Source: a virus (lineage: Duplodnaviria; Caudoviricetes). Taken from it: 64,000 nucleotides of DNA. The notes under the pieces were generated by a model, which was not told the DNA's origin, ran no database searches, and saw only the letters and a list, made by a program, of their open reading frames with translations. The stretch is from IMG/VR virus record IMGVR_UViG_3300031998_000005; one strand, given 5' to 3'. The position numbers were made by a program, and so were the translations under genes. This document shows positions 1 through 64,000 of this stretch, piece by piece; positions within the stretch are counted from its first letter, which is position 1; the number at the start of each line of letters is the position of its first letter.

Positions 1-6
1 CCGTAT

Positions 7-2133
7 ATGTATTTCTCGCAACATATCCGTCTTGCCTATCAACTCATAGATACCCCACTCCCCAAGTTGCCTACGGACATCCGCACGACAGGCGATGCGG
101 AGCAGGCGGCACAATGGATTGACGAAATTATTGAGTGGGGCGAAACCGACCAACTTGACAAGTCGCCCGAAGGCTACCACGATGTAGCCATTGACTATGA
201 AACCACGGGATTGAAACCCCATCGTGAAGGACACTCTATCAAGGCTGCGTCCGTTGGCTACCGCAAGGATGGAGAATACCACGCTATCGGATTTTGGTGG
301 GATAACGACAACGAACATTTGATTAACTCTTGGTATAGGCTCACGCACCACAAGTCCATCGGTATGGTCGCTCACAAGGCAGACTACGAAGCCTGTTGGA
401 CTAGGTTTAGGGCGGGTTTGCACGGGAGTCGCACCGATTGGATTGATAATTGGTCGTGGGACACTTGCCTTGGTGCCCACGTGATTGACAACAATCAAAA
501 GGTCGGGCTAAAACTCCATACCTACTGCGAACTTGGTGTCATCGGCTACGATGACAAGGCTGACGAGTTTATCTCCAAGACCTTGCCAGGTGAAGACCCG
601 CAAAGTTGCAACTCGTTCAATATGCTCAAAAAGGATGTGGGTGTTCCCAAGGGCGACATCGCTTTCTACTGCGGACAGGACTCCGCTTATACCATCGCCC
701 TGCGTGATGTTCAATCCGCTCAAATGGCAGGGCTTGAAAAGCCGTTCCGTTTCTTTATGCAAGGTATGGACGCTCTTGCCCGTGTGCAGTCGGAGGGGTT
801 GCCGATTGACTATGCCAAGATTAACGACTTGCAGGCTGAATTGGAAGCCAAGTATAAGGAATCCGAAGATGCCGTCAAGGTGTCCGATGAGGCAAGGCGG
901 TGGTGTAAGTTGCACCCAGGCGAGTCCTTTAACCCGCTCTCCAATAAACAGATTGTGGAAGTCCTGTATAAGATTTGCGAACTGAAACCGCCTTCGGGTA
1001 AGGAAGACGCTACGGGCGATACCCTTGAAAAATTGGGAACTCCGTTCTGCAAGGCTATCTTGGGTATGCGACGGTGGGCAAAAATTATGGACTTCTTGGA
1101 TAGTTATAAACGAGAAGCCGTTTGGGATGAAGAAAAGCAGGCTTATCTTATCCGTCCGTTCTTCAACTTGTCCACGGGTGCGGGTGGCGATGGCGATGCC
1201 GGTCCACGAACCTATCGTTCGTCTGCCGACAGCCCGAATTTCCAAAACATTCCGAAACGTGACAAAGAAATGAAGAAATTGCTCCGTTCCCTGTTCGTTG
1301 CCCCCAAGGGCTACCGCTTTATGGAAATGGACTACAAAAGCCTTGAAGTGATGGTGTCCGCTTCTTATCATCACGACCCGCAGATGATACACTACTTGCA
1401 GAACCCCGCATCGGATATGCACAGAGATACCGCCTGTGATATGTATATCCGTAAGCCCGAAGAACTGACCAAGGAAGAACGCTCCACCATCAAGGCGGGC
1501 TACGTTTTCAGTTCGTTCTATGGTGCGTCCTACAAGTCTTGTGCTAGGTATATGTGGAATAATATGCCGAAGACCACCAAGGAACACTTGATGAAAGACT
1601 GCGGGATTAAGACCTACGAAAAGTGGGAGGCACACGTCAAGAAAGGCGATGACATCTTTTGGAATCAGCGTTTCAAGGTTTACAATGCGTGGCGTGGCAC
1701 GGAATGGGATAGATACCAAAAGTTCGGATATGTGCAGTCCTATACGGGTTTCCGTTGCTACGGACCGATGGGCTACACCGAAGCAACGAACCGCTGTATT
1801 CAAGGGTCTGCATTCCATATCCTGCTGAAAGCCCTTACCTACGACTTGAAAGACTTTAAGGCACAGGGTTTGCAGTCCTGCATTATCGGGCAAATCCACG
1901 ATGCTATTATCGCTCTCGTCAAGGAAGGCGAAGAAGATGCTGTCGCCAAGATTGTGTTCGGTAATGGCGTAAAGCGTGTCAGCCAGGAATTTCCTTGGAT
2001 TTGTGTTCCGCTCGTTATTGAAGCCGATGCGTCTGCCGTTGATGGCTCTTGGGCAAAGATGACCGAAGTGGGTGCTTTGCGGACGGAGGGTATGCCCGAA
2101 AATTGGGAAACCAAGTTTGAGGTAGCCCATTGA
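7..2133 (+). CDS. polA: Family A DNA polymerase with 3'-5' exonuclease (probably 5'-truncated by window edge)
   Basis: ExoI DYETTG; RSSADSPNFQNIP; motif A DYKSLE; motif B R..IK...F..FYG; motif C QIHD; frame open from base 1. Confidence 0.95.
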   Translation: MYFSQHIRLAYQLIDTPLPKLPTDIRTTGDAEQAAQWIDEIIEWGETDQLDKSPEGYHDVAIDYETTGLKPHREGHSIKAASVGYRKDGEYHAIGFWWDNDNEHLINSWYRLTHHKSIGMVAHKADYEACWTRFRAGLHGSRTDWIDNWSWDTCLGAHVIDNNQKVGLKLHTYCELGVIGYDDKADEFISKTLPGEDPQSCNSFNMLKKDVGVPKGDIAFYCGQDSAYTIALRDVQSAQMAGLEKPFRFFMQGMDALARVQSEGLPIDYAKINDLQAELEAKYKESEDAVKVSDEARRWCKLHPGESFNPLSNKQIVEVLYKICELKPPSGKEDATGDTLEKLGTPFCKAILGMRRWAKIMDFLDSYKREAVWDEEKQAYLIRPFFNLSTGAGGDGDAGPRTYRSSADSPNFQNIPKRDKEMKKLLRSLFVAPKGYRFMEMDYKSLEVMVSASYHHDPQMIHYLQNPASDMHRDTACDMYIRKPEELTKEERSTIKAGYVFSSFYGASYKSCARYMWNNMPKTTKEHLMKDCGIKTYEKWEAHVKKGDDIFWNQRFKVYNAWRGTEWDRYQKFGYVQSYTGFRCYGPMGYTEATNRCIQGSAFHILLKALTYDLKDFKAQGLQSCIIGQIHDAIIALVKEGEEDAVAKIVFGNGVKRVSQEFPWICVPLVIEADASAVDGSWAKMTEVGALRTEGMPENWETKFEVAH

Positions 2134-2876
2134 TTGAGTTGAACAAAATCTACAATATGGATTGTCTTGATGGTATAAAGGACATTGAAGACAATAGCAT
2201 TGACCTTGTTTTGACCGACCCCCCGTATCTATTTGACAATAGTAATTGGGATGTTTCCGACGTGAACGGGGCGAAAAGCCTTATCGCCCACAACAGGTTA
2301 TATAGCACCACGGGTGTCCTGCGTGATGAACTAGGTCATTTCGCAGAAGAAGAAATCTGTTGCCTGTTTGACGCACTTATCCCGAAGATGAAAAAGGTCA
2401 ATATGTTCTTTTTCTGCTCCGAAGAACAAGTGCCTATCTATGGAATGGAAGCCCGCAAGCGTAGCCTGCACTACAATATCCTTGTTTGGGAAAAGCCGTT
2501 GTCCATCATAAACAAGAACAGGTTTTCTATGAATACGGAATACCTTGTGCGAGTATATGATTTCGGAACGGGATTGAACCGCTTGGACACGAATGACCAC
2601 TATAACAAGGTTCTGCACGATGCTAGGGTCACGGATAAAATCCACCCGACCCAAAAGCCTGTTTCTATATTTCGCAAGATGATTAAACTTACGACCCAAC
2701 CTGGCGATGTAGTCCTTGACCCGTTTATCGGCAGTGGCACGACAGCAGAGGCTGCGGTCATAGAGAAACGCAAGTTCATCGGGTTTGAGAAGAACGAAGA
2801 ATACTACAAGGGGGCTAATGCCCGCCTGCGTAATTTCACAGGACCGTTCCACCTGTTTGGAAACATTGGGGTATAA
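2130..2876 (+). CDS. DNA methyltransferase, N4C/N6A beta class (MTase-1)
   Basis: DPPY before HPTQKP and DPFIGSGTT. Confidence 0.92.
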   Translation: MIELNKIYNMDCLDGIKDIEDNSIDLVLTDPPYLFDNSNWDVSDVNGAKSLIAHNRLYSTTGVLRDELGHFAEEEICCLFDALIPKMKKVNMFFFCSEEQVPIYGMEARKRSLHYNILVWEKPLSIINKNRFSMNTEYLVRVYDFGTGLNRLDTNDHYNKVLHDARVTDKIHPTQKPVSIFRKMIKLTTQPGDVVLDPFIGSGTTAEAAVIEKRKFIGFEKNEEYYKGANARLRNFTGPFHLFGNIGV

Positions 2877-2879
2877 CAG

Positions 2880-3647
2880 ATGGAATTGAACAGGATATAC
2901 AACAGGGATTGCTTGGAAGGTATGAAGGACATACCCGATGGCAGTGTGGATTGTATTATCTGCGATTTGCCCTACGGAACGACTGCCTGTCAGTGGGATG
3001 TAATTCTCCCCTTTGACAAACTTTGGGAGCAGTATAAGCGTATTGCACGTGAAGACGCACCTATCCTGCTATTCTCAAAACAGCCGTTCACGAGCCATTT
3101 GGTTTTATCTAACCTTGAAATGTTTAGGTATGAACTGATTTGGGAAAAAACCCGCCACAGCAACAATATGCAGTTGGGTAAGCAACCCGCAGCAATTCAC
3201 GAAAACATTGACGTGTTCTATCAAAAGCAACCCGTATTCAACGAGCAGAAGTTCAACGTAGACCCCAAATACATTGACAAGCGTAAGAGCATTAACAATG
3301 CGATTTACAATAGCGAACATTACACGGGAACAATGACCAGGAAAGCGGACGATGGAACTCGCCATTCCCAAAGTATTCTCCCGTTCAATTCCGTATGGCA
3401 ACAGGATATGCACCCTACGCAGAAACCTGTGGATTTAATCCGCTATCTTATTCGCACCTACTCTAATCCAGGTGATACCATCTTGGATAATTGTATGGGC
3501 AGTGGCACTACCGCCATCGCAGCCGTCCTAGAAAAGCGTAAATTTATCGGATTTGAAACAAACAAGGAATACTTTGATATTGCCAACAAGCGGTTGCGGG
3601 ATTTGACAGGACCGTTCCGCATTTACGGAAATATCGGAAATGAATAA
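2880..3647 (+). CDS. DNA methyltransferase, beta class (MTase-2)
   Basis: DLPY, HPTQKP, DNCMGSGTT. Confidence 0.92.
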   Translation: MELNRIYNRDCLEGMKDIPDGSVDCIICDLPYGTTACQWDVILPFDKLWEQYKRIAREDAPILLFSKQPFTSHLVLSNLEMFRYELIWEKTRHSNNMQLGKQPAAIHENIDVFYQKQPVFNEQKFNVDPKYIDKRKSINNAIYNSEHYTGTMTRKADDGTRHSQSILPFNSVWQQDMHPTQKPVDLIRYLIRTYSNPGDTILDNCMGSGTTAIAAVLEKRKFIGFETNKEYFDIANKRLRDLTGPFRIYGNIGNE

Positions 3648-3652
3648 CAACG

Positions 3653-3666
3653 TGCTATATATTTAA
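3653..3666 (+). promoter_or_regulatory. Class II promoter-like element (TGCTATAT extended -10, no -35)
   Basis: Same motif recurs intergenically at 5565, 6217, 9133, 15049, 39368. Confidence 0.55.
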
Positions 3667-3678
3667 CGAGGAAACACT

Positions 3679-3987
3679 ATGGATAATTTTCAAATTGCAA
3701 AACAAATGGTGATGGATATTCAAGCGGTCGCTACCGAAGCATTGGACCGCTTGGATAGACTTCCGACCGAAGAAACCATTTCCGTGGATAAGGCTTGCCA
3801 AGCCGTTCACGAATGTGCAAAAGGCTACGAAGATTTCATTGATAATCTTACTATTGAAGCCTGTTGCAACATTCTGCTCAAAAAATATCAAGGGCACGAA
3901 CCCTCGCAGGGCGATGTTCTTACTTTCAAGACAGCCATTGAACTGACACTCCATAATGACTATGGCGTGTCCACATCCAAATTTTAA
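3679..3987 (+). CDS. Hypothetical protein
   Basis: GAGG RBS; C-terminus (GHEPSQGDVLTFK) paralogous to next gene. Confidence 0.75.
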   Translation: MDNFQIAKQMVMDIQAVATEALDRLDRLPTEETISVDKACQAVHECAKGYEDFIDNLTIEACCNILLKKYQGHEPSQGDVLTFKTAIELTLHNDYGVSTSKF

Positions 3988-4008
3988 CCCACAACCAAGG
4001 AATAAATT

Positions 4009-4368
4009 ATGCAGACTGATATAGACATCCAAGACATCAAAGACGATGTGGATAGGCTTGCCGAAAAATACACCGACCAAGCCGATGAAATCAAGGAAGA
4101 CATTGACAGGCTCGTGGCAGAATACGAAGACCGCATTGACTCCCTTGAAGACGATAACGGTCATCTGGCTTCCCGTGTGGAAGAATTGGAAGAAGAACTT
4201 GAAGAAAAGGAACAGGCACTTGCGAATGTCAATCTTGAAGACTACGCATCCTCTATGCTCCAAACCTTTACAGGACACGAACCGAATATGGGCGAAGTCC
4301 TGTCGCTCAAGGATGACCTTGAAAAACTCTTGACAACCAAATACAACATTTCGTTAGGAAATCTCTAA
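4009..4368 (+). CDS. Acidic coiled-coil hypothetical protein
   Basis: AAGGA RBS; internal repeat IK(D/E)D(V/I)DRL; GHEPNMGEVLSLK. Confidence 0.75.
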   Translation: MQTDIDIQDIKDDVDRLAEKYTDQADEIKEDIDRLVAEYEDRIDSLEDDNGHLASRVEELEEELEEKEQALANVNLEDYASSMLQTFTGHEPNMGEVLSLKDDLEKLLTTKYNISLGNL

Positions 4369-4369
4369 T

Positions 4370-5314
4370 ATGTCGCTTTACAAAGAATACAGACCGAAAA
4401 CCCTTGATGAAATGATGGGCAACGAAAAGACCATTGAAGCCATCAAGACCCATTTCGCACAAGACCCGAAACGTGTTTCCCACTGCCATATCTTCTATGG
4501 CGGTAGCGGTTGCGGAAAGACTACCATCGCCCGTGCCATCGCTACTGAAATTCTCCACGCTGACCCGACTTTCAGCATTCGTGAGTATAACTCGTCTAAC
4601 AATCGTGGCATTGACACAGTCCGTGTGATTACCGATGAAATGAAGGGTATGCCCCTTAAAGGCAAGTCGCTCGTCTATATCATTGACGAAGCACACGGAA
4701 TGACCACGGACGCTAAACGTGCTTTCTTGAAGCCCACTGAAGATATGCCGAACCACGTGTATTTCTTCTTCTGCACCACGAACTTGACGCAGTTCTTGAA
4801 GGGCGATGAAGGCAAGGCTTTGGCTACCCGTAGCACCCAATGGAAGATGGAACCGCTCAATCCCCGTCAGTTGGGCAAGTTGGTTCTCCGTGTTGCTGAT
4901 GCAGAAAAGTTCAATGTTGATGACAAGGTGCTTACCGCCATTATGGATGTAGCCGATGGCTCTCCCCGTGCCGCCCTTGTCGCTCTTGAAAAGATTATGT
5001 CGCAACCGAACGACATTGACGCACAACTTAAAATCCTTGAAGGTGGTTTGGAAGAAGACCCCGATACCTTGGCGTTCTGCCGTGCCATTACTGCGGGTAA
5101 GCCGTCTTGGAAACAGATTTCGGACATCTTGAAAGATATGAAAGGCAGGGTGGATTCCGAAACGGTCCGCAGGGGCGTTCTTGGCTACTGCACGACTATT
5201 ATGCTCAAGAGCGGGTCTGACCGCATTTCCCGTGTAATGGAAGAATTTGCCGTGAATACCTATGATACGGGTTTCCCTGGGCTTGTTCTCGCAGCATATA
5301 GGTCGTTGAACTAA
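4370..5314 (+). CDS. DnaX (gamma/tau)-like clamp loader AAA+ ATPase
   Basis: [13 protein letters not shown], Walker [10 protein letters not shown], Walker B IIDEAH, FFFCTT. Confidence 0.9.
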
Positions 5315-5559
5315 TGAAGAAAAATCAAAATCCGAATAAGGTTGGCGGGGTCGCCATTGAAAACTGCTTGGTGCTTGAAGCATTGGGCGGGGATAAGTTC
5401 AAGGTCAAACTCCCCAACGACCACGAAATGATTTGCCACCTGTCGGGCAAGATACGGAAAAACCATATCCGTATTCTGCCCTACGATACTGTGACGATTG
5501 AGGTCAGTCCTTACGATGTAATGAACAACGGCAGGATTGTCTATCGTAACAAAAAGTAG
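5314..5559 (+). CDS. infA: Translation initiation factor IF-1
   Basis: [40 protein letters not shown]...GRIVYR signature. Confidence 0.93.
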
Positions 5560-5582
5560 TATGGTGCTATATATTTAATGTC

Positions 5583-5655
5583 GGACGAATAGCACAATGG
5601 TTAGTGCAACGGACTCATAACCCGTGGGTTCTTGGTTCAAGTCCAAGTTCGTCCA
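5583..5655 (+). tRNA. tRNA with CAT anticodon (Ile2 or elongator Met)
   Basis: Acceptor GGACGAA/TTCGTCC, loop CT-CAT-AA, T-arm CTTGG-TTCAAGT-CCAAG; no encoded CCA. Confidence 0.88.
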
Positions 5656-5686
5656 TTAAACTCTAACAATTAAAGGAAGAATAAAA

Positions 5687-6178
5687 ATGGCTAACAATTA
5701 CTCTTTCTCCATCGGTCAAGTGGACCCCGACCTGGAAATTGACTTTATGGATTTACAGCCCCCTGTGGCTATGCAGGCTTCCCTGTATGGTTATTACAGT
5801 GACAAGGCGGTGGACGCACGTGCCGAGCGTGATTCTGCCGTGAACGAACTTGACAGGGTGACCTCTGCGGTTGAACTTGAAATCCGTGAAGACGCTGCCA
5901 AGAGCGGAGAAAAACTGACCGAAGCCAAGGTAAACGCCAAGGTGGAACAGGACAAGCGTGTAGTGGAACTCAAGGAAATCGTGGTTGAAAAGAACCGCAT
6001 TCTGCAACGCCACGAAGCCAAGTGCCGTGCCCTTGACCACAAGAAATCTATGATTGAATGTGCTGTCCGTATGATGCTCTCCAAGTCCAACGTAATGAGC
6101 GAAAAGGGCGTGGCTGACGAATGGGCAGGCGATGAATCGCAAAAGGCTATCCGCAGGGAACTGCGTGGTGGCAAATAA
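5687..6178 (+). CDS. UvsY-like recombination mediator (helical)
   Basis: Coiled-coil with GEKLTEAKVNAKV; position before SSB and RecA/UvsX. Confidence 0.55.
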   Translation: MANNYSFSIGQVDPDLEIDFMDLQPPVAMQASLYGYYSDKAVDARAERDSAVNELDRVTSAVELEIREDAAKSGEKLTEAKVNAKVEQDKRVVELKEIVVEKNRILQRHEAKCRALDHKKSMIECAVRMMLSKSNVMSEKGVADEWAGDESQKAIRRELRGGK

Positions 6179-6328
6179 AAAGTTTCAATATGGTAATAGC
6201 CAAAATGACGCTATCTTGCTATATTGAAGTATCGCCCCTTGCGGAGTTCTCCTATTCCGTAAAGGGCGTAGTGAATAGTGAACAAGAACAAACAACGCAA
6301 ACAGCAAACTACATAAAAGGAGTTGAAT

Positions 6329-7741
6329 ATGGCAGGATTTGACCGTAGCCGTATTAGCGGTGGCTTGGGTCGTCGCACCCAACAGCAGACCGATACCCGT
6401 GAATCCGCAGGCGGTGTGGGCCGTCAAGGATTTATGAACTATTCCACGCACAAACTGAAGTTCTTTAAGATGGGCGAGCCTGGGACTTACCACGACTTGA
6501 ACATTTTGCCGTGGCTTATCAGTTCCAAGAACCACCCCGAAGTGGTGGCAGGACACGCACAGGTTGGCGACCCCGACTACGTGCTTGACTTGATGGTTCA
6601 CACTCGTATCGGACCGAACCAGGGCGACTACATCTGCCCGAAGAAGAATTTTAACAAGCCGTGTCCGATTTGCGAACAGGCTGATGAACTTTGGAAGAAC
6701 GACAAGACCAAGGACGAAGCCCGTTCGCTGTTCGCTCGCCGTAAGTGCGTCTATCTCGTGCAGGAACTCACTGACGAGTTCCACGCCAAGAGTGAAGACC
6801 CGATGGTGTTTGAAGTGTCGCACTCCGTTTTCTCCAAGGAATTGCAGAGCCGTGCCACCTCTTGCCTGCGTGGTAAGGGTGTCGTGAATTTCGCTGACCC
6901 CGATGTTAAGGTTGGCAAGGTCGTGTCCTTCTCCGTGAACGAAGAAACGATGGGCAACGGCAAGAAGTTCAAGCAGGCGGGCAACTTTGAGTTCAACGAA
7001 CGTGTTGAAGAAATCAGCGATGAAATTCTTGAAAAGTGTCCGTCCTTGGATTCTATGATGGTCATTAAGACTTATGACCAACTCAAGTCTGCTCTTTATG
7101 GTGACCCCGATGACGTAGAAGAAGATTTTGAAAATCAGCAGGACGAAGACGAACAGCCGTCTGCTCGTTTCCGTGACAACGAACCCCAGGACTACGCAGC
7201 AGGACGCTCTCGCCATAACGATGTGGAAGAAGACGAAGCACCCGCACCGAGGCGTGGTCGTCGCCCTGTTGCCGAAGAAACCGAAGAACCCGCACCGAGG
7301 CGTAGCCGTCCGCAGGCAGAACCCGCAGATGAACAGGAAGAAACCCCTGCTCCCAGGCGTAGTCGCCCGCAGGCAGAAGAACCCGCTCCTGCTCGTTTTA
7401 AGGACAACGAACCCCCCGCAGACGAAGACTTTGTTGTGGACACGTCCGCTGACCCCTACACGGCTGCAAGACGCAGTTCCCGCAAGTCCAAAGTAGAACA
7501 GGATTCTACCAAGGAATCCGTCCGTCCGACTGAAAAAGCACCCGCTATGCCGTTTGACGATGAGGAAGAAGAACAGCCCGCAGAAAAGGCTGAAACTCCG
7601 AAGCGTGGAGCGTCCGAAGGCGAATGCCCGAACGGATATGAATTTGGTAAGGACTGCGAACGCCAACCGCTTTGTAGCCGTTGCCCCGATGCCATTTGGT
7701 CCAAGTGCGATGCCTGCCATCGCAGGATGGCTCGCAAGTAA
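6329..7741 (+). CDS. gp32-like single-stranded DNA-binding protein with long acidic repeat tail and C-terminal Cys cluster
   Basis: H..IGP....ICP......CPICE Zn site; acidic tail; position upstream of recombinase. Confidence 0.7.
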   Translation: MAGFDRSRISGGLGRRTQQQTDTRESAGGVGRQGFMNYSTHKLKFFKMGEPGTYHDLNILPWLISSKNHPEVVAGHAQVGDPDYVLDLMVHTRIGPNQGDYICPKKNFNKPCPICEQADELWKNDKTKDEARSLFARRKCVYLVQELTDEFHAKSEDPMVFEVSHSVFSKELQSRATSCLRGKGVVNFADPDVKVGKVVSFSVNEETMGNGKKFKQAGNFEFNERVEEISDEILEKCPSLDSMMVIKTYDQLKSALYGDPDDVEEDFENQQDEDEQPSARFRDNEPQDYAAGRSRHNDVEEDEAPAPRRGRRPVAEETEEPAPRRSRPQAEPADEQEETPAPRRSRPQAEEPAPARFKDNEPPADEDFVVDTSADPYTAARRSSRKSKVEQDSTKESVRPTEKAPAMPFDDEEEEQPAEKAETPKRGASEGECPNGYEFGKDCERQPLCSRCPDAIWSKCDACHRRMARK

Positions 7742-7761
7742 GAAATACCCGTAAACAACAA

Positions 7762-7794
7762 GGGGGCGTTGGTGCTATGCTAACGCCCCTTTTT
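7762..7794 (+). terminator. Intrinsic terminator
   Basis: GGGGCGTTGG/CTAACGCCCC stem plus T-run. Confidence 0.7.
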
Positions 7795-7808
7795 ACCAAG
7801 GACATATT

Positions 7809-9122
7809 ATGGCTGCTAAAAAGAAAGAAGATTTCGGTGTCATAGCCGAAGAACCCCGTGTCCGTATGGGTAGCGATTTGCTTGACCTACTCGTAGGCGG
7901 TGACAAGGGTGTGTATGGTTTGCCTTTCGGAGTTATCATCCAGATTTGGGGCGATAGTTCTGCGGGTAAGACATTCATCAAGAACGAAATGATTGCCTCT
8001 ACCTATTGGCAGATGGGCGGTCCGAAAGCGAACCTTGTTTGGGAATCCGATGACAGCGAATCGGGCGATACGTTCAAGACGCAGTATCTGTATGGAATTG
8101 ACATCCATCCCGAAACTCGTAAGATTGGCCCGTATGAGTTCCACGATTCTTCTACTGTGGAAGAAATGGACGGCAAATTGACCAATATGCTGAATTGGAT
8201 GCCCGCAGGAACTTACGGCATTTATGCCGTGGACTCCCTTGATGGTCTTGCCGATAAGGAAATCATCGCCAAGGAAGCCGCCCGTGCAAAGAAACAGGCA
8301 AAGGGCGAAGAAGTCAAGGACGAAGGCGATTTCGGTGCCCACATCGCCAAGTTCTTGTCGCAGGACTTTTTCCGCACAAAGCACAAGCCTTTGGAAAAGA
8401 AGAAGACTACACTCATTATCGTTTCGCAGACCCGTTCCAATATCGGTGGGGGCAACTACGGTCCTAAAAGGAAAACGAGTAATGGCGATGCGATGGAGTT
8501 CTACTGCCACACCCGTTTGAAAGTGTCTAGGCTTGCCTGGATTATGCGTGAAGGCACAAAGGTGGGCGTGGTGGTCAAGGCTACGACTACCAAGGCTAAA
8601 ACTCCCCGTCCGTATCGTGAAGTGGTCTATACGGCTTACTTTGATTACGGCATTGACAACATCGGTTCTAACTTGGATTACCTGTTTGACCTTCGTGGCG
8701 ATGACGGGGCATTGAAAAAGTCTGCCGATAGTATCGCTTGGAGTGCCAATGCCAAGAAGAAGACGATGGCTAATCTCAAAGATTGGTTGGATAAGAACGG
8801 GTGGACTGCCGAGTGCAAGGCTGACCGCAAGGCTGCGGAGGGTAGCAACTCCCTTACTGTGGATTGGGTCATCGGGTGGGCTACCGAAGAACCCGAACGC
8901 AAGGCTAATTTTGATGAGGAATTTGGAGAAGAATACTCTCGTGATGAACTTATTAAACTTTGCGAAGACAATCCCGAAATGGCAGAAGAACTGACCCGCA
9001 GAGTGCGTGAAAAGTGGGAAGCACACGAAGACGCAGTAGCGTCCAAGCGACCCTCCAAATACGGCACTCGCCCTGTGGAACAGCCTGCTGAAGAACCCGT
9101 TGAAACAGCCGAAGCCGAATAA
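7809..9122 (+). CDS. RecA/UvsX-like recombinase
   Basis: GSDLLDLLVGG, Walker A GDSSAGKT, AVDSL, IIVSQTR, GDAMEFYCHTRL. Confidence 0.9.
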   Translation: MAAKKKEDFGVIAEEPRVRMGSDLLDLLVGGDKGVYGLPFGVIIQIWGDSSAGKTFIKNEMIASTYWQMGGPKANLVWESDDSESGDTFKTQYLYGIDIHPETRKIGPYEFHDSSTVEEMDGKLTNMLNWMPAGTYGIYAVDSLDGLADKEIIAKEAARAKKQAKGEEVKDEGDFGAHIAKFLSQDFFRTKHKPLEKKKTTLIIVSQTRSNIGGGNYGPKRKTSNGDAMEFYCHTRLKVSRLAWIMREGTKVGVVVKATTTKAKTPRPYREVVYTAYFDYGIDNIGSNLDYLFDLRGDDGALKKSADSIAWSANAKKKTMANLKDWLDKNGWTAECKADRKAAEGSNSLTVDWVIGWATEEPERKANFDEEFGEEYSRDELIKLCEDNPEMAEELTRRVREKWEAHEDAVASKRPSKYGTRPVEQPAEEPVETAEAE

Positions 9123-9144
9123 GGTAGTATCGTGCTATATTGTA

Positions 9145-9175
9145 AGTAGTGGGGCGATTATGCCCCGCTACTTTC
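9145..9175 (+). terminator. Hairpin / possible terminator
   Basis: AGTAGTGGGGC...GCCCCGCTACT followed by TTC. Confidence 0.45.
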
Positions 9176-9188
9176 TCATTTAAGGACT

Positions 9189-9374
9189 ATGGACACTTTG
9201 AAATTTTGGAAGAAATTAAATACGCTCGTCAAGACAAGAACCCCGATGAAGACTGCCCGTAAGATGGTGGAGTCGGGCGAGATTACCCAGGAAGAAATAG
9301 CGTGGGCTTTGGCAGCGTTGGCGACCTTACCGATAAGTATGTTTGAAGTAATGCAGGAAAAGGGTGCAGTGTAA
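9189..9374 (+). CDS. Hypothetical protein
   Basis: AAGGA RBS, abuts next gene. Confidence 0.65.
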   Translation: MDTLKFWKKLNTLVKTRTPMKTARKMVESGEITQEEIAWALAALATLPISMFEVMQEKGAV

Positions 9375-10139
9375 ATGGAGTTGAATAAAATCTATAACAC
9401 GGATTGCTTGGTAGGGATGAAAGAAATCCCCGACAAGAGCGTGGATATGGTTTTATGCGATTTGCCGTATGGAACTACATCTAACAAGTGGGATTCCATA
9501 ATCCCGTTCAAGGACTTGTGGGAAACATACGACAGGGTGTGTAAGGATAATGCTGCGATTGTAATGACTGCTAGTCAGCCTTTCACGTCTATGCTCATTA
9601 TGAGCAATCTTGAAATGTTTAGACACGAGTGGATTTGGATAAAAAATCAAGGGAGCAATTTTGCAAACACGGTCCGTGAACCCTTTAAGGAACACGAAGA
9701 AATCCTTGTATTTAGCAAAGGCAAGTGGACATATAATCCACAGATGCAAGAACGTGCTGAAAGCGGAAAGGGTCGTGTGCAGTATAACGTAAAATTCGCT
9801 AGTAAATCCTCTAATTATAGAGAGTTTGAAACACGTGATATAAACAAAAAATCGGATTTAAGAGTTCCATCATCGTGGCAACGATTTAACCGAGAAACGG
9901 GGCTACACCCTACTCAAAAGCCTGTGGATTTGTTTCGCTATTTAATCCGCACCTACTCTAATCCTGGCGACACGATTTTAGACAACTGCATTGGCAGTGG
10001 CACTACGGCTGTGGCTGCGGTTTTAGAAAAACGCAAGTTTATTGGATTTGAAACAGACAAGACCTACTATGAAAAGGCTAATGAACGATTACGGAAATTA
10101 ACAGGACCGTTCCATATCTATGGTAATATCGGAGTGTGA
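9375..10139 (+). CDS. DNA methyltransferase, beta class (MTase-3)
   Basis: DLPY, HPTQKP, DNCIGSGTT. Confidence 0.92.
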   Translation: MELNKIYNTDCLVGMKEIPDKSVDMVLCDLPYGTTSNKWDSIIPFKDLWETYDRVCKDNAAIVMTASQPFTSMLIMSNLEMFRHEWIWIKNQGSNFANTVREPFKEHEEILVFSKGKWTYNPQMQERAESGKGRVQYNVKFASKSSNYREFETRDINKKSDLRVPSSWQRFNRETGLHPTQKPVDLFRYLIRTYSNPGDTILDNCIGSGTTAVAAVLEKRKFIGFETDKTYYEKANERLRKLTGPFHIYGNIGV

Positions 10140-10142
10140 TGT

Positions 10143-10829
10143 ATGGAGTTAAACAAGATTTACAACCAAGACTGCCTTGTAGGTATGCAGGAAATCCCCG
10201 ACAAATCTATCCCGATGATTTTAACGGATATTCCTTACGGCAAACTGAATGACATCAGCGAAAGCGGTATGCGGAAACTGAAAAAAGGCGATGCCGACAG
10301 CGTTACCTTTGACCTAAAAGAATTAGTGAACACTCTTTGTAAGAAAGCAACGCAGACCATCTATATGTTCTGCTCTACGGAACAGGTCAGCACCATCCGT
10401 GAAACGATGGACGCAAATGGTATGACCACCCGTCTTTGTATTTGGGAAAAGACCAACCCCTCGCCTATGAACGGGGAATACCTGTGGCTGTCATCTGTGG
10501 AATGCTGTGTGTTCGGCAGATTTCCCAAGGCGACATTCCACGAGTTCTGCAAATCCCCCGTGTGGCATTACCCCTGCGGACAATCCAATGAACATCCTAC
10601 GCAGAAACCCGTGGACTTGTTTAGATACATAATCCGAACATCGTCCAATCACGGAGATACCATTCTTGACCCGTTTATGGGCAGTGGAACTACGGCTATC
10701 GCAGCCATCCGAGAGGGGCGTAAGTTTATGGGATTTGAAATCAGTGAGCAGTATTATCACTTGGCTAACAAGAGGTTACGGCAACTTACAGGACCGTTCC
10801 ACCTGTTCGGGAATATCGGGGCAGAATAA
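10143..10829 (+). CDS. DNA methyltransferase, beta class (MTase-4)
   Basis: DIPY, HPTQKP, DPFMGSGTT. Confidence 0.92.
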   Translation: MELNKIYNQDCLVGMQEIPDKSIPMILTDIPYGKLNDISESGMRKLKKGDADSVTFDLKELVNTLCKKATQTIYMFCSTEQVSTIRETMDANGMTTRLCIWEKTNPSPMNGEYLWLSSVECCVFGRFPKATFHEFCKSPVWHYPCGQSNEHPTQKPVDLFRYIIRTSSNHGDTILDPFMGSGTTAIAAIREGRKFMGFEISEQYYHLANKRLRQLTGPFHLFGNIGAE

Positions 10830-10834
10830 GCACA

Positions 10835-10869
10835 GGCTATCCGACCACAACGGATAGCCAATTTTTTTT
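10835..10869 (+). terminator. Intrinsic terminator ending replication module
   Basis: GGCTATCCG/CGGATAGCC stem plus T8. Confidence 0.8.
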
Positions 10870-10889
10870 CAAAATTTTCGGTTTTCCTA

Positions 10890-10918
10890 TTGACAGGCAC
10901 TTGATATTTTGTTATATT
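10890..10918 (+). promoter_or_regulatory. Early sigma70-type promoter (class I)
   Basis: TTGACA-17-TATATT with TG extension; conserved ACAACCAC leader. Confidence 0.85.
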
Positions 10919-10953
10919 AGGAACATAGACAACCACCTATCAAGGATAGTCCT

Positions 10954-11313
10954 ATGATTCCCAATTATTCTGTTGCATACTATACCCACCATTCCAAAAT
11001 GGGGGAAGGGCTACATCAAGCCACCTACGAATCCGAAGAAAAGATGGCAAAGGCTCTTTTGACAGAAGTTGAACTCTTTTTTAGAAATTGCGGATATGCC
11101 AATTCTAGTGTAATGGAAACGATGGAACGCCTGGGCGTGTTCAACGGACACACCTATGGAACATCCCACATCACGATTGACGGGGGCAAGTATGGCAGTA
11201 TCGGTGCTACTTATTGGTGCGACCTTAAAGGCTTGAACATCCGTGTTTACTATATGTTAGACGGCAAGGAAAAGTATTATATGGAAATCCTTGTGAACCA
11301 AATCAAGCACTAG
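10954..11313 (+). CDS. Hypothetical protein
   Basis: First gene after promoter, AAGGA RBS. Confidence 0.7.
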   Translation: MIPNYSVAYYTHHSKMGEGLHQATYESEEKMAKALLTEVELFFRNCGYANSSVMETMERLGVFNGHTYGTSHITIDGGKYGSIGATYWCDLKGLNIRVYYMLDGKEKYYMEILVNQIKH

Positions 11314-11328
11314 CCTCCAAGAGTAGTT

Positions 11329-11541
11329 ATGGGAATACCCGCATTTCAAATCCACATTGAGTTTATTCGCCCGAACGAAACTGAAACGTCCGTAAAGGAC
11401 GAGGTTTACAGGGTTGAACCTACCGAAGACCTGTATGGAATTTACAGGGCTTCTTATGCTCGTTGGGAATACATCCACGATGATATGAAGAACCACGGCT
11501 ACAAGATTGTGAGTGGCTTTTACCGACGTATAGAGGTTTAG
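11329..11541 (+). CDS. Hypothetical protein
   Basis: Tightly packed ORF. Confidence 0.6.
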   Translation: MGIPAFQIHIEFIRPNETETSVKDEVYRVEPTEDLYGIYRASYARWEYIHDDMKNHGYKIVSGFYRRIEV

Positions 11542-12000
11542 ATGGAAGAAATATCCGAGTCCTTTTGCCGTAGTCTGCGTAGGCAGTTATGCGGTATCTA
11601 CCAAACAGCCGACAGGCTTGCTGAATATCTTGTGGAACGGGAAAGACGCTCCCGCCTGTATCACGATGACCAAGTGTCCGTAGTGGACGTGCGGGTAGAA
11701 CCAGGGGAAACACAGGTATTTATCTACTACACCCTTGTAGATAACGGGAGAGTCCGTTGCCGAGAAAAACTCCCTATGCTGTGGGAACTATTCCGTAGGA
11801 TTACTGAAACTGCTACTGCCAAGGACAGGGTAAAAGACCCGTTCTCTATGGAAATTACCAAGTTCAACCCCTATCCGAAATATCCCCCGATGGAAACGAT
11901 TAGACCGCTTGTCCGTGAGGTGACTCCCGAAGAAGCCTGCGAGATTTTGAAAGCCCAGGCTCGTGCGTTAAACGATGAGGAATATCCCGAAACCAAGTAA
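11542..12000 (+). CDS. Hypothetical protein
   Basis: GAGG RBS, abuts upstream stop. Confidence 0.65.
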   Translation: MEEISESFCRSLRRQLCGIYQTADRLAEYLVERERRSRLYHDDQVSVVDVRVEPGETQVFIYYTLVDNGRVRCREKLPMLWELFRRITETATAKDRVKDPFSMEITKFNPYPKYPPMETIRPLVREVTPEEACEILKAQARALNDEEYPETK

Positions 12001-12104
12001 ATAATTTTTATGCTACGAACCTCTTGCCATTGACTAGGTATTTTATTACTTTTCAATTACAACCCGAATAAGACCGAACCTGTTTAACCGAGGAAACTCT
12101 ACTT

Positions 12105-13022
12105 TTGAAACCCACAGATGAACTCTATTTTCAATACGCAGGCGTAATCACTAGCGTTGTGAATAAGTATGCCCACGACTTTCCCGACCTTGCGGATGAC
12201 CTGTTCTTACAGGCTCAACTGCTGTTCTGTCAAGCCTGCCTATCCTACGACCCCGAAAAGAGCGTAGGTAAGAACGGCAAGGCTGCGACATTTGAAACGT
12301 GGTTGCGGAACAAACTTAAATCGCTCAATATGGTCATTAGGAAGGCAGCCAAAGGACCGTGTTCGGACAGACATCTTGGGAATCCCCCTGCTATCTGTTT
12401 TTCCGAGATTGAAAGAATTACATCCACCGCAGGCAAGGCGGGTGAAGACCCCGATGACAATGACACCAACCAACCTTATGCAATCAAGATGAACGTCTTG
12501 CAGGAATATGCGGAGAGCCTGTCCGATGGAACGGACAAGGGTCACGACTACCCCGATGCGTTGCTCCCGTATATCCGTGCTTTAAGGGGCGATGCCCTGC
12601 AAGTGTTCAAGGACTACTGCCTTGGGGCGTTTGAACGCAAGGAGAGGAAGAATATCACGATTGCCTTGCAAAAGGCAAGGGCTATCTATGACCCCCGTTA
12701 TATTTACAGGGCTGTATATCGTGATAGGGGGTGGAGTTATGCCCGTGTGCAGAATGCGTGGCGTGGACTACACGGAATCTTGAAGAACTACCTTGATGGT
12801 AAACTTCCCGTGAACATCAGTAATCCGAGCACCCGCAAGCGATTGCGGACTCCCCTAAATGAAACCTATGTGCATAAGTGGAAATACGAATTTGAGCAGA
12901 AGCATAGAATCACCTATAACACTTATTGGGTGCTTGCCAAGAAAGGTATTCTGCCACCCCTCAAGGAATGTGCCGAGGACGAAGATTTCTCTAAACATCT
13001 GCTCCACACTTTTACCTACTAG
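12105..13022 (+). CDS. Sigma70-family-like transcription factor (region 2-like N-terminus)
   Basis: Y..VI..VV.KY....ADDL..QA...F..A...YDPEK...ATFETW pattern; TTG start after CCGAGG. Confidence 0.6.
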   Translation: MKPTDELYFQYAGVITSVVNKYAHDFPDLADDLFLQAQLLFCQACLSYDPEKSVGKNGKAATFETWLRNKLKSLNMVIRKAAKGPCSDRHLGNPPAICFSEIERITSTAGKAGEDPDDNDTNQPYAIKMNVLQEYAESLSDGTDKGHDYPDALLPYIRALRGDALQVFKDYCLGAFERKERKNITIALQKARAIYDPRYIYRAVYRDRGWSYARVQNAWRGLHGILKNYLDGKLPVNISNPSTRKRLRTPLNETYVHKWKYEFEQKHRITYNTYWVLAKKGILPPLKECAEDEDFSKHLLHTFTY

Positions 13023-13034
13023 CGGGGAATTACA

Positions 13035-13556
13035 ATGTCTGCTGAATCCTATGAAACCTTTGACATTCGTGATAGGGACACGCACGAATATATCCGTAAT
13101 CTTACAAGAGAGCAGTTAGCCCAATATGTATTGGGAGAACTTGAACCTTACAAGTCTAGCAAGACCAATAACAAGTTTGAACCGCTCCGTGATGAAATCC
13201 ACCACATTATCCATTGTGCCGATGGCACTGTGTATTACGATAGTGTGCCGATTTCCCAACCGAAGAAAGCCGAGTTCGTAAAGGTGGTGGAAGCCCTGTT
13301 TGAAGATTTGAAAACAGACCGCATTACCCTGTCGGATGCCTACAAGCAACTTGCTAATCTTGGTTATATGGAAACCGAGTATAGATACAGCGAAGAAACT
13401 AGGTATGGTCATCGCCATTTCATACTGAAAAATTCTCACGAAGGTTTCTTTATCCGTATAGATTGGCACTTGGGAAAAATGCTTACTGCAAAGATGTATG
13501 GGATGTCTTGGGGCGACCGCACGAACACTTACGAGTTTAGGAAAAAGGATGTTTAA
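13035..13556 (+). CDS. Hypothetical protein (C-half paralogous to 25540-25824)
   Basis: LK...ITL..A...L...GY...G..WGD shared. Confidence 0.7.
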   Translation: MSAESYETFDIRDRDTHEYIRNLTREQLAQYVLGELEPYKSSKTNNKFEPLRDEIHHIIHCADGTVYYDSVPISQPKKAEFVKVVEALFEDLKTDRITLSDAYKQLANLGYMETEYRYSEETRYGHRHFILKNSHEGFFIRIDWHLGKMLTAKMYGMSWGDRTNTYEFRKKDV

Positions 13557-13558
13557 CT

Positions 13559-13816
13559 ATGCCCATCTATATCTTTAATGCCAAGAAAGAATTTTGGAAT
13601 GCGTCTATCCGAGAGTTCCAAAAAGAGCCGTATGTTATCCGTTCTGCTACCGAAGCCCAAATGGAAATCCGTATGGCGGGTCGTAAAGATGACACGAGCG
13701 ATATGCTCCACTTTGACGAGCAGTTCCAGGAACAGGCGTATAACCACATAATGAATATGAAGATTACCAAGCAACACTTGAAAGTCTTAAAGGATATGAA
13801 CGGATGTTTAAGGTAG
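13559..13816 (+). CDS. Hypothetical protein
   Basis: RBS, packing. Confidence 0.65.
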   Translation: MPIYIFNAKKEFWNASIREFQKEPYVIRSATEAQMEIRMAGRKDDTSDMLHFDEQFQEQAYNHIMNMKITKQHLKVLKDMNGCLR

Positions 13817-13825
13817 GTTATGTAG

Positions 13826-14347
13826 ATGAAGAAAATTTGCCAACTGAAAAGCCTTTCGCAACAACTACAATTTAACAAGAAAATGATTAACGATATTGCA
13901 AGCACTATTGACGGAATTGACAAGAACAAGTTATCCAAGATTACGGGTGCCCTTGATTACGCCTGCCGTTCCCTGCACACGATGATAAAAACTTATATTT
14001 ACCCGAAGATTGACGGACCGAAATACCAAGAAACTTGCTACGATGACGATATGCCTGGGGTTAGTTTCTTGATTTCGGAAGGACACGCCTATTACTCCGA
14101 AGTCGCTGCGGAGCGTATTCTTCAAAAGTTCCACGCTCAATGGCGAGCCATTACGATAGAGGACATCACGCCCGACAACCCTGCAAGCGACTTGCTGATG
14201 GGAACGTGGGCACTCCGAGAAGATGGCAAGTTGGGTGTCCTGTGTCCTAGCGGTAGGCTGTGCGATGCAGGAACAAAATTCGGGGTATCGGTAGAGCCTG
14301 CGGAAAAGGATGCGGTAAATCGCCTAATTCTTGTCCGTAAGCGATAG
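13826..14347 (+). CDS. Hypothetical protein
   Basis: RBS, packing. Confidence 0.65.
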   Translation: MKKICQLKSLSQQLQFNKKMINDIASTIDGIDKNKLSKITGALDYACRSLHTMIKTYIYPKIDGPKYQETCYDDDMPGVSFLISEGHAYYSEVAAERILQKFHAQWRAITIEDITPDNPASDLLMGTWALREDGKLGVLCPSGRLCDAGTKFGVSVEPAEKDAVNRLILVRKR

Positions 14348-14402
14348 AGTTTCCGTTGAGAGGGAAAGGGTAAGCCGAACCGCCTTAAAGTGTCGGCACC
14401 AC

Positions 14403-14486
14403 GGGCGAGTGGTGGAATTGGCAGACACGGCAGACTCAAAATCTGTTGGCTTAATCGCCTTGCGGGTTCAAGTCCCGCCTCGCCCA
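14403..14486 (+). tRNA. tRNA-Leu(CAA)
   Basis: GGGCGAG/CTCGCCC acceptor, GCAGA-CT-CAA-AA-TCTGT, long variable arm, GCGGG-TTCAAGT-CCCGC. Confidence 0.93.
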
Positions 14487-14506
14487 CTATCACAATCAGT
14501 TAAAGG

Positions 14507-14806
14507 ATGACTATGGCAGATACGGCACAACCTAGTTTCGGGCAGGGTCTTGACAATCTCGTTAAAGACCTACGGAAAGAAAACAGCACACTGAAAGACC
14601 TTAATGCAAGATTACAGGAATCCTTGGTCGCCAAGGACGCTTGCATTATCAAGTTGAACGAAAAAGTCCGAAATCTGGAAAGCAAGATTTGGGAACTGCA
14701 AAAAATCCCCTATACCGACAATTCTGCCGTCATATCCCGACTGACGGAAGAAAATGAACAACTCAAAAAACTCGTAAAAAACTTTCAAAAGAGATACAAT
14801 GATTAA
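14507..14806 (+). CDS. Coiled-coil hypothetical protein
   Basis: Heptad pattern, RBS. Confidence 0.65.
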   Translation: MTMADTAQPSFGQGLDNLVKDLRKENSTLKDLNARLQESLVAKDACIIKLNEKVRNLESKIWELQKIPYTDNSAVISRLTEENEQLKKLVKNFQKRYND

Positions 14807-15047
14807 ATCTACCAATAGCGATAATATCGCCAAAGAACCCCGAACTATCAAATGGATTTCTGTGGATTGGGGAACACCGAGCCGAGCGGTTACCAAGGTA
14901 TTGACCAAGAACGAAGATGGAATTGTAGGGGAAGGTATCTATGACCGTCGGAACAGGACTTGGACAAAACCCGATGGTTCACGCCTAGACAGGATTACCC
15001 ATTGGTCGCTTATTCCCAATAGCCCAATTATTAGAAAAGTAGTTTAG
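14799..15047 (+). CDS. DUF551-like small protein
   Basis: WISV...P...W......ITHW..IP pattern. Confidence 0.5.
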   Translation: MIKSTNSDNIAKEPRTIKWISVDWGTPSRAVTKVLTKNEDGIVGEGIYDRRNRTWTKPDGSRLDRITHWSLIPNSPIIRKVV

Positions 15048-15088
15048 GTGCTATATATAGTGTAGAACCCTAGAAAAAGGAAACCCTT

Positions 15089-15544
15089 ATGACCAAGAAG
15101 ACTAAAACCAAGAAAACCCCCAAACTGCCCAAGGTGGACGAAAAAGCCGTAGAAATCGGAAACCAGTGCATTCACGCACTCGCCCTGTTTACCAATGCGG
15201 TAATCAAGAAACGCACCGAGAACGGGGTAGAAATGTTTATCCCGCTTACGATGGCGGTGGGCAAGAAGACGGAAACCTTGGAAATCACCTACAAGGCGGT
15301 TCTCTCCGATACCTGTTGGGACGAAGACTGTGAAACGATGTCGCTCTCCGAACTTGGAGCAGCCTTGTTCAAGGACTTGTGCATCGCTCTCCGTGAATCC
15401 GATGAAATCGTGGATATTGTCGGCAAGCCGTTTAATGCTCTCAAAAAGTTTGAAATCATTACGGACTACAAGGACAAGTGCGTTTACAAGGACGGCACTC
15501 TTACGTTCGTCAAGGCAGGACAGCCCAAGTCCAAGAAAAAGTAA
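15089..15544 (+). CDS. Hypothetical protein
   Basis: After class II motif at 15049, AAGGA RBS. Confidence 0.7.
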   Translation: MTKKTKTKKTPKLPKVDEKAVEIGNQCIHALALFTNAVIKKRTENGVEMFIPLTMAVGKKTETLEITYKAVLSDTCWDEDCETMSLSELGAALFKDLCIALRESDEIVDIVGKPFNALKKFEIITDYKDKCVYKDGTLTFVKAGQPKSKKK

Positions 15545-15570
15545 TAATGTTTTAATAACCGAGGAACATT

Positions 15571-16392
15571 ATGGAAATCTTACAACTTTCCGACATCCAT
15601 TATGGTGCGGACTATGACGGGAAATTCAACACGGCAAATCAGTGGTCTGCTGTGGTCAAGGACGCAAAAGCCCGCAACCCGAAAGGCTACGATGCCGTGA
15701 TTATCACAGGCGACCTTGTGGACGATGACCCCAATGTGGACTACAGAACCAAAAGCACCCGCTACGAAGATATTTTCAGCGATGCCTTGAGCCTGTGTGT
15801 CAATTCTAACGCTCCCGTGCTTGTGACCCCAGGAAACCACGACAATCGTGAAATCCTTACTAGGGTCGCCAAGGAACTCCCCATCAAGAGTTGGGATAAA
15901 AAGGAACAGCCGAAGGGTTTTGAAGAACAGGGCAGTCAGTTTATCGCTATGGAGTTCAACTGCAAGACCATCGTGCTGTTGGATTCGGGGTCGGTAGAGC
16001 CTTACAAGGGTATCGCCAAACTCGCAGCCCATTCTATCCACCATACTTGGCATCCCGAAGATACGATGATTTTCACACACAAGCCGTTCCGCAACGAACG
16101 CCTGTATCATCGCTTTATGGTCGGCACGGACAATGTGATGTCTAGGGATTTCGGACATCTTATTCACCCCTATGCACAGCAGTATTTCTGCGGGCATTTC
16201 CATCATTGGTCACAGGTGGATTGTGGCAGTATGGATATGTTCACTTGCCCCGGCATTCAGTGTCAAATTGACCCGTATTCCAAGGGATGTGTGCCTATTG
16301 CTATCCCTGGCTACCAAGTCATTGAGTTCAACACCTATGCGAACGCAGAGGTTGTCGTTCATCCCGTAATCCTTTCCGATTACGAACCATAG
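15571..16392 (+). CDS. Calcineurin-like metallophosphoesterase (CpdA-like)
   Basis: LSDIH, ITGDL, PGNHD, FTH, CGHFH motifs. Confidence 0.88.
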   Translation: MEILQLSDIHYGADYDGKFNTANQWSAVVKDAKARNPKGYDAVIITGDLVDDDPNVDYRTKSTRYEDIFSDALSLCVNSNAPVLVTPGNHDNREILTRVAKELPIKSWDKKEQPKGFEEQGSQFIAMEFNCKTIVLLDSGSVEPYKGIAKLAAHSIHHTWHPEDTMIFTHKPFRNERLYHRFMVGTDNVMSRDFGHLIHPYAQQYFCGHFHHWSQVDCGSMDMFTCPGIQCQIDPYSKGCVPIAIPGYQVIEFNTYANAEVVVHPVILSDYEP

Positions 16393-16400
16393 GTGCGTAT

Positions 16401-16817
16401 ATGTCGTGGCTCGTTGGAGTTCCATCAGTATTGCTCGTAGCAGTATTGTCCGTAGGGGCGATACTGCTTTATAAGCACCGCAGGAACAGGATAAGGAACT
16501 ATTCCTGTGCCGAGGCACAGTTGGTGGCTAAAAAGGCTCAAAAGCAGTTCCACAAGGAAATGCGTAAGCAGTCCGATAAACTGCTGTATGAGGTCTTGAA
16601 CATCATAGACGAGTCTGCCCGTAATCGCAAGAACGATGTCTATGTAGATACATCCCCGTTTGACAAAAAGTTTCTTGACAATACTGCTGATGCGAAGAAA
16701 TACCGAAACTCCGTCAAGGAATCATTACGAGCAAGGGGTTTCCGTATAATTCCCGATGAACAGCATAGGGAAGCGGTTATCCATATTTCCTGGATGACTA
16801 GCCACGCAGACGATTAA
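16401..16817 (+). CDS. Membrane-anchored hypothetical protein
   Basis: N-terminal hydrophobic helix then basic stretch. Confidence 0.65.
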   Translation: MSWLVGVPSVLLVAVLSVGAILLYKHRRNRIRNYSCAEAQLVAKKAQKQFHKEMRKQSDKLLYEVLNIIDESARNRKNDVYVDTSPFDKKFLDNTADAKKYRNSVKESLRARGFRIIPDEQHREAVIHISWMTSHADD

Positions 16818-16848
16818 CTAAATTTGAGCAACAACATTAGGAGATTAT

Positions 16849-17163
16849 ATGTCGCTTGACAACGAAAATTCGCACGGAGAAATCCCGCAGGAAAACCAAG
16901 CAGAAATGGTAAAGAAATGGGCAGACCCCGAACACTACAAGATGGAAGGGGTGGAAACCATCAAGATTATTGAATGGTTCGTGTCCAACCCCAAGCGTAA
17001 CCTTACCGAAGAACAGAAATTCCACTGCGGACAGGCTATCCGCTATCTGCTCCGTTGCGGGCTGAAAGATGACCCTGCCTTGGACTTGCAGAAGATTGAA
17101 AACTATATCCATCGTGCTAGGACCGGCAAGTGGATTCCCCGTGAACTGCTAGGAGAAAAGTAA
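16849..17163 (+). CDS. DUF3310-family protein
   Basis: PEHY....ETI.....F..GQAIRYLLR.G.K....DL.K...Y. Confidence 0.75.
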   Translation: MSLDNENSHGEIPQENQAEMVKKWADPEHYKMEGVETIKIIEWFVSNPKRNLTEEQKFHCGQAIRYLLRCGLKDDPALDLQKIENYIHRARTGKWIPRELLGEK

Positions 17164-17501
17164 TGCGATTTGTCACGAAGAAAGAACTGCTTGAAATGCC
17201 ACCCTTCACGATGTTCCGTCCGACGACGTGCGATAGCGTTGAAAGTTGCAAGGGCGAACCCGAAATCAAGACAGGTATGGATTTCGGGGCTATCTGCTTT
17301 CTACCTATGAGTATTCACGAAGATGTGGAAGAAACCTACGATTGGGATGGCAACCTGGACTTGGAAGATACCGACAAGTTTATTGTCTTTGAAAAGGAAG
17401 ATATTGAACTCCTGCAAAAGCGATTGGCGTTGGTCTTGGAAAACTGCGACTTTGAAAAAGTCCACCAAATCGGGTGCAACCCCTATTCCTACGATGACTA
17501 G
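17163..17501 (+). CDS. Hypothetical protein
   Basis: Overlapping stop/start, GGAG RBS. Confidence 0.65.
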   Translation: MRFVTKKELLEMPPFTMFRPTTCDSVESCKGEPEIKTGMDFGAICFLPMSIHEDVEETYDWDGNLDLEDTDKFIVFEKEDIELLQKRLALVLENCDFEKVHQIGCNPYSYDD

Positions 17502-17523
17502 GTAGAGTTCCTTATTAAAAAAT

Positions 17524-17556
17524 AGCCCCGTTGTCCATATCGGCAACGGGGTTTTC
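17524..17556 (+). terminator. Intrinsic terminator
   Basis: GCCCCGTTG/CAACGGGGT stem plus T-run. Confidence 0.7.
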
Positions 17557-17593
17557 TATTCCAATAAAAATACAAAAAATCTTAAAATAGGTA

Positions 17594-17622
17594 TTGACAA
17601 TGGTTTGGTATTTTGTTATATT
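17594..17622 (+). promoter_or_regulatory. Class I early promoter
   Basis: TTGACA-17-TATATT; ACAACC...CCGAGGATAAC leader. Confidence 0.85.
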
Positions 17623-17663
17623 TATGTCAAAGACAACCAACCACCTTTACCGAGGATAACTCA

Positions 17664-17957
17664 ATGCGTATCTCTATTGAAAAAATCCAAGAACCCGACT
17701 ATATGGAACAGATGGAAAAGTCCGACCGCAAATTCAAGGAAGGCTATTCCGCTTGCCCTATCTGCGGGCGACTGACTAATTGGGATGCTGCCTGCAAGAA
17801 GAACCGCATTCTGCGTATCGTGGAAGGTGGTGGAACTATCACTGATGAACTTGAAAATCCCGAATTTGACGGGGGTGCTGATGTTGGCTGTTGGGCTGTC
17901 GGTGCTACCTGTTGGAAGAAGTGGCTTAATGCAGTAAAGGAACAGACTAATGGTTAA
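17664..17957 (+). CDS. Hypothetical protein (CPICG)
   Basis: ATG after CCGAGG RBS. Confidence 0.7.
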   Translation: MRISIEKIQEPDYMEQMEKSDRKFKEGYSACPICGRLTNWDAACKKNRILRIVEGGGTITDELENPEFDGGADVGCWAVGATCWKKWLNAVKEQTNG

Positions 17958-18324
17958 TAATGGCTATCATTTATCCGAGCGTGATTTAGACTTGCTTGAA
18001 TCCGCTCTCCGTCTGCGTATTGGGAACGTGGAGAACTTTAACGGTGCCCCGTATATCAAGAAGATTACAGACGAACTTGACAAGAAAGGTATTCCCTACA
18101 CGCTCTCTCGCAAGGGCGAACAGATACTTTTCCCGTGGTGTCCCGATGACGTGATTTGTCATTACGGGTCTTACGGGCATAAGTTGGGGATGTTTGAAAT
18201 CTGCGGTGAATCGCTGATGACGGCAGAAGAACTCAAAAAGGACTCCGTGGTGGGCTATGTTCCCCTGGAAAGCGTTGTAAAGCGTATCGTGGAAGCCTAT
18301 GCCAAAATCAAGGAGCAGAAATGA
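17950..18324 (+). CDS. Hypothetical protein
   Basis: RBS, overlap with upstream gene. Confidence 0.7.
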   Translation: MVNNGYHLSERDLDLLESALRLRIGNVENFNGAPYIKKITDELDKKGIPYTLSRKGEQILFPWCPDDVICHYGSYGHKLGMFEICGESLMTAEELKKDSVVGYVPLESVVKRIVEAYAKIKEQK

Positions 18325-18400
18325 AAGGTTTTTATATCTACCCGAACCCCGCTTTTGAACGGGCGTTAAAGCGTTTTATGAAAAAGTATAAGGGGTTCAA

Positions 18401-18673
18401 ATGAGCGTGAAGACAACTGCGGACCGGCTTATGGCTATCCCCTGCGGGGGCTATTGGGATTACAGCCCGAACGGGAATGACTTTGGTTGCGAATACCCGA
18501 ATGCTACGGATATTTGCGAACATTGCGTTTGTAATATCGGTAATTGTTATGGTCGCCTAGAAAGCCACAGAAACACCTTTAACCCGATTACGGGCAAGCG
18601 TGTAGGTTTTAAGGTAGTCAAGCGAATCTTCGCCATCAAAAAGGATATGCAACGTGAAACAGGAACATTGTGA
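18401..18673 (+). CDS. Cys-rich hypothetical protein
   Basis: CGGYW...GCEY....CEHCVC. Confidence 0.6.
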   Translation: MSVKTTADRLMAIPCGGYWDYSPNGNDFGCEYPNATDICEHCVCNIGNCYGRLESHRNTFNPITGKRVGFKVVKRIFAIKKDMQRETGTL

Positions 18674-18977
18674 TTACTGCAAGCCGAACCCGCTTACGCT
18701 AGTCGGTAAAAAATTGCTCCATCACGGAGCGAACGTGCAATACGGAAAAATTCGTGTTTACTTTGAGAACGAAACCCTTGAAAGGGACATCTATTTCTGC
18801 CCGATGTGCGGACGCAAGATTGAAGACGATGACCGCATCAAGCGACCCCATAAAGATTTTGGAACAAGCCCGCTGATGGCAGGCTTTAAGACAGCATTCC
18901 ATAACAAGTATGGAACGGAAACAACCAACAACACAACTAATGGAGAAACTAAAAATGACAAAGACAAAGGAATTTAA
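18654..18977 (+). CDS. CxxC...CPMCG zinc-ribbon family member
   Basis: CDYC ... YFCPMCGRKI. Confidence 0.65.
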   Translation: MKQEHCDYCKPNPLTLVGKKLLHHGANVQYGKIRVYFENETLERDIYFCPMCGRKIEDDDRIKRPHKDFGTSPLMAGFKTAFHNKYGTETTNNTTNGETKNDKDKGI

Positions 18978-19161
18978 GCCCAAGTTCAAGGATGGCGACC
19001 AGGTGGAAATGCACACCTGTTTTGAATCCACGTTTGAGAAGAACAAGGGCAAGGTATGGACTTGCCGTGGCGACTCGTTCCTTGCGTGTAGCGGGGATGA
19101 AGTCGTATTCCTGGAAGGCTATCGTGGCTATTTTTCTGCGGAGTTCTTGCGTAAGGTCTAG
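18955..19161 (+). CDS. Hypothetical protein (FKxGDxV, SH3-like)
   Basis: GGAG RBS. Confidence 0.65.
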   Translation: MTKTKEFKPKFKDGDQVEMHTCFESTFEKNKGKVWTCRGDSFLACSGDEVVFLEGYRGYFSAEFLRKV

Positions 19162-19164
19162 CCT

Positions 19165-19386
19165 ATGAAATGCGATGGATGCCCCTACCATAAGGTTGAA
19201 ATCTATGAGGACCGTGATGAATACTGCGACATCTTCGGGGATTTTCCCGAAGACGAGAAATCCCGCAAGGATGGCGAAGGTTGCATATTCAATATGCGAA
19301 CTCTTGATAAGTATAAACGTATGAATGACGCTAGTTTTCAGTTCTTCCTAGACAACTGCGATAAGTTGGGAGGTAGCCCTGTATGA
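19165..19386 (+). CDS. Cys-rich hypothetical protein
   Basis: MKCDGCPY; TAGCCTATG junction. Confidence 0.6.
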   Translation: MKCDGCPYHKVEIYEDRDEYCDIFGDFPEDEKSRKDGEGCIFNMRTLDKYKRMNDASFQFFLDNCDKLGGSPV

Positions 19387-19724
19387 AAAGCCATACACTT
19401 ACTTTGACCTTGAAACGGAAATGGTTTGACCTTATCAAAAGCGGGGTCAAACGTGAAGAATATCGGGAAATGAAAGAATGTTGGTATAAACGGCTGTGCC
19501 GAGAAACCAACCCGAACTGCCCGTGGCTCAATCCGATGGGGGCAATCCATCTTGAAATCCGCAAGGATTTTGACACGCTCGTGTTTACGCTAGGCTATCC
19601 GAAGAAAGACGATATGGAGCGTAGGCTTGTATTTAAGAATCCGAAGATTCGCATAGATACAGGGAAGCCCGAATGGGGTGCAGAACCTGGCAAGAAATAC
19701 TTTGTCATCACTTGGGAGAAATAA
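19383..19724 (+). CDS. ASCH-domain protein
   Basis: LTLKRKWFDLIKSGVKREEYRE; GKPEWGA. Confidence 0.8.
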   Translation: MKSHTLTLTLKRKWFDLIKSGVKREEYREMKECWYKRLCRETNPNCPWLNPMGAIHLEIRKDFDTLVFTLGYPKKDDMERRLVFKNPKIRIDTGKPEWGAEPGKKYFVITWEK

Positions 19725-19727
19725 GGT

Positions 19728-19934
19728 ATGAATAACTTACAGCACTACGTTCGCAACGAAAAGAACATTCATAACTTAATCTACACCTTAATGCACGATG
19801 ATTGCGACACTTGTCCTGCTCATTCTTTCTGCCTTGCTGATGGCAGGCGTAAAGAACCCAAGTGGGATGACTGCGGGGATGCTTTTGTTGCTTGGGCATT
19901 AAAGGAACGTAAGGAGAGAAAATCCCGTGGCTAG
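19728..19934 (+). CDS. Cys-rich hypothetical protein
   Basis: CDTCPA...C. Confidence 0.6.
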   Translation: MNNLQHYVRNEKNIHNLIYTLMHDDCDTCPAHSFCLADGRRKEPKWDDCGDAFVAWALKERKERKSRG

Positions 19935-20108
19935 TCTTATCGGTGGAATTATCTTGGCTATAATCAGCCTATCCTGTGTCTTGTATGATGTTTTATACGC
20001 AAGACATCGCTTAACAGAAGGCATACATATTTATGTGTGGATGCTGACCACTGCGGTTTGTTTTGCACTACTCAACGATTATTTTGGATTTATTCCTGGG
20101 AGATAAAT

Positions 20109-20282
20109 ATGAACGGACGAGAACTTTTGAAAAAGTTGGAGAGGGCAATCAACCTTGATGCCGAAGTGTTCATCAACACGACACACGGAGAGTTCCGTAT
20201 CGTGGATGTCCTTACGCACTATCAAAACGAAATCACGATTGAGTGCGTGAACCCTTACACAAATAAGGATTGCGAAAAATGA
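20109..20282 (+). CDS. Hypothetical protein
   Basis: GGAG RBS. Confidence 0.55.
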   Translation: MNGRELLKKLERAINLDAEVFINTTHGEFRIVDVLTHYQNEITIECVNPYTNKDCEK

Positions 20283-20563
20283 ACACGGAACGTATCACAA
20301 TAAGGTGGAAAACCTTTGCCGAAGAAATCCCCAAGGAGAACGAGGCGTTGCTTGTCTGCTCCCCGAAAGGCGACATCAGTGATGCCGAGTATCTTACGTT
20401 CATATCCCAAGACTATCTTGAAAACACCCATAGTTTCTACTACAAGAAATGTAGGTGTATGGTCTGGAAAGACTGCCACGGGGAAATCAAAGTGAACAAA
20501 AAAATCCTTGATTGGAAATGGTGCTACCGCAAAGATGTAGTCGTTGAACAGGTGGAGCAGTAA
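20279..20563 (+). CDS. Hypothetical protein (tandem paralog of next gene)
   Basis: IRWKTFAEEIP...WKWCYRKDV. Confidence 0.7.
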   Translation: MNTERITIRWKTFAEEIPKENEALLVCSPKGDISDAEYLTFISQDYLENTHSFYYKKCRCMVWKDCHGEIKVNKKILDWKWCYRKDVVVEQVEQ

Positions 20564-20564
20564 G

Positions 20565-20810
20565 ATGAATGTAGAACTTGTCAGCATCCCGTGGAAAACC
20601 TTTGAAGAAGAACTCCCCAATACAACTGATTGGATTTGGGTAGTATTCCCAAAAGGAAACTTTCTGCAAGCAAAGCGAACAATCCTTCTCAAGAATTGTT
20701 GGGGTGACGGCTATTCGTTTTACCACGGCATACATCGGTATGTTAAGGCTTGTCTTAAATGGCGGTGGTGCTACGAGAAGGACATTAAATTTAGGGGGCA
20801 ATGTGTGTAA
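20565..20810 (+). CDS. Hypothetical protein (tandem paralog of previous gene)
   Basis: IPWKTFEEELP...WRWCYEKDI. Confidence 0.7.
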   Translation: MNVELVSIPWKTFEEELPNTTDWIWVVFPKGNFLQAKRTILLKNCWGDGYSFYHGIHRYVKACLKWRWCYEKDIKFRGQCV

Positions 20811-20982
20811 GTATTGTGAAAACCTGGATAAGATTGGAGAGGGTCCCGATATTTGTCACGATGATAGTTGGACGGACCGTTTCCACTTATGGAAAGATGA
20901 CCAAGGGAATTACAGGATTGAATGCTATGCCGACCATAGTTCCCCTATTAACTTTTGCCCGATGTGCGGACGTAAATTATAA
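20803..20982 (+). CDS. CxxC...CPMCG zinc-ribbon family member
   Basis: GTG start, CKYC...INFCPMCGRKL. Confidence 0.7.
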   Translation: MCKYCENLDKIGEGPDICHDDSWTDRFHLWKDDQGNYRIECYADHSSPINFCPMCGRKL

Positions 20983-20997
20983 GGAAAGCCTATGTGT
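20959..20997 (+). repeat. 39-bp direct repeat, copy 1 (copy 2 at 45942-45980)
   Basis: CCGATGTGCGGACGTAAATTATAAGGAAAGCCTATGTGT identical in both. Confidence 0.85.
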
Positions 20998-21210
20998 CAG
21001 TATTGCGAATTTAAGGGGTCGGCTACGAACAGGGATGACCGCAAACGGGCAGACCTGTTAGACGGCTCTCACGACAATCTTGAACTTTTCTTGAACCATA
21101 CGATTGACCACGAAGATGAATACTACCTGTGGGTGGTGGATAACCAAACATCGGAAAGTATAGACTCCGTCCAAATCCATTATTGCCCTGTATGCGGGAG
21201 GAAATTATGA
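20992..21210 (+). CDS. CxxC...CPxCG zinc-ribbon family member
   Basis: MCQYC...IHYCPVCGRKL. Confidence 0.75.
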   Translation: MCQYCEFKGSATNRDDRKRADLLDGSHDNLELFLNHTIDHEDEYYLWVVDNQTSESIDSVQIHYCPVCGRKL

Positions 21211-21854
21211 TTACGTTAGATACTCAAAAACTGCTGAAAACCCCCAAGAGCAGAACCGACCTGTTAGCCTTTACAAAGCAGTTCTCAAAATTTCCCAAGA
21301 GTAAAGAACCCTTGGCAAGAAGCCTTATGTTGCTTGCCGTAGGTAAGGCTTGCTACAACTACCTGGGTGGACTGATGAAACCCAACTTTTTCCGTATTTT
21401 CGGAAATGTCTATTACTGCAAGACACAAAAGGGGTTTGTGAATGCAGCCTACGATATGCTTGGAGCAGACCCGTCCTATACCAAGGGGGATGTGAAAAAG
21501 ATGGTGCGGGGCTATCCCGAAAAATACCCTGCCTTGGTATCGTTCACAGACCAAACCTTTGAGGCAGGCAGAATCCTTGTAGAGTGGCTACCGATTGAGA
21601 ACCTGTCGGAATCAGCGTTCAATGTCTTTCCCCCGCCCCCGAAGAAATATCCCGAATTGTGGGAACTTGATGACTTTCTTGAATGGTGCAGATTCGGAAT
21701 GCTGACGGACAACGACGGTTATGGGTATTATAGCAATTCATCGGATAACCACGAACCTTTTAAGGAATTTATAGTTCGCCCGTCCGATGTCATCAAAGAT
21801 AACGTCAAGTATGACTATAAGTATGTCCACTGGTATAAAAAGGAGCAGACCTAA
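21207..21854 (+). CDS. Hypothetical protein
   Basis: GGAGG RBS, ATGA overlap. Confidence 0.7.
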   Translation: MITLDTQKLLKTPKSRTDLLAFTKQFSKFPKSKEPLARSLMLLAVGKACYNYLGGLMKPNFFRIFGNVYYCKTQKGFVNAAYDMLGADPSYTKGDVKKMVRGYPEKYPALVSFTDQTFEAGRILVEWLPIENLSESAFNVFPPPPKKYPELWELDDFLEWCRFGMLTDNDGYGYYSNSSDNHEPFKEFIVRPSDVIKDNVKYDYKYVHWYKKEQT

Positions 21855-21856
21855 TT

Positions 21857-22069
21857 ATGGAAATCCGAATGACTATCCCCAAGGAATTTGAACAACAGTT
21901 TGAATTTGACAAGTTCAAGGATTCCCTATGCCGTATTCGCTTTGACCTGTCGGAATATCTAGCGTCCAAGGGAAGCCACGACCTTATACCTTTGTCGGGT
22001 AATTATGAACAGGAACTTGCGGATGCTCTACCAACAATGTTCGCATCTGCTACAAAAGTAGAGGACTGA
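21857..22069 (+). CDS. Hypothetical protein
   Basis: AGGAG RBS. Confidence 0.65.
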   Translation: MEIRMTIPKEFEQQFEFDKFKDSLCRIRFDLSEYLASKGSHDLIPLSGNYEQELADALPTMFASATKVED

Positions 22070-22076
22070 TAGAGTT

Positions 22077-22472
22077 ATGGAGTTTTCTAAACTAGAAACC
22101 GCTTTCATCGTGTGGGTGCTAATCCTGCTTGTGATTACACTAGGGGTTTGGTTCTACGATTGGGCGAAGACCTGGCGATGGTTGCGTGTCCGCAAGATAC
22201 ACAATCTCCGCAGGGATTTCAAGGATATGCGGACGTATCGTATATGGAAAAGCGAGGGGCTGTTCGGGTCATTTGACGAGAAAAGAAATCCCCTGTATAT
22301 CACAAAGGCGTATAATTACGAACACGCCCTGCAACGCTATTTCAAGAAATACAGGCGGGTGTATAAGGAACGCCACGAGTATGAAGGCAAGCATTTGCAA
22401 CTGACCTCACGGAAATGGGGAACGTATTTGGTGGTGGACGATTGTATCGGGTTCCATCAGTATTACTATTAA
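22077..22472 (+). CDS. Membrane-anchored hypothetical protein
   Basis: N-terminal TM helix. Confidence 0.65.
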   Translation: MEFSKLETAFIVWVLILLVITLGVWFYDWAKTWRWLRVRKIHNLRRDFKDMRTYRIWKSEGLFGSFDEKRNPLYITKAYNYEHALQRYFKKYRRVYKERHEYEGKHLQLTSRKWGTYLVVDDCIGFHQYYY

Positions 22473-22497
22473 AAATCAAAAAAATTGTAAATGGCTA

Positions 22498-22526
22498 TTG
22501 ACAATCACTTGGTATTTTGTTATATT
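22498..22526 (+). promoter_or_regulatory. Class I early promoter
   Basis: TTGACA-17-TATATT plus leader. Confidence 0.85.
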
Positions 22527-22564
22527 TAGGTCAAAGACAACCACTTTGACCGAGGATAACCCTT

Positions 22565-22897
22565 ATGAAACACAATTTCAAGTGCTTTGACAAAATCCAA
22601 ACAACTGCCGATTGGGTCAAGTTCTTTAAGGAATTTAACAGCCTGTCCATAAAGGAACAGGTTGAATTGGGCGATATAGATTGTTGGGTAGAAGTGGCTT
22701 GCAAAGAAACTGAAAAAGCCTGGTGCTTTGACTACACCGCTCTCTATAAGAAAGGCGAATGTGGTAGACGCTTTTACTATGCTCCGAAATCCAAATGCAA
22801 GGTAATCACCAACAACTATTATATCAACAAAGACGGGTCATTCCAAGAAGGCATCCACGTGTTAGTGCCTGCTTGGATTACAGACCAATTTATTTAA
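22565..22897 (+). CDS. Hypothetical protein
   Basis: After promoter, CCGAGG RBS. Confidence 0.7.
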   Translation: MKHNFKCFDKIQTTADWVKFFKEFNSLSIKEQVELGDIDCWVEVACKETEKAWCFDYTALYKKGECGRRFYYAPKSKCKVITNNYYINKDGSFQEGIHVLVPAWITDQFI

Positions 22898-22910
22898 CCA
22901 AGGACAGGTT

Positions 22911-23573
22911 ATGACAAGCAATCTCTTTAACGACTCCGACATTACCAATGTCACCCCCGAAGAACGACAGGCTGTGCAGGAAATCTTGAAATCCGAACGT
23001 GGGGCTATGCTCGCCAAGGAAATCATCTGCACGATGTCCAAGATGGACGATAAAGCCACGCCCTATTTCTTGGGGCTTATCCCGACCATCAGCAAAATAC
23101 AGATGGACACGCTCAACGAACGCATCCACAATATGCAGGGCAGTATGGGCAGTCTTGGCAGACGTTTGACGGCTGATTCCATCAAGTCGGGCAAGGACAA
23201 GGGCACTCCGAAATTCTTGACCAAGAAGTTCCAAGAAGGCACTCAACTTTGTGCTTGGGAAATGCTTGAATACATCCAAGAGTTTACCAATTTCCAAGAA
23301 TACGCCCGTGAGGTCAAATTTGGTAGCCGTAGCGATATGCCCACGGCAAGCAGGATTTGTCAGTGCGATGCACTTATGCGAATGTATCTGCTCCGTTTCT
23401 GCAAGTTCCTTGATGACTTGGAAACACACAGCCGTGATAAACTTGTAAGCGACCAGGTGTTTGAACTCAATCCCCGCCTGTGGGATATTGTGCTGTGGCA
23501 CAAGGAACACCGCAGTGAATGGGACGATATTTCCCCGAAGAAAACCAAGACCCGTTCTCGCAAGGGGAAATAA
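22911..23573 (+). CDS. Hypothetical protein
   Basis: 220 aa ORF, AAGGA RBS. Confidence 0.75.
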   Translation: MTSNLFNDSDITNVTPEERQAVQEILKSERGAMLAKEIICTMSKMDDKATPYFLGLIPTISKIQMDTLNERIHNMQGSMGSLGRRLTADSIKSGKDKGTPKFLTKKFQEGTQLCAWEMLEYIQEFTNFQEYAREVKFGSRSDMPTASRICQCDALMRMYLLRFCKFLDDLETHSRDKLVSDQVFELNPRLWDIVLWHKEHRSEWDDISPKKTKTRSRKGK

Positions 23574-23575
23574 CT

Positions 23576-24175
23576 ATGACAGGCATTATCTTTATGGTCG
23601 TGGCGTGGCTCTTTGTCCTTGTGGCGGAGGTCTGCAAGAGCAACGCATTTTACAGGGCAACGTCCATCTTTCGTGTCCTTGGTATGCTGTATGCTGTGGC
23701 GTTCATCGTGTATGGTTTCGTGAACCCTGCGGACTTTCAAGCAACCTTTGGGCAATACCCCCATTGGCTTATGAGCGTGTTCGGTCTTGCAGGCGGGTAT
23801 AACGCAGGGCTGTTCGTGCTAGAACTCTACCGCCCCCGTAAGTATTATGCGAACTACTTGGACGTTCCCCGACAGGTTCTTTACAAGGTCGGCAAGTATG
23901 GTAAATGCCAAGTCCTGTCCGAGCGTGAAGCCAAGAAAGCCCACGAAAACGGAGAAACAGTTTACATACACGCTATGGCTCGTGTGACCTACAAGCCCAA
24001 GGATGCCAAAGAAAAGGTGGACATCGCCAAGGGCAAGGACACAGAAATGTTCGCCATCCGTGATGCCAAGGGCAACATCATTGACATCAAGAAGGGCAAG
24101 AACTATACCCAGGAAGAAATAAAGGAACTCGTAAAGTTTATGCACGAACACACAAAAATGGAGAACCCGAAATGA
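23576..24175 (+). CDS. Multi-pass membrane hypothetical protein
   Basis: Three hydrophobic segments at N-terminus. Confidence 0.7.
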   Translation: MTGIIFMVVAWLFVLVAEVCKSNAFYRATSIFRVLGMLYAVAFIVYGFVNPADFQATFGQYPHWLMSVFGLAGGYNAGLFVLELYRPRKYYANYLDVPRQVLYKVGKYGKCQVLSEREAKKAHENGETVYIHAMARVTYKPKDAKEKVDIAKGKDTEMFAIRDAKGNIIDIKKGKNYTQEEIKELVKFMHEHTKMENPK

Positions 24176-24444
24176 CCGAGCAACACGTAGTAGGGGCTAT
24201 CATCAAAGTCCGAACCTGTAAGGAAAAAGGCGAGAAACGTGAAATAAGGTCTAGCGATGACCCTATCAAGTTTGTCGGCAGCCCGACCGAGGCTGATACA
24301 TTCATCAAGGAAAGACAGGAGTCGTATTGGTGGGACAAGGATGTTCACTACGAATGCGAACCTTGGACGATGGCTCGGTTCGCTGAATACGTGCGACAGC
24401 AGTTTGAAAACATAAACGAAAGATTTGACAGTCACAGGCTTTAA
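24172..24444 (+). CDS. Hypothetical protein
   Basis: ATGA overlap, GGAG RBS. Confidence 0.65.
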   Translation: MTEQHVVGAIIKVRTCKEKGEKREIRSSDDPIKFVGSPTEADTFIKERQESYWWDKDVHYECEPWTMARFAEYVRQQFENINERFDSHRL

Positions 24445-24454
24445 CGGAGAACCT

Positions 24455-25288
24455 ATGTTCACGATATACATATACACAGGTCTTATGATTATATCCGCAG
24501 TGATAGCGGTAATCCTGTCAGTCCACAACAAGCATTGGCTATCGGGCTGTTTTTCTGCATTCACGTTCGGGCTTGCAGCAAGTATCGTAATACCGATTTG
24601 GAACGAACCCTATACCACAGGCTATGTGATGGCGGGAATGTTCTTTCTCTATCACGGGATAACCGAACTGAAAGAATCCATCAAGCCCAAGGCGACCACC
24701 TATAAAGAAAAAAAGGATGTTCCTGCGGGGATGCTATTTACCAAGAACCCCGATGGCACATATACGACTATTGACGAGCGGTCAATTAGGTCAGTGCTAT
24801 CCAAAGGAAAGGAGGTCTACGAAAATACGGGTATTTGCGGGGCTACCCGATACTTCTGTTCGGATGTTTCTATAAACAGGAAAACGGCTAACTCTATCTG
24901 CAATATGTTCCGTAGTCCTAGTTATACCCACGGATATGACCCTAGCACCCCGCTAGGTGAAATTGCCAGGTGTGCCTACGCTAATTATCACAGTAGGGGA
25001 CAAAAATATCCCGAATGGCACGATATAGAAAAGGAACTGCCACAAACAAAAGACCTTACACAACGCCAAGAAATTATCGTGCAGGACACAGAAGGCTTTT
25101 ACTACATCTGTGACCCGACAAATGAACTAAAAAACAAGAACGGCACCGTTAGGTGGTTCAACGGGGATGTATTTGTCACCCCCCGATATTGGTTGCCGAT
25201 ACCCGTAGTAGATACATCTATGAACGTAGTTCGTCAGCCGTCTATTGAACTTGACCCGATAACAAGAAACAGAAGACTCTGGAGATAA
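24455..25288 (+). CDS. Membrane protein with C-terminal DUF551-like segment
   Basis: 3 TM; WHDIEKELP...YWLPIP. Confidence 0.65.
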   Translation: MFTIYIYTGLMIISAVIAVILSVHNKHWLSGCFSAFTFGLAASIVIPIWNEPYTTGYVMAGMFFLYHGITELKESIKPKATTYKEKKDVPAGMLFTKNPDGTYTTIDERSIRSVLSKGKEVYENTGICGATRYFCSDVSINRKTANSICNMFRSPSYTHGYDPSTPLGEIARCAYANYHSRGQKYPEWHDIEKELPQTKDLTQRQEIIVQDTEGFYYICDPTNELKNKNGTVRWFNGDVFVTPRYWLPIPVVDTSMNVVRQPSIELDPITRNRRLWR

Positions 25289-25476
25289 CAAATGAAAAAG
25301 AAGATTGAGATTGACTTGGAAGAACAGGAACTTTCCACTTCCCAGGAACTTGGCTTGAATAGCGTCCTTACATCTGCGATTGAAGCCCTAACGACCAAGT
25401 GCCTACTACACCCGAAAAAGGTGCTTGTGGACGGGAACCTTGCTTGGGTAAAAGAAAAATAAATTTGCAACGGCTA

Positions 25477-25505
25477 TTGACAACCCGTAGGTATTTTGTT
25501 ATATT
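25477..25505 (+). promoter_or_regulatory. Class I early promoter
   Basis: TTGACA-17-TATATT plus leader. Confidence 0.85.
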
Positions 25506-25539
25506 TATAGCAAACAACCACAATTAACCGAGGACGATT

Positions 25540-25824
25540 ATGCCTACAATTCAAAGAGCGTTCAAGTCATTTGCAAAGGGCTTGGCAGACGAACTGAAAT
25601 CCAATAAGATTACTCTTAAACAAGCCTCCGACCGCTTGAAGGGCTTTGGCTACAAGGTCACTGACAGCGGGTGCTTCTACCGCACCTTTACTATGTGCGG
25701 TTCTAGCAGTCGCTTCTATATCCATCTTTGGGGGTCGCTCCAATCCGAAAAGACTTGGACGCTGAAATTTGAAGGCATCGCCTGGGGCGACAAATACACC
25801 GAGTATGACCGAGTGGAGGTTTAA
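25540..25824 (+). CDS. Hypothetical protein (paralog of 13035 C-half)
   Basis: After promoter, CCGAGG RBS. Confidence 0.7.
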   Translation: MPTIQRAFKSFAKGLADELKSNKITLKQASDRLKGFGYKVTDSGCFYRTFTMCGSSSRFYIHLWGSLQSEKTWTLKFEGIAWGDKYTEYDRVEV

Positions 25825-25827
25825 TCT

Positions 25828-26544
25828 ATGGGTAGTAGCACCTATTGGTATCGTGTGAATGCCGAAGGCTTTAAGCAGTATGTAAAGGTTGAAGACAAGT
25901 TTGATAAACTTGAACAGAAACTTTACGACAAATATCAATCTGTATTTGACGCTGATAATGAGCGGTTTAATCGGGAATGGAACGAAGTATGCGATGGCAA
26001 GCGTCCTGCCAAATCCGTAAAGGATGTAATCCCCATCTATAAGGTCGTATCGCCTGCCGAATTTGACAAGTGGTTCGCACTGATGCAGAAAGTCAATTCC
26101 CTTAAAGGCTTCGCCAACTTGGAAAAGTTGCCGTATCTGTATTTCGGCAGTTCTACAACCAAGGTCATCGCCCAATGGATTCTCAACCGTCGCAGGAAAA
26201 TGCTCGTCAAGTCCGACAAGCGGGATGGCTATAAGTTGCGTCCGAAGAACGAAGAATGGCGATTCGTCCTTACCCGTGCAGACCTCAAGGATTTAATTAA
26301 GCGATTGGAAAGTGTCTGCGGGGATAATCGTGTGGACGTTCATAAGGCATTCCCGATTTACAAGGACATCTTGTATGGGGATATTCGTAGCAATCCCTTG
26401 TATAAGTTGAACGAACAGAACAACATTCGTTATTTTACCCCGACTATCCTGGAAAGACTGAAATTTACCATCAAAGAGTTATATAACGATTTAGTAAGTC
26501 CTACCTATGCGGAAAACCCGCTGATGATAGACATTTTACCATAA
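25828..26544 (+). CDS. Hypothetical protein
   Basis: GGAGG RBS, 238 aa. Confidence 0.75.
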   Translation: MGSSTYWYRVNAEGFKQYVKVEDKFDKLEQKLYDKYQSVFDADNERFNREWNEVCDGKRPAKSVKDVIPIYKVVSPAEFDKWFALMQKVNSLKGFANLEKLPYLYFGSSTTKVIAQWILNRRRKMLVKSDKRDGYKLRPKNEEWRFVLTRADLKDLIKRLESVCGDNRVDVHKAFPIYKDILYGDIRSNPLYKLNEQNNIRYFTPTILERLKFTIKELYNDLVSPTYAENPLMIDILP

Positions 26545-26556
26545 AGGAGGTTATCT

Positions 26557-26934
26557 ATGGGAGTAGATTTTAAGTGGAGCGGTAGTGCATCCTGCCCCCG
26601 CTATTATGAAGAAGTGGAAGCCATTGCAACCAAGTGTTTCGGGGCTACGCTCAATCCGCAGTTCGTGGAAGACGAGAAGAAGGTAGAAAAGAGCCTTATC
26701 AACCCGACCTATATGTTCGGAACGGTCCACGAACGCAACGACAAGTTCATCTTTCCCGATGGAACGCCCGAAGTCATCGTGGAGTTCTGCCGAAAGCCTA
26801 CGATGAAGTTCTATGACGCAGGCAAGATGTGGGTAGCATTCCAACAGCACCCCGAAATTGAAGAAATCTCTAACCAAATCTGGGAAGAGGTTAAACTCTG
26901 TGCTAAATATGGGAGTGATTATCACGTATGTTAA
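26557..26934 (+). CDS. Hypothetical protein
   Basis: AGGAGG RBS. Confidence 0.75.
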   Translation: MGVDFKWSGSASCPRYYEEVEAIATKCFGATLNPQFVEDEKKVEKSLINPTYMFGTVHERNDKFIFPDGTPEVIVEFCRKPTMKFYDAGKMWVAFQQHPEIEEISNQIWEEVKLCAKYGSDYHVC

Positions 26935-27128
26935 AGGTTGGCGACAGGATTAGGATTTTGGGGTTCGTCACGGACTCCGATGGCACACTGCCGATTTCCG
27001 AGAAGAACCTTATCGGCAAGGAAGGTGTCGTGACCCACATTGACGATTTGGGTCATATCAAGGGAACGTGGGGGTCTTTGCGACTGCTCCCCGAAGACTC
27101 TTACGAGATTGTGGAGAAAGCCCCGTGA
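26928..27128 (+). CDS. DUF4314-like small SH3-fold protein
   Basis: GDRIRI...G.V..IDD.G.I...WGSL.L.PEDSYE. Confidence 0.6.
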   Translation: MLKVGDRIRILGFVTDSDGTLPISEKNLIGKEGVVTHIDDLGHIKGTWGSLRLLPEDSYEIVEKAP

Positions 27129-27322
27129 AAATCTACAATGTGTTTGACCAATCGGGGATGGGCTGTCATAGGTATCTCGCATCCTGCAAGACCAGGCAAT
27201 CGGCTGAAAAGCGTATTGCCGAGATATGCAAGCAATATCCCGACGTTTATAAAAAATCCTACTTGAAGATACGGGTCGGGAAACTTTGGGAATAAAAAAA
27301 TTAAAAAAATTAAAAATTTCTA

Positions 27323-27351
27323 TTGACAGGTAGATGGTATTTTGTTATATT
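27323..27351 (+). promoter_or_regulatory. Class I early promoter
   Basis: TTGACA-17-TATATT plus leader. Confidence 0.85.
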
Positions 27352-27394
27352 TAGGGTATCAAAGGACAACCACCCTTAACCGAGGATAACCCCT

Positions 27395-28219
27395 ATGAGA
27401 AGCACCGAAACCATCAAGCGTGACATCGCCCGTGCGGAAGCCCGCATTACCAAGAACACCGAGAGCATCGCAAGGCTCACGGCTAGAAACGAAAAGTATT
27501 ACAAGAAACTTGAAGAATTTGGATATACTTTCAAAGGCGATGGCACTGATTGTCAAACCTGTCCTAGATTGGCTTATGACACGTGCTACAATCTTGAATA
27601 CAACCTGGAAAGCATCGCCAACAAGAAAAGGTGCGTTGCCGAAGACAAGGAAAAGTTGAACAACCTTAATGGCGAATTGGAAAGGCTCACGGACAAGTTG
27701 AACGCCATCCCGCAGGCAATCAAGGATTACGAAGTGGAACTCCGTAATTCGCTACTCTATGACTCCAAAGAACGCAGGGCGTGGGCACTGAATAAACTCC
27801 GTGAACTTAAAGAATCGGGCAAGATGGTTTCCTACACTGACATTTTCCGTGCCCGTAGGGAATATGAACAGGACCGTATGTCCTCCGAGAAACTTGACAC
27901 TTTGAGAAAACTCCAAGCACAGCACGAGTTCCAAGAAAAGTGCAGTGTTATTGCCTACAAGACTGATGAAGAATTGGAAAAGGAAGCCCAAAGAGACGCA
28001 TACTCCCTTATTATGGACCTTGCCCATCGTGTAGAACGCTGTGTTGGCAAAGCCACTGATTGTTCGGGTCTTTTCCTTGAAACAGGAACGGAGGGCTACA
28101 CAGTGCTTAACGGCATTGTGGTTGGTGAAAAGGGTCGCTGTGAAATCGTTTCCAAAGGCGTGGCAGGCTACAACATCGTGCGTTGGCACATCCGTGTGAA
28201 CGTGTGGAAACTCGCATAA
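27395..28219 (+). CDS. Coiled-coil hypothetical protein
   Basis: After promoter; C-terminal NG.V.GEKG...I...GYNI.R.H.R. Confidence 0.75.
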   Translation: MRSTETIKRDIARAEARITKNTESIARLTARNEKYYKKLEEFGYTFKGDGTDCQTCPRLAYDTCYNLEYNLESIANKKRCVAEDKEKLNNLNGELERLTDKLNAIPQAIKDYEVELRNSLLYDSKERRAWALNKLRELKESGKMVSYTDIFRARREYEQDRMSSEKLDTLRKLQAQHEFQEKCSVIAYKTDEELEKEAQRDAYSLIMDLAHRVERCVGKATDCSGLFLETGTEGYTVLNGIVVGEKGRCEIVSKGVAGYNIVRWHIRVNVWKLA

Positions 28220-28230
28220 GGATTTTGACT

Positions 28231-28845
28231 ATGAAGATGGATGCTCACGCTCTTAAAGTTCTGCGGGATTTGCAGTATCGCATTAAGGTTTCCGATGAAA
28301 GCGACCCCGAACGTGCCAACGCCATCCGTGTGCGGGATAGACTTCTCGCCAAGTATGGCGTGTCCTTGGAAGATATTGCCGACGTTCCCAAAAAGTATAA
28401 GTTCGGGTATTACAACAGGGATGAGGTCGGGCTTATTGTTCAATATATGAAAGAACGCCTGCACCTTAAAACCGAAGAATTTGACCTGTATGCCTACCGC
28501 CCCAAGCGTGGTCAGTGCTATTGGGTGGAAACCTGGATGGACGAAGCGTCCTATTCCTGCAACAGCCGTATCATTGACGAACTGATTTATATGTATCGCA
28601 ACAGACGCAGGGCTTACGAGCGTAAACTTAAAGCCCAACTGAAAAAGCAGATGGAAGCGTGGCGATATGTGTTCTTGCAGGAAGCCGACCTGTTGAGCGA
28701 ACCGACCGAAGAAGACTTGAAGAAAAAGCGAAAGCCCTCGTGGGATTTATCGGATGCTCTCAAGGCTGCGATGGATTTGGACAATATCATCTTTCCACAG
28801 AACTTTGTGGAACAGAAACAAAAGGAACTTTCCTGTGAGGGCTAA
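28231..28845 (+). CDS. Hypothetical protein
   Basis: AAGGA RBS. Confidence 0.7.
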   Translation: MKMDAHALKVLRDLQYRIKVSDESDPERANAIRVRDRLLAKYGVSLEDIADVPKKYKFGYYNRDEVGLIVQYMKERLHLKTEEFDLYAYRPKRGQCYWVETWMDEASYSCNSRIIDELIYMYRNRRRAYERKLKAQLKKQMEAWRYVFLQEADLLSEPTEEDLKKKRKPSWDLSDALKAAMDLDNIIFPQNFVEQKQKELSCEG

Positions 28846-28848
28846 CCT

Positions 28849-29310
28849 ATGTATGGAAATTATTACGACATCAACATTGAACAGCGGGAACGACCGCTCA
28901 CAAAAGAGTTCTGCAAGGATATGCGGACTCTTGTCCGTGTAGCCAAGGCAACGAAAATCCGTTGTGCGTTCACGCACGATGAAAAGACGTTCGTCTTGAA
29001 ATTCACGGGTGGCGATGAAGAACCGCTTGACTTTGATTGGAACTGCTACAGCAGTCTTGGTTTCACTGATTGCGGTGGTCTGCGGACACACCCAGGCGAC
29101 AACAACTTTGACTCTGTGGTCAAGGTCGGTCTTATGATTTGCTTAAAGCACGGGGTCATTGACAGGTGGTCCACCGACGGTAGCGAACAGGGCGAAGAAT
29201 GGTTGCTTGCAAAAAACATCGCCCACGAAATCGGACTTGATACCGAACTTTATCGCCCTGTGACTGAAATGGGTAAAAACGGCTTTATGTGGGATTTGTC
29301 CAATGACTAA
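28849..29310 (+). CDS. Hypothetical protein
   Basis: GAGG RBS. Confidence 0.7.
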   Translation: MYGNYYDINIEQRERPLTKEFCKDMRTLVRVAKATKIRCAFTHDEKTFVLKFTGGDEEPLDFDWNCYSSLGFTDCGGLRTHPGDNNFDSVVKVGLMICLKHGVIDRWSTDGSEQGEEWLLAKNIAHEIGLDTELYRPVTEMGKNGFMWDLSND

Positions 29311-29659
29311 TGAAATCAAACTCAAACCGATATTCCTTGCGGATTCCCTTACGGAGAAATCCGCTTTTGCCGATGTTCAAAAAGCCGTGGAGCAGTTAAA
29401 ATCCTGCATACAGGGTTGGCACGAGCAGGATAAGGAAAACATTGCCCACGATGAATGGGTGGTAAAGGATTGGAATTTTGTCCATTACGCCCTTATTATG
29501 AAAGATGGCTCTTGGCGAATTGCAAACGCATTCCTAGACGATGACCCCGAACAAGGACGGGATTATTGCTTGCGATTCCAAGACACCGATAACTATGTGG
29601 ACACGAACCAAATCAAGATGTGGTGCAGGCTTCCGAGCAACGACCCCGCATTCATTTAA
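29303..29659 (+). CDS. Hypothetical protein
   Basis: Overlap packing. Confidence 0.65.
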   Translation: MTNEIKLKPIFLADSLTEKSAFADVQKAVEQLKSCIQGWHEQDKENIAHDEWVVKDWNFVHYALIMKDGSWRIANAFLDDDPEQGRDYCLRFQDTDNYVDTNQIKMWCRLPSNDPAFI

Positions 29660-29673
29660 GGAGATACTGCCGT

Positions 29674-30114
29674 ATGCCCGTAAAGACAATAGCGATGAAC
29701 AAACTCAAAGGACATAAACGCACCTTTTATATGGACGAACACGGGTGCTACCGCCACGAATATGTAGATTTCTACCCTGCCGATATTGTTGAGAAAATCA
29801 TCACTGATTTGTCCAACCAAGTTCTTGAAGAACGCAAGAAATGGACATCCGTGTTTGATAGTTCCCGTAGCAAGCGGGGCACTCTCCGTAAGCAACGGCA
29901 CGATGCCATCGCAGCCCTGCACAGGCTACAAATGGCTTATGCCCACAACCAATATGCCTACTACGCTATGGAAGTGGAATTGTGTAAGCACGATGGCACA
30001 GACCCTGCAAAGGCGATGGCAAATCTGCGATATTGGACAAGGGCAAGGAACAGCCTTGCCTACCGAGAAATCAAGGAACAGAAAGGAACTAGAAAAGATG
30101 TTACGAATCCGTGA
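29674..30114 (+). CDS. Hypothetical protein (Y...(E/D)-helix family)
   Basis: AAGGAG RBS. Confidence 0.65.
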   Translation: MPVKTIAMNKLKGHKRTFYMDEHGCYRHEYVDFYPADIVEKIITDLSNQVLEERKKWTSVFDSSRSKRGTLRKQRHDAIAALHRLQMAYAHNQYAYYAMEVELCKHDGTDPAKAMANLRYWTRARNSLAYREIKEQKGTRKDVTNP

Positions 30115-30334
30115 ATCCTACGACTGCGACAACTGCACGTGCTATAACCTGGAAATGGCTAAAATCATCCGCAAGAAAAATGGCAAGCGTAAACTTGTAT
30201 GGGTGCATATCGCCCCGTGTGATTGGCACGGACGCATCAAGCAGACAGACCCAAAACTGCGATTTAACGACTATGACCAATTTATCCTTGGTAGACAGAA
30301 AAAGGGTATCATCCCGAAGGGTGCCGATGTATAG
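30098..30334 (+). CDS. Hypothetical protein
   Basis: AAGGA RBS. Confidence 0.55.
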   Translation: MLRIRESYDCDNCTCYNLEMAKIIRKKNGKRKLVWVHIAPCDWHGRIKQTDPKLRFNDYDQFILGRQKKGIIPKGADV

Positions 30335-30680
30335 TGTTTATAAAAAACATTTAGTTATGGAACTTGAATGCCTCGGTAGCAAGTTCTATAAGTTCGGGAT
30401 ATTGCACACCGCAACTATCTCGTTTGAATCCGATGAAGAATCGGGCAGTTCCGATTATGCCACCATTACCTTCAACTTTGATTCATTTAATGCAAATACT
30501 CCCCAAGGTGTTCTGTGCATTGATAACTTGATGGTGGACTTGCGGACGAAGAAAATCCGTTCTTGGTGCAAGAGTATCTACGACTTTGTTGAACTAGGCA
30601 CTATGAAAGATTTTAACACCCCCGAAGAAGCCATTGACATCCTTGCACAAGTGATGGAAGACATCAAGGAAAAAGAATAA
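30327..30680 (+). CDS. Hypothetical protein
   Basis: Overlap packing. Confidence 0.6.
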   Translation: MYSVYKKHLVMELECLGSKFYKFGILHTATISFESDEESGSSDYATITFNFDSFNANTPQGVLCIDNLMVDLRTKKIRSWCKSIYDFVELGTMKDFNTPEEAIDILAQVMEDIKEKE

Positions 30681-30692
30681 GGAAACCGCCCT

Positions 30693-31526
30693 ATGCTGAA
30701 AGCCCTCAAGAACCTAATCAAACCCATCGTCCTACGTTATTGCAGGAAAGAACACGTAAGGAAATACGACAGCCACGGAAACGTGATTCGTGAAATCTTT
30801 TTCAGTTTTTTCGGTGACGAGAAACGCAGCCACCTGTTCACCTACGATGACCAAAACAGGATGCTGACCTGGGTTGCATCTACTAACGGCAAGATAGATA
30901 TGGTCATCACGCACGACTATACTGCGAATATCGGGGAGCAAAAGGACTACGAATACGAAAACGGTAAACGGGTATTGAAGCGTCACTCCATCGGGTATCA
31001 CGACAAAGATGGAACGCTTATTAAATCCATTGTAAACGGGGTAGAACAGGCAGTTCCTTCTCACACCGTCGTGGGCAACACGGAAATTGAAAAATATACC
31101 GAACAGGATGGAACGGAAAAGACGTGGCAGACCATTAAAGACAAGAAAGGGCGTGACCTGTTCTCCCACTGCCATAGCGTAGAAGTTGATGGCATCGTTG
31201 AAGATACTTACGTTCTTACGACCCATAGGGATGACGGGCAGTTAGGGAGTCGCATACGCTACCAGGAATTTCCCAATAGTTCCAAGGCAAGTTATTTTAC
31301 AAGAACATCCTGTCACTATGATATTTACGGCAGGATAGAGTCTTCCAACGAAGAAAGCACTTATGGCTATTACAGGAGCAGGCATTATTACTCCAAAGAC
31401 GGCACTGAAGATTTTTATGTCGCTGAAAGTTCCTTGACAGGATATTACGGCACACTCACAAAGAAAAAAGACAACGTAGAAATTAAATACATTATCCCGC
31501 CCAGGTGGGCATTCATCTTCAAGTAA
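30693..31526 (+). CDS. YD/RHS-repeat-like protein
   Basis: YDSHGNV, TYDDQNR, HDKDGTL, HYDIYGR repeats. Confidence 0.6.
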   Translation: MLKALKNLIKPIVLRYCRKEHVRKYDSHGNVIREIFFSFFGDEKRSHLFTYDDQNRMLTWVASTNGKIDMVITHDYTANIGEQKDYEYENGKRVLKRHSIGYHDKDGTLIKSIVNGVEQAVPSHTVVGNTEIEKYTEQDGTEKTWQTIKDKKGRDLFSHCHSVEVDGIVEDTYVLTTHRDDGQLGSRIRYQEFPNSSKASYFTRTSCHYDIYGRIESSNEESTYGYYRSRHYYSKDGTEDFYVAESSLTGYYGTLTKKKDNVEIKYIIPPRWAFIFK

Positions 31527-31536
31527 TGGAGAACTT

Positions 31537-31932
31537 ATGGAAAACAAGAAAGATACGGAAATTCCACTCAATGAAATGTGGAAACACGTAGGCACACACG
31601 AATTAAAAAAGTTGTTTGAAGCCTACCCGATTCCCGATGCGATGGATTACTTGCAGGACCACACACGAGAAATCGCAGCCAAAGTTTTAGAGCCTACTAT
31701 CCAAGGACTTGCCGTGCAGATTCTCACGGACATTATGAACAAGTATTCGTCCAACAAATTAAACGAGAAACCTTGGGATTTCACATCACGATTAGATACC
31801 CCCATTATCCAGGTCAATGTCAAACTGCCGAAAGACTTGCCCCGATGGGTGTGTGATATGTCCCACATTGAAATACAGATTATCCCTAGAAAATATCTTC
31901 CATTTAATTCCGATACCGAGGAAGTAAAATGA
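31537..31932 (+). CDS. Hypothetical protein
   Basis: GGAG RBS. Confidence 0.65.
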   Translation: MENKKDTEIPLNEMWKHVGTHELKKLFEAYPIPDAMDYLQDHTREIAAKVLEPTIQGLAVQILTDIMNKYSSNKLNEKPWDFTSRLDTPIIQVNVKLPKDLPRWVCDMSHIEIQIIPRKYLPFNSDTEEVK

Positions 31933-32318
31933 TTACCCGTGTCACTGAATGGGTGCTGACGGGCTACGATTGTAGATGTGGAGAAATCTACACCCGTGTT
32001 CCATACAACGTAGCAACGGCTTCGCTTGTCTTGGATTCCGTATGGAGCAGATACGGGAGATTGCCTCCCCGTATGCTTGCAGAACCTTACAATCGTGGAT
32101 TGTTTGATGACTGCATAAACGCATTTATGGAATGGGTCGGGGAAACATCGGACGTTATGCGTAGCAAGTATCTGCGACAGATGGCTACGGATTGCACCCA
32201 TTATTTCCTGGGGTCGTTCGCCAATCGTAGCCCCGACCACGACCGCTTGTTGAACAGCACCAAAGAGCAAGTAAGAAAGGAACTCAACAAGATTATGGAG
32301 CGTGAAGCCTACGGATAA
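31929..32318 (+). CDS. Hypothetical protein
   Basis: GAGG RBS, ATGA overlap. Confidence 0.65.
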   Translation: MITRVTEWVLTGYDCRCGEIYTRVPYNVATASLVLDSVWSRYGRLPPRMLAEPYNRGLFDDCINAFMEWVGETSDVMRSKYLRQMATDCTHYFLGSFANRSPDHDRLLNSTKEQVRKELNKIMEREAYG

Positions 32319-32337
32319 AAAAAATTTAGCGAACCCC

Positions 32338-32366
32338 TTGACAATCGGATTTCAGTAATCTATATT
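32338..32366 (+). promoter_or_regulatory. Promoter of leader peptide / tRNA operon
   Basis: TTGACA-17-TATATT. Confidence 0.8.
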
Positions 32367-32389
32367 ATGGACCGTATAGGAAAATCACT

Positions 32390-32473
32390 ATGAGAAAGAA
32401 CTACGCAAATAATTTCTTCTTTGAAGCCGAGGCTAGTGCCGAAGCCTATTTTGCGTATGCCTTGCAGTGGTGA
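32390..32473 (+). CDS. Attenuator leader peptide MRKNYANNFFFEAEASAEAYFAYALQW
   Basis: AGGA RBS; codons 4-24 use only the six amino acids of the downstream tRNAs. Confidence 0.8.
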   Translation: MRKNYANNFFFEAEASAEAYFAYALQW

Positions 32474-32516
32474 TTTTCCAAGTGCTTTTAATGGGTTAAA
32501 CAGGAAACTCCACTGC
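32464..32516 (+). promoter_or_regulatory. Antiterminator stem
   Basis: GCAGTGGTGATTTTCC (32464-79) pairs with GGAAACTCCACTGC (32503-16), the terminator 5' arm. Confidence 0.7.
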
Positions 32517-32539
32517 GTATGCGGTGGAGTTTTTCTTTT
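32505..32539 (+). terminator. Attenuator terminator before tRNA operon
   Basis: AAACTCCACTGC-GTAT-GCGGTGGAGTTT then TTCTTTT. Confidence 0.85.
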
Positions 32540-32547
32540 ATCCTTAT

Positions 32548-32622
32548 GTGGCGGTAGCGTCAGCCTGGTAGAGCAGGGGACTGAAAATCCTCGTGTCGGT
32601 GGTTCAAATCCACCCCGTCGCA
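32548..32622 (+). tRNA. tRNA-Phe(GAA)
   Basis: GGGGA-CT-GAA-AA-TCCTC; GGTGG-TTCAAAT-CCACC. Confidence 0.88.
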
Positions 32623-32633
32623 CGAACAAATTT

Positions 32634-32706
32634 GGTTTCATCGTCTAGTGGTCAAGGACATTAGGTTTTCAACCTAAAGACTAGGGTTCAAGCCCCTATG
32701 AAACTA
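32634..32706 (+). tRNA. tRNA-Glu(TTC)
   Basis: GGTTTCA/TGAAACT; TTAGG-TT-TTC-AA-CCTAA. Confidence 0.88.
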
Positions 32707-32710
32707 CTAT

Positions 32711-32783
32711 GGGACGTTAGTTCAGTTGGTAGAACGCCTGCCTTGCAAGCAGGAGGTCATCGGTTCAAGTCCGATACGCTCCA
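32711..32783 (+). tRNA. tRNA-Ala(TGC)
   Basis: CCTGC-CT-TGC-AA-GCAGG; G3:U70 identity pair. Confidence 0.92.
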
Positions 32784-32792
32784 CTACATTTT

Positions 32793-32865
32793 TCTGCCCT
32801 AGTTTAATGGTAAAACACCCGCCTGTTAAGCGGAGAGAGTCCACGTCCGAATCGTGGGAGTAGAG
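32793..32865 (+). tRNA. tRNA-Asn(GTT)
   Basis: CCGC-CT-GTT-AA-GCGG; CCACG-TCCGAAT-CGTGG; G discriminator. Confidence 0.8.
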
Positions 32866-32872
32866 CGAATTT

Positions 32873-32955
32873 GGATAGGTATGCAAGTGGCTAAAGCAGG
32901 CGGTCTGTAAAACCGCCCCCTTCGGGGTTCGTAGGTCCGAAACCTACCCTATCCA
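32873..32955 (+). tRNA. tRNA-Tyr(GTA)
   Basis: GGATAGG/CCTATCC; GCGGT-CT-GTA-AA-ACCGC; variable arm CCCCTTCGGGG. Confidence 0.9.
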
Positions 32956-32960
32956 CGAAT

Positions 32961-33043
32961 GGAGAATTACGCTAATTGGTAAGCGACCTCGGTGCTAACG
33001 AGGCGGGTGCAAGCCCTTACAGGTTCAAGTCCTGTATTCTCCG
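32961..33043 (+). tRNA. tRNA-Ser(GCT)
   Basis: GGAGAAT/ATTCTCC; CCTCG-GT-GCT-AA-CGAGG; long variable arm; G discriminator. Confidence 0.88.
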
Positions 33044-33146
33044 TTAGGTTTTTGACAGTATTTTGTGAATATCCTGTTTGCTTTTTGTAGTAAATAGTTA
33101 TATATTAAGTATAAATTCTACAAAATCCCCCGACAAGGAAATCACA

Positions 33147-33464
33147 ATGGCTGAAAATTTCTACAAACTCTTACATCAGCGGATAGCCGAACACGCTGAA
33201 AAAGACCTGGCTAGGTATGGAATATGCCTAAACCGCACACCCGCCAAGCCCATCACACGGCAACGCAAATGGCTTGACAAGTTCAAGGCTCTCCACGGGA
33301 TGTCTTACAGCACGTGGCTTTACAGGCAGAAACATAGCCACCCCGCAGAAACAACAGAAAAGCCCGTAGAACCGCAGGCAGAAAGCCCAATAGAGCAGAC
33401 AACCACACCGATAGAAACCCCGCTGATGTTGCCACAGGAAACGCCTATTCCTGCCCTCGCCTAG
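33147..33464 (+). CDS. Hypothetical protein
   Basis: AAGGA RBS; motif shared with sigma-like C-terminus. Confidence 0.6.
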   Translation: MAENFYKLLHQRIAEHAEKDLARYGICLNRTPAKPITRQRKWLDKFKALHGMSYSTWLYRQKHSHPAETTEKPVEPQAESPIEQTTTPIETPLMLPQETPIPALA

Positions 33465-33513
33465 CCTGCTCCCGCACCCTAGAAATTTTTTCATAAAAAT
33501 CTAACAAGTCCTA

Positions 33514-33542
33514 TTGACAGGAACTTGGTATTTTGTTATATT
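33514..33542 (+). promoter_or_regulatory. Class I early promoter
   Basis: TTGACA-17-TATATT plus leader. Confidence 0.85.
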
Positions 33543-33578
33543 TAGGGATAAGATAACCACATTAACCGAGAACCCCCG

Positions 33579-34019
33579 ATGATTAAAATAAGAACCGAGT
33601 TATTCACGAATGCTCCTAACGATTGTAAAATTACTTGTGATGACAAGTATCTAATCCTATGCTTGCACGAGATTGTCAAGACTTTGGAGATTGAGAAAGT
33701 CACGGACATTCAAGATAACGCTTTTTCGTTTTCAGTAAAGCACAAGGACGAAATCCTGTCCGTTATAGGACAAATGGAAACCAAGGTTCTCCCGTTCTGT
33801 GCCGAGGCACATCGTCGTAGATGGTGGCGAAAGAAACAAAAGTTTTGGCTTGCTTGGGCTGCGGGGTGGGGAATCCTTGACTTTACCTTTGAAATCATAG
33901 ATTGGCTCAACGGCAAGTGGCAGAACGCCTTGGTCATCGGGCTATGCGGACTATGGGTAGTTCTGTGGTCACTCCGCAACTATTGGGAAGCAAAGAACTT
34001 TGAAAATGGGGAGTCTTGA
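33579..34019 (+). CDS. Membrane hypothetical protein
   Basis: Two C-terminal TM segments. Confidence 0.65.
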   Translation: MIKIRTELFTNAPNDCKITCDDKYLILCLHEIVKTLEIEKVTDIQDNAFSFSVKHKDEILSVIGQMETKVLPFCAEAHRRRWWRKKQKFWLAWAAGWGILDFTFEIIDWLNGKWQNALVIGLCGLWVVLWSLRNYWEAKNFENGES

Positions 34020-34022
34020 CCT

Positions 34023-34214
34023 ATGGCAAATAAAAAAATTGATAAAGTATGGGAAGCCCTGGGAAAGATTGTAGAAAAGCGAAACATCACAATCTATACA
34101 GCGACCCAACCGCCTAGACCCGATTGTGGACATTCTCATTATAATCCACCTACGGGAAATGAAATAGTTGTTGTAGATTACGTGGGGCATATACTCCCAA
34201 AGGATTCCGTATGA
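34023..34214 (+). CDS. Hypothetical protein
   Basis: GGAG RBS. Confidence 0.55.
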   Translation: MANKKIDKVWEALGKIVEKRNITIYTATQPPRPDCGHSHYNPPTGNEIVVVDYVGHILPKDSV

Positions 34215-34420
34215 AAACTTGGTTTGATAAAAAATTCAGCACTACCGAATGGTGGGAAACCCGATTGAAGAACGTAGCCAAATCTCTTGGCTTGGAAATC
34301 TCGTGGGCTAGTTGCTATTTCGCACACTTGACAGCGGGGCGACACCTTAATTGGCGTTGCGTTGGCGGGTGGCTCAAGCACTTGGACTATGCCACGAACC
34401 ACCCAGGTTTTGACTTTTAA
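34211..34420 (+). CDS. Hypothetical protein
   Basis: ATGA overlap. Confidence 0.55.
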   Translation: MKTWFDKKFSTTEWWETRLKNVAKSLGLEISWASCYFAHLTAGRHLNWRCVGGWLKHLDYATNHPGFDF

Positions 34421-34441
34421 TAAAAAATTTCAAAAATACTA

Positions 34442-34470
34442 TTGACAAGTGCTTGGTATTTTGTTATATT
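34442..34470 (+). promoter_or_regulatory. Class I early promoter
   Basis: TTGACA-17-TATATT plus leader. Confidence 0.85.
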
Positions 34471-34505
34471 TGGGTTAAAGACAACCACCAACCGAGGATA
34501 ACTCA

Positions 34506-34886
34506 ATGCAGAAAATGATTACGAACCCGATTCTTTCGGCTCTCAAAAAGACCCCGTATGCTTCTACCGATGGCGTGGAAAGGGATGATAAGAAAGTCAT
34601 CGCCCGCTATTTCCTGCCTGGAACGGGATGCACGTGGTATGTGCTTGAAGACGATGGGTTCTTCACGGACGATGAACACAAGGACGCAGACCACATTGAC
34701 CCGAATATGATTGTGTTCGGGGCTGCGACCATCGGCTACGGCTTGGAACTTGGCTCTATCTCTTTGAAGGAAGTGTTTGAAACACGTGGAGCATTCGGAC
34801 TCCGTGCCGAACGGGATATTTCTGTGAAGCCCCTTGAAGAAACTCTTGGCACTCTCCGCAAGCGTTATGGCGAGGATTGGCAGTAA
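34506..34886 (+). CDS. DUF2958-family protein
   Basis: YFLP....TWYVLE...FG.....ELG.ISL.E......ERD. Confidence 0.7.
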   Translation: MQKMITNPILSALKKTPYASTDGVERDDKKVIARYFLPGTGCTWYVLEDDGFFTDDEHKDADHIDPNMIVFGAATIGYGLELGSISLKEVFETRGAFGLRAERDISVKPLEETLGTLRKRYGEDWQ

Positions 34887-34887
34887 T

Positions 34888-35343
34888 ATGACCCTTACGG
34901 AACTCATTGAAGCAAGCAAGAACGGTCCTGTGTATATCCGTCAAAAGCACCCCCGCCACGTAGATGGGGGGCTTTGTCGGGAGGCATATTCTACGACCTA
35001 TCTGCTTGTGAACTCCCTGTCCAAAGTTCCCTGTGGTTATAACTACGGGGTTCTCTTACAGGATTTCGCCTTGGAAGTTCGGATGTCCGTGGAATATGTA
35101 GAGTATTACGAACCTTGGACGGGAAAGCAGTTTTCCCCGACTTGTGTTATTGAATTTGACTGCGACAAGTTTCAGCACGTCACCGAAGAATGGCTCTCCC
35201 AATGGGAGTTCGTGGAAGACAACCGCCTGCCCGATAACATCGCAAATTTTGTAGAAGACAAACTTTACACCGAAATGGACAATGCCGAAACCCGTTGGAT
35301 TGCGTGGCAAGGCATACAGGAGAAGATTGATGAACGCCTTTAA
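34888..35343 (+). CDS. Hypothetical protein
   Basis: GAGG RBS. Confidence 0.65.
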   Translation: MTLTELIEASKNGPVYIRQKHPRHVDGGLCREAYSTTYLLVNSLSKVPCGYNYGVLLQDFALEVRMSVEYVEYYEPWTGKQFSPTCVIEFDCDKFQHVTEEWLSQWEFVEDNRLPDNIANFVEDKLYTEMDNAETRWIAWQGIQEKIDERL

Positions 35344-35662
35344 TATCGTTGTAGATGACTCCGAGCAGTCCTTTATGATTATCGCTATGAACCGCACCCT
35401 GCTTACCTGGATGCACGATTTTCTTAAAGATAATGATGCACTGCAAAAGTATGGACCGTTCCTTAATGGAATCAGCCGTAGCGTATCTCGTATGTGTGTG
35501 GACAGGTTTATTGTCGGCACAAACGATACAAAGGTATGCTACGACCTCGCTGATGCCGTGCAGAAAGCCGTTGTGGACGCTATTCAGCATAAGTTGATAC
35601 CTACCCCTAGCGAACAATTTAGTAGCCTGGAAGACGCTATTAAACTGCTCTCCGACAAGTGA
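35330..35662 (+). CDS. Hypothetical protein
   Basis: AGGAG RBS. Confidence 0.6.
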   Translation: MNAFNIVVDDSEQSFMIIAMNRTLLTWMHDFLKDNDALQKYGPFLNGISRSVSRMCVDRFIVGTNDTKVCYDLADAVQKAVVDAIQHKLIPTPSEQFSSLEDAIKLLSDK

Positions 35663-35669
35663 GGATTTT

Positions 35670-36011
35670 ATGAACGCACAAGTGGAACTATTTACCATTG
35701 AAATTCAGTCCCTTTCGGATTACGAATACCTCGCCCAAAAGGTCAAGGACTACCACGATGATGTGGTGTCTGCCCTGTTGAGCCTTTCCCATCGTAATCC
35801 CAAGAAATATAACCTGTCGGCTTTCCGTATCTGCCACGATGCCGATTTCGTATGGACAGCGGGAACTGATACGATTACCGCTACCACGCAGGACATTCTT
35901 GCTCTCTATCTTGGTGGAAATCAAGCGTGGGCACAGATGAAACAAGCCGAGCATAAGGCTGAAATAAACGCTTTCAAACGTAAAATCAAAAAGGAAGGTT
36001 TGTGGATATGA
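35670..36011 (+). CDS. Hypothetical protein
   Basis: GAGG RBS. Confidence 0.65.
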   Translation: MNAQVELFTIEIQSLSDYEYLAQKVKDYHDDVVSALLSLSHRNPKKYNLSAFRICHDADFVWTAGTDTITATTQDILALYLGGNQAWAQMKQAEHKAEINAFKRKIKKEGLWI

Positions 36012-36481
36012 CAAACATCGTAATTGTAGATATTGACGGCACGATTACCGATGCTTCGGAACGTGCTAAAAAGTATCTTTCCAAAGAACCGAAAGATTGG
36101 GATAAGTTCTACGATGCCTGTGGTAGCGACAAGCCTATCCAGGAAATCGTGGACCTTGTTTGTGCCTTGTCGGATTCCTACGGGATTGTGTTCTGCACAG
36201 GCAGACGCAGAAGCACGAACGATGCCACCCGTCAGTGGCTTCGTGATAACTTAAAGACGTTCCGATACAGCCGTAACGGTGTGATGGGCTTGCCTATCCT
36301 GTATCGCAACGATGGCGACACCCGACACGACACCCTCGTGAAACCCGAACTGCTTGACGAATATCTGCGACAGCACCCCGATTACAGGGTTTCGTTCATT
36401 CTTGAAGACCGAAACTCTATGGTCAAGAAATGGCGGGAACTTGGTTTCAAGTGCCTGCAAGTAGCCGATGGAGATTTCTAG
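36002..36481 (+). CDS. HAD-family phosphatase, like T4 PseT 3'-phosphatase domain
   Basis: VDIDGT, CTGR, D...K, EDR..VK.WRELG..CLQVADGDF. Confidence 0.85.
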   Translation: MDMTNIVIVDIDGTITDASERAKKYLSKEPKDWDKFYDACGSDKPIQEIVDLVCALSDSYGIVFCTGRRRSTNDATRQWLRDNLKTFRYSRNGVMGLPILYRNDGDTRHDTLVKPELLDEYLRQHPDYRVSFILEDRNSMVKKWRELGFKCLQVADGDF

Positions 36482-36482
36482 T

Positions 36483-36911
36483 ATGACGAAAGACATCCAT
36501 ACAATCGCTAGTTTTGGCGAACTTGAAGTCTATGAACCCGATGACGCTGCGAAAGAACCCTTCGCCAAGTTTTTCCGTATGTCCGATGTTCTTTCCTTTG
36601 CAGAACAGACAGCGAAAAAAGAAGAAGAACTTATAGGAACGCTGTTCCGTCAGTTCGCAGAACTTTCCCGCTACGAGTTCTTTAAGAAGAAACTTTGGAA
36701 GAAAGTAAAGGGTTTCAAGGACACGGACGAAGCCGAGGTCATCATCGCCTTTGCGACTATCCGTCTGCGAAACCTGGGTATCTACACCCGCCCGTGTGGG
36801 TGTGCTTGGTGTTCGTTCGCTAATTGGTCGCACGAAGATGTGAACGAATACTTGAAAGAATATGTGCCTGTGTTTGAAGCCTACAGCAAGTGGTGTATGG
36901 CACAGCGATAA
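36483..36911 (+). CDS. Hypothetical protein
   Basis: GGAG RBS. Confidence 0.65.
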   Translation: MTKDIHTIASFGELEVYEPDDAAKEPFAKFFRMSDVLSFAEQTAKKEEELIGTLFRQFAELSRYEFFKKKLWKKVKGFKDTDEAEVIIAFATIRLRNLGIYTRPCGCAWCSFANWSHEDVNEYLKEYVPVFEAYSKWCMAQR

Positions 36912-37050
36912 AACCATTTAACCGAGGAAACTAAAATGAGCAATCACAATAACTACTCTGCCCCTATGCTTGTTCCCGACCCGAAGAACCCCCGCTCTCT
37001 CTGTGTCCGTAAGAACGCCCCCAAGGAATCCAAGTCCAAGGGGTAGCCCT

Positions 37051-37224
37051 ATGAACGAATGCGAATACTGCAAAGTCGGAGTGGACAAGAAACCCGCCAA
37101 GGGAAAGACACGCTCCAAATACTTTTACAAGGTCTTTGCTAACGGACTTGCGTTCGGGCAAGACAACCACGATATAGCCCTACTCCCCGCCAAATTCTGT
37201 CCGATGTGCGGAAAGGAACTTTAA
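37051..37224 (+). CDS. CxxC...CPMCG zinc-ribbon family member
   Basis: MNECEYC...KFCPMCGKEL. Confidence 0.7.
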   Translation: MNECEYCKVGVDKKPAKGKTRSKYFYKVFANGLAFGQDNHDIALLPAKFCPMCGKEL

Positions 37225-37225
37225 T

Positions 37226-38539
37226 ATGAAATATCTCATTATCCAAACCGATTGGGATGATTACTACGTGGAATGCCCGACCGAGAAATTCTACGAGCGT
37301 CTGTGTTCCTGTGTTCCGCACACATCGGAATTTCGTGGATGGCACGGCAGTGATGAAAAGGAAGGTCGTGAACTTGGACACAAGGGGTCTGTTGAAATCT
37401 TCGGCAGGGATATTATCGCTATTGCCGAGGGCACCGAGAAAGCCCCGTGGAATCCCGAACGACTTAAAGAACAACTGAAACAGACGATTGGCGAAGAATA
37501 TATTTACAGCGGTTCGGCAAACGTGGTCGTCACTACGAACAAGTCCTTGCAGCCGTTTGAACTGACCCCCGAAAATTCTATCATCCTGGGGATGACCAAC
37601 CTTATGTTCTTTGCGAACGGCTACAAGCATCCTATCCCGTGGCTCCGTGCGACGGATAACGATGTATTCAAGGTAATACGCTCCGCAAAGGAATGGTTAG
37701 AGACACATCGCCCGTGGAATATAGAGGGCTACTACAAGCATCTGCTTGTCATCTTCCAAGAAGACCCACGCATTATCCGAGATACTACGGAAACTACCGA
37801 CCCCCTCTACTTGAAAGAAATCCACGACAGGATTGTTTTGGACGTTCCCGACCATCCGATTGTGGCTGACACTAATCGTGTCCAAACAGGTATCAATACT
37901 TTCGTGTCTTGGGGTGGAGCGACTAACGAACTGATTGACAAGGCAACCAACTACGTTCAATCCTTGCTCGTTCCATCGGCTGAAACCCTTAACCTTGAGA
38001 AAACTATGCCCGAACAGAAAGACGATATTCCTACTTATCCGCTTGTCCTGCCCCGTAGCGATGTTCCGACTTATAAGGAACTTGCGACGTGGTTGGCAGA
38101 AGGCAGGGGCGAACTGCTTGACCTTAACAATTTTAATACTGTGAAACACACCCTTGATTATCCTTTGGACAAGGAAAACGAATGCCTGCACCCGTTGGAT
38201 GTATGCTACTACCGAGTGCGTGTCAAAGATGACATTACTTGGCGAAAGCCCGACATCAAATCTATGGGCATTCAGCGATGGGACATCGCCAAGTTTAGCG
38301 TGTATATCGCAACCAAGTATGAAAATGTCGTAAAGGTATCTATGGGTCTATTGGGACCTGACCTGTGCTTGGGTAATCTGCGACTTGCCAACTTTGCCAC
38401 AGGAGCAGTCACCGAAATCGGAGAATCCTTGGGAGAACTCAAGGCATCTACCACGGTGCCGTGGGATAAATTAACCGATAAGGATGTGATGCTCCTTGAA
38501 AAAGACATCCAAAGACTCATTAACGAACACAAGGTATAA
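37226..38539 (+). CDS. Hypothetical protein
   Basis: 437 aa ORF, AAGGA RBS. Confidence 0.8.
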   Translation: MKYLIIQTDWDDYYVECPTEKFYERLCSCVPHTSEFRGWHGSDEKEGRELGHKGSVEIFGRDIIAIAEGTEKAPWNPERLKEQLKQTIGEEYIYSGSANVVVTTNKSLQPFELTPENSIILGMTNLMFFANGYKHPIPWLRATDNDVFKVIRSAKEWLETHRPWNIEGYYKHLLVIFQEDPRIIRDTTETTDPLYLKEIHDRIVLDVPDHPIVADTNRVQTGINTFVSWGGATNELIDKATNYVQSLLVPSAETLNLEKTMPEQKDDIPTYPLVLPRSDVPTYKELATWLAEGRGELLDLNNFNTVKHTLDYPLDKENECLHPLDVCYYRVRVKDDITWRKPDIKSMGIQRWDIAKFSVYIATKYENVVKVSMGLLGPDLCLGNLRLANFATGAVTEIGESLGELKASTTVPWDKLTDKDVMLLEKDIQRLINEHKV

Positions 38540-38541
38540 CT

Positions 38542-39102
38542 ATGAAAACATTAGCACTTTACGCAGGGAGTTTCAACCCTATCCACGCAGGGCATATCCA
38601 GGTCATTGAAACCGCACAGCAGATTTTCGGAGAAGACCACGTAGGCATCCTGCTTGCAGACAATCCGCAGAAGACCTATGGGGTGTCCAAGGATAAACGC
38701 TCCGATTGGTTGTGGCAAACCGTCGGCAAGCGTCCGTATTATGTGGATGGGTTCGTGTGTGATTTCTGCGATGAAAAAAGTAGGGAAATCTCATACGGGG
38801 AACAGGTGTGGGATAACATTGTGCTTATCCGTGGTGTCCGTTCGGGAGCAGACCTTGATACCGAAATCCCGATGGCGGGCTACAACTACAACATTTCGCA
38901 CGGCAAATACCCGACTATCCTAATCCCGACCCCTGCGAACCTTCGTGACCTGTCATCTTCGGCAGTCCGTGTTCTCGCCAAGCGGGATTTCAACGAGTTC
39001 TTTGACATCCTGTATAAGCCCTACGCTCCGCAGAAAATATCCTACTCCAAATGGGTAGATGTTGCCGAAGACGTTTGGAAAACCTACCACGAGTCAAAAT
39101 GA
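38542..39102 (+). CDS. CoaD/PPAT-like HxGH nucleotidyltransferase
   Basis: LYAGSFNPIHAGH, IRGVR...D...E, LSSSAVR. Confidence 0.8.
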   Translation: MKTLALYAGSFNPIHAGHIQVIETAQQIFGEDHVGILLADNPQKTYGVSKDKRSDWLWQTVGKRPYYVDGFVCDFCDEKSREISYGEQVWDNIVLIRGVRSGADLDTEIPMAGYNYNISHGKYPTILIPTPANLRDLSSSAVRVLAKRDFNEFFDILYKPYAPQKISYSKWVDVAEDVWKTYHESK

Positions 39103-39353
39103 AACACCCCGACCTAGACAAAGCCCTGTTGCATTTCCAATATGAGTGCGGGGAGATTGAACGGAAACTCCAACCCCGAATAGCCTTCGGGGAGGTTTCC
39201 GTTGGTTACTATCCCGCAGATGGTATGTGTGCTGTCGTGACCGTAAAGGAAACTGATGACTTTCGCCCCTTGGACGATTATGTTGTGAAACTAGCGGACA
39301 TCCCCGAAAAGGGAGAAATCACCCAGGAATGGTGGTGTTCACACTCTATCTAA
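39099..39353 (+). CDS. Hypothetical protein
   Basis: ATGA overlap. Confidence 0.6.
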   Translation: MKHPDLDKALLHFQYECGEIERKLQPRIAFGEVSVGYYPADGMCAVVTVKETDDFRPLDDYVVKLADIPEKGEITQEWWCSHSI

Positions 39354-39403
39354 AAAAGATAGAACCCTGCTATATATGTAATAGGACACAAAAGGAACTA
39401 TGT

Positions 39404-40102
39404 ATGTGCAAGTATTGTGAGCAAAACGAACGGAAATTGTTTAAGCCTATGGCGGTAAACGATGTGGGTTTCAAAATCCCGCTCGTAGGGATTGCGTTTA
39501 GGGAAGATACCGATGACAAGGTATTACAGGTCAATTTTGACGAATCCGAACCCCTGCAAATCGCCATCAACTATTGCCCCATCTGCGGGGCAAGACTTTC
39601 GCCCCCTGCTCCAATGCTCTTTGAGGATATGTCCGAAAACCCTACGGGTGTCGGCTGTTATAGAGTTCCCATCGGCAAGGACGCTATGGGCAACGACAAG
39701 ATTGTTGCCATCCCGAACCCGCAGGACAACTATGCCCTGTTTTGTTCCCAAATCAAGAAAATCGCTACGGGCGAGTTTTACGATTTAAGTATGCCTTGGT
39801 GCATTCAGCGTCTGTGGGTTCTGCTGAAAAAGCAAATCCCCAAGATGGAATTTGACTACGATATGCAGACGGACAGGCTGACGATTAAGATTAAGGGATG
39901 TCACCACTACATCGCTACCGAAAAATATCTGTATCGCCCGTTTGTCGGGGCTGACGGGGTAGTGTTCTTTAACACCCCGACTTCCTGGAAATATGTGACC
40001 GATGACAATTACGAGTTTATGAAATTTGTGCTTACCAAGATTGCCGAGGGCGATTTGAAACTCCCGACCCCGCATAACGTCACTACTAACCCATCCACTT
40101 AA
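39404..40102 (+). CDS. Zinc-ribbon family member fused to extra domain
   Basis: MCKYC...INYCPICGARL then ~165 aa more; class II motif at 39368. Confidence 0.7.
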   Translation: MCKYCEQNERKLFKPMAVNDVGFKIPLVGIAFREDTDDKVLQVNFDESEPLQIAINYCPICGARLSPPAPMLFEDMSENPTGVGCYRVPIGKDAMGNDKIVAIPNPQDNYALFCSQIKKIATGEFYDLSMPWCIQRLWVLLKKQIPKMEFDYDMQTDRLTIKIKGCHHYIATEKYLYRPFVGADGVVFFNTPTSWKYVTDDNYEFMKFVLTKIAEGDLKLPTPHNVTTNPST

Positions 40103-40114
40103 AAGGACTGCAAA

Positions 40115-40579
40115 ATGAACGCAAGCGAAAAGAAACAGATTGAAGAACTGCTCAAGGGACTTACTTATAATACCAAGACCCGTAAATTGGCATTCAAACG
40201 TAGCGATGGGGCTACCTACTTTACGGGGGCGTGTGTTACTCGCTTCAAGAATGACTTGAAGAAACTGCTTGATTCGTTCAAGATAGAGAAATCCAAGTTG
40301 AGCCTTGAAGAACAGGAAGAACGGGAATACAAGGCACCCGAACACAAGTATCTTGTCACGCTGACCAAAGACCCGAAAGCACCCGTGATGTGGGAATGCA
40401 AGTCCGTGCAGGACGTGTTTATGCAGACCCGCACCCATACGCAGTCTAATGACGCAAATCCGTTTACCGTCGTGGACGTGGCTACCACTTACAGGGTAAT
40501 GGAACGCACCGAATGGGACACGCCCGAAATGGATAAGAAATGGAAAGACTACTTGGCTCTTAAAAAGGACTTCGGGTAA
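40115..40579 (+). CDS. Hypothetical protein (N-terminus similar to 42379)
   Basis: SEKKQI..LLK.L.Y...L.FK..DG. Confidence 0.7.
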   Translation: MNASEKKQIEELLKGLTYNTKTRKLAFKRSDGATYFTGACVTRFKNDLKKLLDSFKIEKSKLSLEEQEEREYKAPEHKYLVTLTKDPKAPVMWECKSVQDVFMQTRTHTQSNDANPFTVVDVATTYRVMERTEWDTPEMDKKWKDYLALKKDFG

Positions 40580-40580
40580 A

Positions 40581-40781
40581 ATGTCAAGGTGGGTGGACAC
40601 TAACAAGAAAAGTATTACGGAATCTCTTATAGAGATTTCCAAAAAAATAGAAGCAGAAACCCATAGGGGCAAAATAACAAATGGGATTATTTCTACTACG
40701 AATTATCCCGAAACTAGAAAATTGTTAGAATCTTGGGGCTACAAAGAAGTGTCCCCGAATTATTGGGAGCGTAAGAAATAA
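40581..40781 (+). CDS. Hypothetical protein
   Basis: Packing. Confidence 0.55.
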   Translation: MSRWVDTNKKSITESLIEISKKIEAETHRGKITNGIISTTNYPETRKLLESWGYKEVSPNYWERKK

Positions 40782-41125
40782 TGGAAGGTTGGAACTTGGA
40801 CGAACAGAAACTCAAAGCAGAATTTAACAGGAAGCATCCCGATTGGAACAAACAACGGGTGTGCCTGTGTTGCGGTGAAAAGTTTTGGAGCGGTAAGCCC
40901 CGTAACATCTGCCTACAATGTGCTATGCAACAGGGATTACTTAAACCCGTAAATCCGACCGCTACCGACAAGCAACCCTGGTGGGAAAAATTGCTTACTA
41001 CCAGGGCTATCCGCTTGATGGCAGTTCCGTTTATTCTAGGTGCAGGATATGTGACGGATGCATTGCCACTTGCCATAGGTGTCAGCGTGTTCATCACTAT
41101 CCTTGCACTTACCTGTAAGGAGTAA
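40781..41125 (+). CDS. Zn-binding membrane hypothetical protein
   Basis: CLCCG..C..C; two C-terminal TM. Confidence 0.6.
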   Translation: MEGWNLDEQKLKAEFNRKHPDWNKQRVCLCCGEKFWSGKPRNICLQCAMQQGLLKPVNPTATDKQPWWEKLLTTRAIRLMAVPFILGAGYVTDALPLAIGVSVFITILALTCKE

Positions 41126-41126
41126 T

Positions 41127-41531
41127 ATGGCTGAAACAATCGTCTATGACAAACTCCCCGAAAACTATGACCTTGCCGATTTGGTTAAAAAGACCGATAC
41201 GGCTCTTTATTATTTCACAGGTAAAATCAAATACTACTTGTCGCAGGCAATAACAGGGTGCTGTATTATGCCCCCTCCGACCGTGACGTGGCGACCCGAC
41301 CACTCGTTTGAAGTTATCGGGCGTGTAGATATTGACGATAGGGTTTATTACACCTATACTGCCCTAGTAAACGGAAACTCTCCCGACTATATGAAAGTGA
41401 CTTTGTTCAAGGACAATATATTAAGGGCTGTTCGCTTGGCAAAGTTAGATGAACAATCTATCTGCTCCATTATGGATGACTTGCATACGATGTCCAGGCT
41501 TGAATATGCAGAACCCGCTTTCAAGGATTAG
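41127..41531 (+). CDS. Hypothetical protein
   Basis: AAGGAG RBS. Confidence 0.65.
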   Translation: MAETIVYDKLPENYDLADLVKKTDTALYYFTGKIKYYLSQAITGCCIMPPPTVTWRPDHSFEVIGRVDIDDRVYYTYTALVNGNSPDYMKVTLFKDNILRAVRLAKLDEQSICSIMDDLHTMSRLEYAEPAFKD

Positions 41532-41534
41532 GCT

Positions 41535-41768
41535 ATGGCAAAGAAATGGACACCCCCGAAGATAACCTATATCCACTGCGACTATTGCGAGCAGCAAAAG
41601 CCTATTCCATCACAGGATAGGGAAATGGATGCTATCCTTGATGAAGATGGCTATTTCAATGTCCTTGATAATACCGAGGAAGGGAATATGCCTGCGACCG
41701 CAGCCGTATTCAAGTTCCTGTTCTGCCCGATTTGTGGCAGGCGATTACCCGCACCCAAGGAGGAATAG
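41535..41768 (+). CDS. CxxC...CPICG zinc-ribbon family member
   Basis: CDYC...LFCPICGRRL. Confidence 0.7.
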   Translation: MAKKWTPPKITYIHCDYCEQQKPIPSQDREMDAILDEDGYFNVLDNTEEGNMPATAAVFKFLFCPICGRRLPAPKEE

Positions 41769-41770
41769 AT

Positions 41771-42229
41771 ATGTATGGAGTAGTAATCACCTCAAGACCT
41801 AATCTCCAAGTCGCTGAAACGATAGAACACGTTGACGGATTACCGACAAGAAGGGCTGCGGATGACTTTGCACACAAATGGTGTAAAGAAGCACCGAACA
41901 ACCGAACCGCATTTGTCTATGAAATGGAACAGCCCGCACAGAAGGAACCGCCCCTGTTTACCTACTCTACGGGTCCTGCGGGAGCGACAATTAGCCTTAC
42001 ACAAGAACAACTCTTGGACAAAGTGGATATGCTCTGCACCAAGTTAAATAATTTGAAAATGTTTATCTGCGATGACGCAACATCTACGTCTGTGCTTGTG
42101 GAAGAAGTCACACTTGCCCACCATCTTGCACACGAATTGTGGGATGCCCTGCCCGATGAAGAATCCAATGATGGTGCAGTAGGCGAGGTTATCAAGAGAG
42201 CATATGGCGGTGAAACAAAAAACGGGTGA
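41771..42229 (+). CDS. Hypothetical protein
   Basis: GGAGG RBS. Confidence 0.65.
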   Translation: MYGVVITSRPNLQVAETIEHVDGLPTRRAADDFAHKWCKEAPNNRTAFVYEMEQPAQKEPPLFTYSTGPAGATISLTQEQLLDKVDMLCTKLNNLKMFICDDATSTSVLVEEVTLAHHLAHELWDALPDEESNDGAVGEVIKRAYGGETKNG

Positions 42230-42378
42230 TGTAGTCCTTACGCTCCCAGGTGGCAGGACTATAAAGATGTTTGTAAGCAAGGGTAGCCACCGCTCGTTTA
42301 GGAATAAGGGTCGCTATGAAATCCCCGATGAAATCTATGGCGACCCCGAAATTGCATATTTACTGATGAAGGTTAAAA

Positions 42379-42678
42379 ATGACAAAAAGCGAACAGAAGA
42401 AAATCCTTGACTTACTCAAACGTCTGCAATACAGCCCTTACAAGGATTTATGCGACCGCCCTACGGGAGTGTTGTCCTTTAAGTCAAAAGACGGGCGTGT
42501 AGTATCTACGACCCTGTGCAACGCTGACAAGATTATACCCGCATTCAAGAAAGAACTCAAAAAGTTGCTTAAAGACTTGACCGAGCAAAATGAAGATACG
42601 GGTGGAGAATGGCTGACTAACGGGAATGTTCCCGATGAACCGCTGGACGCACAGCAAAATTGGGGAATTTTCGGATAG
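42379..42678 (+). CDS. Hypothetical protein
   Basis: Similar to N-terminus of 40115. Confidence 0.65.
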   Translation: MTKSEQKKILDLLKRLQYSPYKDLCDRPTGVLSFKSKDGRVVSTTLCNADKIIPAFKKELKKLLKDLTEQNEDTGGEWLTNGNVPDEPLDAQQNWGIFG

Positions 42679-42685
42679 CACCCTA

Positions 42686-42714
42686 TTGACTTTGATTAGG
42701 TATTTTGTTATATT
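42686..42714 (+). promoter_or_regulatory. Class I early promoter
   Basis: TTGACT-17-TATATT. Confidence 0.8.
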
Positions 42715-42750
42715 ACAGGAACAACCCGTTTAACCACGAACCGAGAAACT

Positions 42751-43233
42751 ATGAGTATTATTGAAATCCTGCGTAGCCTTCCGAATATCCCGCCCTACAG
42801 GACGGGAACTATCTACGAAGTGACAAACTACGATGGAACAAAGGAAACATCGTCTAGCAAGTGGTGTCTTAATCACTATGCTTGTTTCTGCGAAACTTTC
42901 AAGTTCATCACGGAGAAAATCAGTGAAGATGGCTACACCGTCGTTTATTGGCTGTCACACCCTGTCTTTGCGATGAAACTTGATGGCGAATATCCGCAGT
43001 TCAAAATCTTTATGGGCAAGGACGGAATCCGCAACGACAAGCATAAAAACGAACTTGGGGAAAACAGACCCCCACGGGATTGTGAGTGGGCACCGTTCGT
43101 CAAGGGTCAAAGCATTGGTGTGCAATATGCCAAGAACACAGGAAACTACGCCCTGCATTTTGAAATCGTAGTGCATCACGCAGCCTACTACATAGGCTAC
43201 CTAAAATGTCTTGAAGAAAGGGGCTTACTATGA
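42751..43233 (+). CDS. Hypothetical protein
   Basis: After promoter. Confidence 0.7.
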   Translation: MSIIEILRSLPNIPPYRTGTIYEVTNYDGTKETSSSKWCLNHYACFCETFKFITEKISEDGYTVVYWLSHPVFAMKLDGEYPQFKIFMGKDGIRNDKHKNELGENRPPRDCEWAPFVKGQSIGVQYAKNTGNYALHFEIVVHHAAYYIGYLKCLEERGLL

Positions 43234-43511
43234 AACTCTACTATCTTGAAAATTCCGTTGCTACCGAAGATTACAAGTATTACCGAAATGGTAGCGACTG
43301 CGGTGGCGAGTCCTACGATGGCACAGGTGACTTAAAGTATGCCCGTTTCTTTCTTGACAAGGAAACGGCAAAGGCTTACATCAAGGACGCTAATAGTTGG
43401 TGGACAAAGTTTGATTTTCACGTCAAGTCTATTGAGTTTAACGAACTGATGGACTTAATCCAACAGGAGAACCCCCAACTGAAAACATTTATCCTGGACA
43501 GGTGGGAATGA
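43230..43511 (+). CDS. Hypothetical protein
   Basis: ATGA overlap. Confidence 0.65.
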   Translation: MKLYYLENSVATEDYKYYRNGSDCGGESYDGTGDLKYARFFLDKETAKAYIKDANSWWTKFDFHVKSIEFNELMDLIQQENPQLKTFILDRWE

Positions 43512-44059
43512 TGAAGAAACCCGTATGTGCGTGTGCCAAGTTTGCCGTGAAGATGAAGAACCCCTGCGATGGGTATGTTCTAGCCTATGGCAAGGACGAA
43601 GTGGACGAGTATGTTGAAAATCTCCAAGCCACCCACTACGCAGAAAGTGTGGACTTGGGAATGGCTAACAAAAAACTTCAAGACGAAGTTGCTAAACTAA
43701 AAGCACAAATGCCAAGATACAGGCAATTTGTTGAAGAAGAAGAATTTAGAAAGAAACTTGTTGATGAATATGATGGCTATGTATATGAATGGAAGGGTAA
43801 ACACTATGTAGCCACCCCATATCTTAACATTTTCGTAAAAAACACGTTATATGCCTTATGGATGTCTAGGGCTACTACCGCCAAAAACCTGGTCATCGCC
43901 TACGAGAACTATGACTACCTTGATTGCGACCGAATGACAATTAAGCAAGAAACCGCTAGAACGTGGATGACCTGTAAACTCCGCACTGCCGAAGAATGGG
44001 TTAAAGTTTGGAAAAAGGTTCAAGCATTGTGTGAAAACTACGCAAAGAAATTTGAATAA
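43508..44059 (+). CDS. Hypothetical protein (YxxxEVD helix family)
   Basis: YGKDEVDEYVENL plus coiled coil. Confidence 0.7.
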   Translation: MMKKPVCACAKFAVKMKNPCDGYVLAYGKDEVDEYVENLQATHYAESVDLGMANKKLQDEVAKLKAQMPRYRQFVEEEEFRKKLVDEYDGYVYEWKGKHYVATPYLNIFVKNTLYALWMSRATTAKNLVIAYENYDYLDCDRMTIKQETARTWMTCKLRTAEEWVKVWKKVQALCENYAKKFE

Positions 44060-44071
44060 AGGAAATATATT

Positions 44072-44443
44072 ATGGAACAGACCATCCTTGTGTATCGTGT
44101 AGAAAATCCCAAAAAAGGCGAGGGTCTTTGGCGAGATTTTGATGGCAACCTTAACCCCGTGTTTGACAAGTTGTCCGAAGGCTTGAGTCGCAGCCTTCCG
44201 ATGCCGGATAATCAAGAAAGGTATCACGCAGATGGCAAGAATTGGTTTGCGTCCGCACCTTCCAGGGAAACCTTGAAGCATTGGTTTAGCCGTAAGGACG
44301 TAGAAGAACTTGTCGCCTTGGGCTATGGTGTATTTGAATTTGAAGTCAAGAACACTAGGTTCGTCAGCGACTTTGAAACCATCTTCACGAGGGATAACAT
44401 CGTCAAGGTGAACGAACTCCAAATCTCGGACATTTGGGAATAG
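44072..44443 (+). CDS. Hypothetical protein
   Basis: AAGGA RBS; YRVE...GLW, L.HWF. Confidence 0.7.
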   Translation: MEQTILVYRVENPKKGEGLWRDFDGNLNPVFDKLSEGLSRSLPMPDNQERYHADGKNWFASAPSRETLKHWFSRKDVEELVALGYGVFEFEVKNTRFVSDFETIFTRDNIVKVNELQISDIWE

Positions 44444-44559
44444 GATGAAAGACCTTGACTTTTACGAACCCGATTGGCTCTATGTGATGGTTTATTTCTT
44501 CGGGTGCAAATGCCCCGAAGAATACAAATGTTTTTGGAAACACTATAAAGGACTTTACG

Positions 44560-44868
44560 ATGGATTATGAGAAACTTGAAAATGAGGTTCACGAAGCCTT
44601 AAAGGACAACATTGAAAACAGGTTCTTTCTTTGTGAAAGGTTTACGAACACCCGAACAATCTCTTGGGAAAAATCCCTGCGGGCAATATCTCGCTCCGAC
44701 TTGTCCTGTGCCGACAACTACCTTATGCAGAAAGTGGCTATCGCTTTTACTGAATTTGAGCGGGGCAATTATTCGGGTAGCAAGAGAGCCTTTGCCGAAT
44801 GCGGGGCGATTATCTTGCGGTGTATGAACTATGTGGATGAACACGAGTTTGTGAAGAAAGATGGTTAA
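44560..44868 (+). CDS. Hypothetical protein
   Basis: AAGGA RBS. Confidence 0.6.
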   Translation: MDYEKLENEVHEALKDNIENRFFLCERFTNTRTISWEKSLRAISRSDLSCADNYLMQKVAIAFTEFERGNYSGSKRAFAECGAIILRCMNYVDEHEFVKKDG

Positions 44869-45301
44869 ATACACAAGGACATACGAAGAACTGCCCCGTG
44901 GGTTAAGCAAGATGTTCAAGAAGATTGAACCATCTATCGCCACGAGCGTAAAGAAACACCCAAGGGGCAGGCGAACCCGCTACATCGTGGCATACAACGG
45001 CAAGGACGAACCCCGTGGAATCCTGGAATGGAGTCATCGTTGTGCTAGACATTTCGGGCGACACAATATGCCGTTCCTAGCAAATATGGACACGAGCGTT
45101 CACCATCGGGGCTACGGGGAACTGCTGTTCAATCAGTTCCTGTCCGAAATCAAGTATAGGTTTTTCCTGTTCTGTATGGACGAGAATGCCGAGCAGTTCT
45201 GGCGACACATTGGCGAGAAGAACGGACTGACCATTACAACCCCGTTCAAATCCCCGTGGGGAACACCCGCCCTGCTGATGAAGAAAAGGAAACCACTATG
45301 A
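44861..45301 (+). CDS. GNAT-like acetyltransferase
   Basis: HHRGYGELL (R.G.G acetyl-CoA loop) and A..FW..IG. Confidence 0.5.
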   Translation: MVKYTRTYEELPRGLSKMFKKIEPSIATSVKKHPRGRRTRYIVAYNGKDEPRGILEWSHRCARHFGRHNMPFLANMDTSVHHRGYGELLFNQFLSEIKYRFFLFCMDENAEQFWRHIGEKNGLTITTPFKSPWGTPALLMKKRKPL

Positions 45302-45558
45302 AGAAACTACGCTACATTTGGGGATTGGCTGTATCTACACTAGCCCTGCCGTTCGTTCTGCTCTACGGGGTGCTAGTTCTTGTCCAAATCCTAATCCTCG
45401 CTACAATACTAATCCCGTATTGTCTTGGGTGCGTATTGAAGAAATTTATCCTAGTTATGCACGGAGCAATCGGACCGACCGCCCGTGAAAACGAGAACCT
45501 ACAAAGCCCCTTGACCAAGTTCAATAAACTCATTCTATCACAGGAGATTGACCTATAA
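45298..45558 (+). CDS. Membrane hypothetical protein
   Basis: Long hydrophobic stretch. Confidence 0.6.
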   Translation: MKKLRYIWGLAVSTLALPFVLLYGVLVLVQILILATILIPYCLGCVLKKFILVMHGAIGPTARENENLQSPLTKFNKLILSQEIDL

Positions 45559-45758
45559 TGTGCAAGATTTGTGAATCCAAAAAGAAAAAGGTTGATATTA
45601 CCGCAGAAGAAGCCTTCTACGCCATCTATTTCAACAAGCCCAATAAACGGGATGATTGCGAAGATTTCAAGCACCACCACACGATTTCTGCGGACGATGG
45701 CGATGCCTATGCCGTTATTCAGTTCTGCCCGTTCTGCGGTCGTAAATTGGAGGACTAG
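45558..45758 (+). CDS. Zinc-ribbon family, array member 1
   Basis: MCKIC...IQFCPFCGRKL. Confidence 0.75.
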   Translation: MCKICESKKKKVDITAEEAFYAIYFNKPNKRDDCEDFKHHHTISADDGDAYAVIQFCPFCGRKLED

Positions 45759-45761
45759 CCT

Positions 45762-45965
45762 ATGTGTCAATACTGCGAAAAACACCCCATTGGTTGCGAG
45801 GAATTGACCACCCCGTTCATCTGTAATGCTGATGCGGTTCTCCGCATAGAAAAAGATGAACCCTATGTGGGCGATTATGGATTCACCCTGTATATTGATG
45901 GTGAAAACGTGTTCTATGGGAGCGAACCCATCAACTATTGTCCGATGTGCGGACGTAAATTATAA
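45762..45965 (+). CDS. Zinc-ribbon family, array member 2
   Basis: MCQYC...INYCPMCGRKL. Confidence 0.78.
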   Translation: MCQYCEKHPIGCEELTTPFICNADAVLRIEKDEPYVGDYGFTLYIDGENVFYGSEPINYCPMCGRKL

Positions 45966-45974
45966 GGAAAGCCT

Positions 45975-46163
45975 ATGTGTAAGTATTGCAAAACGACCCA
46001 TAAAGACGGCTTACAGGCGGGAGCAGATTTCGGGGATGGCAACGACCGTTTTCGGCTGATGAACTCTGGCAGACTTGCTGCCCGTATGGATATTTGGGAT
46101 TTCGCCCTGCACTCCGTCAAAATCAAGTTTTGTCCGATGTGTGGACGAAAGTTGGAGTTTTAG
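45975..46163 (+). CDS. Zinc-ribbon family, array member 3
   Basis: MCKYC...IKFCPMCGRKL. Confidence 0.78.
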   Translation: MCKYCKTTHKDGLQAGADFGDGNDRFRLMNSGRLAARMDIWDFALHSVKIKFCPMCGRKLEF

Positions 46164-46166
46164 CCT

Positions 46167-46340
46167 ATGTGTGAATACTGCGAACCTTATCACGAAGAAC
46201 AGATTGACGGAGAGAACGGGGATGCCTATGTCACTAAATATGGCGAACTTGTTGTTTTTCCCGATACCGACTTTGAGGTGAAAGCCGTCCATCTAAAAAT
46301 CAAGTTCTGCCCGATGTGCGGTGGCAGAATCGGAGTCTAG
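46167..46340 (+). CDS. Zinc-ribbon family, array member 4 (57 aa, absent from ORF track)
   Basis: MCEYCEPYHEE...IKFCPMCGGRIGV. Confidence 0.75.
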   Translation: MCEYCEPYHEEQIDGENGDAYVTKYGELVVFPDTDFEVKAVHLKIKFCPMCGGRIGV

Positions 46341-46343
46341 CCT

Positions 46344-46601
46344 ATGTGTGAATACTGCGACCACGAAACAAACGAAGAAGCCAAGCGATTCCCCCTGTTT
46401 AATGAAAATGCCAAGCGGGAAGAAGCCTTCATTGATGAAGACAACTACCTATCGGTCTATACCGAAAGCGGGGAATGGGTCGGTGTGGGTATCAAGTTCT
46501 GCCCGATGTGCGGGGAACGGCTCAAAGGGTGCGGGCATTTTGACGAGGATGACCCACCTACGACCTTTGAACGGACAACCCAGGCACCGTTCCCCTACTA
46601 A
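46344..46601 (+). CDS. Zinc-ribbon family, array member 5
   Basis: MCEYC...IKFCPMCGERL. Confidence 0.78.
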   Translation: MCEYCDHETNEEAKRFPLFNENAKREEAFIDEDNYLSVYTESGEWVGVGIKFCPMCGERLKGCGHFDEDDPPTTFERTTQAPFPY

Positions 46602-46632
46602 AAAAAAATCAAAAAAAAATTACTAATACCTA

Positions 46633-46661
46633 TTGACAGGCATTGGATATTTTGTTATATT
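46633..46661 (+). promoter_or_regulatory. Class I early promoter
   Basis: TTGACA-17-TATATT plus leader. Confidence 0.85.
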
Positions 46662-46698
46662 TAAGGTATCAAGAACAACCACCAACCGAGGTAGCAAA

Positions 46699-47346
46699 AT
46701 GTCCATCTTCTACAAAGAACGCTATAATCGTGAAACCAAGCAGTATGAATATAACGTAGAGCGTTATATAGGCTGTGTTCTTTTTCTCCGTGAACACAAT
46801 GGTTTTGAAGACTCCGATTTCTATGCCTTGGTCTATAACAAGGACACAGACAAGTTTGAAGAAATTGAATATGGTTCTACCCGTTATGCAGGCGGGGGTA
46901 TTGCCCACGTAGATGCTACCCCCGAAATTATTGCACTTTACAGGACACGTGCGGAGCAGGCAGAATTTCGTTGCAAGGTGCAGGCTACTTGGAAATTCCA
47001 TCAGTATAGGGTGGATTTCTGCAAGGCTACGAATGTGTCTTTCAAGGAAGCGAACAAGTTGTTCAATGCGTATGGGGCAATTTCCGCAGATTTAGTTCGT
47101 GTGGGTAAACTGCTCCACACTAGGAATTTCCGTTCGGATTTCCGTAAGAAAATGGCAGAACAGGTTAGAACTTGGCTCAAGGACGAAAACCCCAAGTATA
47201 AGACCCCGCTTTCCCCCAAGCAGATGGGTTTCTGCACCGACTCTTATCGGGGTGACGATGTGCGAGATGCCCCGTGGAATGACGGCACGTATGCACACCA
47301 TCTTGACTATCGTGCCCGCTTCGGGACAGGCTATATTCAGTTATAA
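46699..47346 (+). CDS. Hypothetical protein
   Basis: CCGAGG RBS; E.NG..DSDFYA...VDATPE; FRS.FR...PLSPKQ. Confidence 0.75.
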   Translation: MSIFYKERYNRETKQYEYNVERYIGCVLFLREHNGFEDSDFYALVYNKDTDKFEEIEYGSTRYAGGGIAHVDATPEIIALYRTRAEQAEFRCKVQATWKFHQYRVDFCKATNVSFKEANKLFNAYGAISADLVRVGKLLHTRNFRSDFRKKMAEQVRTWLKDENPKYKTPLSPKQMGFCTDSYRGDDVRDAPWNDGTYAHHLDYRARFGTGYIQL

Positions 47347-47529
47347 GGAAACTACCCTATGGCTAGAGGTTTCAAGTATCAGTCCCCAGGTGGGACAATG
47401 TATGGCTACGGAGCGGTCTGCCGTATGTATGCCAAGAAATTCAACGAGTTAAACAAAGACCAAGTAGCCTTTGAAAAATGGCTGTTCACCGAGAAAGGCT
47501 TTCGCCTGTTCTACCTGTAAGGAGTTCCT

Positions 47530-47757
47530 ATGGCTATCAAAATGCCCAAAGACCCGAACAAGGTCAAGACACTCTGCTACAAGTATCAAAAGCAGTTGAA
47601 AGAACTTACGCAGAAATACGAAAAAGAACGCCTAAATTGGGGTATGGAAGAATACTACCTTACCCAAAAGATTTGGGATTTTGAAGCCCTTTGCAAAAAG
47701 AACAACGTGGACTTCACCATCGTAAACGAACGGGACGCACACCGTCGCCAACATTAA
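47530..47757 (+). CDS. Hypothetical protein
   Basis: AAGGAG RBS. Confidence 0.65.
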   Translation: MAIKMPKDPNKVKTLCYKYQKQLKELTQKYEKERLNWGMEEYYLTQKIWDFEALCKKNNVDFTIVNERDAHRRQH

Positions 47758-47769
47758 AGGAGAACCCTT

Positions 47770-48066
47770 ATGCTTATTCGCCCTGCTTGTTCGGGTATGA
47801 CCCTTGACGAATCTATGGAAAAAGCCAAAGAAGTGCTTACACAGGAATCGCTTATGGAATGTATCAAGGAAGATTTCTGTGGCGACCTGTTCAACTTGGA
47901 CACGCTCCAATGTAAGGAATACTGCTTTGACGAGCGTATCGGTTGGATGACCTACCTACTTACCGCTGACTTTGCTGACGGCTCTTACAAGCAACAGGCG
48001 GTGGCTTTTACCAATGGTCGCATTGAAGACCTACCTAGCGGTCCGAGAACGCCTGCAAAGGACTAG
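47770..48066 (+). CDS. Hypothetical protein
   Basis: AAGGAG RBS. Confidence 0.7.
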   Translation: MLIRPACSGMTLDESMEKAKEVLTQESLMECIKEDFCGDLFNLDTLQCKEYCFDERIGWMTYLLTADFADGSYKQQAVAFTNGRIEDLPSGPRTPAKD

Positions 48067-48068
48067 CG

Positions 48069-48689
48069 ATGAACGTCATTGAGCCAAAAAATTTTGATGC
48101 GTTCCACTATGCAAAGATGGCAAAAACCATTGACCACGTATGGTGGACTTATGGTCCTGTCCAATGCGTAGGACAGAACTTCCTGGCTACGGCTATGACT
48201 TGTGCGGGATGGGTGTTTCACCACATCAAACCATTATTTGACTCTGCAAAATCCATAGTAGCCAATCCCGACCCCGTGCCGTTAAAGCACGGCAACCGCA
48301 AATGGAAGCGGGTTATTGTCGTGGATGGACTAACCATCTATATGGGAGTGCTTCTATTCAATATGTTATGCAGCGAATATCATCTTGACCCGCAAAAAGA
48401 AATCATCACGGAAAGACAGTTCGTGGACATCTTCAAGAAGGTCTATCCAGATGTTCGGCTCTATGGTCTTGATGACGAAGAAGGCAACGATATATGGGCT
48501 AGTGCTATCGGCTATTGGGATGCCAACCGAATCCTGTTTAGCCGTGCCGATGAAGAAGTCCGTATGTGGCGAAACTACGGCAGATGGGATTATCGTTTCA
48601 AATCCGCAAAGGAATTTGAAGATTGGCTCACAAACGCACGTTCCCACGAGCATTACTTTGACACTATATCTACGGAGAATAATAAATGA
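48069..48689 (+). CDS. Hypothetical protein
   Basis: AAGGA RBS. Confidence 0.7.
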   Translation: MNVIEPKNFDAFHYAKMAKTIDHVWWTYGPVQCVGQNFLATAMTCAGWVFHHIKPLFDSAKSIVANPDPVPLKHGNRKWKRVIVVDGLTIYMGVLLFNMLCSEYHLDPQKEIITERQFVDIFKKVYPDVRLYGLDDEEGNDIWASAIGYWDANRILFSRADEEVRMWRNYGRWDYRFKSAKEFEDWLTNARSHEHYFDTISTENNK

Positions 48690-48988
48690 GTCACAACTTG
48701 GAAGAATACAAAGCCGATGAAAACTTCGGCAACGGCTTGGTCTATTGCATCCCCGAAGTGGAAAAAGTCCTTGCCGAACAGGACGAAGAAATCCGCAGGC
48801 TTCGCAAAGCCCTGTATCAAGCCTGCACTAATTGGGCTTTCGCTATGGACGCTCACTTGACCGACAAAATCCTTGCGAGCAACAACCCCGACAAACTCCG
48901 CTTTATTCGTGACCGATGGTGGCGAATGGGGCATAAGTGCTGGGATAAATCAAAGAAATTTTCCATCGTAAAAACTGACAAGGAATAA
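48686..48988 (+). CDS. Hypothetical protein (YxxxEV helix family)
   Basis: YCIPEVEKVLAE. Confidence 0.65.
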   Translation: MSHNLEEYKADENFGNGLVYCIPEVEKVLAEQDEEIRRLRKALYQACTNWAFAMDAHLTDKILASNNPDKLRFIRDRWWRMGHKCWDKSKKFSIVKTDKE

Positions 48989-49168
48989 CCTATGAAGAAA
49001 ATCAAACTCTTTTTCAAAAATCTGTTCCGTAAAGGAAAGCCCTGTATCTACTGCGGATTGAAGACTACCGATGTCCGCAGGATTCCTGGACAAGCCTATC
49101 CCTACCGCATTTGCGAAAAGTGCTACAAGAAAGAAATGTTCACTCACTATTTTTCGTAAGGAGAACTT

Positions 49169-49393
49169 ATGTGGGTTTTAGTATTGTTTACCCTCTTGGG
49201 AGCCGAAGGCAAGATTACCCCGAACTCCCCTGTGACCTCAACCGTCATCCACTACTTCAAGACCGAAAAGGCTTGCATTGATGCGGGTCATTCGTTTGTT
49301 GCCCAAAACCGTGTCAAGGATTTTAGAGCGGAAGGCAACATTTGGCAAGTAGATTTGGCACACCGATTCCACTGCGTAGAAATCGGCAAGTAA
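49169..49393 (+). CDS. Secreted/membrane small protein
   Basis: Hydrophobic N-terminus; F.T..AC. Confidence 0.6.
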   Translation: MWVLVLFTLLGAEGKITPNSPVTSTVIHYFKTEKACIDAGHSFVAQNRVKDFRAEGNIWQVDLAHRFHCVEIGK

Positions 49394-49417
49394 TTCCTAA
49401 CTATAAGGAACACCCTT

Positions 49418-49726
49418 ATGAACCGCTACAACCATCCCCTCAACAATCCCCATATCTTCTTTTTTGAGTTGCAGAACAACAAGACCTATGACGTAGCCTA
49501 CACCCTGCCATATAGCATTGACGATGAACCTACCGAACAGGATGTGGATGACATCGCCAAGCACTTGGTAGAAGTCATCAAGACTAAACGGCAATCGCTT
49601 GGGTGGAATCATTCCGACCTGTTCTACCGCATTGGCTACCACAGCCTCCTGCAATCGGGAATGGGCTTGGATTTAGCCTTTGCCATTGACTATAAGGTAA
49701 GCAAGATTTTGGACGGAAAGGAATAG
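49418..49726 (+). CDS. Hypothetical protein
   Basis: AAGGA RBS. Confidence 0.65.
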   Translation: MNRYNHPLNNPHIFFFELQNNKTYDVAYTLPYSIDDEPTEQDVDDIAKHLVEVIKTKRQSLGWNHSDLFYRIGYHSLLQSGMGLDLAFAIDYKVSKILDGKE

Positions 49727-49729
49727 ACT

Positions 49730-50044
49730 ATGCAAACACGTAAAGACCTTATCCACGTGACACTGACCGAAGATGAAGCCCAGGAAATACTCAAGTCCCT
49801 GCCCGAACAAACTTGGGCGGGCTTGAGCATAAAGGCTAAACTGAAAACTCTATTAGAGAAGAAAGCCCACAGGGATTCGCACCCGCATAAACTTGCCGAT
49901 GATTACGAAACTATGAAATCCTGTCCGTATCGTGACGATTGGCATTATTGCTGTCGGTGTAAATTTGAGTTGATTTGCACGGGTTCCGACCACTACGACA
50001 AGAATATGGTAAAGAAATATATTGAAGAAAATTGGGGAAAGTAA
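49730..50044 (+). CDS. Cys-rich hypothetical protein
   Basis: CPY...CCRC....C. Confidence 0.65.
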   Translation: MQTRKDLIHVTLTEDEAQEILKSLPEQTWAGLSIKAKLKTLLEKKAHRDSHPHKLADDYETMKSCPYRDDWHYCCRCKFELICTGSDHYDKNMVKKYIEENWGK

Positions 50045-50045
50045 T

Positions 50046-50438
50046 ATGGATAAACAAATGAGCCGAGAAGAATTTTGCGAAATCTGCAAGAGCGAAGGAC
50101 TTGAAGTCGTTTGTGATGACACGGGCTACGGTCCTAACAGCATCCACGCAACCGCCTACATCATATCACCTGTCCTATCCAAAGAACAGGATTCCTTTGC
50201 TGATTGGGATTACGATAGGGAATACGATAGTCTTCCTTGGATAAGTTCTTATGATGCCCTGCTGAAAGAGAGAAGCGGTCTGTATCACGTAAGCACATCG
50301 GACTTTTCCGACTGCCCAATAGTAATTGATACCCGTGAAGAACTGCGAGCCGTGTGCCACAATGTAATGGCAGAAATCCGTCACATTGAAGAAGACCCTA
50401 CTTACCGACCCGAACATCCTGCAATATCCAAAAAGTAA
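50046..50438 (+). CDS. Hypothetical protein
   Basis: Packing. Confidence 0.65.
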   Translation: MDKQMSREEFCEICKSEGLEVVCDDTGYGPNSIHATAYIISPVLSKEQDSFADWDYDREYDSLPWISSYDALLKERSGLYHVSTSDFSDCPIVIDTREELRAVCHNVMAEIRHIEEDPTYRPEHPAISKK

Positions 50439-50713
50439 AAGCAATCCTATCATAAAGACATTCAATATGAACAACTGCTCCGTAGAACCCATAGTAAAAA
50501 ATCTTGTCAAGACTATCGGCATCTTGAGGAACACCGCCCGTGTGAGCGAAGTCCGCTATTTATTCCCATCGCCTAACAAGGTAGTGGTGGAACAGATAGC
50601 CGAAGAACTTACAAATCTGGGCTACAAGCCCACCATCCTTTACGGGGGTAAAGGTGTAGATGTGGATGTGCCCTTTGAACTGCGAATCCCCCTTGATTAA
50701 AAGGAACTAGACT

Positions 50714-50998
50714 ATGATTATCCAAAAACTGAACTTTGTAGAAACTTGCGGAGCCTGCCCCGAACAATATGATGTGTTCAAAGGTGGCAGACAAGTTGGT
50801 TATGTCCGTCTGCGTTGGGGCACGGTCACTTGCGACTTCCCCGATTGCAGGGGCGACACAATTTATTCCCATTCCTTTGAAAACGATGGATGGAAGGGCT
50901 GCTTTGACAATTCCGAAGAACGGGAAACGTATCTCAACCGAATCGCCACCGCCATCCACGCTGCACTTGCACAAGAAAAACAGGAGCGTAAACAATGA
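50714..50998 (+). CDS. Hypothetical protein
   Basis: TC.ACPEQYDV...GYVRLRWG motif. Confidence 0.7.
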   Translation: MIIQKLNFVETCGACPEQYDVFKGGRQVGYVRLRWGTVTCDFPDCRGDTIYSHSFENDGWKGCFDNSEERETYLNRIATAIHAALAQEKQERKQ

Positions 50999-51225
50999 AC
51001 GGACTTCTAAATCCCGCAAACCCCGCATCACCGCTCAACCCGATTAACCCTATCAGCCCGCTCAATCCTACCCGTAACCACCATACGGACACATCAGCGG
51101 TTGTAGCCGTCCAGGATTCCGTAGTGGCATACTTTGACGGAATAGACCTAGCCGTAGCCTGTGGTGGAAGTTTCATTATTGGGATTCTCGCCTGCGTTAT
51201 TTTCTACCTATTCAAAAAAGGATAA
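50995..51225 (+). CDS. Small membrane protein with NP repeats
   Basis: LNPANPASPLNPINPISPLNP; C-terminal TM. Confidence 0.65.
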   Translation: MNGLLNPANPASPLNPINPISPLNPTRNHHTDTSAVVAVQDSVVAYFDGIDLAVACGGSFIIGILACVIFYLFKKG

Positions 51226-51229
51226 TCCT

Positions 51230-51895
51230 ATGATTGACTCCGATGAAGAATACTACTCGTTAAAGAAACTCTGCAACAATGCAGTCTATCAGTCCACGCA
51301 ACCCGCCCCCTACGATAAGACCAAAATCGTAGGATGCCCCCATTGGGTATTCAGCGAAGAATACGCTCTTACCCACAAGGATTTCAAACTCTATTGGCAC
51401 ACCCCTGGTGTGATGGACGGGGGTATCTACTGCGAAGCCAAATTCAGCCCTACCTATGATGACCATACGCTGTTTGTCAAAATACATCAAGACGGATTCA
51501 TAGATATGGGAGTGCTAAAAGATGCCGAAATCCCGCTTGAACGCTTCCGCAACCGAATGATTTGCATAGACATTGATGAAGAAACAGACGAAATCAACAT
51601 TTCGTGGTTTGATGACCCCGAATATGTCCTGTGGACCGTGCAGTATGCCGATATGGACGGCAGGGAGCATTTTGTAACTGTCCGTGCCCGAACCAAGAAC
51701 GAAGCCAAAGTCATCGCTTGGGCGGATTCCTGCTATTGTGAAGAAACCATCAACCCCGAAAAATTCAGTGTCTATCCCTACAATCCGCACGTCCTCACGA
51801 TGGCGAACTCCAAAGCCTACTATGCCGTGCTGACAAGCCAAATCCATATCTGCGACAAGTATGACGAAGAAGACGCAGCCACCAGACCCGACTAG
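51230..51895 (+). CDS. Hypothetical protein
   Basis: AAGGA RBS. Confidence 0.7.
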   Translation: MIDSDEEYYSLKKLCNNAVYQSTQPAPYDKTKIVGCPHWVFSEEYALTHKDFKLYWHTPGVMDGGIYCEAKFSPTYDDHTLFVKIHQDGFIDMGVLKDAEIPLERFRNRMICIDIDEETDEINISWFDDPEYVLWTVQYADMDGREHFVTVRARTKNEAKVIAWADSCYCEETINPEKFSVYPYNPHVLTMANSKAYYAVLTSQIHICDKYDEEDAATRPD

Positions 51896-51905
51896 GAGAA
51901 AACCG

Positions 51906-52355
51906 ATGACCCTTGAAGAAGCAATTATCCACTGCAAAGAACGGGCGAAACTCTGTGATGAATGCGGAGCGGAACACGAGCAACTTGCACGATGGCTGAC
52001 GGAACTCAAAACACTCCGTCAGCATACATCACTCACAAAAATACGAGAAGAGGCGATGAATCGGGAAAATCTGCGATTCAGCCATTTCGTGTTCACTATG
52101 CTCAAATCCATTTGGGCAAGCAACAACGCACTTAATGAAGAAATCCGTTTCCCGAAACTCTCCGAGAAATGGAAAGCCCGTGCAGAAAGTTATCGCAAGG
52201 AAGCCGAAATTCTCAAACAGCCCGAAGAAGAAACCATAGACACGTCTTGGCTTACCCATCTGCTCATTTGCGAGTATGACGATGGGCTTAAAGAAGAGGT
52301 AGAGAACGCCATACAGGAAACAAAAGAATACATCAAGAACCACCCCGAAGAATAA
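51906..52355 (+). CDS. Hypothetical protein
   Basis: MTLEEAI.HC.E...C..EH.QLA.WL.ELK motif; AGGAG RBS. Confidence 0.7.
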   Translation: MTLEEAIIHCKERAKLCDECGAEHEQLARWLTELKTLRQHTSLTKIREEAMNRENLRFSHFVFTMLKSIWASNNALNEEIRFPKLSEKWKARAESYRKEAEILKQPEEETIDTSWLTHLLICEYDDGLKEEVENAIQETKEYIKNHPEE

Positions 52356-52366
52356 GGAACACACTT

Positions 52367-52624
52367 ATGGAATACTTACTGCTTACATCCGATATAGAAG
52401 CCTGCCAATATGTCGCAAAGCACTGCCGAGTGATAGATGACCTTCACGACGGTGGCGTTATCTTTTCCTGCGACACGGACACAGATGACCTGTATGAAGA
52501 AATCCGCAGGGCTGTTCCGAAAAGCGATTTTTCCCTGTTCAAGTTGCAATACACCCGCACGACCAAAATTGTGCAGGGCAGGGTTCACCAAACGCTAGAT
52601 GCTCGTTCTACGCAGTGGGGGTAG
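52367..52624 (+). CDS. Hypothetical protein
   Basis: AAGGA RBS. Confidence 0.6.
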   Translation: MEYLLLTSDIEACQYVAKHCRVIDDLHDGGVIFSCDTDTDDLYEEIRRAVPKSDFSLFKLQYTRTTKIVQGRVHQTLDARSTQWG

Positions 52625-52817
52625 CCGTATGCAGATAATCAACGAAACCCCCGAACTGCGTGATGACGTGACCATATCCATATCCGTCAGCGGGTCATAT
52701 CAAGACAGGCTAGAGGTCAAAGTGGAAACCAAGCAGGGCGACCACACGACCAACGACTACCACTGCCTAGAAATCCCCTGCAACCTGGAACAACTGCAAA
52801 AAGATTAAAAAAGACTA

Positions 52818-52846
52818 TTGACAGGTAGTAGGTATTTTGTTATATT
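52818..52846 (+). promoter_or_regulatory. Class I early promoter
   Basis: TTGACA-17-TATATT. Confidence 0.85.
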
Positions 52847-52855
52847 TGTAGTGTG

Positions 52856-52909
52856 AGGTTGGGAAATTCGGTAAACCCCGCAAAATGCACCTACCGAATT
52901 TCCCTACCT
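52856..52909 (+). repeat. 18-bp inverted repeat (5' UTR hairpin)
   Basis: AGGTTGGGAAATTCGGTA / TACCGAATTTCCCTACCT, one mismatch. Confidence 0.8.
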
Positions 52910-52960
52910 ACCGATTTTTATACTAGATTTACAACGTATAATCAAAAGGAAACCACTACT

Positions 52961-53911
52961 ATGGCAAACACAAAAATCCCTTCCTACACGGAAATCAACA
53001 ATGCAATCAAGAAGATTGCGGATATTCCGAGCCGAGTTGATGACGAAGGCTACATCATAGCCGATGGCGTTTCTCTTACAAAGAACGTCTATGACCCGAA
53101 GAATGGCGATTACGAACTGCACGTTCGTGACAAGAAGAACAACAAGTGGCAGTCGTTTGACACCGAAAATGGTGCTGACTGCGTTGAAAGGGCTGCGAAG
53201 TGCTTTGTGGACTTCTACAATGCCAAGCACAAGTCCGAAAGCCGTAAGTTCTCCTGCTCTATGCAGAAAAAGAAGGAATCGCTCTCCAAGAAGTCCGAAG
53301 GTCTTGAAGACGCTGTTATGGATGTGCGAGATATGATTAAGGAACTTGCCGAAGAAACAGGCAACAACCCCGATACCGCCTCCTTTGAAACTGCCACGTA
53401 TGGTAATGGTGTCTGCGTGACCTTTGACAACAACCAGGAATACTACTGCTACAAGACCTACGAGGATGCCGAAGAAGCGTCTAACGAATACAACAAGGAC
53501 TTGCTTGATGACATCGGCATTAGTGGTATTCGCTTTGAAAATATCGGGGGCATTGAAGAATACGTGGACACTGATTGGTTTGAAGATGCCGCCCGTGAAG
53601 ACGCTGAATACTATGTTTCCGACCTTAAAGAAAGCGACCCCGAACAATACAAGGAAGAATTTGGTGACCTTGACGAAGAAGACGCTGCGGAAAAACTCTT
53701 TGTCAATATGGGCGATGACTACGTGGAATGGTTCAAGGAAAACTTTGGCGAAAAGGAACTTGAACAGGTTATCAAACAGAACAACCTTGTGGACTACGAC
53801 AAGTTAGCCGAAGCGATTACCGAGGCTGACGGTCCTGCCCACGGACTCGCAGGCTACGATGGCAAGGAAATTGAATTGCCGTGTGGCTACTACTGCTATC
53901 GTTGGAACTAA
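52961..53911 (+). CDS. Highly acidic protein (possible DNA mimic)
   Basis: D/E-rich C-terminal two thirds; own promoter and terminator. Confidence 0.75.
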   Translation: MANTKIPSYTEINNAIKKIADIPSRVDDEGYIIADGVSLTKNVYDPKNGDYELHVRDKKNNKWQSFDTENGADCVERAAKCFVDFYNAKHKSESRKFSCSMQKKKESLSKKSEGLEDAVMDVRDMIKELAEETGNNPDTASFETATYGNGVCVTFDNNQEYYCYKTYEDAEEASNEYNKDLLDDIGISGIRFENIGGIEEYVDTDWFEDAAREDAEYYVSDLKESDPEQYKEEFGDLDEEDAAEKLFVNMGDDYVEWFKENFGEKELEQVIKQNNLVDYDKLAEAITEADGPAHGLAGYDGKEIELPCGYYCYRWN

Positions 53912-53936
53912 CCCAATCAAACAGCGTATAACAAAC

Positions 53937-53960
53937 AAGCCCCGACCAGGGGCTTTTCTT
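53937..53960 (+). terminator. Intrinsic terminator
   Basis: AAGCCCC/GGGGCTT plus T-run. Confidence 0.7.
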
Positions 53961-54039
53961 GTTATATCTGCTACGAACAAAAAAAATTTCAGCCACGCCC
54001 TACGCCCCGAACTTTCTTGATATTTTGTTAGATTTCCTA

Positions 54040-54068
54040 TTGACATCTGCTCGGTATTTAGTTATATT
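54040..54068 (+). promoter_or_regulatory. Class I early promoter
   Basis: TTGACA-17-TATATT, second TGTTATATT and ACAACCACGAGG leader follow. Confidence 0.75.
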
Positions 54069-54109
54069 TGATATTGTGTTATATTCACAGACAACCACGA
54101 GGATATACT

Positions 54110-54775
54110 ATGACCTTTGACATCAAACAGAAACTGACGGGTGCCCAACTTGCGGGTGGCAATCCGTCCGCAGGCTACCGCACCGAAAACGATTTCTACG
54201 CCACCGACCCACAGGCGGTAAATGACCTGTTCAACGCCCTGTCCAAATACGACCCCGACTTTGACAACTTTTCGCCCCGCACGTTCCTTGAACCCTGCGT
54301 AGGCAACGGGAACATCGCCAAGGCTACCACAGATTATTTCCTGTTCTCCCTTAAACGCAACGAGAACTCCCAATGCACCTTCATAGACCTCGTAGACAGG
54401 GGCTACCCGAATACGAAAGTCCAGGATTTCCTGCTGTTTGAGCCTATGCAACCGCAGACCAAGTTTGACCTTATCATTTCCAACCCCCCGTATTCTCTCG
54501 CCTTGGAGTTCGTGAAGAAATCCTTACAGCACCTGTCCGACCACGGCTACCTTGCGTTCTTCCTAAAAATCCAATTTTGGGAAGGCGAAAAACGCAAGCA
54601 GTTCCTGTTGGACAACCCGCCTGCGTTCTGTTTCCCGTTCGCCAAGCGTATGCCCACTTGGAACAACGGACAGCCCACGGACGAACACGGCAAGCGATGG
54701 GCGACTACGATGTGCCACGCTTGGTTCGTATGGAAACAGGGAAATCACGACCTGTGCAGGACAGCCCCCATTTAG
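54110..54775 (+). CDS. DNA adenine methyltransferase (MTase-5, motif I before NPPY)
   Basis: DFYAT, LEPCVGNGNI, DFL, IISNPPY. Confidence 0.85.
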   Translation: MTFDIKQKLTGAQLAGGNPSAGYRTENDFYATDPQAVNDLFNALSKYDPDFDNFSPRTFLEPCVGNGNIAKATTDYFLFSLKRNENSQCTFIDLVDRGYPNTKVQDFLLFEPMQPQTKFDLIISNPPYSLALEFVKKSLQHLSDHGYLAFFLKIQFWEGEKRKQFLLDNPPAFCFPFAKRMPTWNNGQPTDEHGKRWATTMCHAWFVWKQGNHDLCRTAPI

Positions 54776-54808
54776 ATAATTAGTTATATTCGCTTTCAAA
54801 GGACCGTT

Positions 54809-55165
54809 ATGCTATCGTTTAAGCAATTTGAACGCTATCAGTTATCCCGCCATCTAAAAGAATGGCGTGAATCCGAATGGGATAAGACAGCCCGTTTCCT
54901 ACTCACTGCCCGTCTGTGGCAGGAAGCCGTCAAGAATATAGGGGAGTATTGGTTCGGAATACCTACGACCCCCAAGTTCAACGTGATTTGGGAGTTCTCC
55001 GAACCCATCGCCCGTATCGTGGGTATGCCCGCCTATATGCTCTCCCGTGTTTCTTGCGATAACGCCCTGTGCCTTAAATCCATCCCCAAGATGGCAGACG
55101 AAGACATCTACCCCCAATCTATCACGGACGCCTGGGTTCAACGCCACGTCCACGAACAAGGATAA
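54809..55165 (+). CDS. Hypothetical protein
   Basis: AAGGA RBS. Confidence 0.6.
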   Translation: MLSFKQFERYQLSRHLKEWRESEWDKTARFLLTARLWQEAVKNIGEYWFGIPTTPKFNVIWEFSEPIARIVGMPAYMLSRVSCDNALCLKSIPKMADEDIYPQSITDAWVQRHVHEQG

Positions 55166-55171
55166 ACCCCT

Positions 55172-55360
55172 ATGAGTATGGTATCGCACCTTAACGCAGA
55201 ATATATGGAAGCCCAATGCCCGTGTTGCGGTAAGACTTGCACAGTTTGGGAGAGCGACCTTTACGGAACGCTTATGGACGGCAAGGACAACAAGACAAAG
55301 GAATACTCCGTCCGCTGTCCTAGATGCGACCAATCTTTCTATGCGTCCACCGCATACTAG
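55172..55360 (+). CDS. Small Zn-finger protein
   Basis: CPCCG...CPRC. Confidence 0.65.
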   Translation: MSMVSHLNAEYMEAQCPCCGKTCTVWESDLYGTLMDGKDNKTKEYSVRCPRCDQSFYASTAY

Positions 55361-55396
55361 ATAATTTGTTATATTCACTTTCCAAGGAATTATATT

Positions 55397-55699
55397 ATGA
55401 GCGAACTCCACAAAATGCTTATGCGTCCGCTAGATTCGGACACCGACGTGTATTCGGTCTATGAGAGCCACGAGGTTGATGACTACATCAAGAAACTGCA
55501 ATCGCAAATTCCCCATTGGGTGCGATTGTCCGACAGGCTACCGACCACAGCCGGTCCGCACCTCGTCATCTTCAAAAGTGGCAGGGGCGGGTGTCTGCCG
55601 TTCAACTTGGAAGCCAAGAGTTTCCAAGTCGCAGGGACTGTCCTGTGGTGGGCAGACGGCAAGGACATTTTCCCACAGGAGAGCGTAGAATGCGGGTGA
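55397..55699 (+). CDS. Hypothetical protein (YxxxEVD helix plus DUF551-like)
   Basis: YESHEVDDYIKKL; WVRLSDRLP. Confidence 0.65.
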   Translation: MSELHKMLMRPLDSDTDVYSVYESHEVDDYIKKLQSQIPHWVRLSDRLPTTAGPHLVIFKSGRGGCLPFNLEAKSFQVAGTVLWWADGKDIFPQESVECG

Positions 55700-55911
55700 A
55701 TATCGGATGCGACTATTGCAGATGCACGGACAAGCGGACATACTATATGATTACGCTTACGAGCATCACGGACAGTTCCAATTCCTGCACGAAGGTCATC
55801 TGCGACAAGTGTGCCGAACGGCTCGGAATGACATTAGACGGGATATTGACCAAGCGGGATGTAGACGATGTGCTGAAGGAAATTGAAACCGACATCCTGG
55901 GGGAAGAATGA
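55690..55911 (+). CDS. Small Zn-binding protein
   Basis: CDYC...ICDKC; AGGAG RBS. Confidence 0.55.
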   Translation: MRVNIGCDYCRCTDKRTYYMITLTSITDSSNSCTKVICDKCAERLGMTLDGILTKRDVDDVLKEIETDILGEE

Positions 55912-56068
55912 AAGAAAAGATACCCCGCTACCGAGCCTACACCCTTGACGGGCACCTATGCCGTAGTCTTGACAGCGACACTCTTGAAGAACTGAACCAT
56001 AAGGTTGAACACCACCCGATTGAATGCCAATACCAACCCTTCTTCGTAAGGGATAACAAAAAGGAAAA

Positions 56069-56356
56069 ATGGCTATGAGCGAACTGAAAGCAATCAGCGG
56101 TCACGAAATTCGTGAGGACATAGATTACAACACTAGGGGAATTGACCCCGAAGATAAAGAATGGAACAATTACGGAAAGGAACTCTGTGATACTTTGTAT
56201 TATCGTAAGTCCGAAGCCGACAAGTTTCTTGCTGACTTGGAGGAATCGCACAAGATGGAAGTTGAACAACTCTTGATGGAGATTGTGGGACTGAAAAAAC
56301 AGGTTGCTTTGTTGCAAACAAAATTATCCCAGAACCCGGAGAATAATAATGGATGA
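56069..56356 (+). CDS. Hypothetical protein (YxxxEAD helix family)
   Basis: YRKSEADKFLADL. Confidence 0.65.
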   Translation: MAMSELKAISGHEIREDIDYNTRGIDPEDKEWNNYGKELCDTLYYRKSEADKFLADLEESHKMEVEQLLMEIVGLKKQVALLQTKLSQNPENNNG

Positions 56357-56687
56357 AGTAGCAGAGGCTATTGAAAAATACCACGGACTTGTGCCGTTGG
56401 TCTACGACATTGAAACAATGGGTCTTACCGAGGCTCGTCCCCAAGATATGTATTATGCAGTCTACTTGAAACGGGAAGCCGACAAGGTGATTGCCCACAA
56501 TAAGTTCAAACGATGTCTTGACAAGGCGAGTATGTGTGAAAGCGAAGAAAAACGGCTTGAAGCAATAGCACCCCTTTTTGATACCGACAAAGAATGTTGG
56601 GAATACGGCTCGGACTATTGGAAAAAGTGGCACAAGCGGTGGCTCCAACTTGCCGAACAGATTAAAACACAGATGGAGGCGAAATAA
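56349..56687 (+). CDS. Hypothetical protein (YxxxEAD helix family)
   Basis: YLKREADKVIA; GGAG RBS. Confidence 0.65.
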   Translation: MDEVAEAIEKYHGLVPLVYDIETMGLTEARPQDMYYAVYLKREADKVIAHNKFKRCLDKASMCESEEKRLEAIAPLFDTDKECWEYGSDYWKKWHKRWLQLAEQIKTQMEAK

Positions 56688-57004
56688 TGAACGAACAGAC
56701 CGAACTTGAAATCAAGGAAAAACTCGCACGGGAAGAATTTAGGCTACGCTCCCTAGCCGAAGCCGAAGAAAAGAGCAAGGAGATAGCCGAAGAAATCAAG
56801 GCAGTCCTGCGTAAGCACGGGGCTTCCCTTGCCGAGTGGAATCACAACCTGTATATCGTTCCCCCAGGCTTCCGAGTCTATTCCGTATGGAACTTTCCGA
56901 GAGGTGTCCACCTTGACCCCTTGAACGTAGGACTGACGTGCCAACGCTACGACTGCGACTACCGAATCATCAAGCCGTTCCCCGAAGAACTCAAACCTAG
57001 ATAA
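56687..57004 (+). CDS. Hypothetical protein
   Basis: GGAGG RBS. Confidence 0.65.
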   Translation: MNEQTELEIKEKLAREEFRLRSLAEAEEKSKEIAEEIKAVLRKHGASLAEWNHNLYIVPPGFRVYSVWNFPRGVHLDPLNVGLTCQRYDCDYRIIKPFPEELKPR

Positions 57005-57028
57005 CCTGTTATATTCAACCAAAGGACT
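56995..57028 (+). repeat. 34-bp junction repeat (identical copy at 58817-58850; cores at 54773, 55358, 57882)
   Basis: ACCTAGATAACCTGTTATATTCAACCAAAGGACT. Confidence 0.85.
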
Positions 57029-57034
57029 ACATAT

Positions 57035-57526
57035 ATGGGCGATACTATTGACCTCTACACATTCTTCCACAAGATACAGGCAGAATACCCGCACCACGTC
57101 ATCCTAGCCACCGATGAAACCGACGGGACTTGCGTCCGACTCGTAGTGAGCGAAGAAGACTCCCCCGACCACCAAAACATCGGATGCACCATCGCTGACG
57201 ATGTGTGCCTTACCCTTGGGCTTGGTGTCTATGTGGCTTGGAAATACGCCACCGAAGAACACGTCCGACAGGCTATCCGCTACGCCTTTACTTGGCTCAA
57301 CCGATACATCCCCGCCAACAAAATCGTGGACGGCTGTCTGCGTGAGCAGAAACTTGACTACTCCAAGATGGTGCTTGGCGACTTTCCCCACGAAGCCTTC
57401 GCCAACGCCAAGTGTATGGCTGATGCCCTTGACACCAACAAGAACTACCTACTGACCCATTTCGGGGAAATGGAACTCTCGCAGGGCATAGCGTTCCTGC
57501 TCAAACTGCACAGGCTTTCCAAATGA
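57035..57526 (+). CDS. Hypothetical protein
   Basis: AAGGA RBS in repeat. Confidence 0.7.
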   Translation: MGDTIDLYTFFHKIQAEYPHHVILATDETDGTCVRLVVSEEDSPDHQNIGCTIADDVCLTLGLGVYVAWKYATEEHVRQAIRYAFTWLNRYIPANKIVDGCLREQKLDYSKMVLGDFPHEAFANAKCMADALDTNKNYLLTHFGEMELSQGIAFLLKLHRLSK

Positions 57527-57888
57527 CAGAACAGCATTTCAAGGACATACTCTCCAAATACTACCCAGGCATAAAGTTCTTCAAGTCCGAAGACGGCACT
57601 GAAACTTGGGTCTATCCGTGGAACACCCCCGAAGAAAAATGGGGGCTTGAAAAGGTGTCGTTCTTCAACTACCCCCGCAACAAGTATGTCCTGTTGAGCA
57701 AGACCGACAAAGACCCCTACGACATCTTTAACACTCGCCTTTCCAACTTACCACGACAGCACCCCTACCGATTCCCCAACAACTCCGTTGCCTTTGAATT
57801 TTGGGTTGCGGAACAGGCTGAAAACCGTCGCCCGTTCTACTGCGGGGGATTCCCGCAACTTGACGAAGCCCCCTGCTGCGTTAGATAA
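57523..57888 (+). CDS. Hypothetical protein
   Basis: ATGA overlap. Confidence 0.65.
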   Translation: MTEQHFKDILSKYYPGIKFFKSEDGTETWVYPWNTPEEKWGLEKVSFFNYPRNKYVLLSKTDKDPYDIFNTRLSNLPRQHPYRFPNNSVAFEFWVAEQAENRRPFYCGGFPQLDEAPCCVR

Positions 57889-57921
57889 CCTGTTATATTC
57901 ACTTTCAACCCCCGTATCACT

Positions 57922-58185
57922 ATGCTAGACTACTGCTTTGGAACTAACTTAATCAAGCCCGAAAATTACCGAGAAGTTTGGACTTGCCGATACTTTTCCA
58001 GGGAAGACATAGACCATTACCTGTATGAAGTCGTAGAAAAGAAAGACTCCACCGAACTTGCCGTCCGAGCATATAACTGCAAGGGCGAGTTCGTAAAGGA
58101 AATCCCCGCTGACCTGTGGAAGACAGCCTACGGCTCGTTGTTCTTCATCAACGCTCTCACTTACAAGATAGGATGGTGCGTATGA
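57922..58185 (+). CDS. Hypothetical protein
   Basis: Follows junction repeat. Confidence 0.6.
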   Translation: MLDYCFGTNLIKPENYREVWTCRYFSREDIDHYLYEVVEKKDSTELAVRAYNCKGEFVKEIPADLWKTAYGSLFFINALTYKIGWCV

Positions 58186-58433
58186 CCCTTATGGATTACA
58201 CGCTCTTGACCAAGGGAATAGCCATCGGCATTTCGGCTACGCTCCCGTTCCTTGTCATCGCCCTTGTAAAATGGCACATTTGGAAATCCGACTGCAAGTT
58301 CTGGAAGATGATGCACTCCGACCTAGCCAAGCAGAACGAACGCCTGTTCCGTGCCGTCAAGGATGCCGAAGACAAAGCCAAGTATGCCGAAGCCGAACTC
58401 AAACACGCCATCAACCAATACAAGCCAATCTAG
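58182..58433 (+). CDS. TM plus coiled-coil protein
   Basis: Hydrophobic helix then heptads. Confidence 0.6.
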   Translation: MTLMDYTLLTKGIAIGISATLPFLVIALVKWHIWKSDCKFWKMMHSDLAKQNERLFRAVKDAEDKAKYAEAELKHAINQYKPI

Positions 58434-58450
58434 CCGAGGAACACACCCCT

Positions 58451-58822
58451 ATGTTCATACCCCCATTCCCATACGACGCACCCCCATACGCCCAACTGCT
58501 CAAGATACTCGGTCGCCAGGACCCCGCCACGCAGAAATCCATCGCAGAACTTTCCGAGCAGACCGCACAGCGATACTGCGACCGATACGCAGACCAATCC
58601 GACCGATTCCGCTCATACGCCTACCTATACGACTTGAGCAAGCGGGTGCGGTGGGTCGTGTATCGCAACATTATGTTTGACTACGAACCCGTGGAAGACT
58701 TTGCCGAAATCCAGCAAATCAAGGAACTATACACCAAGCAATTCGGGGAACTCCTGGACAATCCCCCGTGGCAGTGTGTCAACGGCGACGTGGTAAAGCC
58801 CACCCCCGAAACCCTTACCTAG
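58451..58822 (+). CDS. Hypothetical protein
   Basis: CCGAGG RBS. Confidence 0.65.
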   Translation: MFIPPFPYDAPPYAQLLKILGRQDPATQKSIAELSEQTAQRYCDRYADQSDRFRSYAYLYDLSKRVRWVVYRNIMFDYEPVEDFAEIQQIKELYTKQFGELLDNPPWQCVNGDVVKPTPETLT

Positions 58823-58858
58823 ATAACCTGTTATATTCAACCAAAGGACTGCACATAT

Positions 58859-59014
58859 ATGAAGAAACCCCTGGTAGTCATCCGTGATTGGCGTGTCTGC
58901 ACCGACAGCCCCATCATCTACTATTCACTCGTCATCCTGTCTTCCCTAGCCGTAGGTTTCTTTGTAGCCTACGTGTGGATTCCGCTAGTCCAATGGCTAC
59001 ACGCATACCTATGA
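58859..59014 (+). CDS. Small membrane protein (51 aa)
   Basis: AAGGA RBS in junction repeat; hydrophobic core. Confidence 0.55.
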   Translation: MKKPLVVIRDWRVCTDSPIIYYSLVILSSLAVGFFVAYVWIPLVQWLHAYL

Positions 59015-59166
59015 CGGGCGGGAACACAGGAACATTGGATATTGTGTTATATTCTGCCCGACACCCGTGCTGTTTGCGGAACTTGTCGCTTGGAAAACTA
59101 GGTATCTTGTTAGATGATATTCTGCTGAACCTGCACATCCCCATACTTATATAGGAGGTATAAACC

Positions 59167-59463
59167 GTGCACGAACACGTATTTATCGTTCTTGTAAACA
59201 AAAAAGATGAAAAAACCTTCGTCTTTTCCGTCCTGTTTGAACAGGACACCACCACAGCCTACGCCTTGGATAAATTTATCACCGAATACCGCAACCAACC
59301 TACATACTCCCCAGGAGATTCCATCATTGCCTATACGTGGGCACCCCCACCAATTATCACTTCTAGCGAGGAAAACTCTATGACTATTTCGGGTGGGGGA
59401 CATAGCCCCCTCTATAGGGGCTTTGATACACAAGACTTACTTAAATCCCCGATACCGCTATAA
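59167..59463 (+). CDS. Hypothetical protein
   Basis: AGGAGG RBS, GTG start. Confidence 0.55.
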   Translation: MHEHVFIVLVNKKDEKTFVFSVLFEQDTTTAYALDKFITEYRNQPTYSPGDSIIAYTWAPPPIITSSEENSMTISGGGHSPLYRGFDTQDLLKSPIPL

Positions 59464-59680
59464 CAGCATACCCCCACACACTATACGGAATAGGTATCTT
59501 GTTAGATGATATTTTGTTATATTCGTATAGGGAAACCCAACCCCCCGCCCCGCCCCTGCGACACCCCTGCCGAAAACTCTACCTACCGATTTTGACACTT
59601 TTTGACACCCCCTTTACATACAACTTAAATATAACACTTTACCTGTAATTTTACACATAAAATATAAGGAAATACCTACT

Positions 59681-59833
59681 ATGGATAATGAGAATACTGC
59701 CGATACCGCAGAACTGCCTTGGTATGAAACGTGCGACCTGTATGATTTCGTGGGTTCGTGCGAGGCTACGATGACCGAAGCCGAGAAACAGGAATACCGC
59801 AACTACTTGCGTGACTTGGATGCGGGGGCTTGA
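59681..59833 (+). CDS. Small acidic protein (50 aa)
   Basis: AAGGA RBS; MDNENTADTAELPWY... Confidence 0.5.
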   Translation: MDNENTADTAELPWYETCDLYDFVGSCEATMTEAEKQEYRNYLRDLDAGA

Positions 59834-59947
59834 TATGGCGAAAAAGCGTATATGCAAAAAGGATAAAAAGCCCGCACCTGTTTCGGATGCGGATTTGGAA
59901 ATAATGCTACATTGGCTCGTAGCGATACACAAGTGGGGTAAATCAGT

Positions 59948-60172
59948 ATGACGATAGTATTTGGAATCGTATGTGTAGGGGTAGCGATGTTCTTTCTCGG
60001 ACTCCTGTTCGGGAGTATGCTCCGTGACGGGGAACTGCGGGAACTAGAAAAGCAGTTAGCCGAGCGTGTGGGCGAGAACAGGCGACTGCGGGAACACTGC
60101 GAGCAGTTGCAGGCACGTATGACGGAAAGCCCCGTAACCCCCACGGGTAGCCGAATGCCTCCCATCTTCTAG
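59948..60172 (+). CDS. TM plus coiled-coil protein
   Basis: N-terminal TM, heptads. Confidence 0.55.
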   Translation: MTIVFGIVCVGVAMFFLGLLFGSMLRDGELRELEKQLAERVGENRRLREHCEQLQARMTESPVTPTGSRMPPIF

Positions 60173-60288
60173 GACCGTGTATGCGTAGGGGCGAGTTGGA
60201 TTTCCTGCTAGGGCTGTTCGTGGGGCTGATGTTCGGCTTGCTGTTCGGTGCTAGGTGGATAATGGGCGTGTTGGGTCTGTGGGAGTGA

Positions 60289-60317
60289 TTGACAGGGAAC
60301 AGATAATTTGTTATAAT
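60289..60317 (+). promoter_or_regulatory. Perfect consensus sigma70 promoter
   Basis: TTGACA-17-TATAAT with TG extension. Confidence 0.85.
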
Positions 60318-60323
60318 ATGGGG

Positions 60324-60513
60324 CTAGATGTCCTGGACGCAGGAATCGTAAACCAAGCAGGCAGAACCTACGTGACGGAGTGTATCACACACGCAGGGTG
60401 CCCAAATCGCTTGTCGGACCGTAAGCCGAGGCACGGGGAAGTTCCCCGTGAGCAAGGAAAGCCACCACAGGGGAATTGGGGCAATGCTTCTCCTGTCGGT
60501 GGCTTTCTTATTT
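60324..60513 (+). ncRNA. Candidate structured small RNA (~190 nt)
   Basis: Consensus promoter, hairpin CACGGGGAAGTTCCCCGTG, terminal GAAAGCCACC/GGTGGCTTTC stem plus TTATTT; no RBS-led ORF. Confidence 0.45.
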
Positions 60514-60595
60514 GCAGGGCGTGTTTGGCACGGCTCTCGTGGAGAAATAGAATACTCCAAAACCCACACACCGAACGGGAGTCGTGCCTTTTCTC

Positions 60596-60624
60596 TTGAC
60601 AGGGAACGGGGGCTAGATTATATT
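60596..60624 (+). promoter_or_regulatory. sigma70-type promoter
   Basis: TTGACA-17-TATATT. Confidence 0.75.
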
Positions 60625-60629
60625 TAAGG

Positions 60630-60717
60630 ACAGCACGAGAGTGCTAGACGCATACTCCTTATGTGTTGAAGGTTAAGTTGGGACAGCCCCTGCGGATTTC
60701 CGTGGGGGCTGTCTTTT
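60630..60717 (+). ncRNA. Candidate small RNA (~88 nt) with anti-SD tract
   Basis: Promoter, CATACTCCTT, terminator GACAGCCCCTGCGG/CCGTGGGGGCTGTC-TTTT. Confidence 0.45.
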
Positions 60718-60758
60718 ATGTTAATGAAAATTAACATAAAAGACCCCTTGCCAAGAGC

Positions 60759-60805
60759 GGGAGAAATACTTATCTTTTACATAGTAAAAGATAAGTATTT
60801 CTCCC
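60759..60805. repeat. Perfect 22-bp-arm palindrome A
   Basis: GGGAGAAATACTTATCTTTTAC-ATA-GTAAAAGATAAGTATTTCTCCC. Confidence 0.92.
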
Positions 60806-60923
60806 CTGCCTCGGACAGCCTCCCGCTGCCCGTTTTCTTTTGCCCTGGCTACGGGGGCGACACAGCCACCCGTTCCCGTGCAGACGTAAGTAAAAAGTAA
60901 CGAGCGACACCCTTGACAGGGAG

Positions 60924-60970
60924 GGGAGAAATAGTTATCTTTTACTTCGTAAAAGATAACTATTTCTCCC
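60924..60970. repeat. Perfect 22-bp-arm palindrome B
   Basis: GGGAGAAATAGTTATCTTTTAC-TTC-GTAAAAGATAACTATTTCTCCC. Confidence 0.92.
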
Positions 60971-60974
60971 TGTG

Positions 60975-61010
60975 AGTGGAAAGGACAGCCGATAGGCTGT
61001 CCTTTCCACT
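60975..61010. repeat. Perfect 16-bp-arm hairpin at strand convergence
   Basis: AGTGGAAAGGACAGCC-GATA-GGCTGTCCTTTCCACT. Confidence 0.85.
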
Positions 61011-61108
61011 TCCCCCATACTATCTCCCACACGCAAAGAAGGACACCCGTGCGGATGTCCTTCAGCCTTGCCGTAGCAAGGCGGTCCACGCAGGAAAGCG
61101 TGGCGGGA

Positions 61109-61360
61109 TTAACTGCGGTCTAGCATAGCCTGGAACTCCCTGTCGCTCACGACATCGTGGCGGGCGTGGAAATCCTTGTAGGCTTGCATATTCACTTTGC
61201 CGATGGGTCTATTACGCAGATAGACAGGGGGCAGATATTTCCCGTGAACTATCCCGCTATACGGCTTTACGGGTTTCCCCCAATCGTTCGTGTCAAACAG
61301 CAACCCGCCCACTAGCAACATCAGCACCACAAAGGCAAGCGTGACTAATCCACCAATCAT
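61109..61360 (-). CDS. Membrane-anchored hypothetical protein
   Basis: GGAGG RBS on - strand, N-terminal TM. Confidence 0.6.
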   Translation of the reverse strand: MIGGLVTLAFVVLMLLVGGLLFDTNDWGKPVKPYSGIVHGKYLPPVYLRNRPIGKVNMQAYKDFHARHDVVSDREFQAMLDRS

Positions 61361-61496
61361 AAACGGTCCTCCATTATCTTTTGCATTTTCTCGGTTCTCA
61401 AATCCTGCGGGAGCAGTTTCAGCATACGGGCGACAGGAACAAAAATCCTACGCCTGCTCCCGTCAGCCATCAGCACGGTCCTATACCTGTTCGCTC

Positions 61497-61808
61497 TCAT
61501 TCCGTCCACTCCACTTGCTCGGCACTTTCTAGCACATCGTTAGGCAGGGAGTCCAACACCCTTCCGAACCCTTCCGTGTCCGTGGTCAGCATCGCACAAT
61601 CCTCGTCTATCTCCACGAAACTCGCCCGCACTTCTTCAAGGTATCTGCTACTCCACTGCAACACCCACCCGCAACCTGTTCGCCTTTCCAACACGGGGAG
61701 CAGTCGCATCCCGTATAGGCGTATGGACTCCAAGGTCAGCGTGTGCAATCCGCTCCGCACGAATGCGAGTGCCATCAGTATTTCAGCACTCAAAAAGCGT
61801 GTCATCAT
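61497..61808 (-). CDS. Hypothetical protein
   Basis: AAGGA RBS on - strand. Confidence 0.55.
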   Translation of the reverse strand: MMTRFLSAEILMALAFVRSGLHTLTLESIRLYGMRLLPVLERRTGCGWVLQWSSRYLEEVRASFVEIDEDCAMLTTDTEGFGRVLDSLPNDVLESAEQVEWTE

Positions 61809-62360
61809 TTGTCAGTTCCTTTTGTATGCGTTAAGAGTAAACGAGTCTTATGCCACACATTAACTTGTATGGACTCACCCGAACAGGGGTGCGATTCGTG
61901 TGCCGTGCCGTCCGCAGGGAGCGGGGGCGGGGGGATTTTCGTTCTATATAACACATTACCTTGTCACCTTTAATATAACAAATAAACCTCGCCTGCGTTA
62001 TACTAATTGATAGAATTGACATAGCGACTATATGAATTGATAGAATTGGCACACCCGTTCCTGGGCAGACCCCGCCACGTGGTCGGGCGTGTATGCCTGC
62101 ACACTTGGACACTAGGATAGTAGGGACGCTCGGACAGCCCGTGCGTGGGCGTATAGTGTGATAGAGCGTGTCCCGCCCGTGCGTAAGGGTAGGATATGGG
62201 GAAAGCACCCGTGTATGTGTGGGTGCTAGTGTAGGGTATATGTGCGTATGGGTGTGCGTAGTTGTGATACCGATAGTGGTGTGTGGTGTGGGAGATAGTA
62301 TGGGGGAAATAGTTGGGGATTGGGGGTTGATGGGTTTTGTTTTGGGCGGTCGGATTGTTC

Positions 62361-62789
62361 TCAAAAATTGTCTGCGGATTTGGGATTATTGCCTGTCCAA
62401 GTTTCGTAAGGTTCGGGGTTCTGCTCGTGCCTGTCCTTGCAAAAGTCGTGGTATTCGGCAAGCAGGGCGTTGTATGCGTTGGGGGCGTGTGTAGTGAGCC
62501 AGAACAGGAAATGGTCTTGCGGGTTGGATTTGCGGGCGATGTAGTTGGTGGGGTGTGCGTGGGTCAGCAGGGAGATTAGACGTTTGCGACGGGAGCGGTT
62601 GGAGTGGGAGACCTGTTTGAAGTTATTAACTAGGTCAAGAAAGTCCTTCGTGGGAACGGCTATGGCTACGGGGAGTCGGGGGCAGTTGTTTCGGACTTTG
62701 TATCGCTTGATGTATTCAAGCCAATCGTGTGCGGTTTTTAGGACCGTGTTGTGTTCGGGGTAGAGTAGTTCGGTAAGTTTGCTAGGCAT
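62361..62789 (-). CDS. Hypothetical protein
   Basis: AAGGA RBS on - strand. Confidence 0.6.
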   Translation of the reverse strand: MPSKLTELLYPEHNTVLKTAHDWLEYIKRYKVRNNCPRLPVAIAVPTKDFLDLVNNFKQVSHSNRSRRKRLISLLTHAHPTNYIARKSNPQDHFLFWLTTHAPNAYNALLAEYHDFCKDRHEQNPEPYETWTGNNPKSADNF

Positions 62790-62813
62790 AGGGGTGTGTT
62801 TCCTTTTGGTTTA

Positions 62814-63041
62814 CTAGGGTTCGCCTAGAAAGGCGTATGCGGTAATCTTCCAGGGCGGGATAGGGCTGTCGGGGTCTTTGAGCAGACGGAAGGCTGTCTC
62901 GGAGTGGTCGTATCGGGCTTCGTGTATAGAGCCGTTGAGCAGGACGAGGTATCGCCCGCTACAACGGACGCTGAAATAGTCTATGGGTATAAGGGTAATG
63001 ACCTGGGTTCGGAAAGTAGCAGGGAGCGGGGATTGTATCAT
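62814..63041 (-). CDS. Hypothetical protein
   Basis: Packing on - strand. Confidence 0.5.
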   Translation of the reverse strand: MIQSPLPATFRTQVITLIPIDYFSVRCSGRYLVLLNGSIHEARYDHSETAFRLLKDPDSPIPPWKITAYAFLGEP

Positions 63042-63046
63042 TTTGT

Positions 63047-63352
63047 TTACTTGGTAGGTGTGTGGTGGTTGCCTGCGATGGATTTCAGTGCTAGTTCGTG
63101 GAACTCAACTTCCGTGATGTAGGAGCATTTCCACCCCCTAGACGCTTTCAAGTTTCGGACGAGTTCGCAGGCGGTCGGCAGGGTAAAGATGCAGGGTTTG
63201 TGTCCGTGTGCGATTTCGGACAGACCCCCGTCCGTGGGTTGGACGAAAGTGGCGGGGCGTGGGGAGTCGCCCGCTAGGGGGACTACGACATACTTGAGGG
63301 CACTGGCGGTTTTGAGTGCCTGTTCGTGCAGGGTGTAGGGGTCTTGGGTCAT
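63047..63352 (-). CDS. Hypothetical protein
   Basis: AACCGAGGA leader on - strand. Confidence 0.6.
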   Translation of the reverse strand: MTQDPYTLHEQALKTASALKYVVVPLAGDSPRPATFVQPTDGGLSEIAHGHKPCIFTLPTACELVRNLKASRGWKCSYITEVEFHELALKSIAGNHHTPTK

Positions 63353-63380
63353 AGGGTATATCCTCGGTTGATGGGGGTGG

Positions 63381-63944
63381 TTAAGGACAATCCTTTACGA
63401 GTCGGACAGGCAGATAAAGTGTCTTTGGAAGCCACATATCGTGGACCGTGCATACGTCGGCAGGCTTTCCGAATCCCCGACAGTAGGCATTGGGCGATGG
63501 AATATCCCCATTGTAGGGCTGACTATCCGTAGCAGACCAATAGGCTGTATTCCATCCGACCTCGCTCAACTTTTTGTCTTCGTCATAAAGACCAATCGGA
63601 TAGATTCCGAGAACCTTTTGGAGGTCGCACCCCGAATACAGCCGTAGCCCAGGGTCATTAAAATCCTGTGGCTGTCCTAGAAAGCGATTATGATACATAC
63701 TCTTGAACCCTACGGCTTCGCAAGCATCGTTCCATTCTTGAACAGATGGTAAATGCCATCCGTCCATCTTGGACACTACCCGCTGAACCGCATCCCAAGT
63801 ATAATAGGTTGTCCCGTTATTTAGAATGCCATCGCCACAGTCATCAAAGTCAAAGTCGTGCGAGAGCCAAAGGCTATCACCGATTTTTATTGTGGGCAGG
63901 CAACGTCCGAAAGTTTTAATTGTATCTTCGCTAACTGACTGCAT
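63381..63944 (-). CDS. Fibrobacter succinogenes major paralogous domain (Fib_succ_major/FISUMP)-like protein
   Basis: TIKIG...W, YYTW.A, GWHLPS..EW, YWSAT, LPVRLVKD. Confidence 0.8.
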   Translation of the reverse strand: MQSVSEDTIKTFGRCLPTIKIGDSLWLSHDFDFDDCGDGILNNGTTYYTWDAVQRVVSKMDGWHLPSVQEWNDACEAVGFKSMYHNRFLGQPQDFNDPGLRLYSGCDLQKVLGIYPIGLYDEDKKLSEVGWNTAYWSATDSQPYNGDIPSPNAYCRGFGKPADVCTVHDMWLPKTLYLPVRLVKDCP

Positions 63945-63954
63945 TTGTAAATTA

Positions 63955-64000
63955 CCTCGGTTTAAGTTCGTGGTTGTCCTTGCTGTAAATATAACAGAAT
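63955..64000 (-). promoter_or_regulatory. Class I promoter -10 and leader on - strand (-35 outside window)
   Basis: Reverse complement TGTTATATTT...ACAACCAC...AACCGAGG. Confidence 0.7.

Follow-up and report, generated by a model that had tools for sequence, protein, structure and literature searches.

The bacterial beta-clamp-binding motif is said to have been described by Dalrymple et al. in 2001, and in phage T4 the tails of gp43, gp33 and gp55 bind gp45. The published bacterial motif is QL(S/D)LF at the C-terminus, and its clients are Pol II, Pol IV, Pol V, Pol III alpha/delta, MutS, and Hda (PMC9690074). The Mu C protein has a beta-clamp motif as well (bioRxiv 10.1101/2025.01.04.631326; PMC12867686), and in eukaryotes DNMT1 is coupled to PCNA via a PIP box (PMC9690074).

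Here we describe four phage DNA methyltransferases whose shared C-terminal tail, to judge from sequence comparison, probably links the methylation of DNA to the replication clamp. Like the bacterial beta-clamp motif, this tail is short, flexible, and usually C-terminal, with an h-x-h-aromatic pattern; however, it has Pro in place of Gln, an invariant T-G before the core, and G-N-(I/L)-G after it. Moreover, its carrier is a DNA methyltransferase, and none was found among the published bacterial clamp clients. The clients of T4 and Mu are likewise phage proteins tethered to a clamp by a short linear motif, which in T4 fits the phage's own clamp, but they are polymerases and transcription factors rather than methyltransferases, and the clamp of the clade considered here is DnaN-like, not gp45-like. 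The DNMT1-PCNA pair resembles the proposed system in that a methyltransferase is recruited to a sliding clamp and newly replicated DNA is methylated. Nevertheless, its clamp is PCNA, its motif (Qxx[IL]xxFF) lies on the N-terminal side, its enzyme is a C5 methyltransferase with a maintenance rather than a protective role, and the two systems share no homology.

The DNA analysed, hereafter the window, is a stretch of 64,000 nucleotides from an uncultured 216-kb phage of gut or rumen. The features at its 5' side were as follows.

1..2133, + strand: family A DNA polymerase gene, 5' end cut by the window start (PF00476, E 3e-37; phrog_17)
2130..2876, + strand: methyltransferase M1, beta-class, motif IV DPPY, TTG start
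2880..3647, + strand: methyltransferase M2, motif IV DLPY, start 4 nt past the M1 stop codon
4370..5314, + strand: clamp-loader ATPase, DnaX/delta'-like AAA+ (phrog_5846, E 2e-55; PF13177, E 7e-13)
6323..7741, + strand: gp32-like single-strand DNA-binding protein (PF08804, E 7e-8; phrog_1192)
7809..9122, + strand: RecA/UvsX-like recombinase (PF00154, E 6e-16; phrog_97)
9375..10139, + strand: methyltransferase M3, motif IV DLPY (AlphaFold model m6c24268485b9)
10143..10829, + strand: methyltransferase M4, motif IV DIPY, start 4 nt past the M3 stop codon
10835..10867, + strand: terminator-like hairpin with a T-run, directly 3' of M4 (consensus scan only)
10890-10918: strong promoter-like site after the terminator-like hairpin (consensus scan only)

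The sequence-only reading had placed four methyltransferase genes in a replisome cluster beside the polymerase, clamp loader, SSB, and recombinase genes. All four were present there with PF01555 matches, and the identities of the neighbours were borne out by Pfam and PHROG profiles. The polymerase was 87% identical in amino acids to positions 171959-169827 of the related genome G001, where the homologue is 894 aa long. The TTG start of M1 overlaps the polymerase stop codon, and the two genes are coupled in translation. The ATG of M3 lies immediately 3' of the stop codon of a 61-aa ORF (9189-9374); M3 and M4 come after the recombinase gene and close the transcription unit.

All four enzymes matched PF01555 (N6_N4_Mtase) with E-values of 2e-27 to 5e-32, and their scores of 97-112 bits lay far above the cut-off, which is 26.7 for this family. 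They showed a circularly permuted motif order, motif IV (DPPY/DLPY/DIPY) lying on the N-terminal side at residues 29-33 and the SAM-binding motif I, (F/C)(I/M)GSGTT, toward the C-terminus. The earlier claim of common start and end motifs around a differing middle was upheld by a four-way alignment. Its start had the invariant E-L-N-x-I-Y-N-x-D-C-L, within (M)(I)ELN(K/R)IYNxDCL, and its end the invariant R-L-R-x-x-T-G-P-F-x-x-x-G-N-I-G, within RLRx(L/F)TGPFx(L/I)(F/Y)GNIG; the central regions were divergent and the overall identity was 38-56%. The specificity-region type of M1 is common to the L004 and L005 genes. The M3 model (pTM 0.80) superposed by VIA-align on M.MboIIA (1g60_B; Z 24.7, rmsd 3.3 A, 211 aligned residues) and M.BceJIV (8urk_A; Z 24.2). 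Five solved homologues, namely M.MboIIA (1g60), M.BceJIV (8urk), CcrM (6pbd), M.RsrI (1eg2), and M1.HpyAVI (5hfj), have the same fold and motif order as the window enzymes (Z 22-25; sequence E 2e-18 to 1e-12). M1-M4 are best explained, at the level of sequence, as orphan beta-class DNA methyltransferases that look active and fall into at least three specificity types.

M1-M4 ended in a common 12-residue peptide, for example RKLTGPFHIYGNIGV. The position and sequence of each tail, with the place of a 13-mer in its DNA, were as follows.

2835..2873, + strand: M1 tail, FTGPFHLFGNIGV, 13-mer at 2838-2850
3603..3644, + strand: M2 tail, LTGPFRIYGNIGNE, 13-mer at 3606-3618
10098..10136, + strand: M3 tail, LTGPFHIYGNIGV, 13-mer at 10101-10113
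10785..10826, + strand: M4 tail, LTGPFHLFGNIGAE, 13-mer at 10788-10800

That this tail lies outside the catalytic fold, as proposed earlier, agreed with three observations. The Pfam domain stops upstream of it, at ..ANxRL; M.MboIIA, M.BceJIV, the CcrM core, and M1.HpyAVI align to residues 1..241-244 only of the 254 in the M3 model; and the pLDDT of that model, above 90 in the core, fell to 69 and then 57 across the tail. The compact solved homologues have no residues matching the tail, whereas CcrM has an 80-residue C-terminal domain in its place. The tail thus has the character of the flexible segments by which clamp clients dock. AlphaFold drew both tail kinds, TGPF and QLxLF, as a lower-confidence extension of the last helix, a helix-like drawing which in a predicted model neither shows nor excludes disorder.

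The tail had been called unique. It proved to be shared by a clade of uncultured phages (9 IMG/VR contigs with 24 ORFs bearing it, and metagenomic proteins), and within that clade its carriers were always PF01555 methyltransferases. Since T, G, P, F, and both Gly of GN[IL]G were invariant across 40 distinct proteins, the tail is, judged from this conservation, under strong purifying selection. Only one position within the motif varied freely (H/Y/R/K/C/S), and the 40 proteins span at least six specificity-region types with approximately 25% identity in that region.

To place the tail, the C-termini of homologous methyltransferases were compared. An extreme C-terminal Q-h-x-h-F or h-F was present in 73 of the 120 best homologues of M3 and 74 of the 119 best of M4, against a background of 37/790 (4.7%; Q-type, 0/790) among reading frames from this phage and from G001. 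Thus, approximately 60% of the closest relatives of M3 and M4 end in a Q-L-x-L-F-COOH-type motif; in broader PF01555 samples the share of QLxLF-type C-termini was 18-27%. Relative to an invariant Arg in the last helix, the homologues have Q7 L8 x9 L10 F11-COOH, and the window enzymes have P7 F8 x9 (L/I)10 (F/Y)11 in the same register; M4-type tails were exactly 11 residues long in 71 of 109 cases (Q 69, L 72, F 72). An intermediate form was found in the sister phage G002, whose third PF01555 enzyme ends in ..VGPFRMF-COOH at R+11, without GNIG. The TGPF tail is therefore positionally homologous to a bona fide consensus motif of its orthologues (R+7..R+11). In a core tree built without the tails, TGPF-tailed proteins occurred in both the M3-type and the M4-type group, which a long split divides, each group also included QLxLF-tailed proteins, and the marked branches require at least two tail changes. 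In these sequences, tail type tracks the phage and not the enzyme subfamily. Furthermore, a G002 methyltransferase of an unrelated family (phrog_757, no Pfam hit) ends in GQLSLF-COOH, an ending shared by 95 of 120, or about 80%, of its closest relatives. A Streptococcus mitis prophage carries a QMTLF-tailed homologue between its helicase and primase genes, which is an independent parallel. By analogy with the published clients, QLxLF on these methyltransferases would bind the clamp. No paper was found on QLxLF-tailed methyltransferases binding beta or on clamp-like tails of phage methyltransferases, and the occurrence of QLxLF C-termini on close relatives of two unrelated methyltransferase families was not found in the literature.

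The relatives G001, G002, and G003 encode DnaN-like proteins, one of them immediately upstream of the polymerase, and their replisome operon also includes a phage DnaN-like clamp. These clamps of the clade are divergent and lie beside the polymerase. By synteny, the clamp gene of this phage would lie outside the window. In five other large viral contigs with M3-type enzymes ending in PLF, SLF, or LF, no TIGR00663 match was found. The association between tail type and phage clamp comes from one clade and therefore represents a single evolutionary event.

The idea that the tail docks onto a clamp or replisome is supported by the comparison because of the QLxLF register, the GPFRMF intermediate, and the DnaN-like clamps of the clade. 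In G001, a 97%-complete genome, the motif was found on four methyltransferases only and was absent from the polymerase and the other expected clamp clients; thus no known clamp client shares the tail, and the pattern that a docking peptide common to several clients usually leaves is missing. The tails, P-F-x-(L/I)-(F/Y) without Gln, depart from the beta-clamp consensus Q-L-(S/D)-L-F and its variants QLxLxL and QxxLxxF, but the hydrophobic positions 2, 4, and 5 are retained. The five-residue extension GNIG(x) has no counterpart in known clamp-binding motifs. The tails are also distinct from the PIP-box Q-x-x-(I/L/M)-x-x-(F/Y)-(F/Y), since (R/K)-x-L-T-G-P-F-x has an L-to-F spacing of 4, not 3, and the aromatic pair is missing at the corresponding place.

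We propose that M1-M4 are co-expressed with the phage replisome and that (L/F)-T-G-P-F-x-(L/I)-(F/Y)-G-N-I-G serves as a short flexible docking peptide, a lineage-specific substitute for the beta-clamp pentapeptide QLxLF that the nearest relatives have at the same position. Its F-x-(L/I)-(F/Y) core would most likely fit into a sliding clamp's hydrophobic cleft. We infer both this binding and the clamp concerned from the sequences, the probable target being one divergent DnaN-like clamp encoded beside the polymerase of the clade. With each methyltransferase travelling behind the fork in this way, new phage DNA would be methylated before host restriction could cut it. Taken as a whole, the explanation of the TGPF tail as a clamp-docking replacement of QLxLF that couples methylation to replication is the best that the sequences offer, and we give it about an even chance of being right. 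If the tail binds a clamp, anti-restriction methylation by the phage would be physically coupled to replication, which would explain how several methyltransferases protect a fast-copied 216-kb genome and would provide a counterpart to DNMT1-PCNA in prokaryotes and their viruses. The variant tail would then be a natural case of a clamp-binding motif adapted to the clamp of a phage, and could help both to explain how clamps sort their clients and to design peptides directed at clamps. A broader proposal is held only tentatively. According to it, TGPFx(L/I)(F/Y)GN(I/L)G would represent a new class of peptides that bind clamps, having arisen from QLxLF in place and become tuned to a divergent DnaN paralogue encoded by the phage; a giant phage could then direct some of its DNA-modifying enzymes to its own clamp(s) and others to the beta clamp of the host; and clamp tethering would be widespread and undescribed among phage and prophage methyltransferases, in two or more unrelated families.

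Alternatively, the tail may dock onto another phage-specific partner, such as the polymerase, the gp32-like SSB, the recombinase, a packaging or head component, or a regulatory protein. We consider this unlikely, though it fits a lineage-specific, strictly conserved, and flexible tail that is carried by no expected clamp client. Furthermore, in G002 the canonical QLSLF-tailed methyltransferase and TGPF-tailed ones stand side by side, suggesting two different targets; this coexistence could be explained by two clamp types or by a non-clamp partner. In G001, an 88-aa ORF whose leader is head-cargo-like ends in FGLFGNRG, but it has no homologue among the relatives. No data point to any candidate partner, and the match of position and register with QLxLF, as well as the GPFRMF-COOH intermediate, would become coincidences.

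Improbable, in our judgement, is an action of the tail within the enzyme. It might be an arm through which beta-class subunits dimerise, the four enzymes also forming heterodimers with one another, or it might cover the cofactor or DNA site like a lid or make an extra contact with DNA. The beta-class enzymes M.MboIIA, CcrM, and M.BceJIV, the top fold matches, function as dimers; the C-terminal segments of M.RsrI and TTHA0409 past the last helix align to the end of the M3 model, whose helix reaches residue 246. However, the confidence across the tail is low, with no strand or packing predicted, and compact homologues function without such a segment. Closely related enzymes with 65-73% identical cores carry QLxLF or nothing where the window enzymes have the tail, which is hard to fit with a shared catalytic role.

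A still less probable reading is a C-terminal degron, a turnover or timing signal for a host or phage protease, by which methylation would be confined to part of the infection cycle. Its C-terminal site and hydrophobic end resemble C-terminal degrons, and Lon proteolysis controls CcrM in Caulobacter. Nevertheless, the data indicate no protease, the equivalence with QLxLF and the replisome context are left unexplained, and the clade member P0259 has 9 residues past the motif, whereas C-terminal degrons usually must be terminal.

Least credible of all is the earlier suggestion that the shared ends are DNA-level recombination seams for exchanging specificity regions between paralogues, since the C-terminal modules co-diverge with the specificity regions and not with the genome that carries them. 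The DNA identity behind it was confirmed: ACAGGACCGTTCC occurred exactly four times, once per tail, against 0.01 matches expected in shuffled sequence with at most one mismatch allowed. Codons were identical in 7/59 invariant-residue columns, four of them consecutive, and the joint chance of the 13-nt identity from window codon usage was approximately 2e-6; the methyltransferase complement also varies between syntenic relatives. However, thirteen bases are a very short homology, and synonymous change between the four paralogues has reached saturation, including around the 13-mer. The identical 13-mer is not conserved in the relatives, which encode TGPF with other codons and show synonymous variation inside it. 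Within genomes, concordance was seen in 3/13 pairs, near expectation (the window itself left out), and C-module identity was 69.6% in amino acids and 68.0% in DNA, versus a background of 70.1% and 67.0%. Between genomes, it followed the specificity-region type, reaching 81.7% in amino acids and 73.3% in DNA.

The four PF01555 methyltransferases of the window, M1-M4, were recognized by a Pfam profile search, and their alignment showed motif IV (D-x-P-Y) intact near the N-terminus and motif I (GSGTT) intact near the C-terminus. The sequence-only reading had described common ends and a differing middle, and the alignment confirmed a conserved N-terminal block and C-terminal module around a divergent centre. 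The central specificity regions formed three clusters, with M2 and M3 in one cluster at 38% identity there. The predicted model of M3 (pTM 0.80) matched M.MboIIA, M.BceJIV, CcrM, and M.RsrI at Z 22-25. The shared C-terminal tail, (L/F)TGPFx(L/I)(F/Y)GNIG, had been placed outside the catalytic fold, which agreed with four results: the Pfam match ended at ..A-N-x-R-L, before the tail; the M.MboIIA sequence alignment stopped at query residue 242 of 254; structural alignments to compact solved enzymes stopped at model residues 241-244; and the pLDDT of the AlphaFold model of M3, >90 in the core, fell to 69 and further to 57 across the tail, where the columns had small alignment depth.

The four genes were located among the following features.

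Replisome cluster of the window
1-2133, +, family A DNA polymerase, cut by the window start
2130-2876, +, M1, with a TTG start that overlaps the stop codon of the polymerase gene
2880-3647, +, M2, beginning 4 nt past the stop codon of the preceding gene
between M2 and the clamp-loader gene, +, two small ORFs
4370-5314, +, DnaX/delta'-like clamp-loader ATPase
between the clamp-loader ATPase and SSB genes, +, IF-1-like gene, then tRNA-Met
6323-7741, +, gp32-like SSB
7809-9122, +, RecA/UvsX-like recombinase
between the recombinase gene and M3, +, 61-aa ORF
9375-10139, +, M3
10143-10829, +, M4, beginning 4 nt past the stop codon of the preceding gene
10835-10859, 3' of M4, terminator-like hairpin
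10890-10918, 3' of M4, strong promoter-like site

The methyltransferases had been said to flank replisome genes, and the polymerase, clamp loader, SSB, and recombinase were indeed all found in the M1-M4 cluster. Judging from the gene order, the overlap of M1 with the polymerase, the 4-nt spacings, and the terminator-like hairpin and promoter-like site after M4, M1-M4 are therefore part of replisome transcription units. A 13-bp-stem hairpin at 9144-9173, directly 3' of the recombinase gene and ahead of the M3-M4 pair, has a weak T-run, so it may act as a partial terminator or mark a site of processing. The IF-1 homologue inside the cluster (PF01176, E 2e-20) and the tRNA-Met (CAT) gene directly after it (5583-5655) together lie within 5314-5655; seven further tRNA genes are present at 14403-14487 and 32548-33044, namely one tRNA-Leu(CAA) and a tight six-gene array for Phe, Glu, Ala, Asn, Tyr, and Ser. 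The window belongs to an uncultured phage: no near DNA match to it was found in the phage collection searched, and identity of its family A polymerase to those of cultured phages did not exceed 25%. A protein identical to M4 is recorded from a contig of 216,297 bp.

The TGPF..GN(I/L)G ending was found only in the closest matches to the window enzymes. Most other nearest homologues ended ..Q-L-(T/K/S)-L-F, ..S-L-F, or ..L-W-W at the extreme C-terminus, and such ends were carried by 73/120 best homologues of M3 (62-92% identity) and 74/119 best homologues of M4. In the reading frames of this phage and one relative, the background of such ends was 4.7%, and that of the Q-type was 0/790. QL(S/D)LF at a C-terminus is a beta-clamp-binding motif (PMC9690074). 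When numbering starts at the invariant Arg in the last helix, the homologues read Q7-L8-x9-L10-F11-COOH, and the M4-type tails were exactly 11 residues long in 71/109 (Q in 69, L in 72, F in 72). By the same count the window enzymes read P7-F8-x9-(L/I)10-(F/Y)11, followed by G-N-I-G-x, so that their register is exactly that of QLxLF. All 40 different proteins known to bear the tail here kept T, G, P, F, G, and G without exception, and position 9 was freely variable like the middle residue of QLxLF. In the AlphaFold model of a QLTLF-tailed homologue, the last helix extended to residue 248 (pLDDT 79).

The QLxLF-type tail is common in the family, not universal. It was present in 29/106 distant representatives, 9/42 IMG/VR loci, and 13/72 GTDB genomes (Bacteroidota, Bacillota, and Pseudomonadota), additional ones having a near-terminal QxxLF; a clear QLxLF tail was absent from the cultured-phage homologues checked (Pseudomonas HU1, Geobacillus GBK2, Lactococcus PhiM.16, and Staphylococcus O1-69). 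In Streptococcus mitis SM10, an SQMTLF-ended homologue is encoded between phage helicase and phage primase genes with a RusA gene next, and this locus is a prophage replication module and an independent parallel. QLKLF- and QLRLF-ended M3-type enzymes are also encoded 58 kb apart (L044, L057) on one 180-kb contig, CADAZU010000001.1, which was assigned to a rumen Bacteroidales MAG and may likewise be a large phage placed in a bacterial bin.

The relation between tail and enzyme was further examined in a maximum-likelihood tree of the cores without tails (quick LG+G4 search, unrooted, one row dropped). A long, well-supported split separated M3-type from M4-type enzymes; TGPF-tailed proteins occurred on either side of it, and QLxLF-tailed proteins occurred in each group, forcing at least two tail changes. 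Therefore, the same short C-terminal slot was re-written in enzymes whose cores retained 65-73% identity; because the tree is unrooted and the TGPF-tailed rows are central, these changes can be read from QLxLF to TGPF or in reverse. Each methyltransferase type resident in the phage clade bears the clade's version of the tail, and tail type tracks lineage.

When IMG/VR was scanned with the degenerate tail pattern, 24 ORFs on 9 contigs were obtained (1-4 per contig), all of them PF01555 methyltransferases. The window is colinear with G001, a relative contig of 213 kb (97% complete), and the two polymerases are 87% identical. In G001, the products of all 4 PF01555 genes end in the tail, which was found on no other protein there. 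Beyond methyltransferases, neither the degenerate DNA pattern scan of IMG/VR nor regular-expression scans of the six frames of the window and G001 revealed the tail. The window ORF 42379-42678 (99 aa, ending ..NWGIFG) and the G001 ORF 58348-58614 (L024:18348-18614; 88 aa, ending ..FGLFGNRG, without homologue in relatives) were rejected as weak look-alikes; the N-terminus of the latter, MPKLKIMVHE, is head-cargo-leader-like.

DnaN-like proteins are encoded by G001 and two further relatives, G002 and G003 (TIGR00663, E 5.6e-15 and 1e-4), with two divergent paralogues each in G001 and G003.

DnaN-like genes of the relatives
G001 173741-172632 and 181508-180378 (L021, L018), DnaN-like paralogues, profile matches
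G002 141351-142436 (L175), DnaN-like protein, profile match

The polymerase-adjacent copy matches PF02768 (E 7e-7) and lies directly upstream of the polymerase in G001 and G002; from this synteny, the DnaN-like gene of the window phage should lie just left of the window. The second paralogue matches TIGR00663 only (E 5.6e-15) and ends ..TLFAPMS, resembling E. coli beta, which ends ..VVMPMRL. M3-type enzymes ending PLF, SLF, or LF are encoded on five further large viral contigs, none of which gave a TIGR00663 match. The polymerases of G001 (start 172517) and G002 (start 142384) both begin MGFF(K/N)I, and this conserved aromatic N-terminus, seen in two sequences, might be where the polymerase itself contacts a clamp.

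A third PF01555 enzyme of G002, a sister phage, ends ..VGPFRMF-COOH, stopping at R+11 (11 residues after the invariant Arg) as QLxLF does. Moreover, a phrog_757-type 'DNA methyltransferase' of G002 (L175:1673-2398, that is, 136673-137398), without a Pfam match, ends GQLSLF-COOH, and a QLxLF or hydrophobic-Phe end was found in 95/120 best homologues of this protein. This type is a second, unrelated methyltransferase family with the canonical clamp motif. The same G002 region (135001-154000) also holds a clamp-loader gene of 693 aa whose AAA+ parts are interrupted by a LAGLIDADG domain, probably an intein, an RRXRR/HNH gene between methyltransferase and clamp loader, and a C5 methyltransferase in two pieces, an N-terminal one joined to a Hint domain (137441-138562) and a separate C-terminal one (139837-140649).

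Short motifs that tether proteins to clamps are well known, with DNMT1-PCNA as the eukaryotic precedent (PMC9690074), and a recent study showed that the C protein of phage Mu uses the beta clamp via a short motif (10.1101/2025.01.04.631326). A full-text search found no literature in which a DNA methyltransferase from bacteria or phages has a clamp-binding motif. We propose that the tail is a docking peptide equivalent to such a motif, and we give docking on a clamp an even chance. The phage DnaN-like clamp would be the most likely target, and methylation by the docked enzymes would then follow the fork. However, the tail lacks the Gln of the consensus, its GNIG extension is without precedent, no other phage protein shares it, and QLSLF and TGPF tails stand side by side in G002. 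Docking on a different partner is a distinctly weaker possibility. An intramolecular or dimer role seems unlikely. The sequence-only reading had named a fold of the tail into the core as a refuting result, and the predicted model, shallow in the tail columns, does not show such a fold. That this terminal peptide is a degron is very improbable. As for clamp docking, a phage with two DnaN paralogues of its own in addition to the host clamp would, speculatively, have room for client sorting.

The sequence-only reading had also reported an identical DNA string in the four genes, and the 13-mer ACAGGACCGTTCC, encoding T-G-P-F, was exact in M1, M2, M3, and M4. Its suggestion that specificity regions could be swapped through the shared ends was not sustained. 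A function of the 13-mer at the DNA or RNA level was rejected, since the corresponding codons of relatives are ACG/ACC, GGT/GGG, CCA/CCT/CCC, and TTT. Clade-wide codon identity was 0.52 in the tail, only slightly over the 0.43 of the gene body. The four paralogues had identical codons at only 7/59 invariant-residue columns, four of the seven being the consecutive T-G-P-F codons; thus synonymous sites are saturated. ACA, GGA, and CCG are not preferred codons of the window, and the joint chance of the four-fold identity was ~2e-6 under window codon usage, for an observation made post hoc. Without the window, within-genome codon concordance was near expectation, and the identity possibly reflects chance or micro-conversion. 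Concerted evolution of the paralogues was not seen in the C-terminal modules: identity between genomes for the same specificity-region type was 81.7% (aa) and 73.3% (DNA), and that within a genome for different types was 69.6% and 68.0%, equal to background (70.1% and 67.0%). C-terminal module identity thus follows specificity-region type. A fifth, inexact copy of the 13-mer on the minus strand (34919-34931) is a chance match, since its frame is stop-broken and it has no methyltransferase context.

Follow-up and report, generated by a model that had tools for sequence, protein, structure and literature searches.

A putative leader-peptide attenuator ahead of a six-gene tRNA operon in an uncultured giant phage

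Two explanations are currently offered for the tRNA genes carried by phages, compensation for codon usage and evasion of host defences that target tRNAs, while control of their expression is largely unknown. In the stretch of 64,000 nucleotides of phage DNA that we analysed (IMG/VR record IMGVR_UViG_3300031998_000005; hereafter the window), which comes from an uncultured, rumen-type giant phage, six tRNA genes stand immediately behind a strong intrinsic terminator. This arrangement raises the question of how RNA polymerase gains access to them. We consider it likely, on computational evidence only, that the operon is gated by a ribosome-mediated leader-peptide attenuator, a reading that in our judgement is well supported by the anatomy of the locus, the behaviour of its nascent folds, covariation among relatives and the evolution of the leader codons. 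The elements upstream of the terminator and the genes that follow it are as listed.

32338..32366, + strand: sigma-70-type promoter, TTGACA-17-TATATT, with a transcription start inferred near 32371-32374
32378..32381, + strand: Shine-Dalgarno (SD) sequence AGGA, 8 nt 5' of the ATG and present in all lineages
32390..32473, + strand: leader ORF, 27 codons plus TGA (TGA at 32471-73)
32548..32623, + strand: tRNA-Phe (GAA), from ARAGORN and Rfam
32634..32707, + strand: tRNA-Glu (UUC), from ARAGORN and Rfam
32711..32784, + strand: tRNA-Ala (UGC), from ARAGORN and Rfam
32793..32866, + strand: tRNA-Asn (GUU), from ARAGORN and Rfam
32873..32956, + strand: tRNA-Tyr (GUA), from ARAGORN and Rfam
32960..33044, + strand: tRNA-Ser (GCU), from ARAGORN and Rfam

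The promoter is one of approximately 13 near-identical copies on the + strand of the window, and its hexamers are unchanged across all relatives, with a spacer that differs among them. The leader ORF starts about 17-19 nt 3' of the inferred transcription start, and a short SD-bearing ORF near the promoter, which is a hallmark of attenuators, is thereby present and is kept in all four lineages described below. Between this ORF and the first tRNA lies an intrinsic terminator, as attenuators have, consisting of a 14-pair stem (32503-32534) followed by CTTTTAT; with its U-rich tail it outranks every other terminator-like site in the 64 kb. The gene for tRNA-Phe begins 13 nt beyond the stem. The order of elements is thus promoter, 165 nt, terminator and tRNAs; at other sites in the 64 kb a terminator usually precedes the promoter (10835 then 10890; 17524 then 17594). 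No promoter-like site was found between the terminator and tRNA-Phe, and therefore the tRNAs should be made only through read-through of the terminator. An earlier, sequence-only reading of the locus had placed the promoter, AGGA, ORF, core codons, AGT codon, terminator and six tRNAs where we find them, and all of these positions were confirmed; it had also held that an independent promoter beyond the terminator would refute an attenuator, and none is apparent in that interval.

The leader encodes the peptide MRKNYANNFFFEAEASAEAYFAYALQW, of which codons 4-24 form a 21-codon core restricted to N, Y, A, F, E and S. These amino acids are exactly the six carried by the downstream tRNAs (Phe, Glu, Ala, Asn, Tyr and Ser), and the enrichment in regulatory codons that is one criterion for an attenuator is accordingly met by 21/21 core codons. 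The match extends to the only Ser codon in the leader, AGT, which is decoded by the GCU anticodon. In a six-frame translation of the 64 kb, this 21-residue run drawn from the six-amino-acid set is the longest, followed by runs of 11 and 9, and counts of such runs drop approximately 3.5-fold with each extra residue. By our own arithmetic (20 choose 6), the prior for a six-of-six match between two such sets is 1 in 38,760.

An attenuator also depends on alternative RNA structures, and we identified four segments on the leader transcript that can pair in mutually exclusive ways.

32379..32391, + strand: region 1 (SD and AUG), the anti-antiterminator partner of region 2
32464..32479, + strand: region 2 (final codons, stop codon and 6 nt beyond), pairing with region 1 or region 3
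32503..32516, + strand: region 3 (5' arm of the terminator), pairing with region 2 as antiterminator or with region 4
32521..32541, + strand: region 4 (3' arm of the terminator and U-rich tract), of which 32521-34 pairs with region 3

Duplex energies in the window are -18.1 kcal/mol for helix 1:2, -18.4 kcal/mol for 2:3 and -23.2 kcal/mol for 3:4. Of 2000 dinucleotide shuffles, 16 matched the energy of 2:3 and none matched that of 1:2; among natural 128-nt segments taken from the window, 1.6% matched the 2:3 energy. Formation of the antiterminator 2:3 excludes the terminator, and the UGA lies within region 2, which can hence be hidden by a ribosome that has reached the UGA. The partner of region 1 within region 2 is 32467-79, stop codon included, and this 1:2 helix supplies the route to termination when the leader is untranslated, a further attenuator criterion that is present here. 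The complementarity of 32464-79 to 32503-16 had been claimed in the sequence-only reading and holds at the energy given above for 2:3; the helix between SD/AUG and region 2, which sets the untranslated default to termination, had been missed.

Equilibrium folds of the full transcript formed the terminator whichever segment was masked. Because the terminator always wins at equilibrium, any switch must be kinetic, as in trp. Switching behaviour appeared only in folds of the nascent RNA (extending as far as region 3) and not in the equilibrium folds with a masking ribosome. With the ribosome absent, the nascent fold contains 1:2 and leaves region 3 unpaired; occupying SD/AUG while region 2 stays accessible gives 2:3 instead; and a ribosome placed at the stop codon masks region 2 and again leaves region 3 unpaired. 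The simulated ribosome positions therefore shift the nascent fold in the direction expected of a ribosome-mediated attenuator. A comparison of masked and unmasked folds had been proposed earlier as a check: masking never opens the terminator at equilibrium, whereas the nascent folds do switch.

Searching the GenBank phage collection gave no relative, single tRNAs being the only matches, and the DNA polymerase of the phage is approximately 24% identical to those of cultured phages. The neighbouring proteins have almost no homologues; the flanking genes had no Pfam or PHROGs matches, and PDB sequence searches with the genes beside the PNKP phosphatase gene gave nothing. Contigs with identical neighbouring proteins came from bovine and similar metagenomes (one of 190 kb), and the exact leader DNA was absent when searched for in IMG/VR. 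Relatives of the leader were gathered through neighbouring proteins and degenerate patterns, which yielded four lineages: W (the window, L001-L005, L012-15, L032 and L036), B (L011, L018 and L037), C (L017, a complete 215-kb IMG/VR genome) and D (L041, a 213-kb IMG/VR genome). SD and ATG are invariant across the four.

All three mutually exclusive helices are retained in every lineage, with energies of -13.4 to -18.1 kcal/mol for 1:2, -18.0 to -21.6 kcal/mol for 2:3 and -20.6 to -25.5 kcal/mol for 3:4. Several of the differences are coordinated between partners. In L017, an A-U pair of 2:3 has become G-C, and the same substitution in region 3 turns a G-U pair of 3:4 into G-C; in 1:2 of the same genome, a C-G pair has become A-U beside a 4-nt insertion in region 1. 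In L041, region 2 has gained 3 nt (one more codon, in frame) and region 3 has gained 2 nt, region 4 is altered to match, and the upper 2:3 helix comprises 9 pairs. An automated alignment misplaces regions 2 and 3 of L041, and per-lineage duplex energies with a partner swap were used instead of column counts. Native partners were approximately 4 kcal/mol better than swapped ones (1:2, -16.8 vs -13.4; 2:3, -18.0 vs -14.0; 3:4, -22.0 vs -17.1 kcal/mol). Three exclusive helices, each preserved by coordinated change, are the signature of a terminator, antiterminator and anti-antiterminator switch. The anatomy, the energetics and the covariation of the helices are shown by these comparisons, within the limits that the covariation evidence covers only four lineages and that recombination around an HNH-like cassette (see below) may inflate apparent conservation.

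Conservation at the codon level is likewise shown, and its pattern is that of a reading frame. Among lineages W, B and C, only 3/57 columns of codons 5-23 are variable, all of them synonymous third positions (TTC/TTT, GAG/GAA and GCT/GCA), as opposed to 37/125 columns in the rest of the element (Fisher P = 1.7e-4). The amino-acid changes within the core of L041, F10Y and one inserted Phe codon, all remain in the six-member set, as does its change at codon 2 (R to N). The end codons vary more freely in amino acid: R2 is replaced by K, I or N, N4 by I, and the last four residues ALQW by SVRC or SQSW in other lineages, where the changes at the 3' end follow the helices. Variation of the core probably reflects a translated frame in which the identity of the decoding tRNA matters, with translation itself being inferred in the absence of ribosome data.

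These patterns bear on two rival explanations, both of which we regard as very unlikely. The first is that the element is a structured 5' leader for processing or stability (e.g. an RNase III or RNase E site), or a short sRNA, in which the ORF is fortuitous. In its favour, the region has a highly stable minimum-energy fold (-62.1 kcal/mol, z = -5.5) in which the 1:2 stem is visible, and this long stem encloses the whole ORF. Against it, the GCT to GCA change found in two lineages breaks the small inner hairpin GGCU/AGCC, and therefore RNA structure does not account for core conservation. Moreover, core variation is synonymous-only or within the set, indels keep the frame, and a strong terminator right before genes that need to be expressed requires an override. 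The second rival is that the ORF is the gene of a functional 27-aa protein with its own promoter and terminator, the tRNAs being made by leaky read-through and the match of amino-acid sets being coincidental. The conserved core peptide with variable ends fits this view, as does the fact that promoter, ORF and terminator make up a complete small gene. However, the C-terminal residues follow RNA pairing rather than peptide chemistry, a protein gene gives no role to the 2:3 complementarity or to the compensatory changes, the tRNAs would be left without an effective promoter, and the set match would be highly improbable.

If the leader is an attenuator for the tRNAs behind it, its composition might be expected to follow their loss, and an earlier suggestion was that relatives should show such co-variation. 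Lineages W and D carry all six tRNAs, except for replacement of tRNA-Ala and tRNA-Asn in L005/L007; L041 additionally has two tRNA-like remnants of undetermined type between Ala and Asn. In L005/L007, L037 and L017, a 265-aa ORF with weak HNH matches exactly replaces tRNA-Ala and tRNA-Asn, and neither tRNA is found anywhere in the complete L017 genome. The leader did not follow this loss: that of L005/L007 is identical to the window's and keeps 7 Ala and 3 Asn codons, and that of L017 still has 6 Ala and 3 Asn codons. Co-variation of leader and tRNA set was thus not seen in this phage family, the leader being unchanged where tRNA-Ala and tRNA-Asn were lost. The HNH-like cassette is 89-95% identical between lineages and the Phe-Glu tRNAs of L005 and L017 are identical, which we take to mean that it is a mobile homing cassette of recent spread. 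On this view, the six-tRNA state is ancestral and the leader has had no time, or no need, to adapt. The missing co-variation does not refute the attenuator model.

The retained Ala and Asn codons also speak for a third rival, namely that the element is a real RNA switch that senses translation in general, or timing, with codon composition secondary. In such a scheme the helices would report ribosome loading and hence overall translation capacity, or the action of a phage factor on either RNA polymerase or the SD. Neither the helices nor their covariation need specific codons in themselves, and region 1 consists of SD and AUG, such that ribosome loading would be sensed first. We consider this rival unlikely, as it leaves unexplained the six-of-six match, the AGT codon for Ser, the fact that the core has changed only synonymously or within the set, and the inserted codon, which also belongs to the set.

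Under the attenuator reading, which we prefer, the host RNA polymerase would start at the promoter and transcribe the 27-codon leader. If no ribosome loads, 1:2 would form, leaving region 3 free to form the 3:4 terminator, and transcription would stop 13 nt before tRNA-Phe. Smooth translation to the UGA would place a ribosome over region 2, and the 3:4 terminator would form again. A shortage of charged tRNA for any of Asn, Tyr, Ala, Phe, Glu or Ser (AGY) is predicted to make a ribosome stall in the core and expose region 2, while region 1 would be covered by the stalled ribosome or by a following one. Pairing of 2:3 would then block the terminator and polymerase would enter the six tRNA genes, the products of which would speed translation of the leader and so place tRNA supply under negative feedback. 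Translation of the leader, the driving of the switch by stalling and the physiological trigger are all inferences, made without RNA or ribosome data. The sequence-only reading had proposed a layout of the trp/his/thr type, and this part is supported by the anatomy, nascent folds, covariation and core codon evolution; its further proposal, that the phage senses depletion caused by anticodon nucleases or starvation, remains speculation without in vivo evidence of translation or read-through.

The scheme requires one assumption about ribosome traffic. A ribosome stalled past approximately codon 8 no longer covers region 1, and therefore a second, SD-bound ribosome must be assumed; for a stall at codon 8 or later, region 1 is uncovered unless that second ribosome loads, and antitermination in these cases is an assumption. 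The host is unidentified. A Firmicute host, were transcription and translation uncoupled in it, would make the timing harder; the use of SD sequences together with TTGACA/TATATT promoters argues against a Bacteroidota host, and matches to a phage-encoded IF-1 homologue are scattered over many taxa and indicate no host. Two side observations count against an attenuator. Four of the seven Ala codons in the leader are GCC, the Ala codon that is poorest for decoding by anticodon UGC, and the SD-AUG spacing in L017 is 12 nt.

The closest counterparts are the enterobacterial attenuators. Among these, the trp, his and pheA leaders are attenuators, the ilvGMEDA leader senses Leu, Val and Ile, and the thr leader senses Thr and Ile. 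Like them, the phage element has a promoter-proximal ORF with an SD that is rich in regulatory codons, overlapping 1:2, 2:3 and 3:4 helices of similar strength, a stop codon in or beside region 2 and approximately 65 nt between the stop codon and the terminator's end; it would also, as ilvGMEDA and thr do, sense several amino acids through one leader. Unlike the enterobacterial leaders, it senses six amino acids, is encoded by a phage, bears no sequence or Rfam relationship to them and controls tRNAs rather than biosynthetic enzymes, such that the sensed molecules are the products of the operon. The usual targets of attenuators (genes for amino-acid biosynthesis, transport or synthetases) accordingly do not apply here, the targets being the six tRNAs. 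A further difference from trp is that region 1 is formed by SD and AUG and not by regulatory codons.

Two other systems come near in target or in signal. The attenuator leader of pheST in E. coli has a run of Phe codons and controls phenylalanyl-tRNA synthetase. It resembles the phage element in that leader-based attenuation acts on part of the translation machinery and not on a biosynthetic pathway, and differs from it in controlling a synthetase, sensing one amino acid and being chromosomal in a bacterium. T-box riboswitches bind uncharged tRNA directly and do not need translation. There too, the choice between terminator and antiterminator is set by the charging of a specific tRNA; unlike a T-box, the phage element has a translatable, codon-matched ORF. 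No T-box specifier, T-box motif or Rfam T-box match was found in 32200-33200, and no Rfam leader family (Trp_leader, His_leader, Thr_leader, Leu_leader and others) matched the same interval at E <= 1. At that threshold tRNA was the only significant match in the Rfam scan, and the sole other match, which fell well short of its gathering score, was to minus-strand sequence inside tRNA-Phe.

In the full-text literature that we searched, no leader-peptide attenuator before tRNA genes was found, in phages or in bacteria. The mechanism is thus likely to be a known one, multivalent leader-peptide attenuation, that is new in controlling tRNA genes, with the reservation that all of the evidence is computational. 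If true, this would be the first attenuator of the leader-peptide type reported for tRNA genes and would constitute direct feedback, with the ribosome itself as the gauge of tRNA supply. More generally, the rule that the composition of a mini-ORF equals the set of downstream tRNAs is searchable across all phage genomes and can predict the host tRNAs that a phage expects to lose.

A bolder reading, which we raise only as a possibility, is that the element is an inducible counter-defence and homeostat, with the tRNA operon near-silent until host tRNAs for Asn, Tyr, Phe, Glu, Ala or Ser (AGY) are cleaved or depleted. Triggers might include anticodon nucleases or host shut-off, and the replacement tRNAs would restore decoding and then shut the operon off. 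If this is true, the element and the units in a second phage would together represent a general and so far unpublished class of viral tRNA gene control that senses translation.

As to other phages, one candidate was rejected: a K/Y-rich 13-codon ORF stands before the Lys-Lys-Tyr tRNAs of Xanthomonas phage XacN1, and inspection of the sequence revealed no terminator. The units just mentioned are in LR745206.1 (GenBank), the 635-kb genome of an unrelated uncultured phage, where two mini-ORFs, each with a 12-13-pair terminator, lie directly before tRNA blocks. They share the architecture of the window's element while being unrelated in sequence and differing in their amino-acid sets. The first ORF contains SYESYYEE and is upstream of Glu/Tyr tRNAs, and the second contains ISIAVIGNGAGAI and is upstream of Ile-Gly-Met-Gly tRNAs; the amino-acid match is far weaker than that in the window, at 7/27 and 10/26 residues. 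The 3' parts of the two ORFs are complementary to the 5' arms of their terminators, with energies of -12.2 and -13.1 kcal/mol (20/1000 and 15/1000 shuffles, respectively).

The tRNA genes behind the leader vary among relatives. Window tRNA-Phe (32548-32623) clearly differs from that of L001 (1120-1193), a relative of the same leader lineage, despite a near-identical leader, and tRNA-Glu and tRNA-Asn likewise differ in sequence between the window and close relatives with near-identical leaders. The tRNA genes have been exchanged, or are diverging faster than the leader that precedes them. In three leader lineages, tRNA-Ala and tRNA-Asn, between tRNA-Glu and tRNA-Tyr, have been precisely swapped for an ORF, 265 aa in length, that only weakly matches HNH endonucleases:

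L005 (window's own lineage), 10753-11550, minus strand, HNH-like ORF
L037 (lineage B), 869-1666, minus strand, HNH-like ORF
L017 (lineage C), about 6000-6800, minus strand, HNH-like ORF

Because these copies share 89-95% DNA identity, the ORF is probably a mobile homing cassette. The same tRNA junction holds another, different ORF in L011 (lineage B). Between tRNA-Ala and tRNA-Asn in L041, a 213-kb IMG/VR genome of lineage D, lies a further pair of features, one of about 118 nt:

L041, 1314-1526, minus strand, two tRNA-like segments with acceptor- and T-arm-like ends

Neither ARAGORN nor Rfam called these segments, which are possibly decayed or non-canonical tRNAs.

Mini-ORFs with strong terminators also occur in LR745206.1, a 635-kb uncultured phage unrelated to the window, directly 5' of tRNA blocks (Glu/Tyr and Ile-Gly-Met-Gly):

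LR745206.1, 19318-19466, mini-ORF and strong terminator
LR745206.1, 20370-20512, mini-ORF and strong terminator

Each mini-ORF is partially enriched for amino acids matching its tRNA block and contains a possible antiterminator.

Many gene blocks in the window are headed by stereotyped promoters, a family suggesting that most of this region is transcribed by a host sigma-70-type polymerase:

Window, 10890, 17594, 22498, 25477, 27323, 32338, 33514, 34442, 46633, 52818 and 54040, plus strand, TTGACA-17-(TG)TATATT promoters

Other window genes of interest are as follows:

36002-36481, plus strand, stand-alone PNKP (polynucleotide kinase-phosphatase) phosphatase domain (Pfam HAD_PNKP, E = 1.8e-30)
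38542-39102, plus strand, cytidylyltransferase-like protein (Pfam CTP_transf_like, E = 1.1e-9)
5314-5559, plus strand, phage-encoded translation initiation factor IF-1 homologue (81 aa, 45-59% identity to bacterial IF-1)

The phosphatase gene, 3 kb 3' of the tRNA operon, might contribute to an RNA or tRNA end-healing function; its adjoining genes (36468-36911 and 37226-38539) had no match in Pfam or PDB. A tRNA-Met gene (5583-5655) begins 24 nt past the end of the IF-1 homologue gene.

What the first reader, a model, noticed from the sequence alone, without database searches (positions are those of the whole stretch)
32548..33043. tRNA genes rewritten at near-invariant positions in ways that remove AGCT and TCGA
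Seen: the usual TAGCTC D-arm entry appears as TAGCGTC (Phe, inserted G), TAGTTC with compensatory GAAC (Ala), TAGTTT/AAAC (Asn) and TAGCAC/GTGC (tRNA-CAT at 5583). No T-loop is TTCGA: six are TTCAA, and Asn and Tyr have TCCGA, losing the near-universal U55. Ser has an unusual G32. Inference: restriction-site avoidance is strong enough to reshape tRNA structure, and the anticodon-loop changes may also help evade host anticodon nucleases.
Basis: partly seen in the sequence, partly recalled or inferred. Interest (0 to 1): 0.72.

Follow-up and report, generated by a model that had tools for sequence, protein, structure and literature searches.

The report
Restriction-site purge rewrites phage tRNA genes
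A large phage has removed every copy of several short restriction-enzyme target words from its DNA, even inside its eight tRNA genes, and there it had to change normally fixed tRNA positions, including the almost universal U55, to do so.

Summary
The window is part of a jumbo phage of about 210 kb. It contains no AGCT, CATG, CGCG, GATC, GCGC, GTAC, TCGA or CTNAG, where about 200-245 of each are expected, and only 2 GGCC and 7 CCGG.

None of its 8 tRNA genes has the usual TAGCTC D-arm or a TTCGA T-loop. Six have TTCAA. Asn and Tyr have TCCGA, which puts C at position 55.

Relatives that tolerate a given word keep the canonical form in the orthologous tRNA:
- **Phe:** it differs from one relative at a single base out of 76, and that base destroys AGCT.
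- **Tyr:** the relative that tolerates TCGA has TTCGA.
- **Ala and the CAT tRNA:** they lose AGCT through compensated stem-pair swaps.

C55 occurs in 0.5% of 606 unbiased phage tRNAs. It occurs in 2 of 8 here, in 4 of 7 in a sister phage, and in 10 of 35 tRNAs from four unrelated TCGA-free phage lineages. So restriction-site avoidance does reshape these tRNAs.

- The extra Phe base is an old family feature. Only its identity, T to G, is new.
- The Asn D-stem and the Ser G32 are not site-driven.
- Nothing supports evasion of anticodon nucleases.

C55 also occurs sporadically in genomes that tolerate TCGA, so it is rare but viable. Other first readers in this scan noted the same pattern on other DNA.

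The parts
5583..5655 (+). tRNA with CAT anticodon. Its D-stem is GCAC/GTGC (A12 at 5594, T23 at 5605) and its T-loop is TTCAAGT.
   Evidence: 68 bits. Orthologues in G002, G004 and G005 have the canonical GCTC/GAGC, which contains AGCT. The window, G001 and G010 have the compensated A12-U23 swap.
14403..14486 (+). tRNA-Leu(CAA), T-loop TTCAAGT. It contains no avoided words, and neither do its orthologues.
   Evidence: It serves as an internal control: its orthologues carry no site, so no site-related change is seen.
32338..32366 (+). Sigma-70-type promoter TTGACA-17-TATATT in front of the tRNA operon.
   Evidence: 11 of 12 matches. It is conserved upstream of Phe in G001, G002 and G007.
32390..32473 (+). 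27-codon leader ORF MRKNYANNFFFEAEASAEAYFAYALQW.
   Evidence: Conserved in G001, G002 and G007. 21 of 27 residues are the six amino acids served by the operon's tRNAs, p = 2.7e-6.
32503..32534 (+). Terminator-like hairpin with a T-run, lying between the leader ORF and tRNA-Phe.
   Evidence: The relatives keep a hairpin here, but with different stem sequences.
32548..32622 (+). tRNA-Phe(GAA). It has an extra D-stem base, G at 32559, where relatives have T. Its D-loop reads CCTGG (T at 32566) where G002 and G007 have CCCGG. Its T-loop is TTCAAAT.
   Evidence: It shows 1 difference in 76 from G001, and that difference kills AGCT. It shows 2 differences from G002 and G007, and both kill avoided words (AGCT and CCGG). 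A Bacillus phage homologue has the canonical GCTCAG and TTCGA.
32634..32706 (+). tRNA-Glu(TTC), with the normal Glu-type D-arm and T-loop TTCAAGC.
   Evidence: The G001 orthologue uses TCCGAAT instead, so sister phages solve the same tRNA in both ways.
32711..32783 (+). tRNA-Ala(TGC). Its D-stem is GTTC/GAAC (T11 at 32721, A24 at 32734). A57 is at 32767. G3-U70 is kept.
   Evidence: The homologue in G006, which tolerates AGCT and TCGA, has GCTC/GAGC and TTCGA.
32793..32865 (+). tRNA-Asn(GTT). Its T-loop is TCCGAAT, with C55 at 32847. Its D-stem is GTTT/AAAC.
   Evidence: G001 has the same C55, and compensatory changes elsewhere keep the cloverleaf. The only other IMG/VR match to this T-arm carries T55 and lies in a contig that tolerates TCGA.
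32873..32955 (+). tRNA-Tyr(GTA). Its T-loop is TCCGAAA, with C55 at 32937. Its variable loop reads TTCG (T at 32922) where G002 has TCCG.
   Evidence: The G002 orthologue has TTCGA, and CCGG in the variable loop. Pairs in the anticodon stem covary.
32961..33043 (+). tRNA-Ser(GCT). Its T-loop is TTCAAGT and it has G32 at 32992.
   Evidence: The G002 orthologue has TTCGA and the same G32.

Best explanation
The phage is under selection, most likely from many host Type II restriction enzymes, to carry not a single copy of a set of short palindromes. The fully absent words are AGCT, CATG, CGCG, GATC, GCGC, GTAC, TCGA and CTNAG. GGCC and CCGG are nearly absent.

In protein genes these words can be removed by synonymous codon changes. 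In tRNA genes they cannot, and the canonical tRNA consensus itself contains them: A9-G10-C11-U12 is AGCT, C11-U12-C13-A14-G15 is CTCAG, and U55-C56-G57-A58 is TCGA. The tRNA genes therefore escape by the cheapest change available at each site:
1. Free loop bases, as in CCGG to CTGG in the Phe D-loop and CCGG to TCGG in the Tyr variable loop.
2. A bulged D-stem base, T to G in Phe.
3. Compensated swaps of stem pairs, C11-G24 to U11-A24 in Ala and U12-A23 to A12-U23 in the CAT tRNA.
4. The semi-conserved purine 57, G to A, in six tRNAs.
5. The near-invariant U55, changed to C, in Asn and Tyr.

Shown: the absence of the words, the tRNA variants, their link to each relative's own avoided set, and the enrichment over base rates.

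Inferred: that host restriction enzymes are the selecting agent; that the family-wide extra T in Phe arose to break CTCAG; and that the C55 tRNAs are processed, charged and used.
For: - **Word counts:** the window has 0 of each of the seven 4-mers against 195-245 expected and 0 of 245 expected CTNAG.
- **Relatives avoid different sets:** G001 has AGCT 335 observed/828 expected and TCGA 4/828. G002 has AGCT 439/831, TCGA 467/831 and CCGG 627/621. G006 has TCGA 540/512.
- **Orthologue alignments:**
  - Phe differs from G001 at 1 of 76 bases, and that base removes AGCT.
  - Phe differs from G002 and G007 at 2 bases, both removing avoided words.
  - Tyr has TCCGA against TTCGA in G002.
  - Ala and the CAT tRNA carry compensated D-stem swaps against canonical GCTC/GAGC in G006, G002, G004 and G005.
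  - Leu, whose orthologues hold no site, shows no such change.
- **Glu is solved both ways:** TCCGA in G001 and TTCAA here, so the choice looks contingent.
- **Base rates:** of 606 unique phage tRNAs, 71% have TTCGA, 25% TTCAA and 0.5% C55. Among non-selected tRNAs, 25% have AGCT and 19% have CTNAG in the D-arm.
- **C55 frequencies:** 2 of 8 here (p = 0.0015) and 4 of 7 in G001 (p = 2e-7).
- **Independent replication:** four unrelated phage lineages with TCGA-free loci have 0 TTCGA, 22 TTCAA and 10 TCCGA among 35 tRNAs that were not used to select the loci.
- **The tRNAs are under purifying selection:** they are 86-99% identical to their orthologues, against about 74% for the alignable genome. 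Stems covary.
- **The operon looks like a working unit:** it has a conserved promoter, leader peptide and terminator.
- **Literature:** the review PMC7912444 confirms that U55, C56 and purine 57 are conserved and that G57 is the commoner purine in bacteria.
Against: - The host and its restriction enzymes are unknown, so the selecting agent is inferred only from the palindrome pattern.
- C55 is not exclusive to TCGA avoidance. Most of the more than 111 C55 phage tRNAs found by pattern scan sit in contigs that tolerate TCGA.
- At least 120 bacterial stretches carry C55 tRNAs, 45 of them tRNA-Gly(GCC).
- The Ser-GCT of G006 has TCCGA although G006 tolerates TCGA.
- G001 keeps the AGCT-free D-stems in Ala and the CAT tRNA although it has AGCT at 40% of expectation. 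Not every variant therefore tracks the present avoided set.
- The direction of each change is inferred from a few genomes.
Confidence: 0.85

Rival explanations
1. Relaxed constraint or decay. Phage tRNAs are dispensable and drift away from the consensus, and the odd positions (C55, the D-stem bulge, G32) are simply degeneration unrelated to restriction sites.
For: C55 tRNAs occur singly among canonical tRNAs in many phages that tolerate TCGA. The Asn and Tyr tRNAs score lowest against RF00005, at 48 bits. The Asn and Ala acceptor stems each hold one mismatch.
Against: The differences from the orthologues fall exactly on avoided words, for example 1 of 1 and 2 of 2 differences in Phe. The tRNAs are far more conserved than the genome, at 86-99% against 74%. 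Stem changes are compensated. TTCGA, the commonest T-loop at 71%, is entirely missing here. The operon keeps its promoter, leader and terminator.
Confidence: 0.05
2. RNA-level adaptation. C55 and G32 are selected because they change the tRNA itself. Possible benefits are escape from host nucleases that target tRNA or recognise its elbow, or independence from the host enzymes TruB and TrmA. On this view the loss of the DNA word is a side effect.
For: Phage tRNAs have been proposed to evade anticodon nucleases through loop mutations (PMC10264068) and to rescue phages from tRNA-cleaving retron effectors (PMC11555353). C55 persists in some genomes that tolerate TCGA. G32 is rare, at 7 of 603, and is conserved between the window and G002.
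Against: Within this family C55 appears only where TCGA is absent, and U55 reappears in the orthologue of the TCGA-tolerant relative. The alternative TTCAA solution, which keeps U55, is used for six of the eight tRNAs. Seven of the eight anticodon loops are canonical. No RNA ligase was found in the near-complete relatives. The D-arm changes are silent at the level of pairing.
Confidence: 0.07
3. Host mimicry. The variants are copied from, or match, the host's own tRNAs, in which these forms are standard.
For: Some bacterial lineages do carry C55 tRNAs, notably tRNA-Gly(GCC) in MAGs titled Bacteroidales and Prevotella.
Against: The tRNAs are orthologous among the phages, with Phe identical apart from the site-killing bases. 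The variants therefore arose within the phage lineage. The bacterial C55 cases are mostly Gly and Thr, not Asn and Tyr. The host is unknown.
Confidence: 0.02

Closest known systems
Restriction-site (palindrome) avoidance in dsDNA phages (Rusinov et al. 2018, PMC6286503)
   Same: Short palindromic targets of orthodox Type II enzymes are eliminated. That paper reports complete or nearly complete elimination for about a tenth of viral genomes.
   Different: Here at least eight words are entirely absent at once. The effect is followed into structural RNA genes, where conserved tRNA positions are changed. That paper does not mention tRNA at all (0 occurrences), and my literature searches found no report of it.
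Phage tRNA clusters such as those of T4- and T5-like and other large phages (RF00005 tRNAs)
   Same: A tandem operon of six tRNA genes without an encoded CCA. All match the tRNA covariance model.
   Different: TTCGA and TAGCTC, the commonest T-loop and D-arm forms (71% and about 25-40% of phage tRNAs), are wholly absent. Two of the eight carry C55.
Phage tRNAs proposed to evade anticodon nucleases through anticodon-loop mutations (van den Berg et al. 2023, PMC10264068)
   Same: Phage tRNAs that depart from the consensus as a result of conflict between host and phage.
   Different: There the pressure acts on the RNA, in the anticodon loop. Here it acts on the DNA word, and the changes lie in the D-arm, variable loop and T-loop. 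The anticodon loops are canonical except for one G32.
Sporadic natural C55 tRNAs, for example tRNA-Gly(GCC) in Bacteroidales-type MAGs and single tRNAs in many phage arrays
   Same: The same TCCGA T-loop within otherwise canonical cloverleaves.
   Different: Those sit in genomes that tolerate TCGA, and in phage arrays usually as one C55 tRNA among many canonical ones. In TCGA-free phages C55 reaches 25-57% of tRNAs and TTCGA drops to zero.

Membership tests
tRNA (Rfam RF00005) | Score at or above the gathering threshold (29 bits) over the full 71-position cloverleaf model. | tested here: met
   All eight score 47.9-69.3 bits over model positions 1-71. ARAGORN assigns anticodons to all of them.
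tRNA (Rfam RF00005) | Conserved T-loop T54-U55-C56-R57-A58. | tested here: not met
   Asn and Tyr have C55 (TCCGA). The other six meet the feature with A57. The base rate of C55 is 0.5%. These two are variant tRNAs, not non-tRNAs.
tRNA (Rfam RF00005) | The cloverleaf is maintained by compensatory change among orthologues. | tested here: met
   In the Tyr alignment, 15 of 24 pairs have changes on both sides. In the Asn pair of sequences there are 2 compensated pairs.
tRNA (Rfam RF00005) | Processed, CCA-tailed and aminoacylated in the cell. | not testable with these tools
No gene encodes CCA, and no CCA-adding enzyme was found in the relatives, so host maturation would be needed.
Restriction-site avoidance | Strong under-representation of short palindromic Type II target words relative to base composition. 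| tested here: met
   Seven 4-mers are at 0 against 195-245 expected. GGCC is at 2, CCGG at 7 and CTNAG at 0 of 245 expected. TGCA, ATAT and AATT are near expectation.
Restriction-site avoidance | The avoided set differs between lineages, as expected from different host enzyme repertoires. | tested here: met
   Every relative has its own set. For example, G002 tolerates CCGG, GTAC and TCGA but not GATC or ACGT, and G006 lacks only GTAC.
Restriction-site avoidance | The host encodes restriction enzymes that cut the avoided words. | not testable with these tools
   The host is unknown and no genome is held for the window.
Phage tRNAs that evade anticodon nucleases | Substitutions in the anticodon loop at nuclease recognition positions, relative to the host tRNA. 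| tested here: inconclusive
   Seven of the eight loops are canonical (Y32-U33-NNN-A37-A38). Only Ser has G32. The host tRNAs and nucleases are unknown.

The most novel reading that the evidence does not exclude
The C55 tRNAs are fully functional without pseudouridine 55. On this reading, defence pressure at the DNA level has produced, repeatedly and in unrelated phages, working tRNAs that lack the most conserved modified position in tRNA. The altered elbow may also give a secondary benefit, such as independence from host TruB or reduced recognition by host factors that bind the elbow. The family-wide extra base in the Phe D-stem would likewise be a selected insertion that breaks the CTNAG word.
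Probability: 0.15. Interest if true: 0.8.

Novelty: new variant of a known kind. Interest (0 to 1): 0.55.

Why it matters
Restriction-site avoidance is usually treated as a matter of codon choice. Here it collides with sequence that cannot be recoded, so the phage's choices amount to a natural ranking of which tRNA positions can be given up. Free loop bases go first, then a bulge, then compensated stem pairs, then purine 57, and finally U55.

It also shows that a single restriction site in a genome of about 210 kb is costly enough to outweigh the near-universal U55 (pseudouridine 55).

The same outcome recurs in unrelated TCGA-free phages. tRNA T-loops could therefore serve as a quick marker of restriction pressure, and the C55 tRNAs are ready-made natural test cases for what pseudouridine 55 contributes.

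Tried and rejected
- **Cultured relatives:** a megablast of the region against isolated phages gave only short tRNA hits. The DNA polymerase is under 25% identical to any isolated phage. No cultured relative or host emerged.
- **Whole genome and sequencing runs:** no whole genome is held for the window.
- **Pattern scans for more relatives:** scans with the Phe and Tyr 5' ends returned mostly unrelated contigs. Only G007 and G006 added orthologues.
- **C55 as unique to TCGA-free genomes:** I expected this, and it was rejected. Most pattern hits in IMG/VR and in bacterial genomes lie in sequence that tolerates TCGA. The base rate comes from the separate unbiased scan.
- **Phage-encoded tRNA enzymes:** searches of the relatives for a CCA-adding enzyme (PF01743) and an RNA ligase (PF09414) found nothing.
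- **Earlier notes:** a look-up for look-alike stretches in other genomes of this scan returned nothing.
- **Asn D-stem as AGCT removal:** rejected, because TAGTTC-type arms contain no AGCT and G001 shares the same stem.
- **Ser G32 as site removal:** rejected, because neither C32 nor T32 would create an avoided 4-mer in the window, and G002 shares G32.

Full report
**What the window is.** The window encodes a family A DNA polymerase (7-2133), a gp32-like single-strand binding protein (6323-7741) and a UvsX/RecA-like recombinase (7809-9122). Isolated phages are only distantly related, with under 25% identity for the polymerase. IMG/VR holds clear relatives at 64-90% recombinase identity, including two near-complete contigs of 213 and 215 kb, here called G001 and G002. 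The window is therefore part of an uncultured jumbo phage. No host genome or whole genome is held for it.

**The observation.** ARAGORN and Rfam agree on eight tRNA genes: CAT at 5583, Leu-CAA at 14403, and a tight operon of Phe, Glu, Ala, Asn, Tyr and Ser-GCT at 32548-33044.
- TAGCGTC in Phe.
- TAGTTC/GAAC in Ala.
- TAGTTT/AAAC in Asn.
- TAGCAC/GTGC in the CAT tRNA.
- Six TTCAA T-loops.
- TCCGA in Asn and Tyr.
- G32 in Ser.

**Word counts in the window.** AGCT, CATG, CGCG, GATC, GCGC, GTAC and TCGA each occur 0 times where 195-245 are expected. GGCC occurs twice and CCGG seven times. TGCA, ATAT and AATT are near expectation. CTNAG is also absent, at 0 of 245 expected, as are several 6-mers.

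**Is it more than chance?** I drew an unbiased sample of phage tRNAs. I scanned IMG/VR with a D-arm pattern that leaves positions 55 and 57 free, then called every tRNA in the returned loci. Of 606 unique tRNAs:
- 428 (71%) have TTCGA.
- 150 (25%) have TTCAA.
- 3 (0.5%, 95% CI 0.1-1.4%) have C55.

Among tRNAs not used for selection, 25% carry AGCT and 19% carry CTNAG in the D-arm. Eight tRNAs without a single TTCGA has a probability of about 5.5e-5. Two of eight with C55 gives Fisher p = 0.0015. G32 occurs in 7 of 603 phage tRNAs.

**The natural experiment.** Each relative avoids its own set of words. Counts below are observed/expected.

| Genome | AGCT | TCGA | CCGG | Other |
|---|---|---|---|---|
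| Window | 0/245 | 0/245 | 7/195 | CTNAG 0/245 |
| G001 | 335/828 | 4/828 | 2/687 | - |
| G002 | 439/831 | 467/831 | 627/621 | GATC 0/831 |
| G006 | 241/512 | 540/512 | 931/603 | GTAC 0/512 |

G006 is a more distant phage with a homologous tRNA cluster.

Orthologous tRNAs then behave as the restriction reading predicts:
- **Phe:** it is identical to the G001 gene at 75 of 76 bases. The one difference (T to G at 32559) destroys AGCT. Against G002 and G007 there are two differences, and both destroy words the window avoids: AGCT, and CCGG in the D-loop.
- **Tyr:** it has TCCGA where its G002 orthologue has TTCGA, and TTCG where G002 has TCCGG in the variable loop. The remaining differences are two compensated anticodon-stem pairs and one D-loop base.
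- **Ala:** the window and G001 have GTTC/GAAC and TTCAA, where the G006 homologue has GCTC/GAGC and TTCGA.
- **CAT tRNA:** the window, G001 and G010 have GCAC/GTGC, where G002, G004 and G005 have GCTC/GAGC.
- **Leu-CAA:** its orthologues hold no avoided word, and it shows no such change.
- **Glu:** G001 has TCCGAAT while the window and G002 have TTCAA. Sister phages therefore used both escapes for the same tRNA, which makes the choice look contingent rather than tRNA-specific.

The only other IMG/VR match to the Asn T-arm pattern carries T at position 55 and lies in a contig that tolerates TCGA.

**The Phe D-arm.** A close homologue in Bacillus phage vB_BanS_Nate is nearly identical from G22 onward. 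It has the canonical TAGCTCAGTTGGTAGAGC and TTCGA.

The canonical GCTCAG contains CTCAG, a CTNAG word. CTNAG is avoided across the family: window 0/245, G001 6/828 and G002 21/831. GCTTCAG has no CTNAG. My inference, not shown, is a two-step history. An inserted T first broke CTNAG in the family, and the window lineage then changed that structurally free bulged base to G to break AGCT.

**Are the variant tRNAs real genes?**
- They are 86-99% identical to their orthologues. The alignable part of the genome is about 74% identical, and less than half of the window aligns at all.
- Stems covary. In a six-sequence Tyr alignment, 15 of 24 pairs have changes on both sides. Asn has two compensated pairs between the window and G001, both of which carry C55.
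- The operon has a strong sigma-70-type promoter (TTGACA-17-TATATT), a 27-codon leader ORF and a terminator hairpin, all conserved in G001, G002 and G007. Of the leader's 27 residues, 21 are Phe, Glu, Ala, Asn, Tyr or Ser, p = 2.7e-6, and its Ser codon is AGT, which tRNA-Ser(GCU) reads. I use it only as a sign that the operon is built for use in translation.
- None of the genes encodes CCA. No CCA-adding enzyme or RNA ligase was found in the near-complete relatives, so host enzymes would have to accept the altered elbows.
- Expression could not be tested.

Most hits are single C55 tRNAs among canonical ones in contigs that tolerate TCGA. The same pattern hit at least 120 stretches of bacterial genomes, 45 of them tRNA-Gly(GCC), largely in MAGs titled Bacteroidales or Prevotella. 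The Ser-GCT of G006 also has TCCGA although G006 tolerates TCGA. C55 is thus a rare but evidently viable variant.

What TCGA avoidance does is raise its frequency sharply:
- 9 of 111 C55-selected loci are TCGA-free, against 1 of 117 generic loci.
- These TCGA-free loci share no detectable similarity with the window's family and fall into at least four groups.
- Among their tRNAs not used for selection, 22 have TTCAA, 10 have TCCGA and none has TTCGA. That is 29% C55, against 8% in the TCGA-tolerant loci of the same scan and 0.5% in the unbiased sample.

The same two-way solution, A57 or C55, has therefore arisen repeatedly.

**What is not supported.**
- The Asn D-stem (GTTT/AAAC) removes no avoided word, and G001 shares it.
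- G32 of Ser is unusual, but G002 shares it, and neither C32 nor T32 would create an avoided 4-mer in the window.
- The other seven anticodon loops are canonical.

The idea that the anticodon loops evade nucleases, as proposed for other phages (PMC10264068; PMC11555353), has no evidence here.

**Comparison with what is known.** Elimination of Type II target words in phage genomes is well documented. Rusinov et al. (PMC6286503) report complete or almost complete elimination for about a tenth of viral genomes, but the paper never mentions tRNA. My full-text searches found no report of restriction avoidance altering tRNA genes. [quoted passage not shown]

I file this as a new variant of a known kind: ordinary restriction-site avoidance, followed into structural RNA where it overrides semi-invariant and near-invariant positions. 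Other first readers in this scan noted TCCGA/TTCAA T-loops in other TCGA-poor genomes. Those notes are unchecked leads. I tested the pattern myself on G001 and on unrelated IMG/VR loci.

**Verdict.** The restriction-avoidance interpretation is supported at about 0.85, with the host enzymes inferred. The anticodon-nuclease idea is unsupported. Interest is moderate, at 0.55. The cause is a known force, but the outcome is a clean, replicated natural mutational scan of tRNA invariants, and it is open to direct test.

Noticed in passing
window 32338-32534: A promoter (TTGACA-17-TATATT), a 27-codon leader ORF MRKNYANNFFFEAEASAEAYFAYALQW and a terminator hairpin lie directly upstream of the tRNA operon. 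The leader is conserved in G001, G002 and G007. 21 of its 27 residues are the six amino acids whose tRNAs follow, and its Ser codon is AGT, which tRNA-Ser(GCU) reads. It looks like a leader-peptide attenuator, as other first readers noted.
   Followed up: partly
window 1-64000: Besides the 4-mers, CTNAG is absent (0 of 245 expected). CCSGG is at 2 of 92 expected, and GAATTC, CTGCAG and GTATAC are at 0. CCTC (49 of 183 expected) and GAGG (103 of 263 expected) are also depleted. The residual CCGG sites are at 1199, 16250, 17123, 18424, 44204, 55551 and 56336, and the GGCC sites at 6419 and 8127.
   Followed up: partly
L314-L433 (bacterial genome contigs): tRNAs with a TCCGA T-loop (C55) exist in bacterial assemblies whose local sequence tolerates TCGA. 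45 of the hits are tRNA-Gly(GCC), many in MAGs titled Bacteroidales or Prevotella. This may be a lineage-wide C55 isoacceptor.
   Followed up: partly
G006 (L070) 92071-92162 of the contig: The tRNA-Ser(GCT) of G006 has TCCGA although G006 tolerates TCGA (540 observed/512 expected). It resembles the C55 Ser-GCT of G001. It could be a relic of past avoidance or a transfer between phages.
   Followed up: no
G002 contig 119105-119936 (L045): G002 has about 830 bases without a detectable tRNA between Tyr and Glu, where the window has Ala and Asn. Its leader peptide nevertheless still holds Ala and Asn codons.
   Followed up: no
L065 1600-1650: An unrelated 268-kb contig with 53 tRNAs holds a stretch identical to the variable loop and T-arm of the window's Asn tRNA, except for T at position 55, followed by an acceptor-like strand and CCA. 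ARAGORN calls no tRNA there. It may be a tRNA 3' half or a minihelix.
   Followed up: no
G010 (L006) 7134-7208, G006 contig 81659-81733 and G002 contig 139256-139332: An initiator-like CAT tRNA lying outside the window shows the same logic. G006 has GAGC...GCTC, CGCG and TTCGA. G010, which lacks all these words, has GAGA...TCTC, CGCT and TTCAA.
   Followed up: partly
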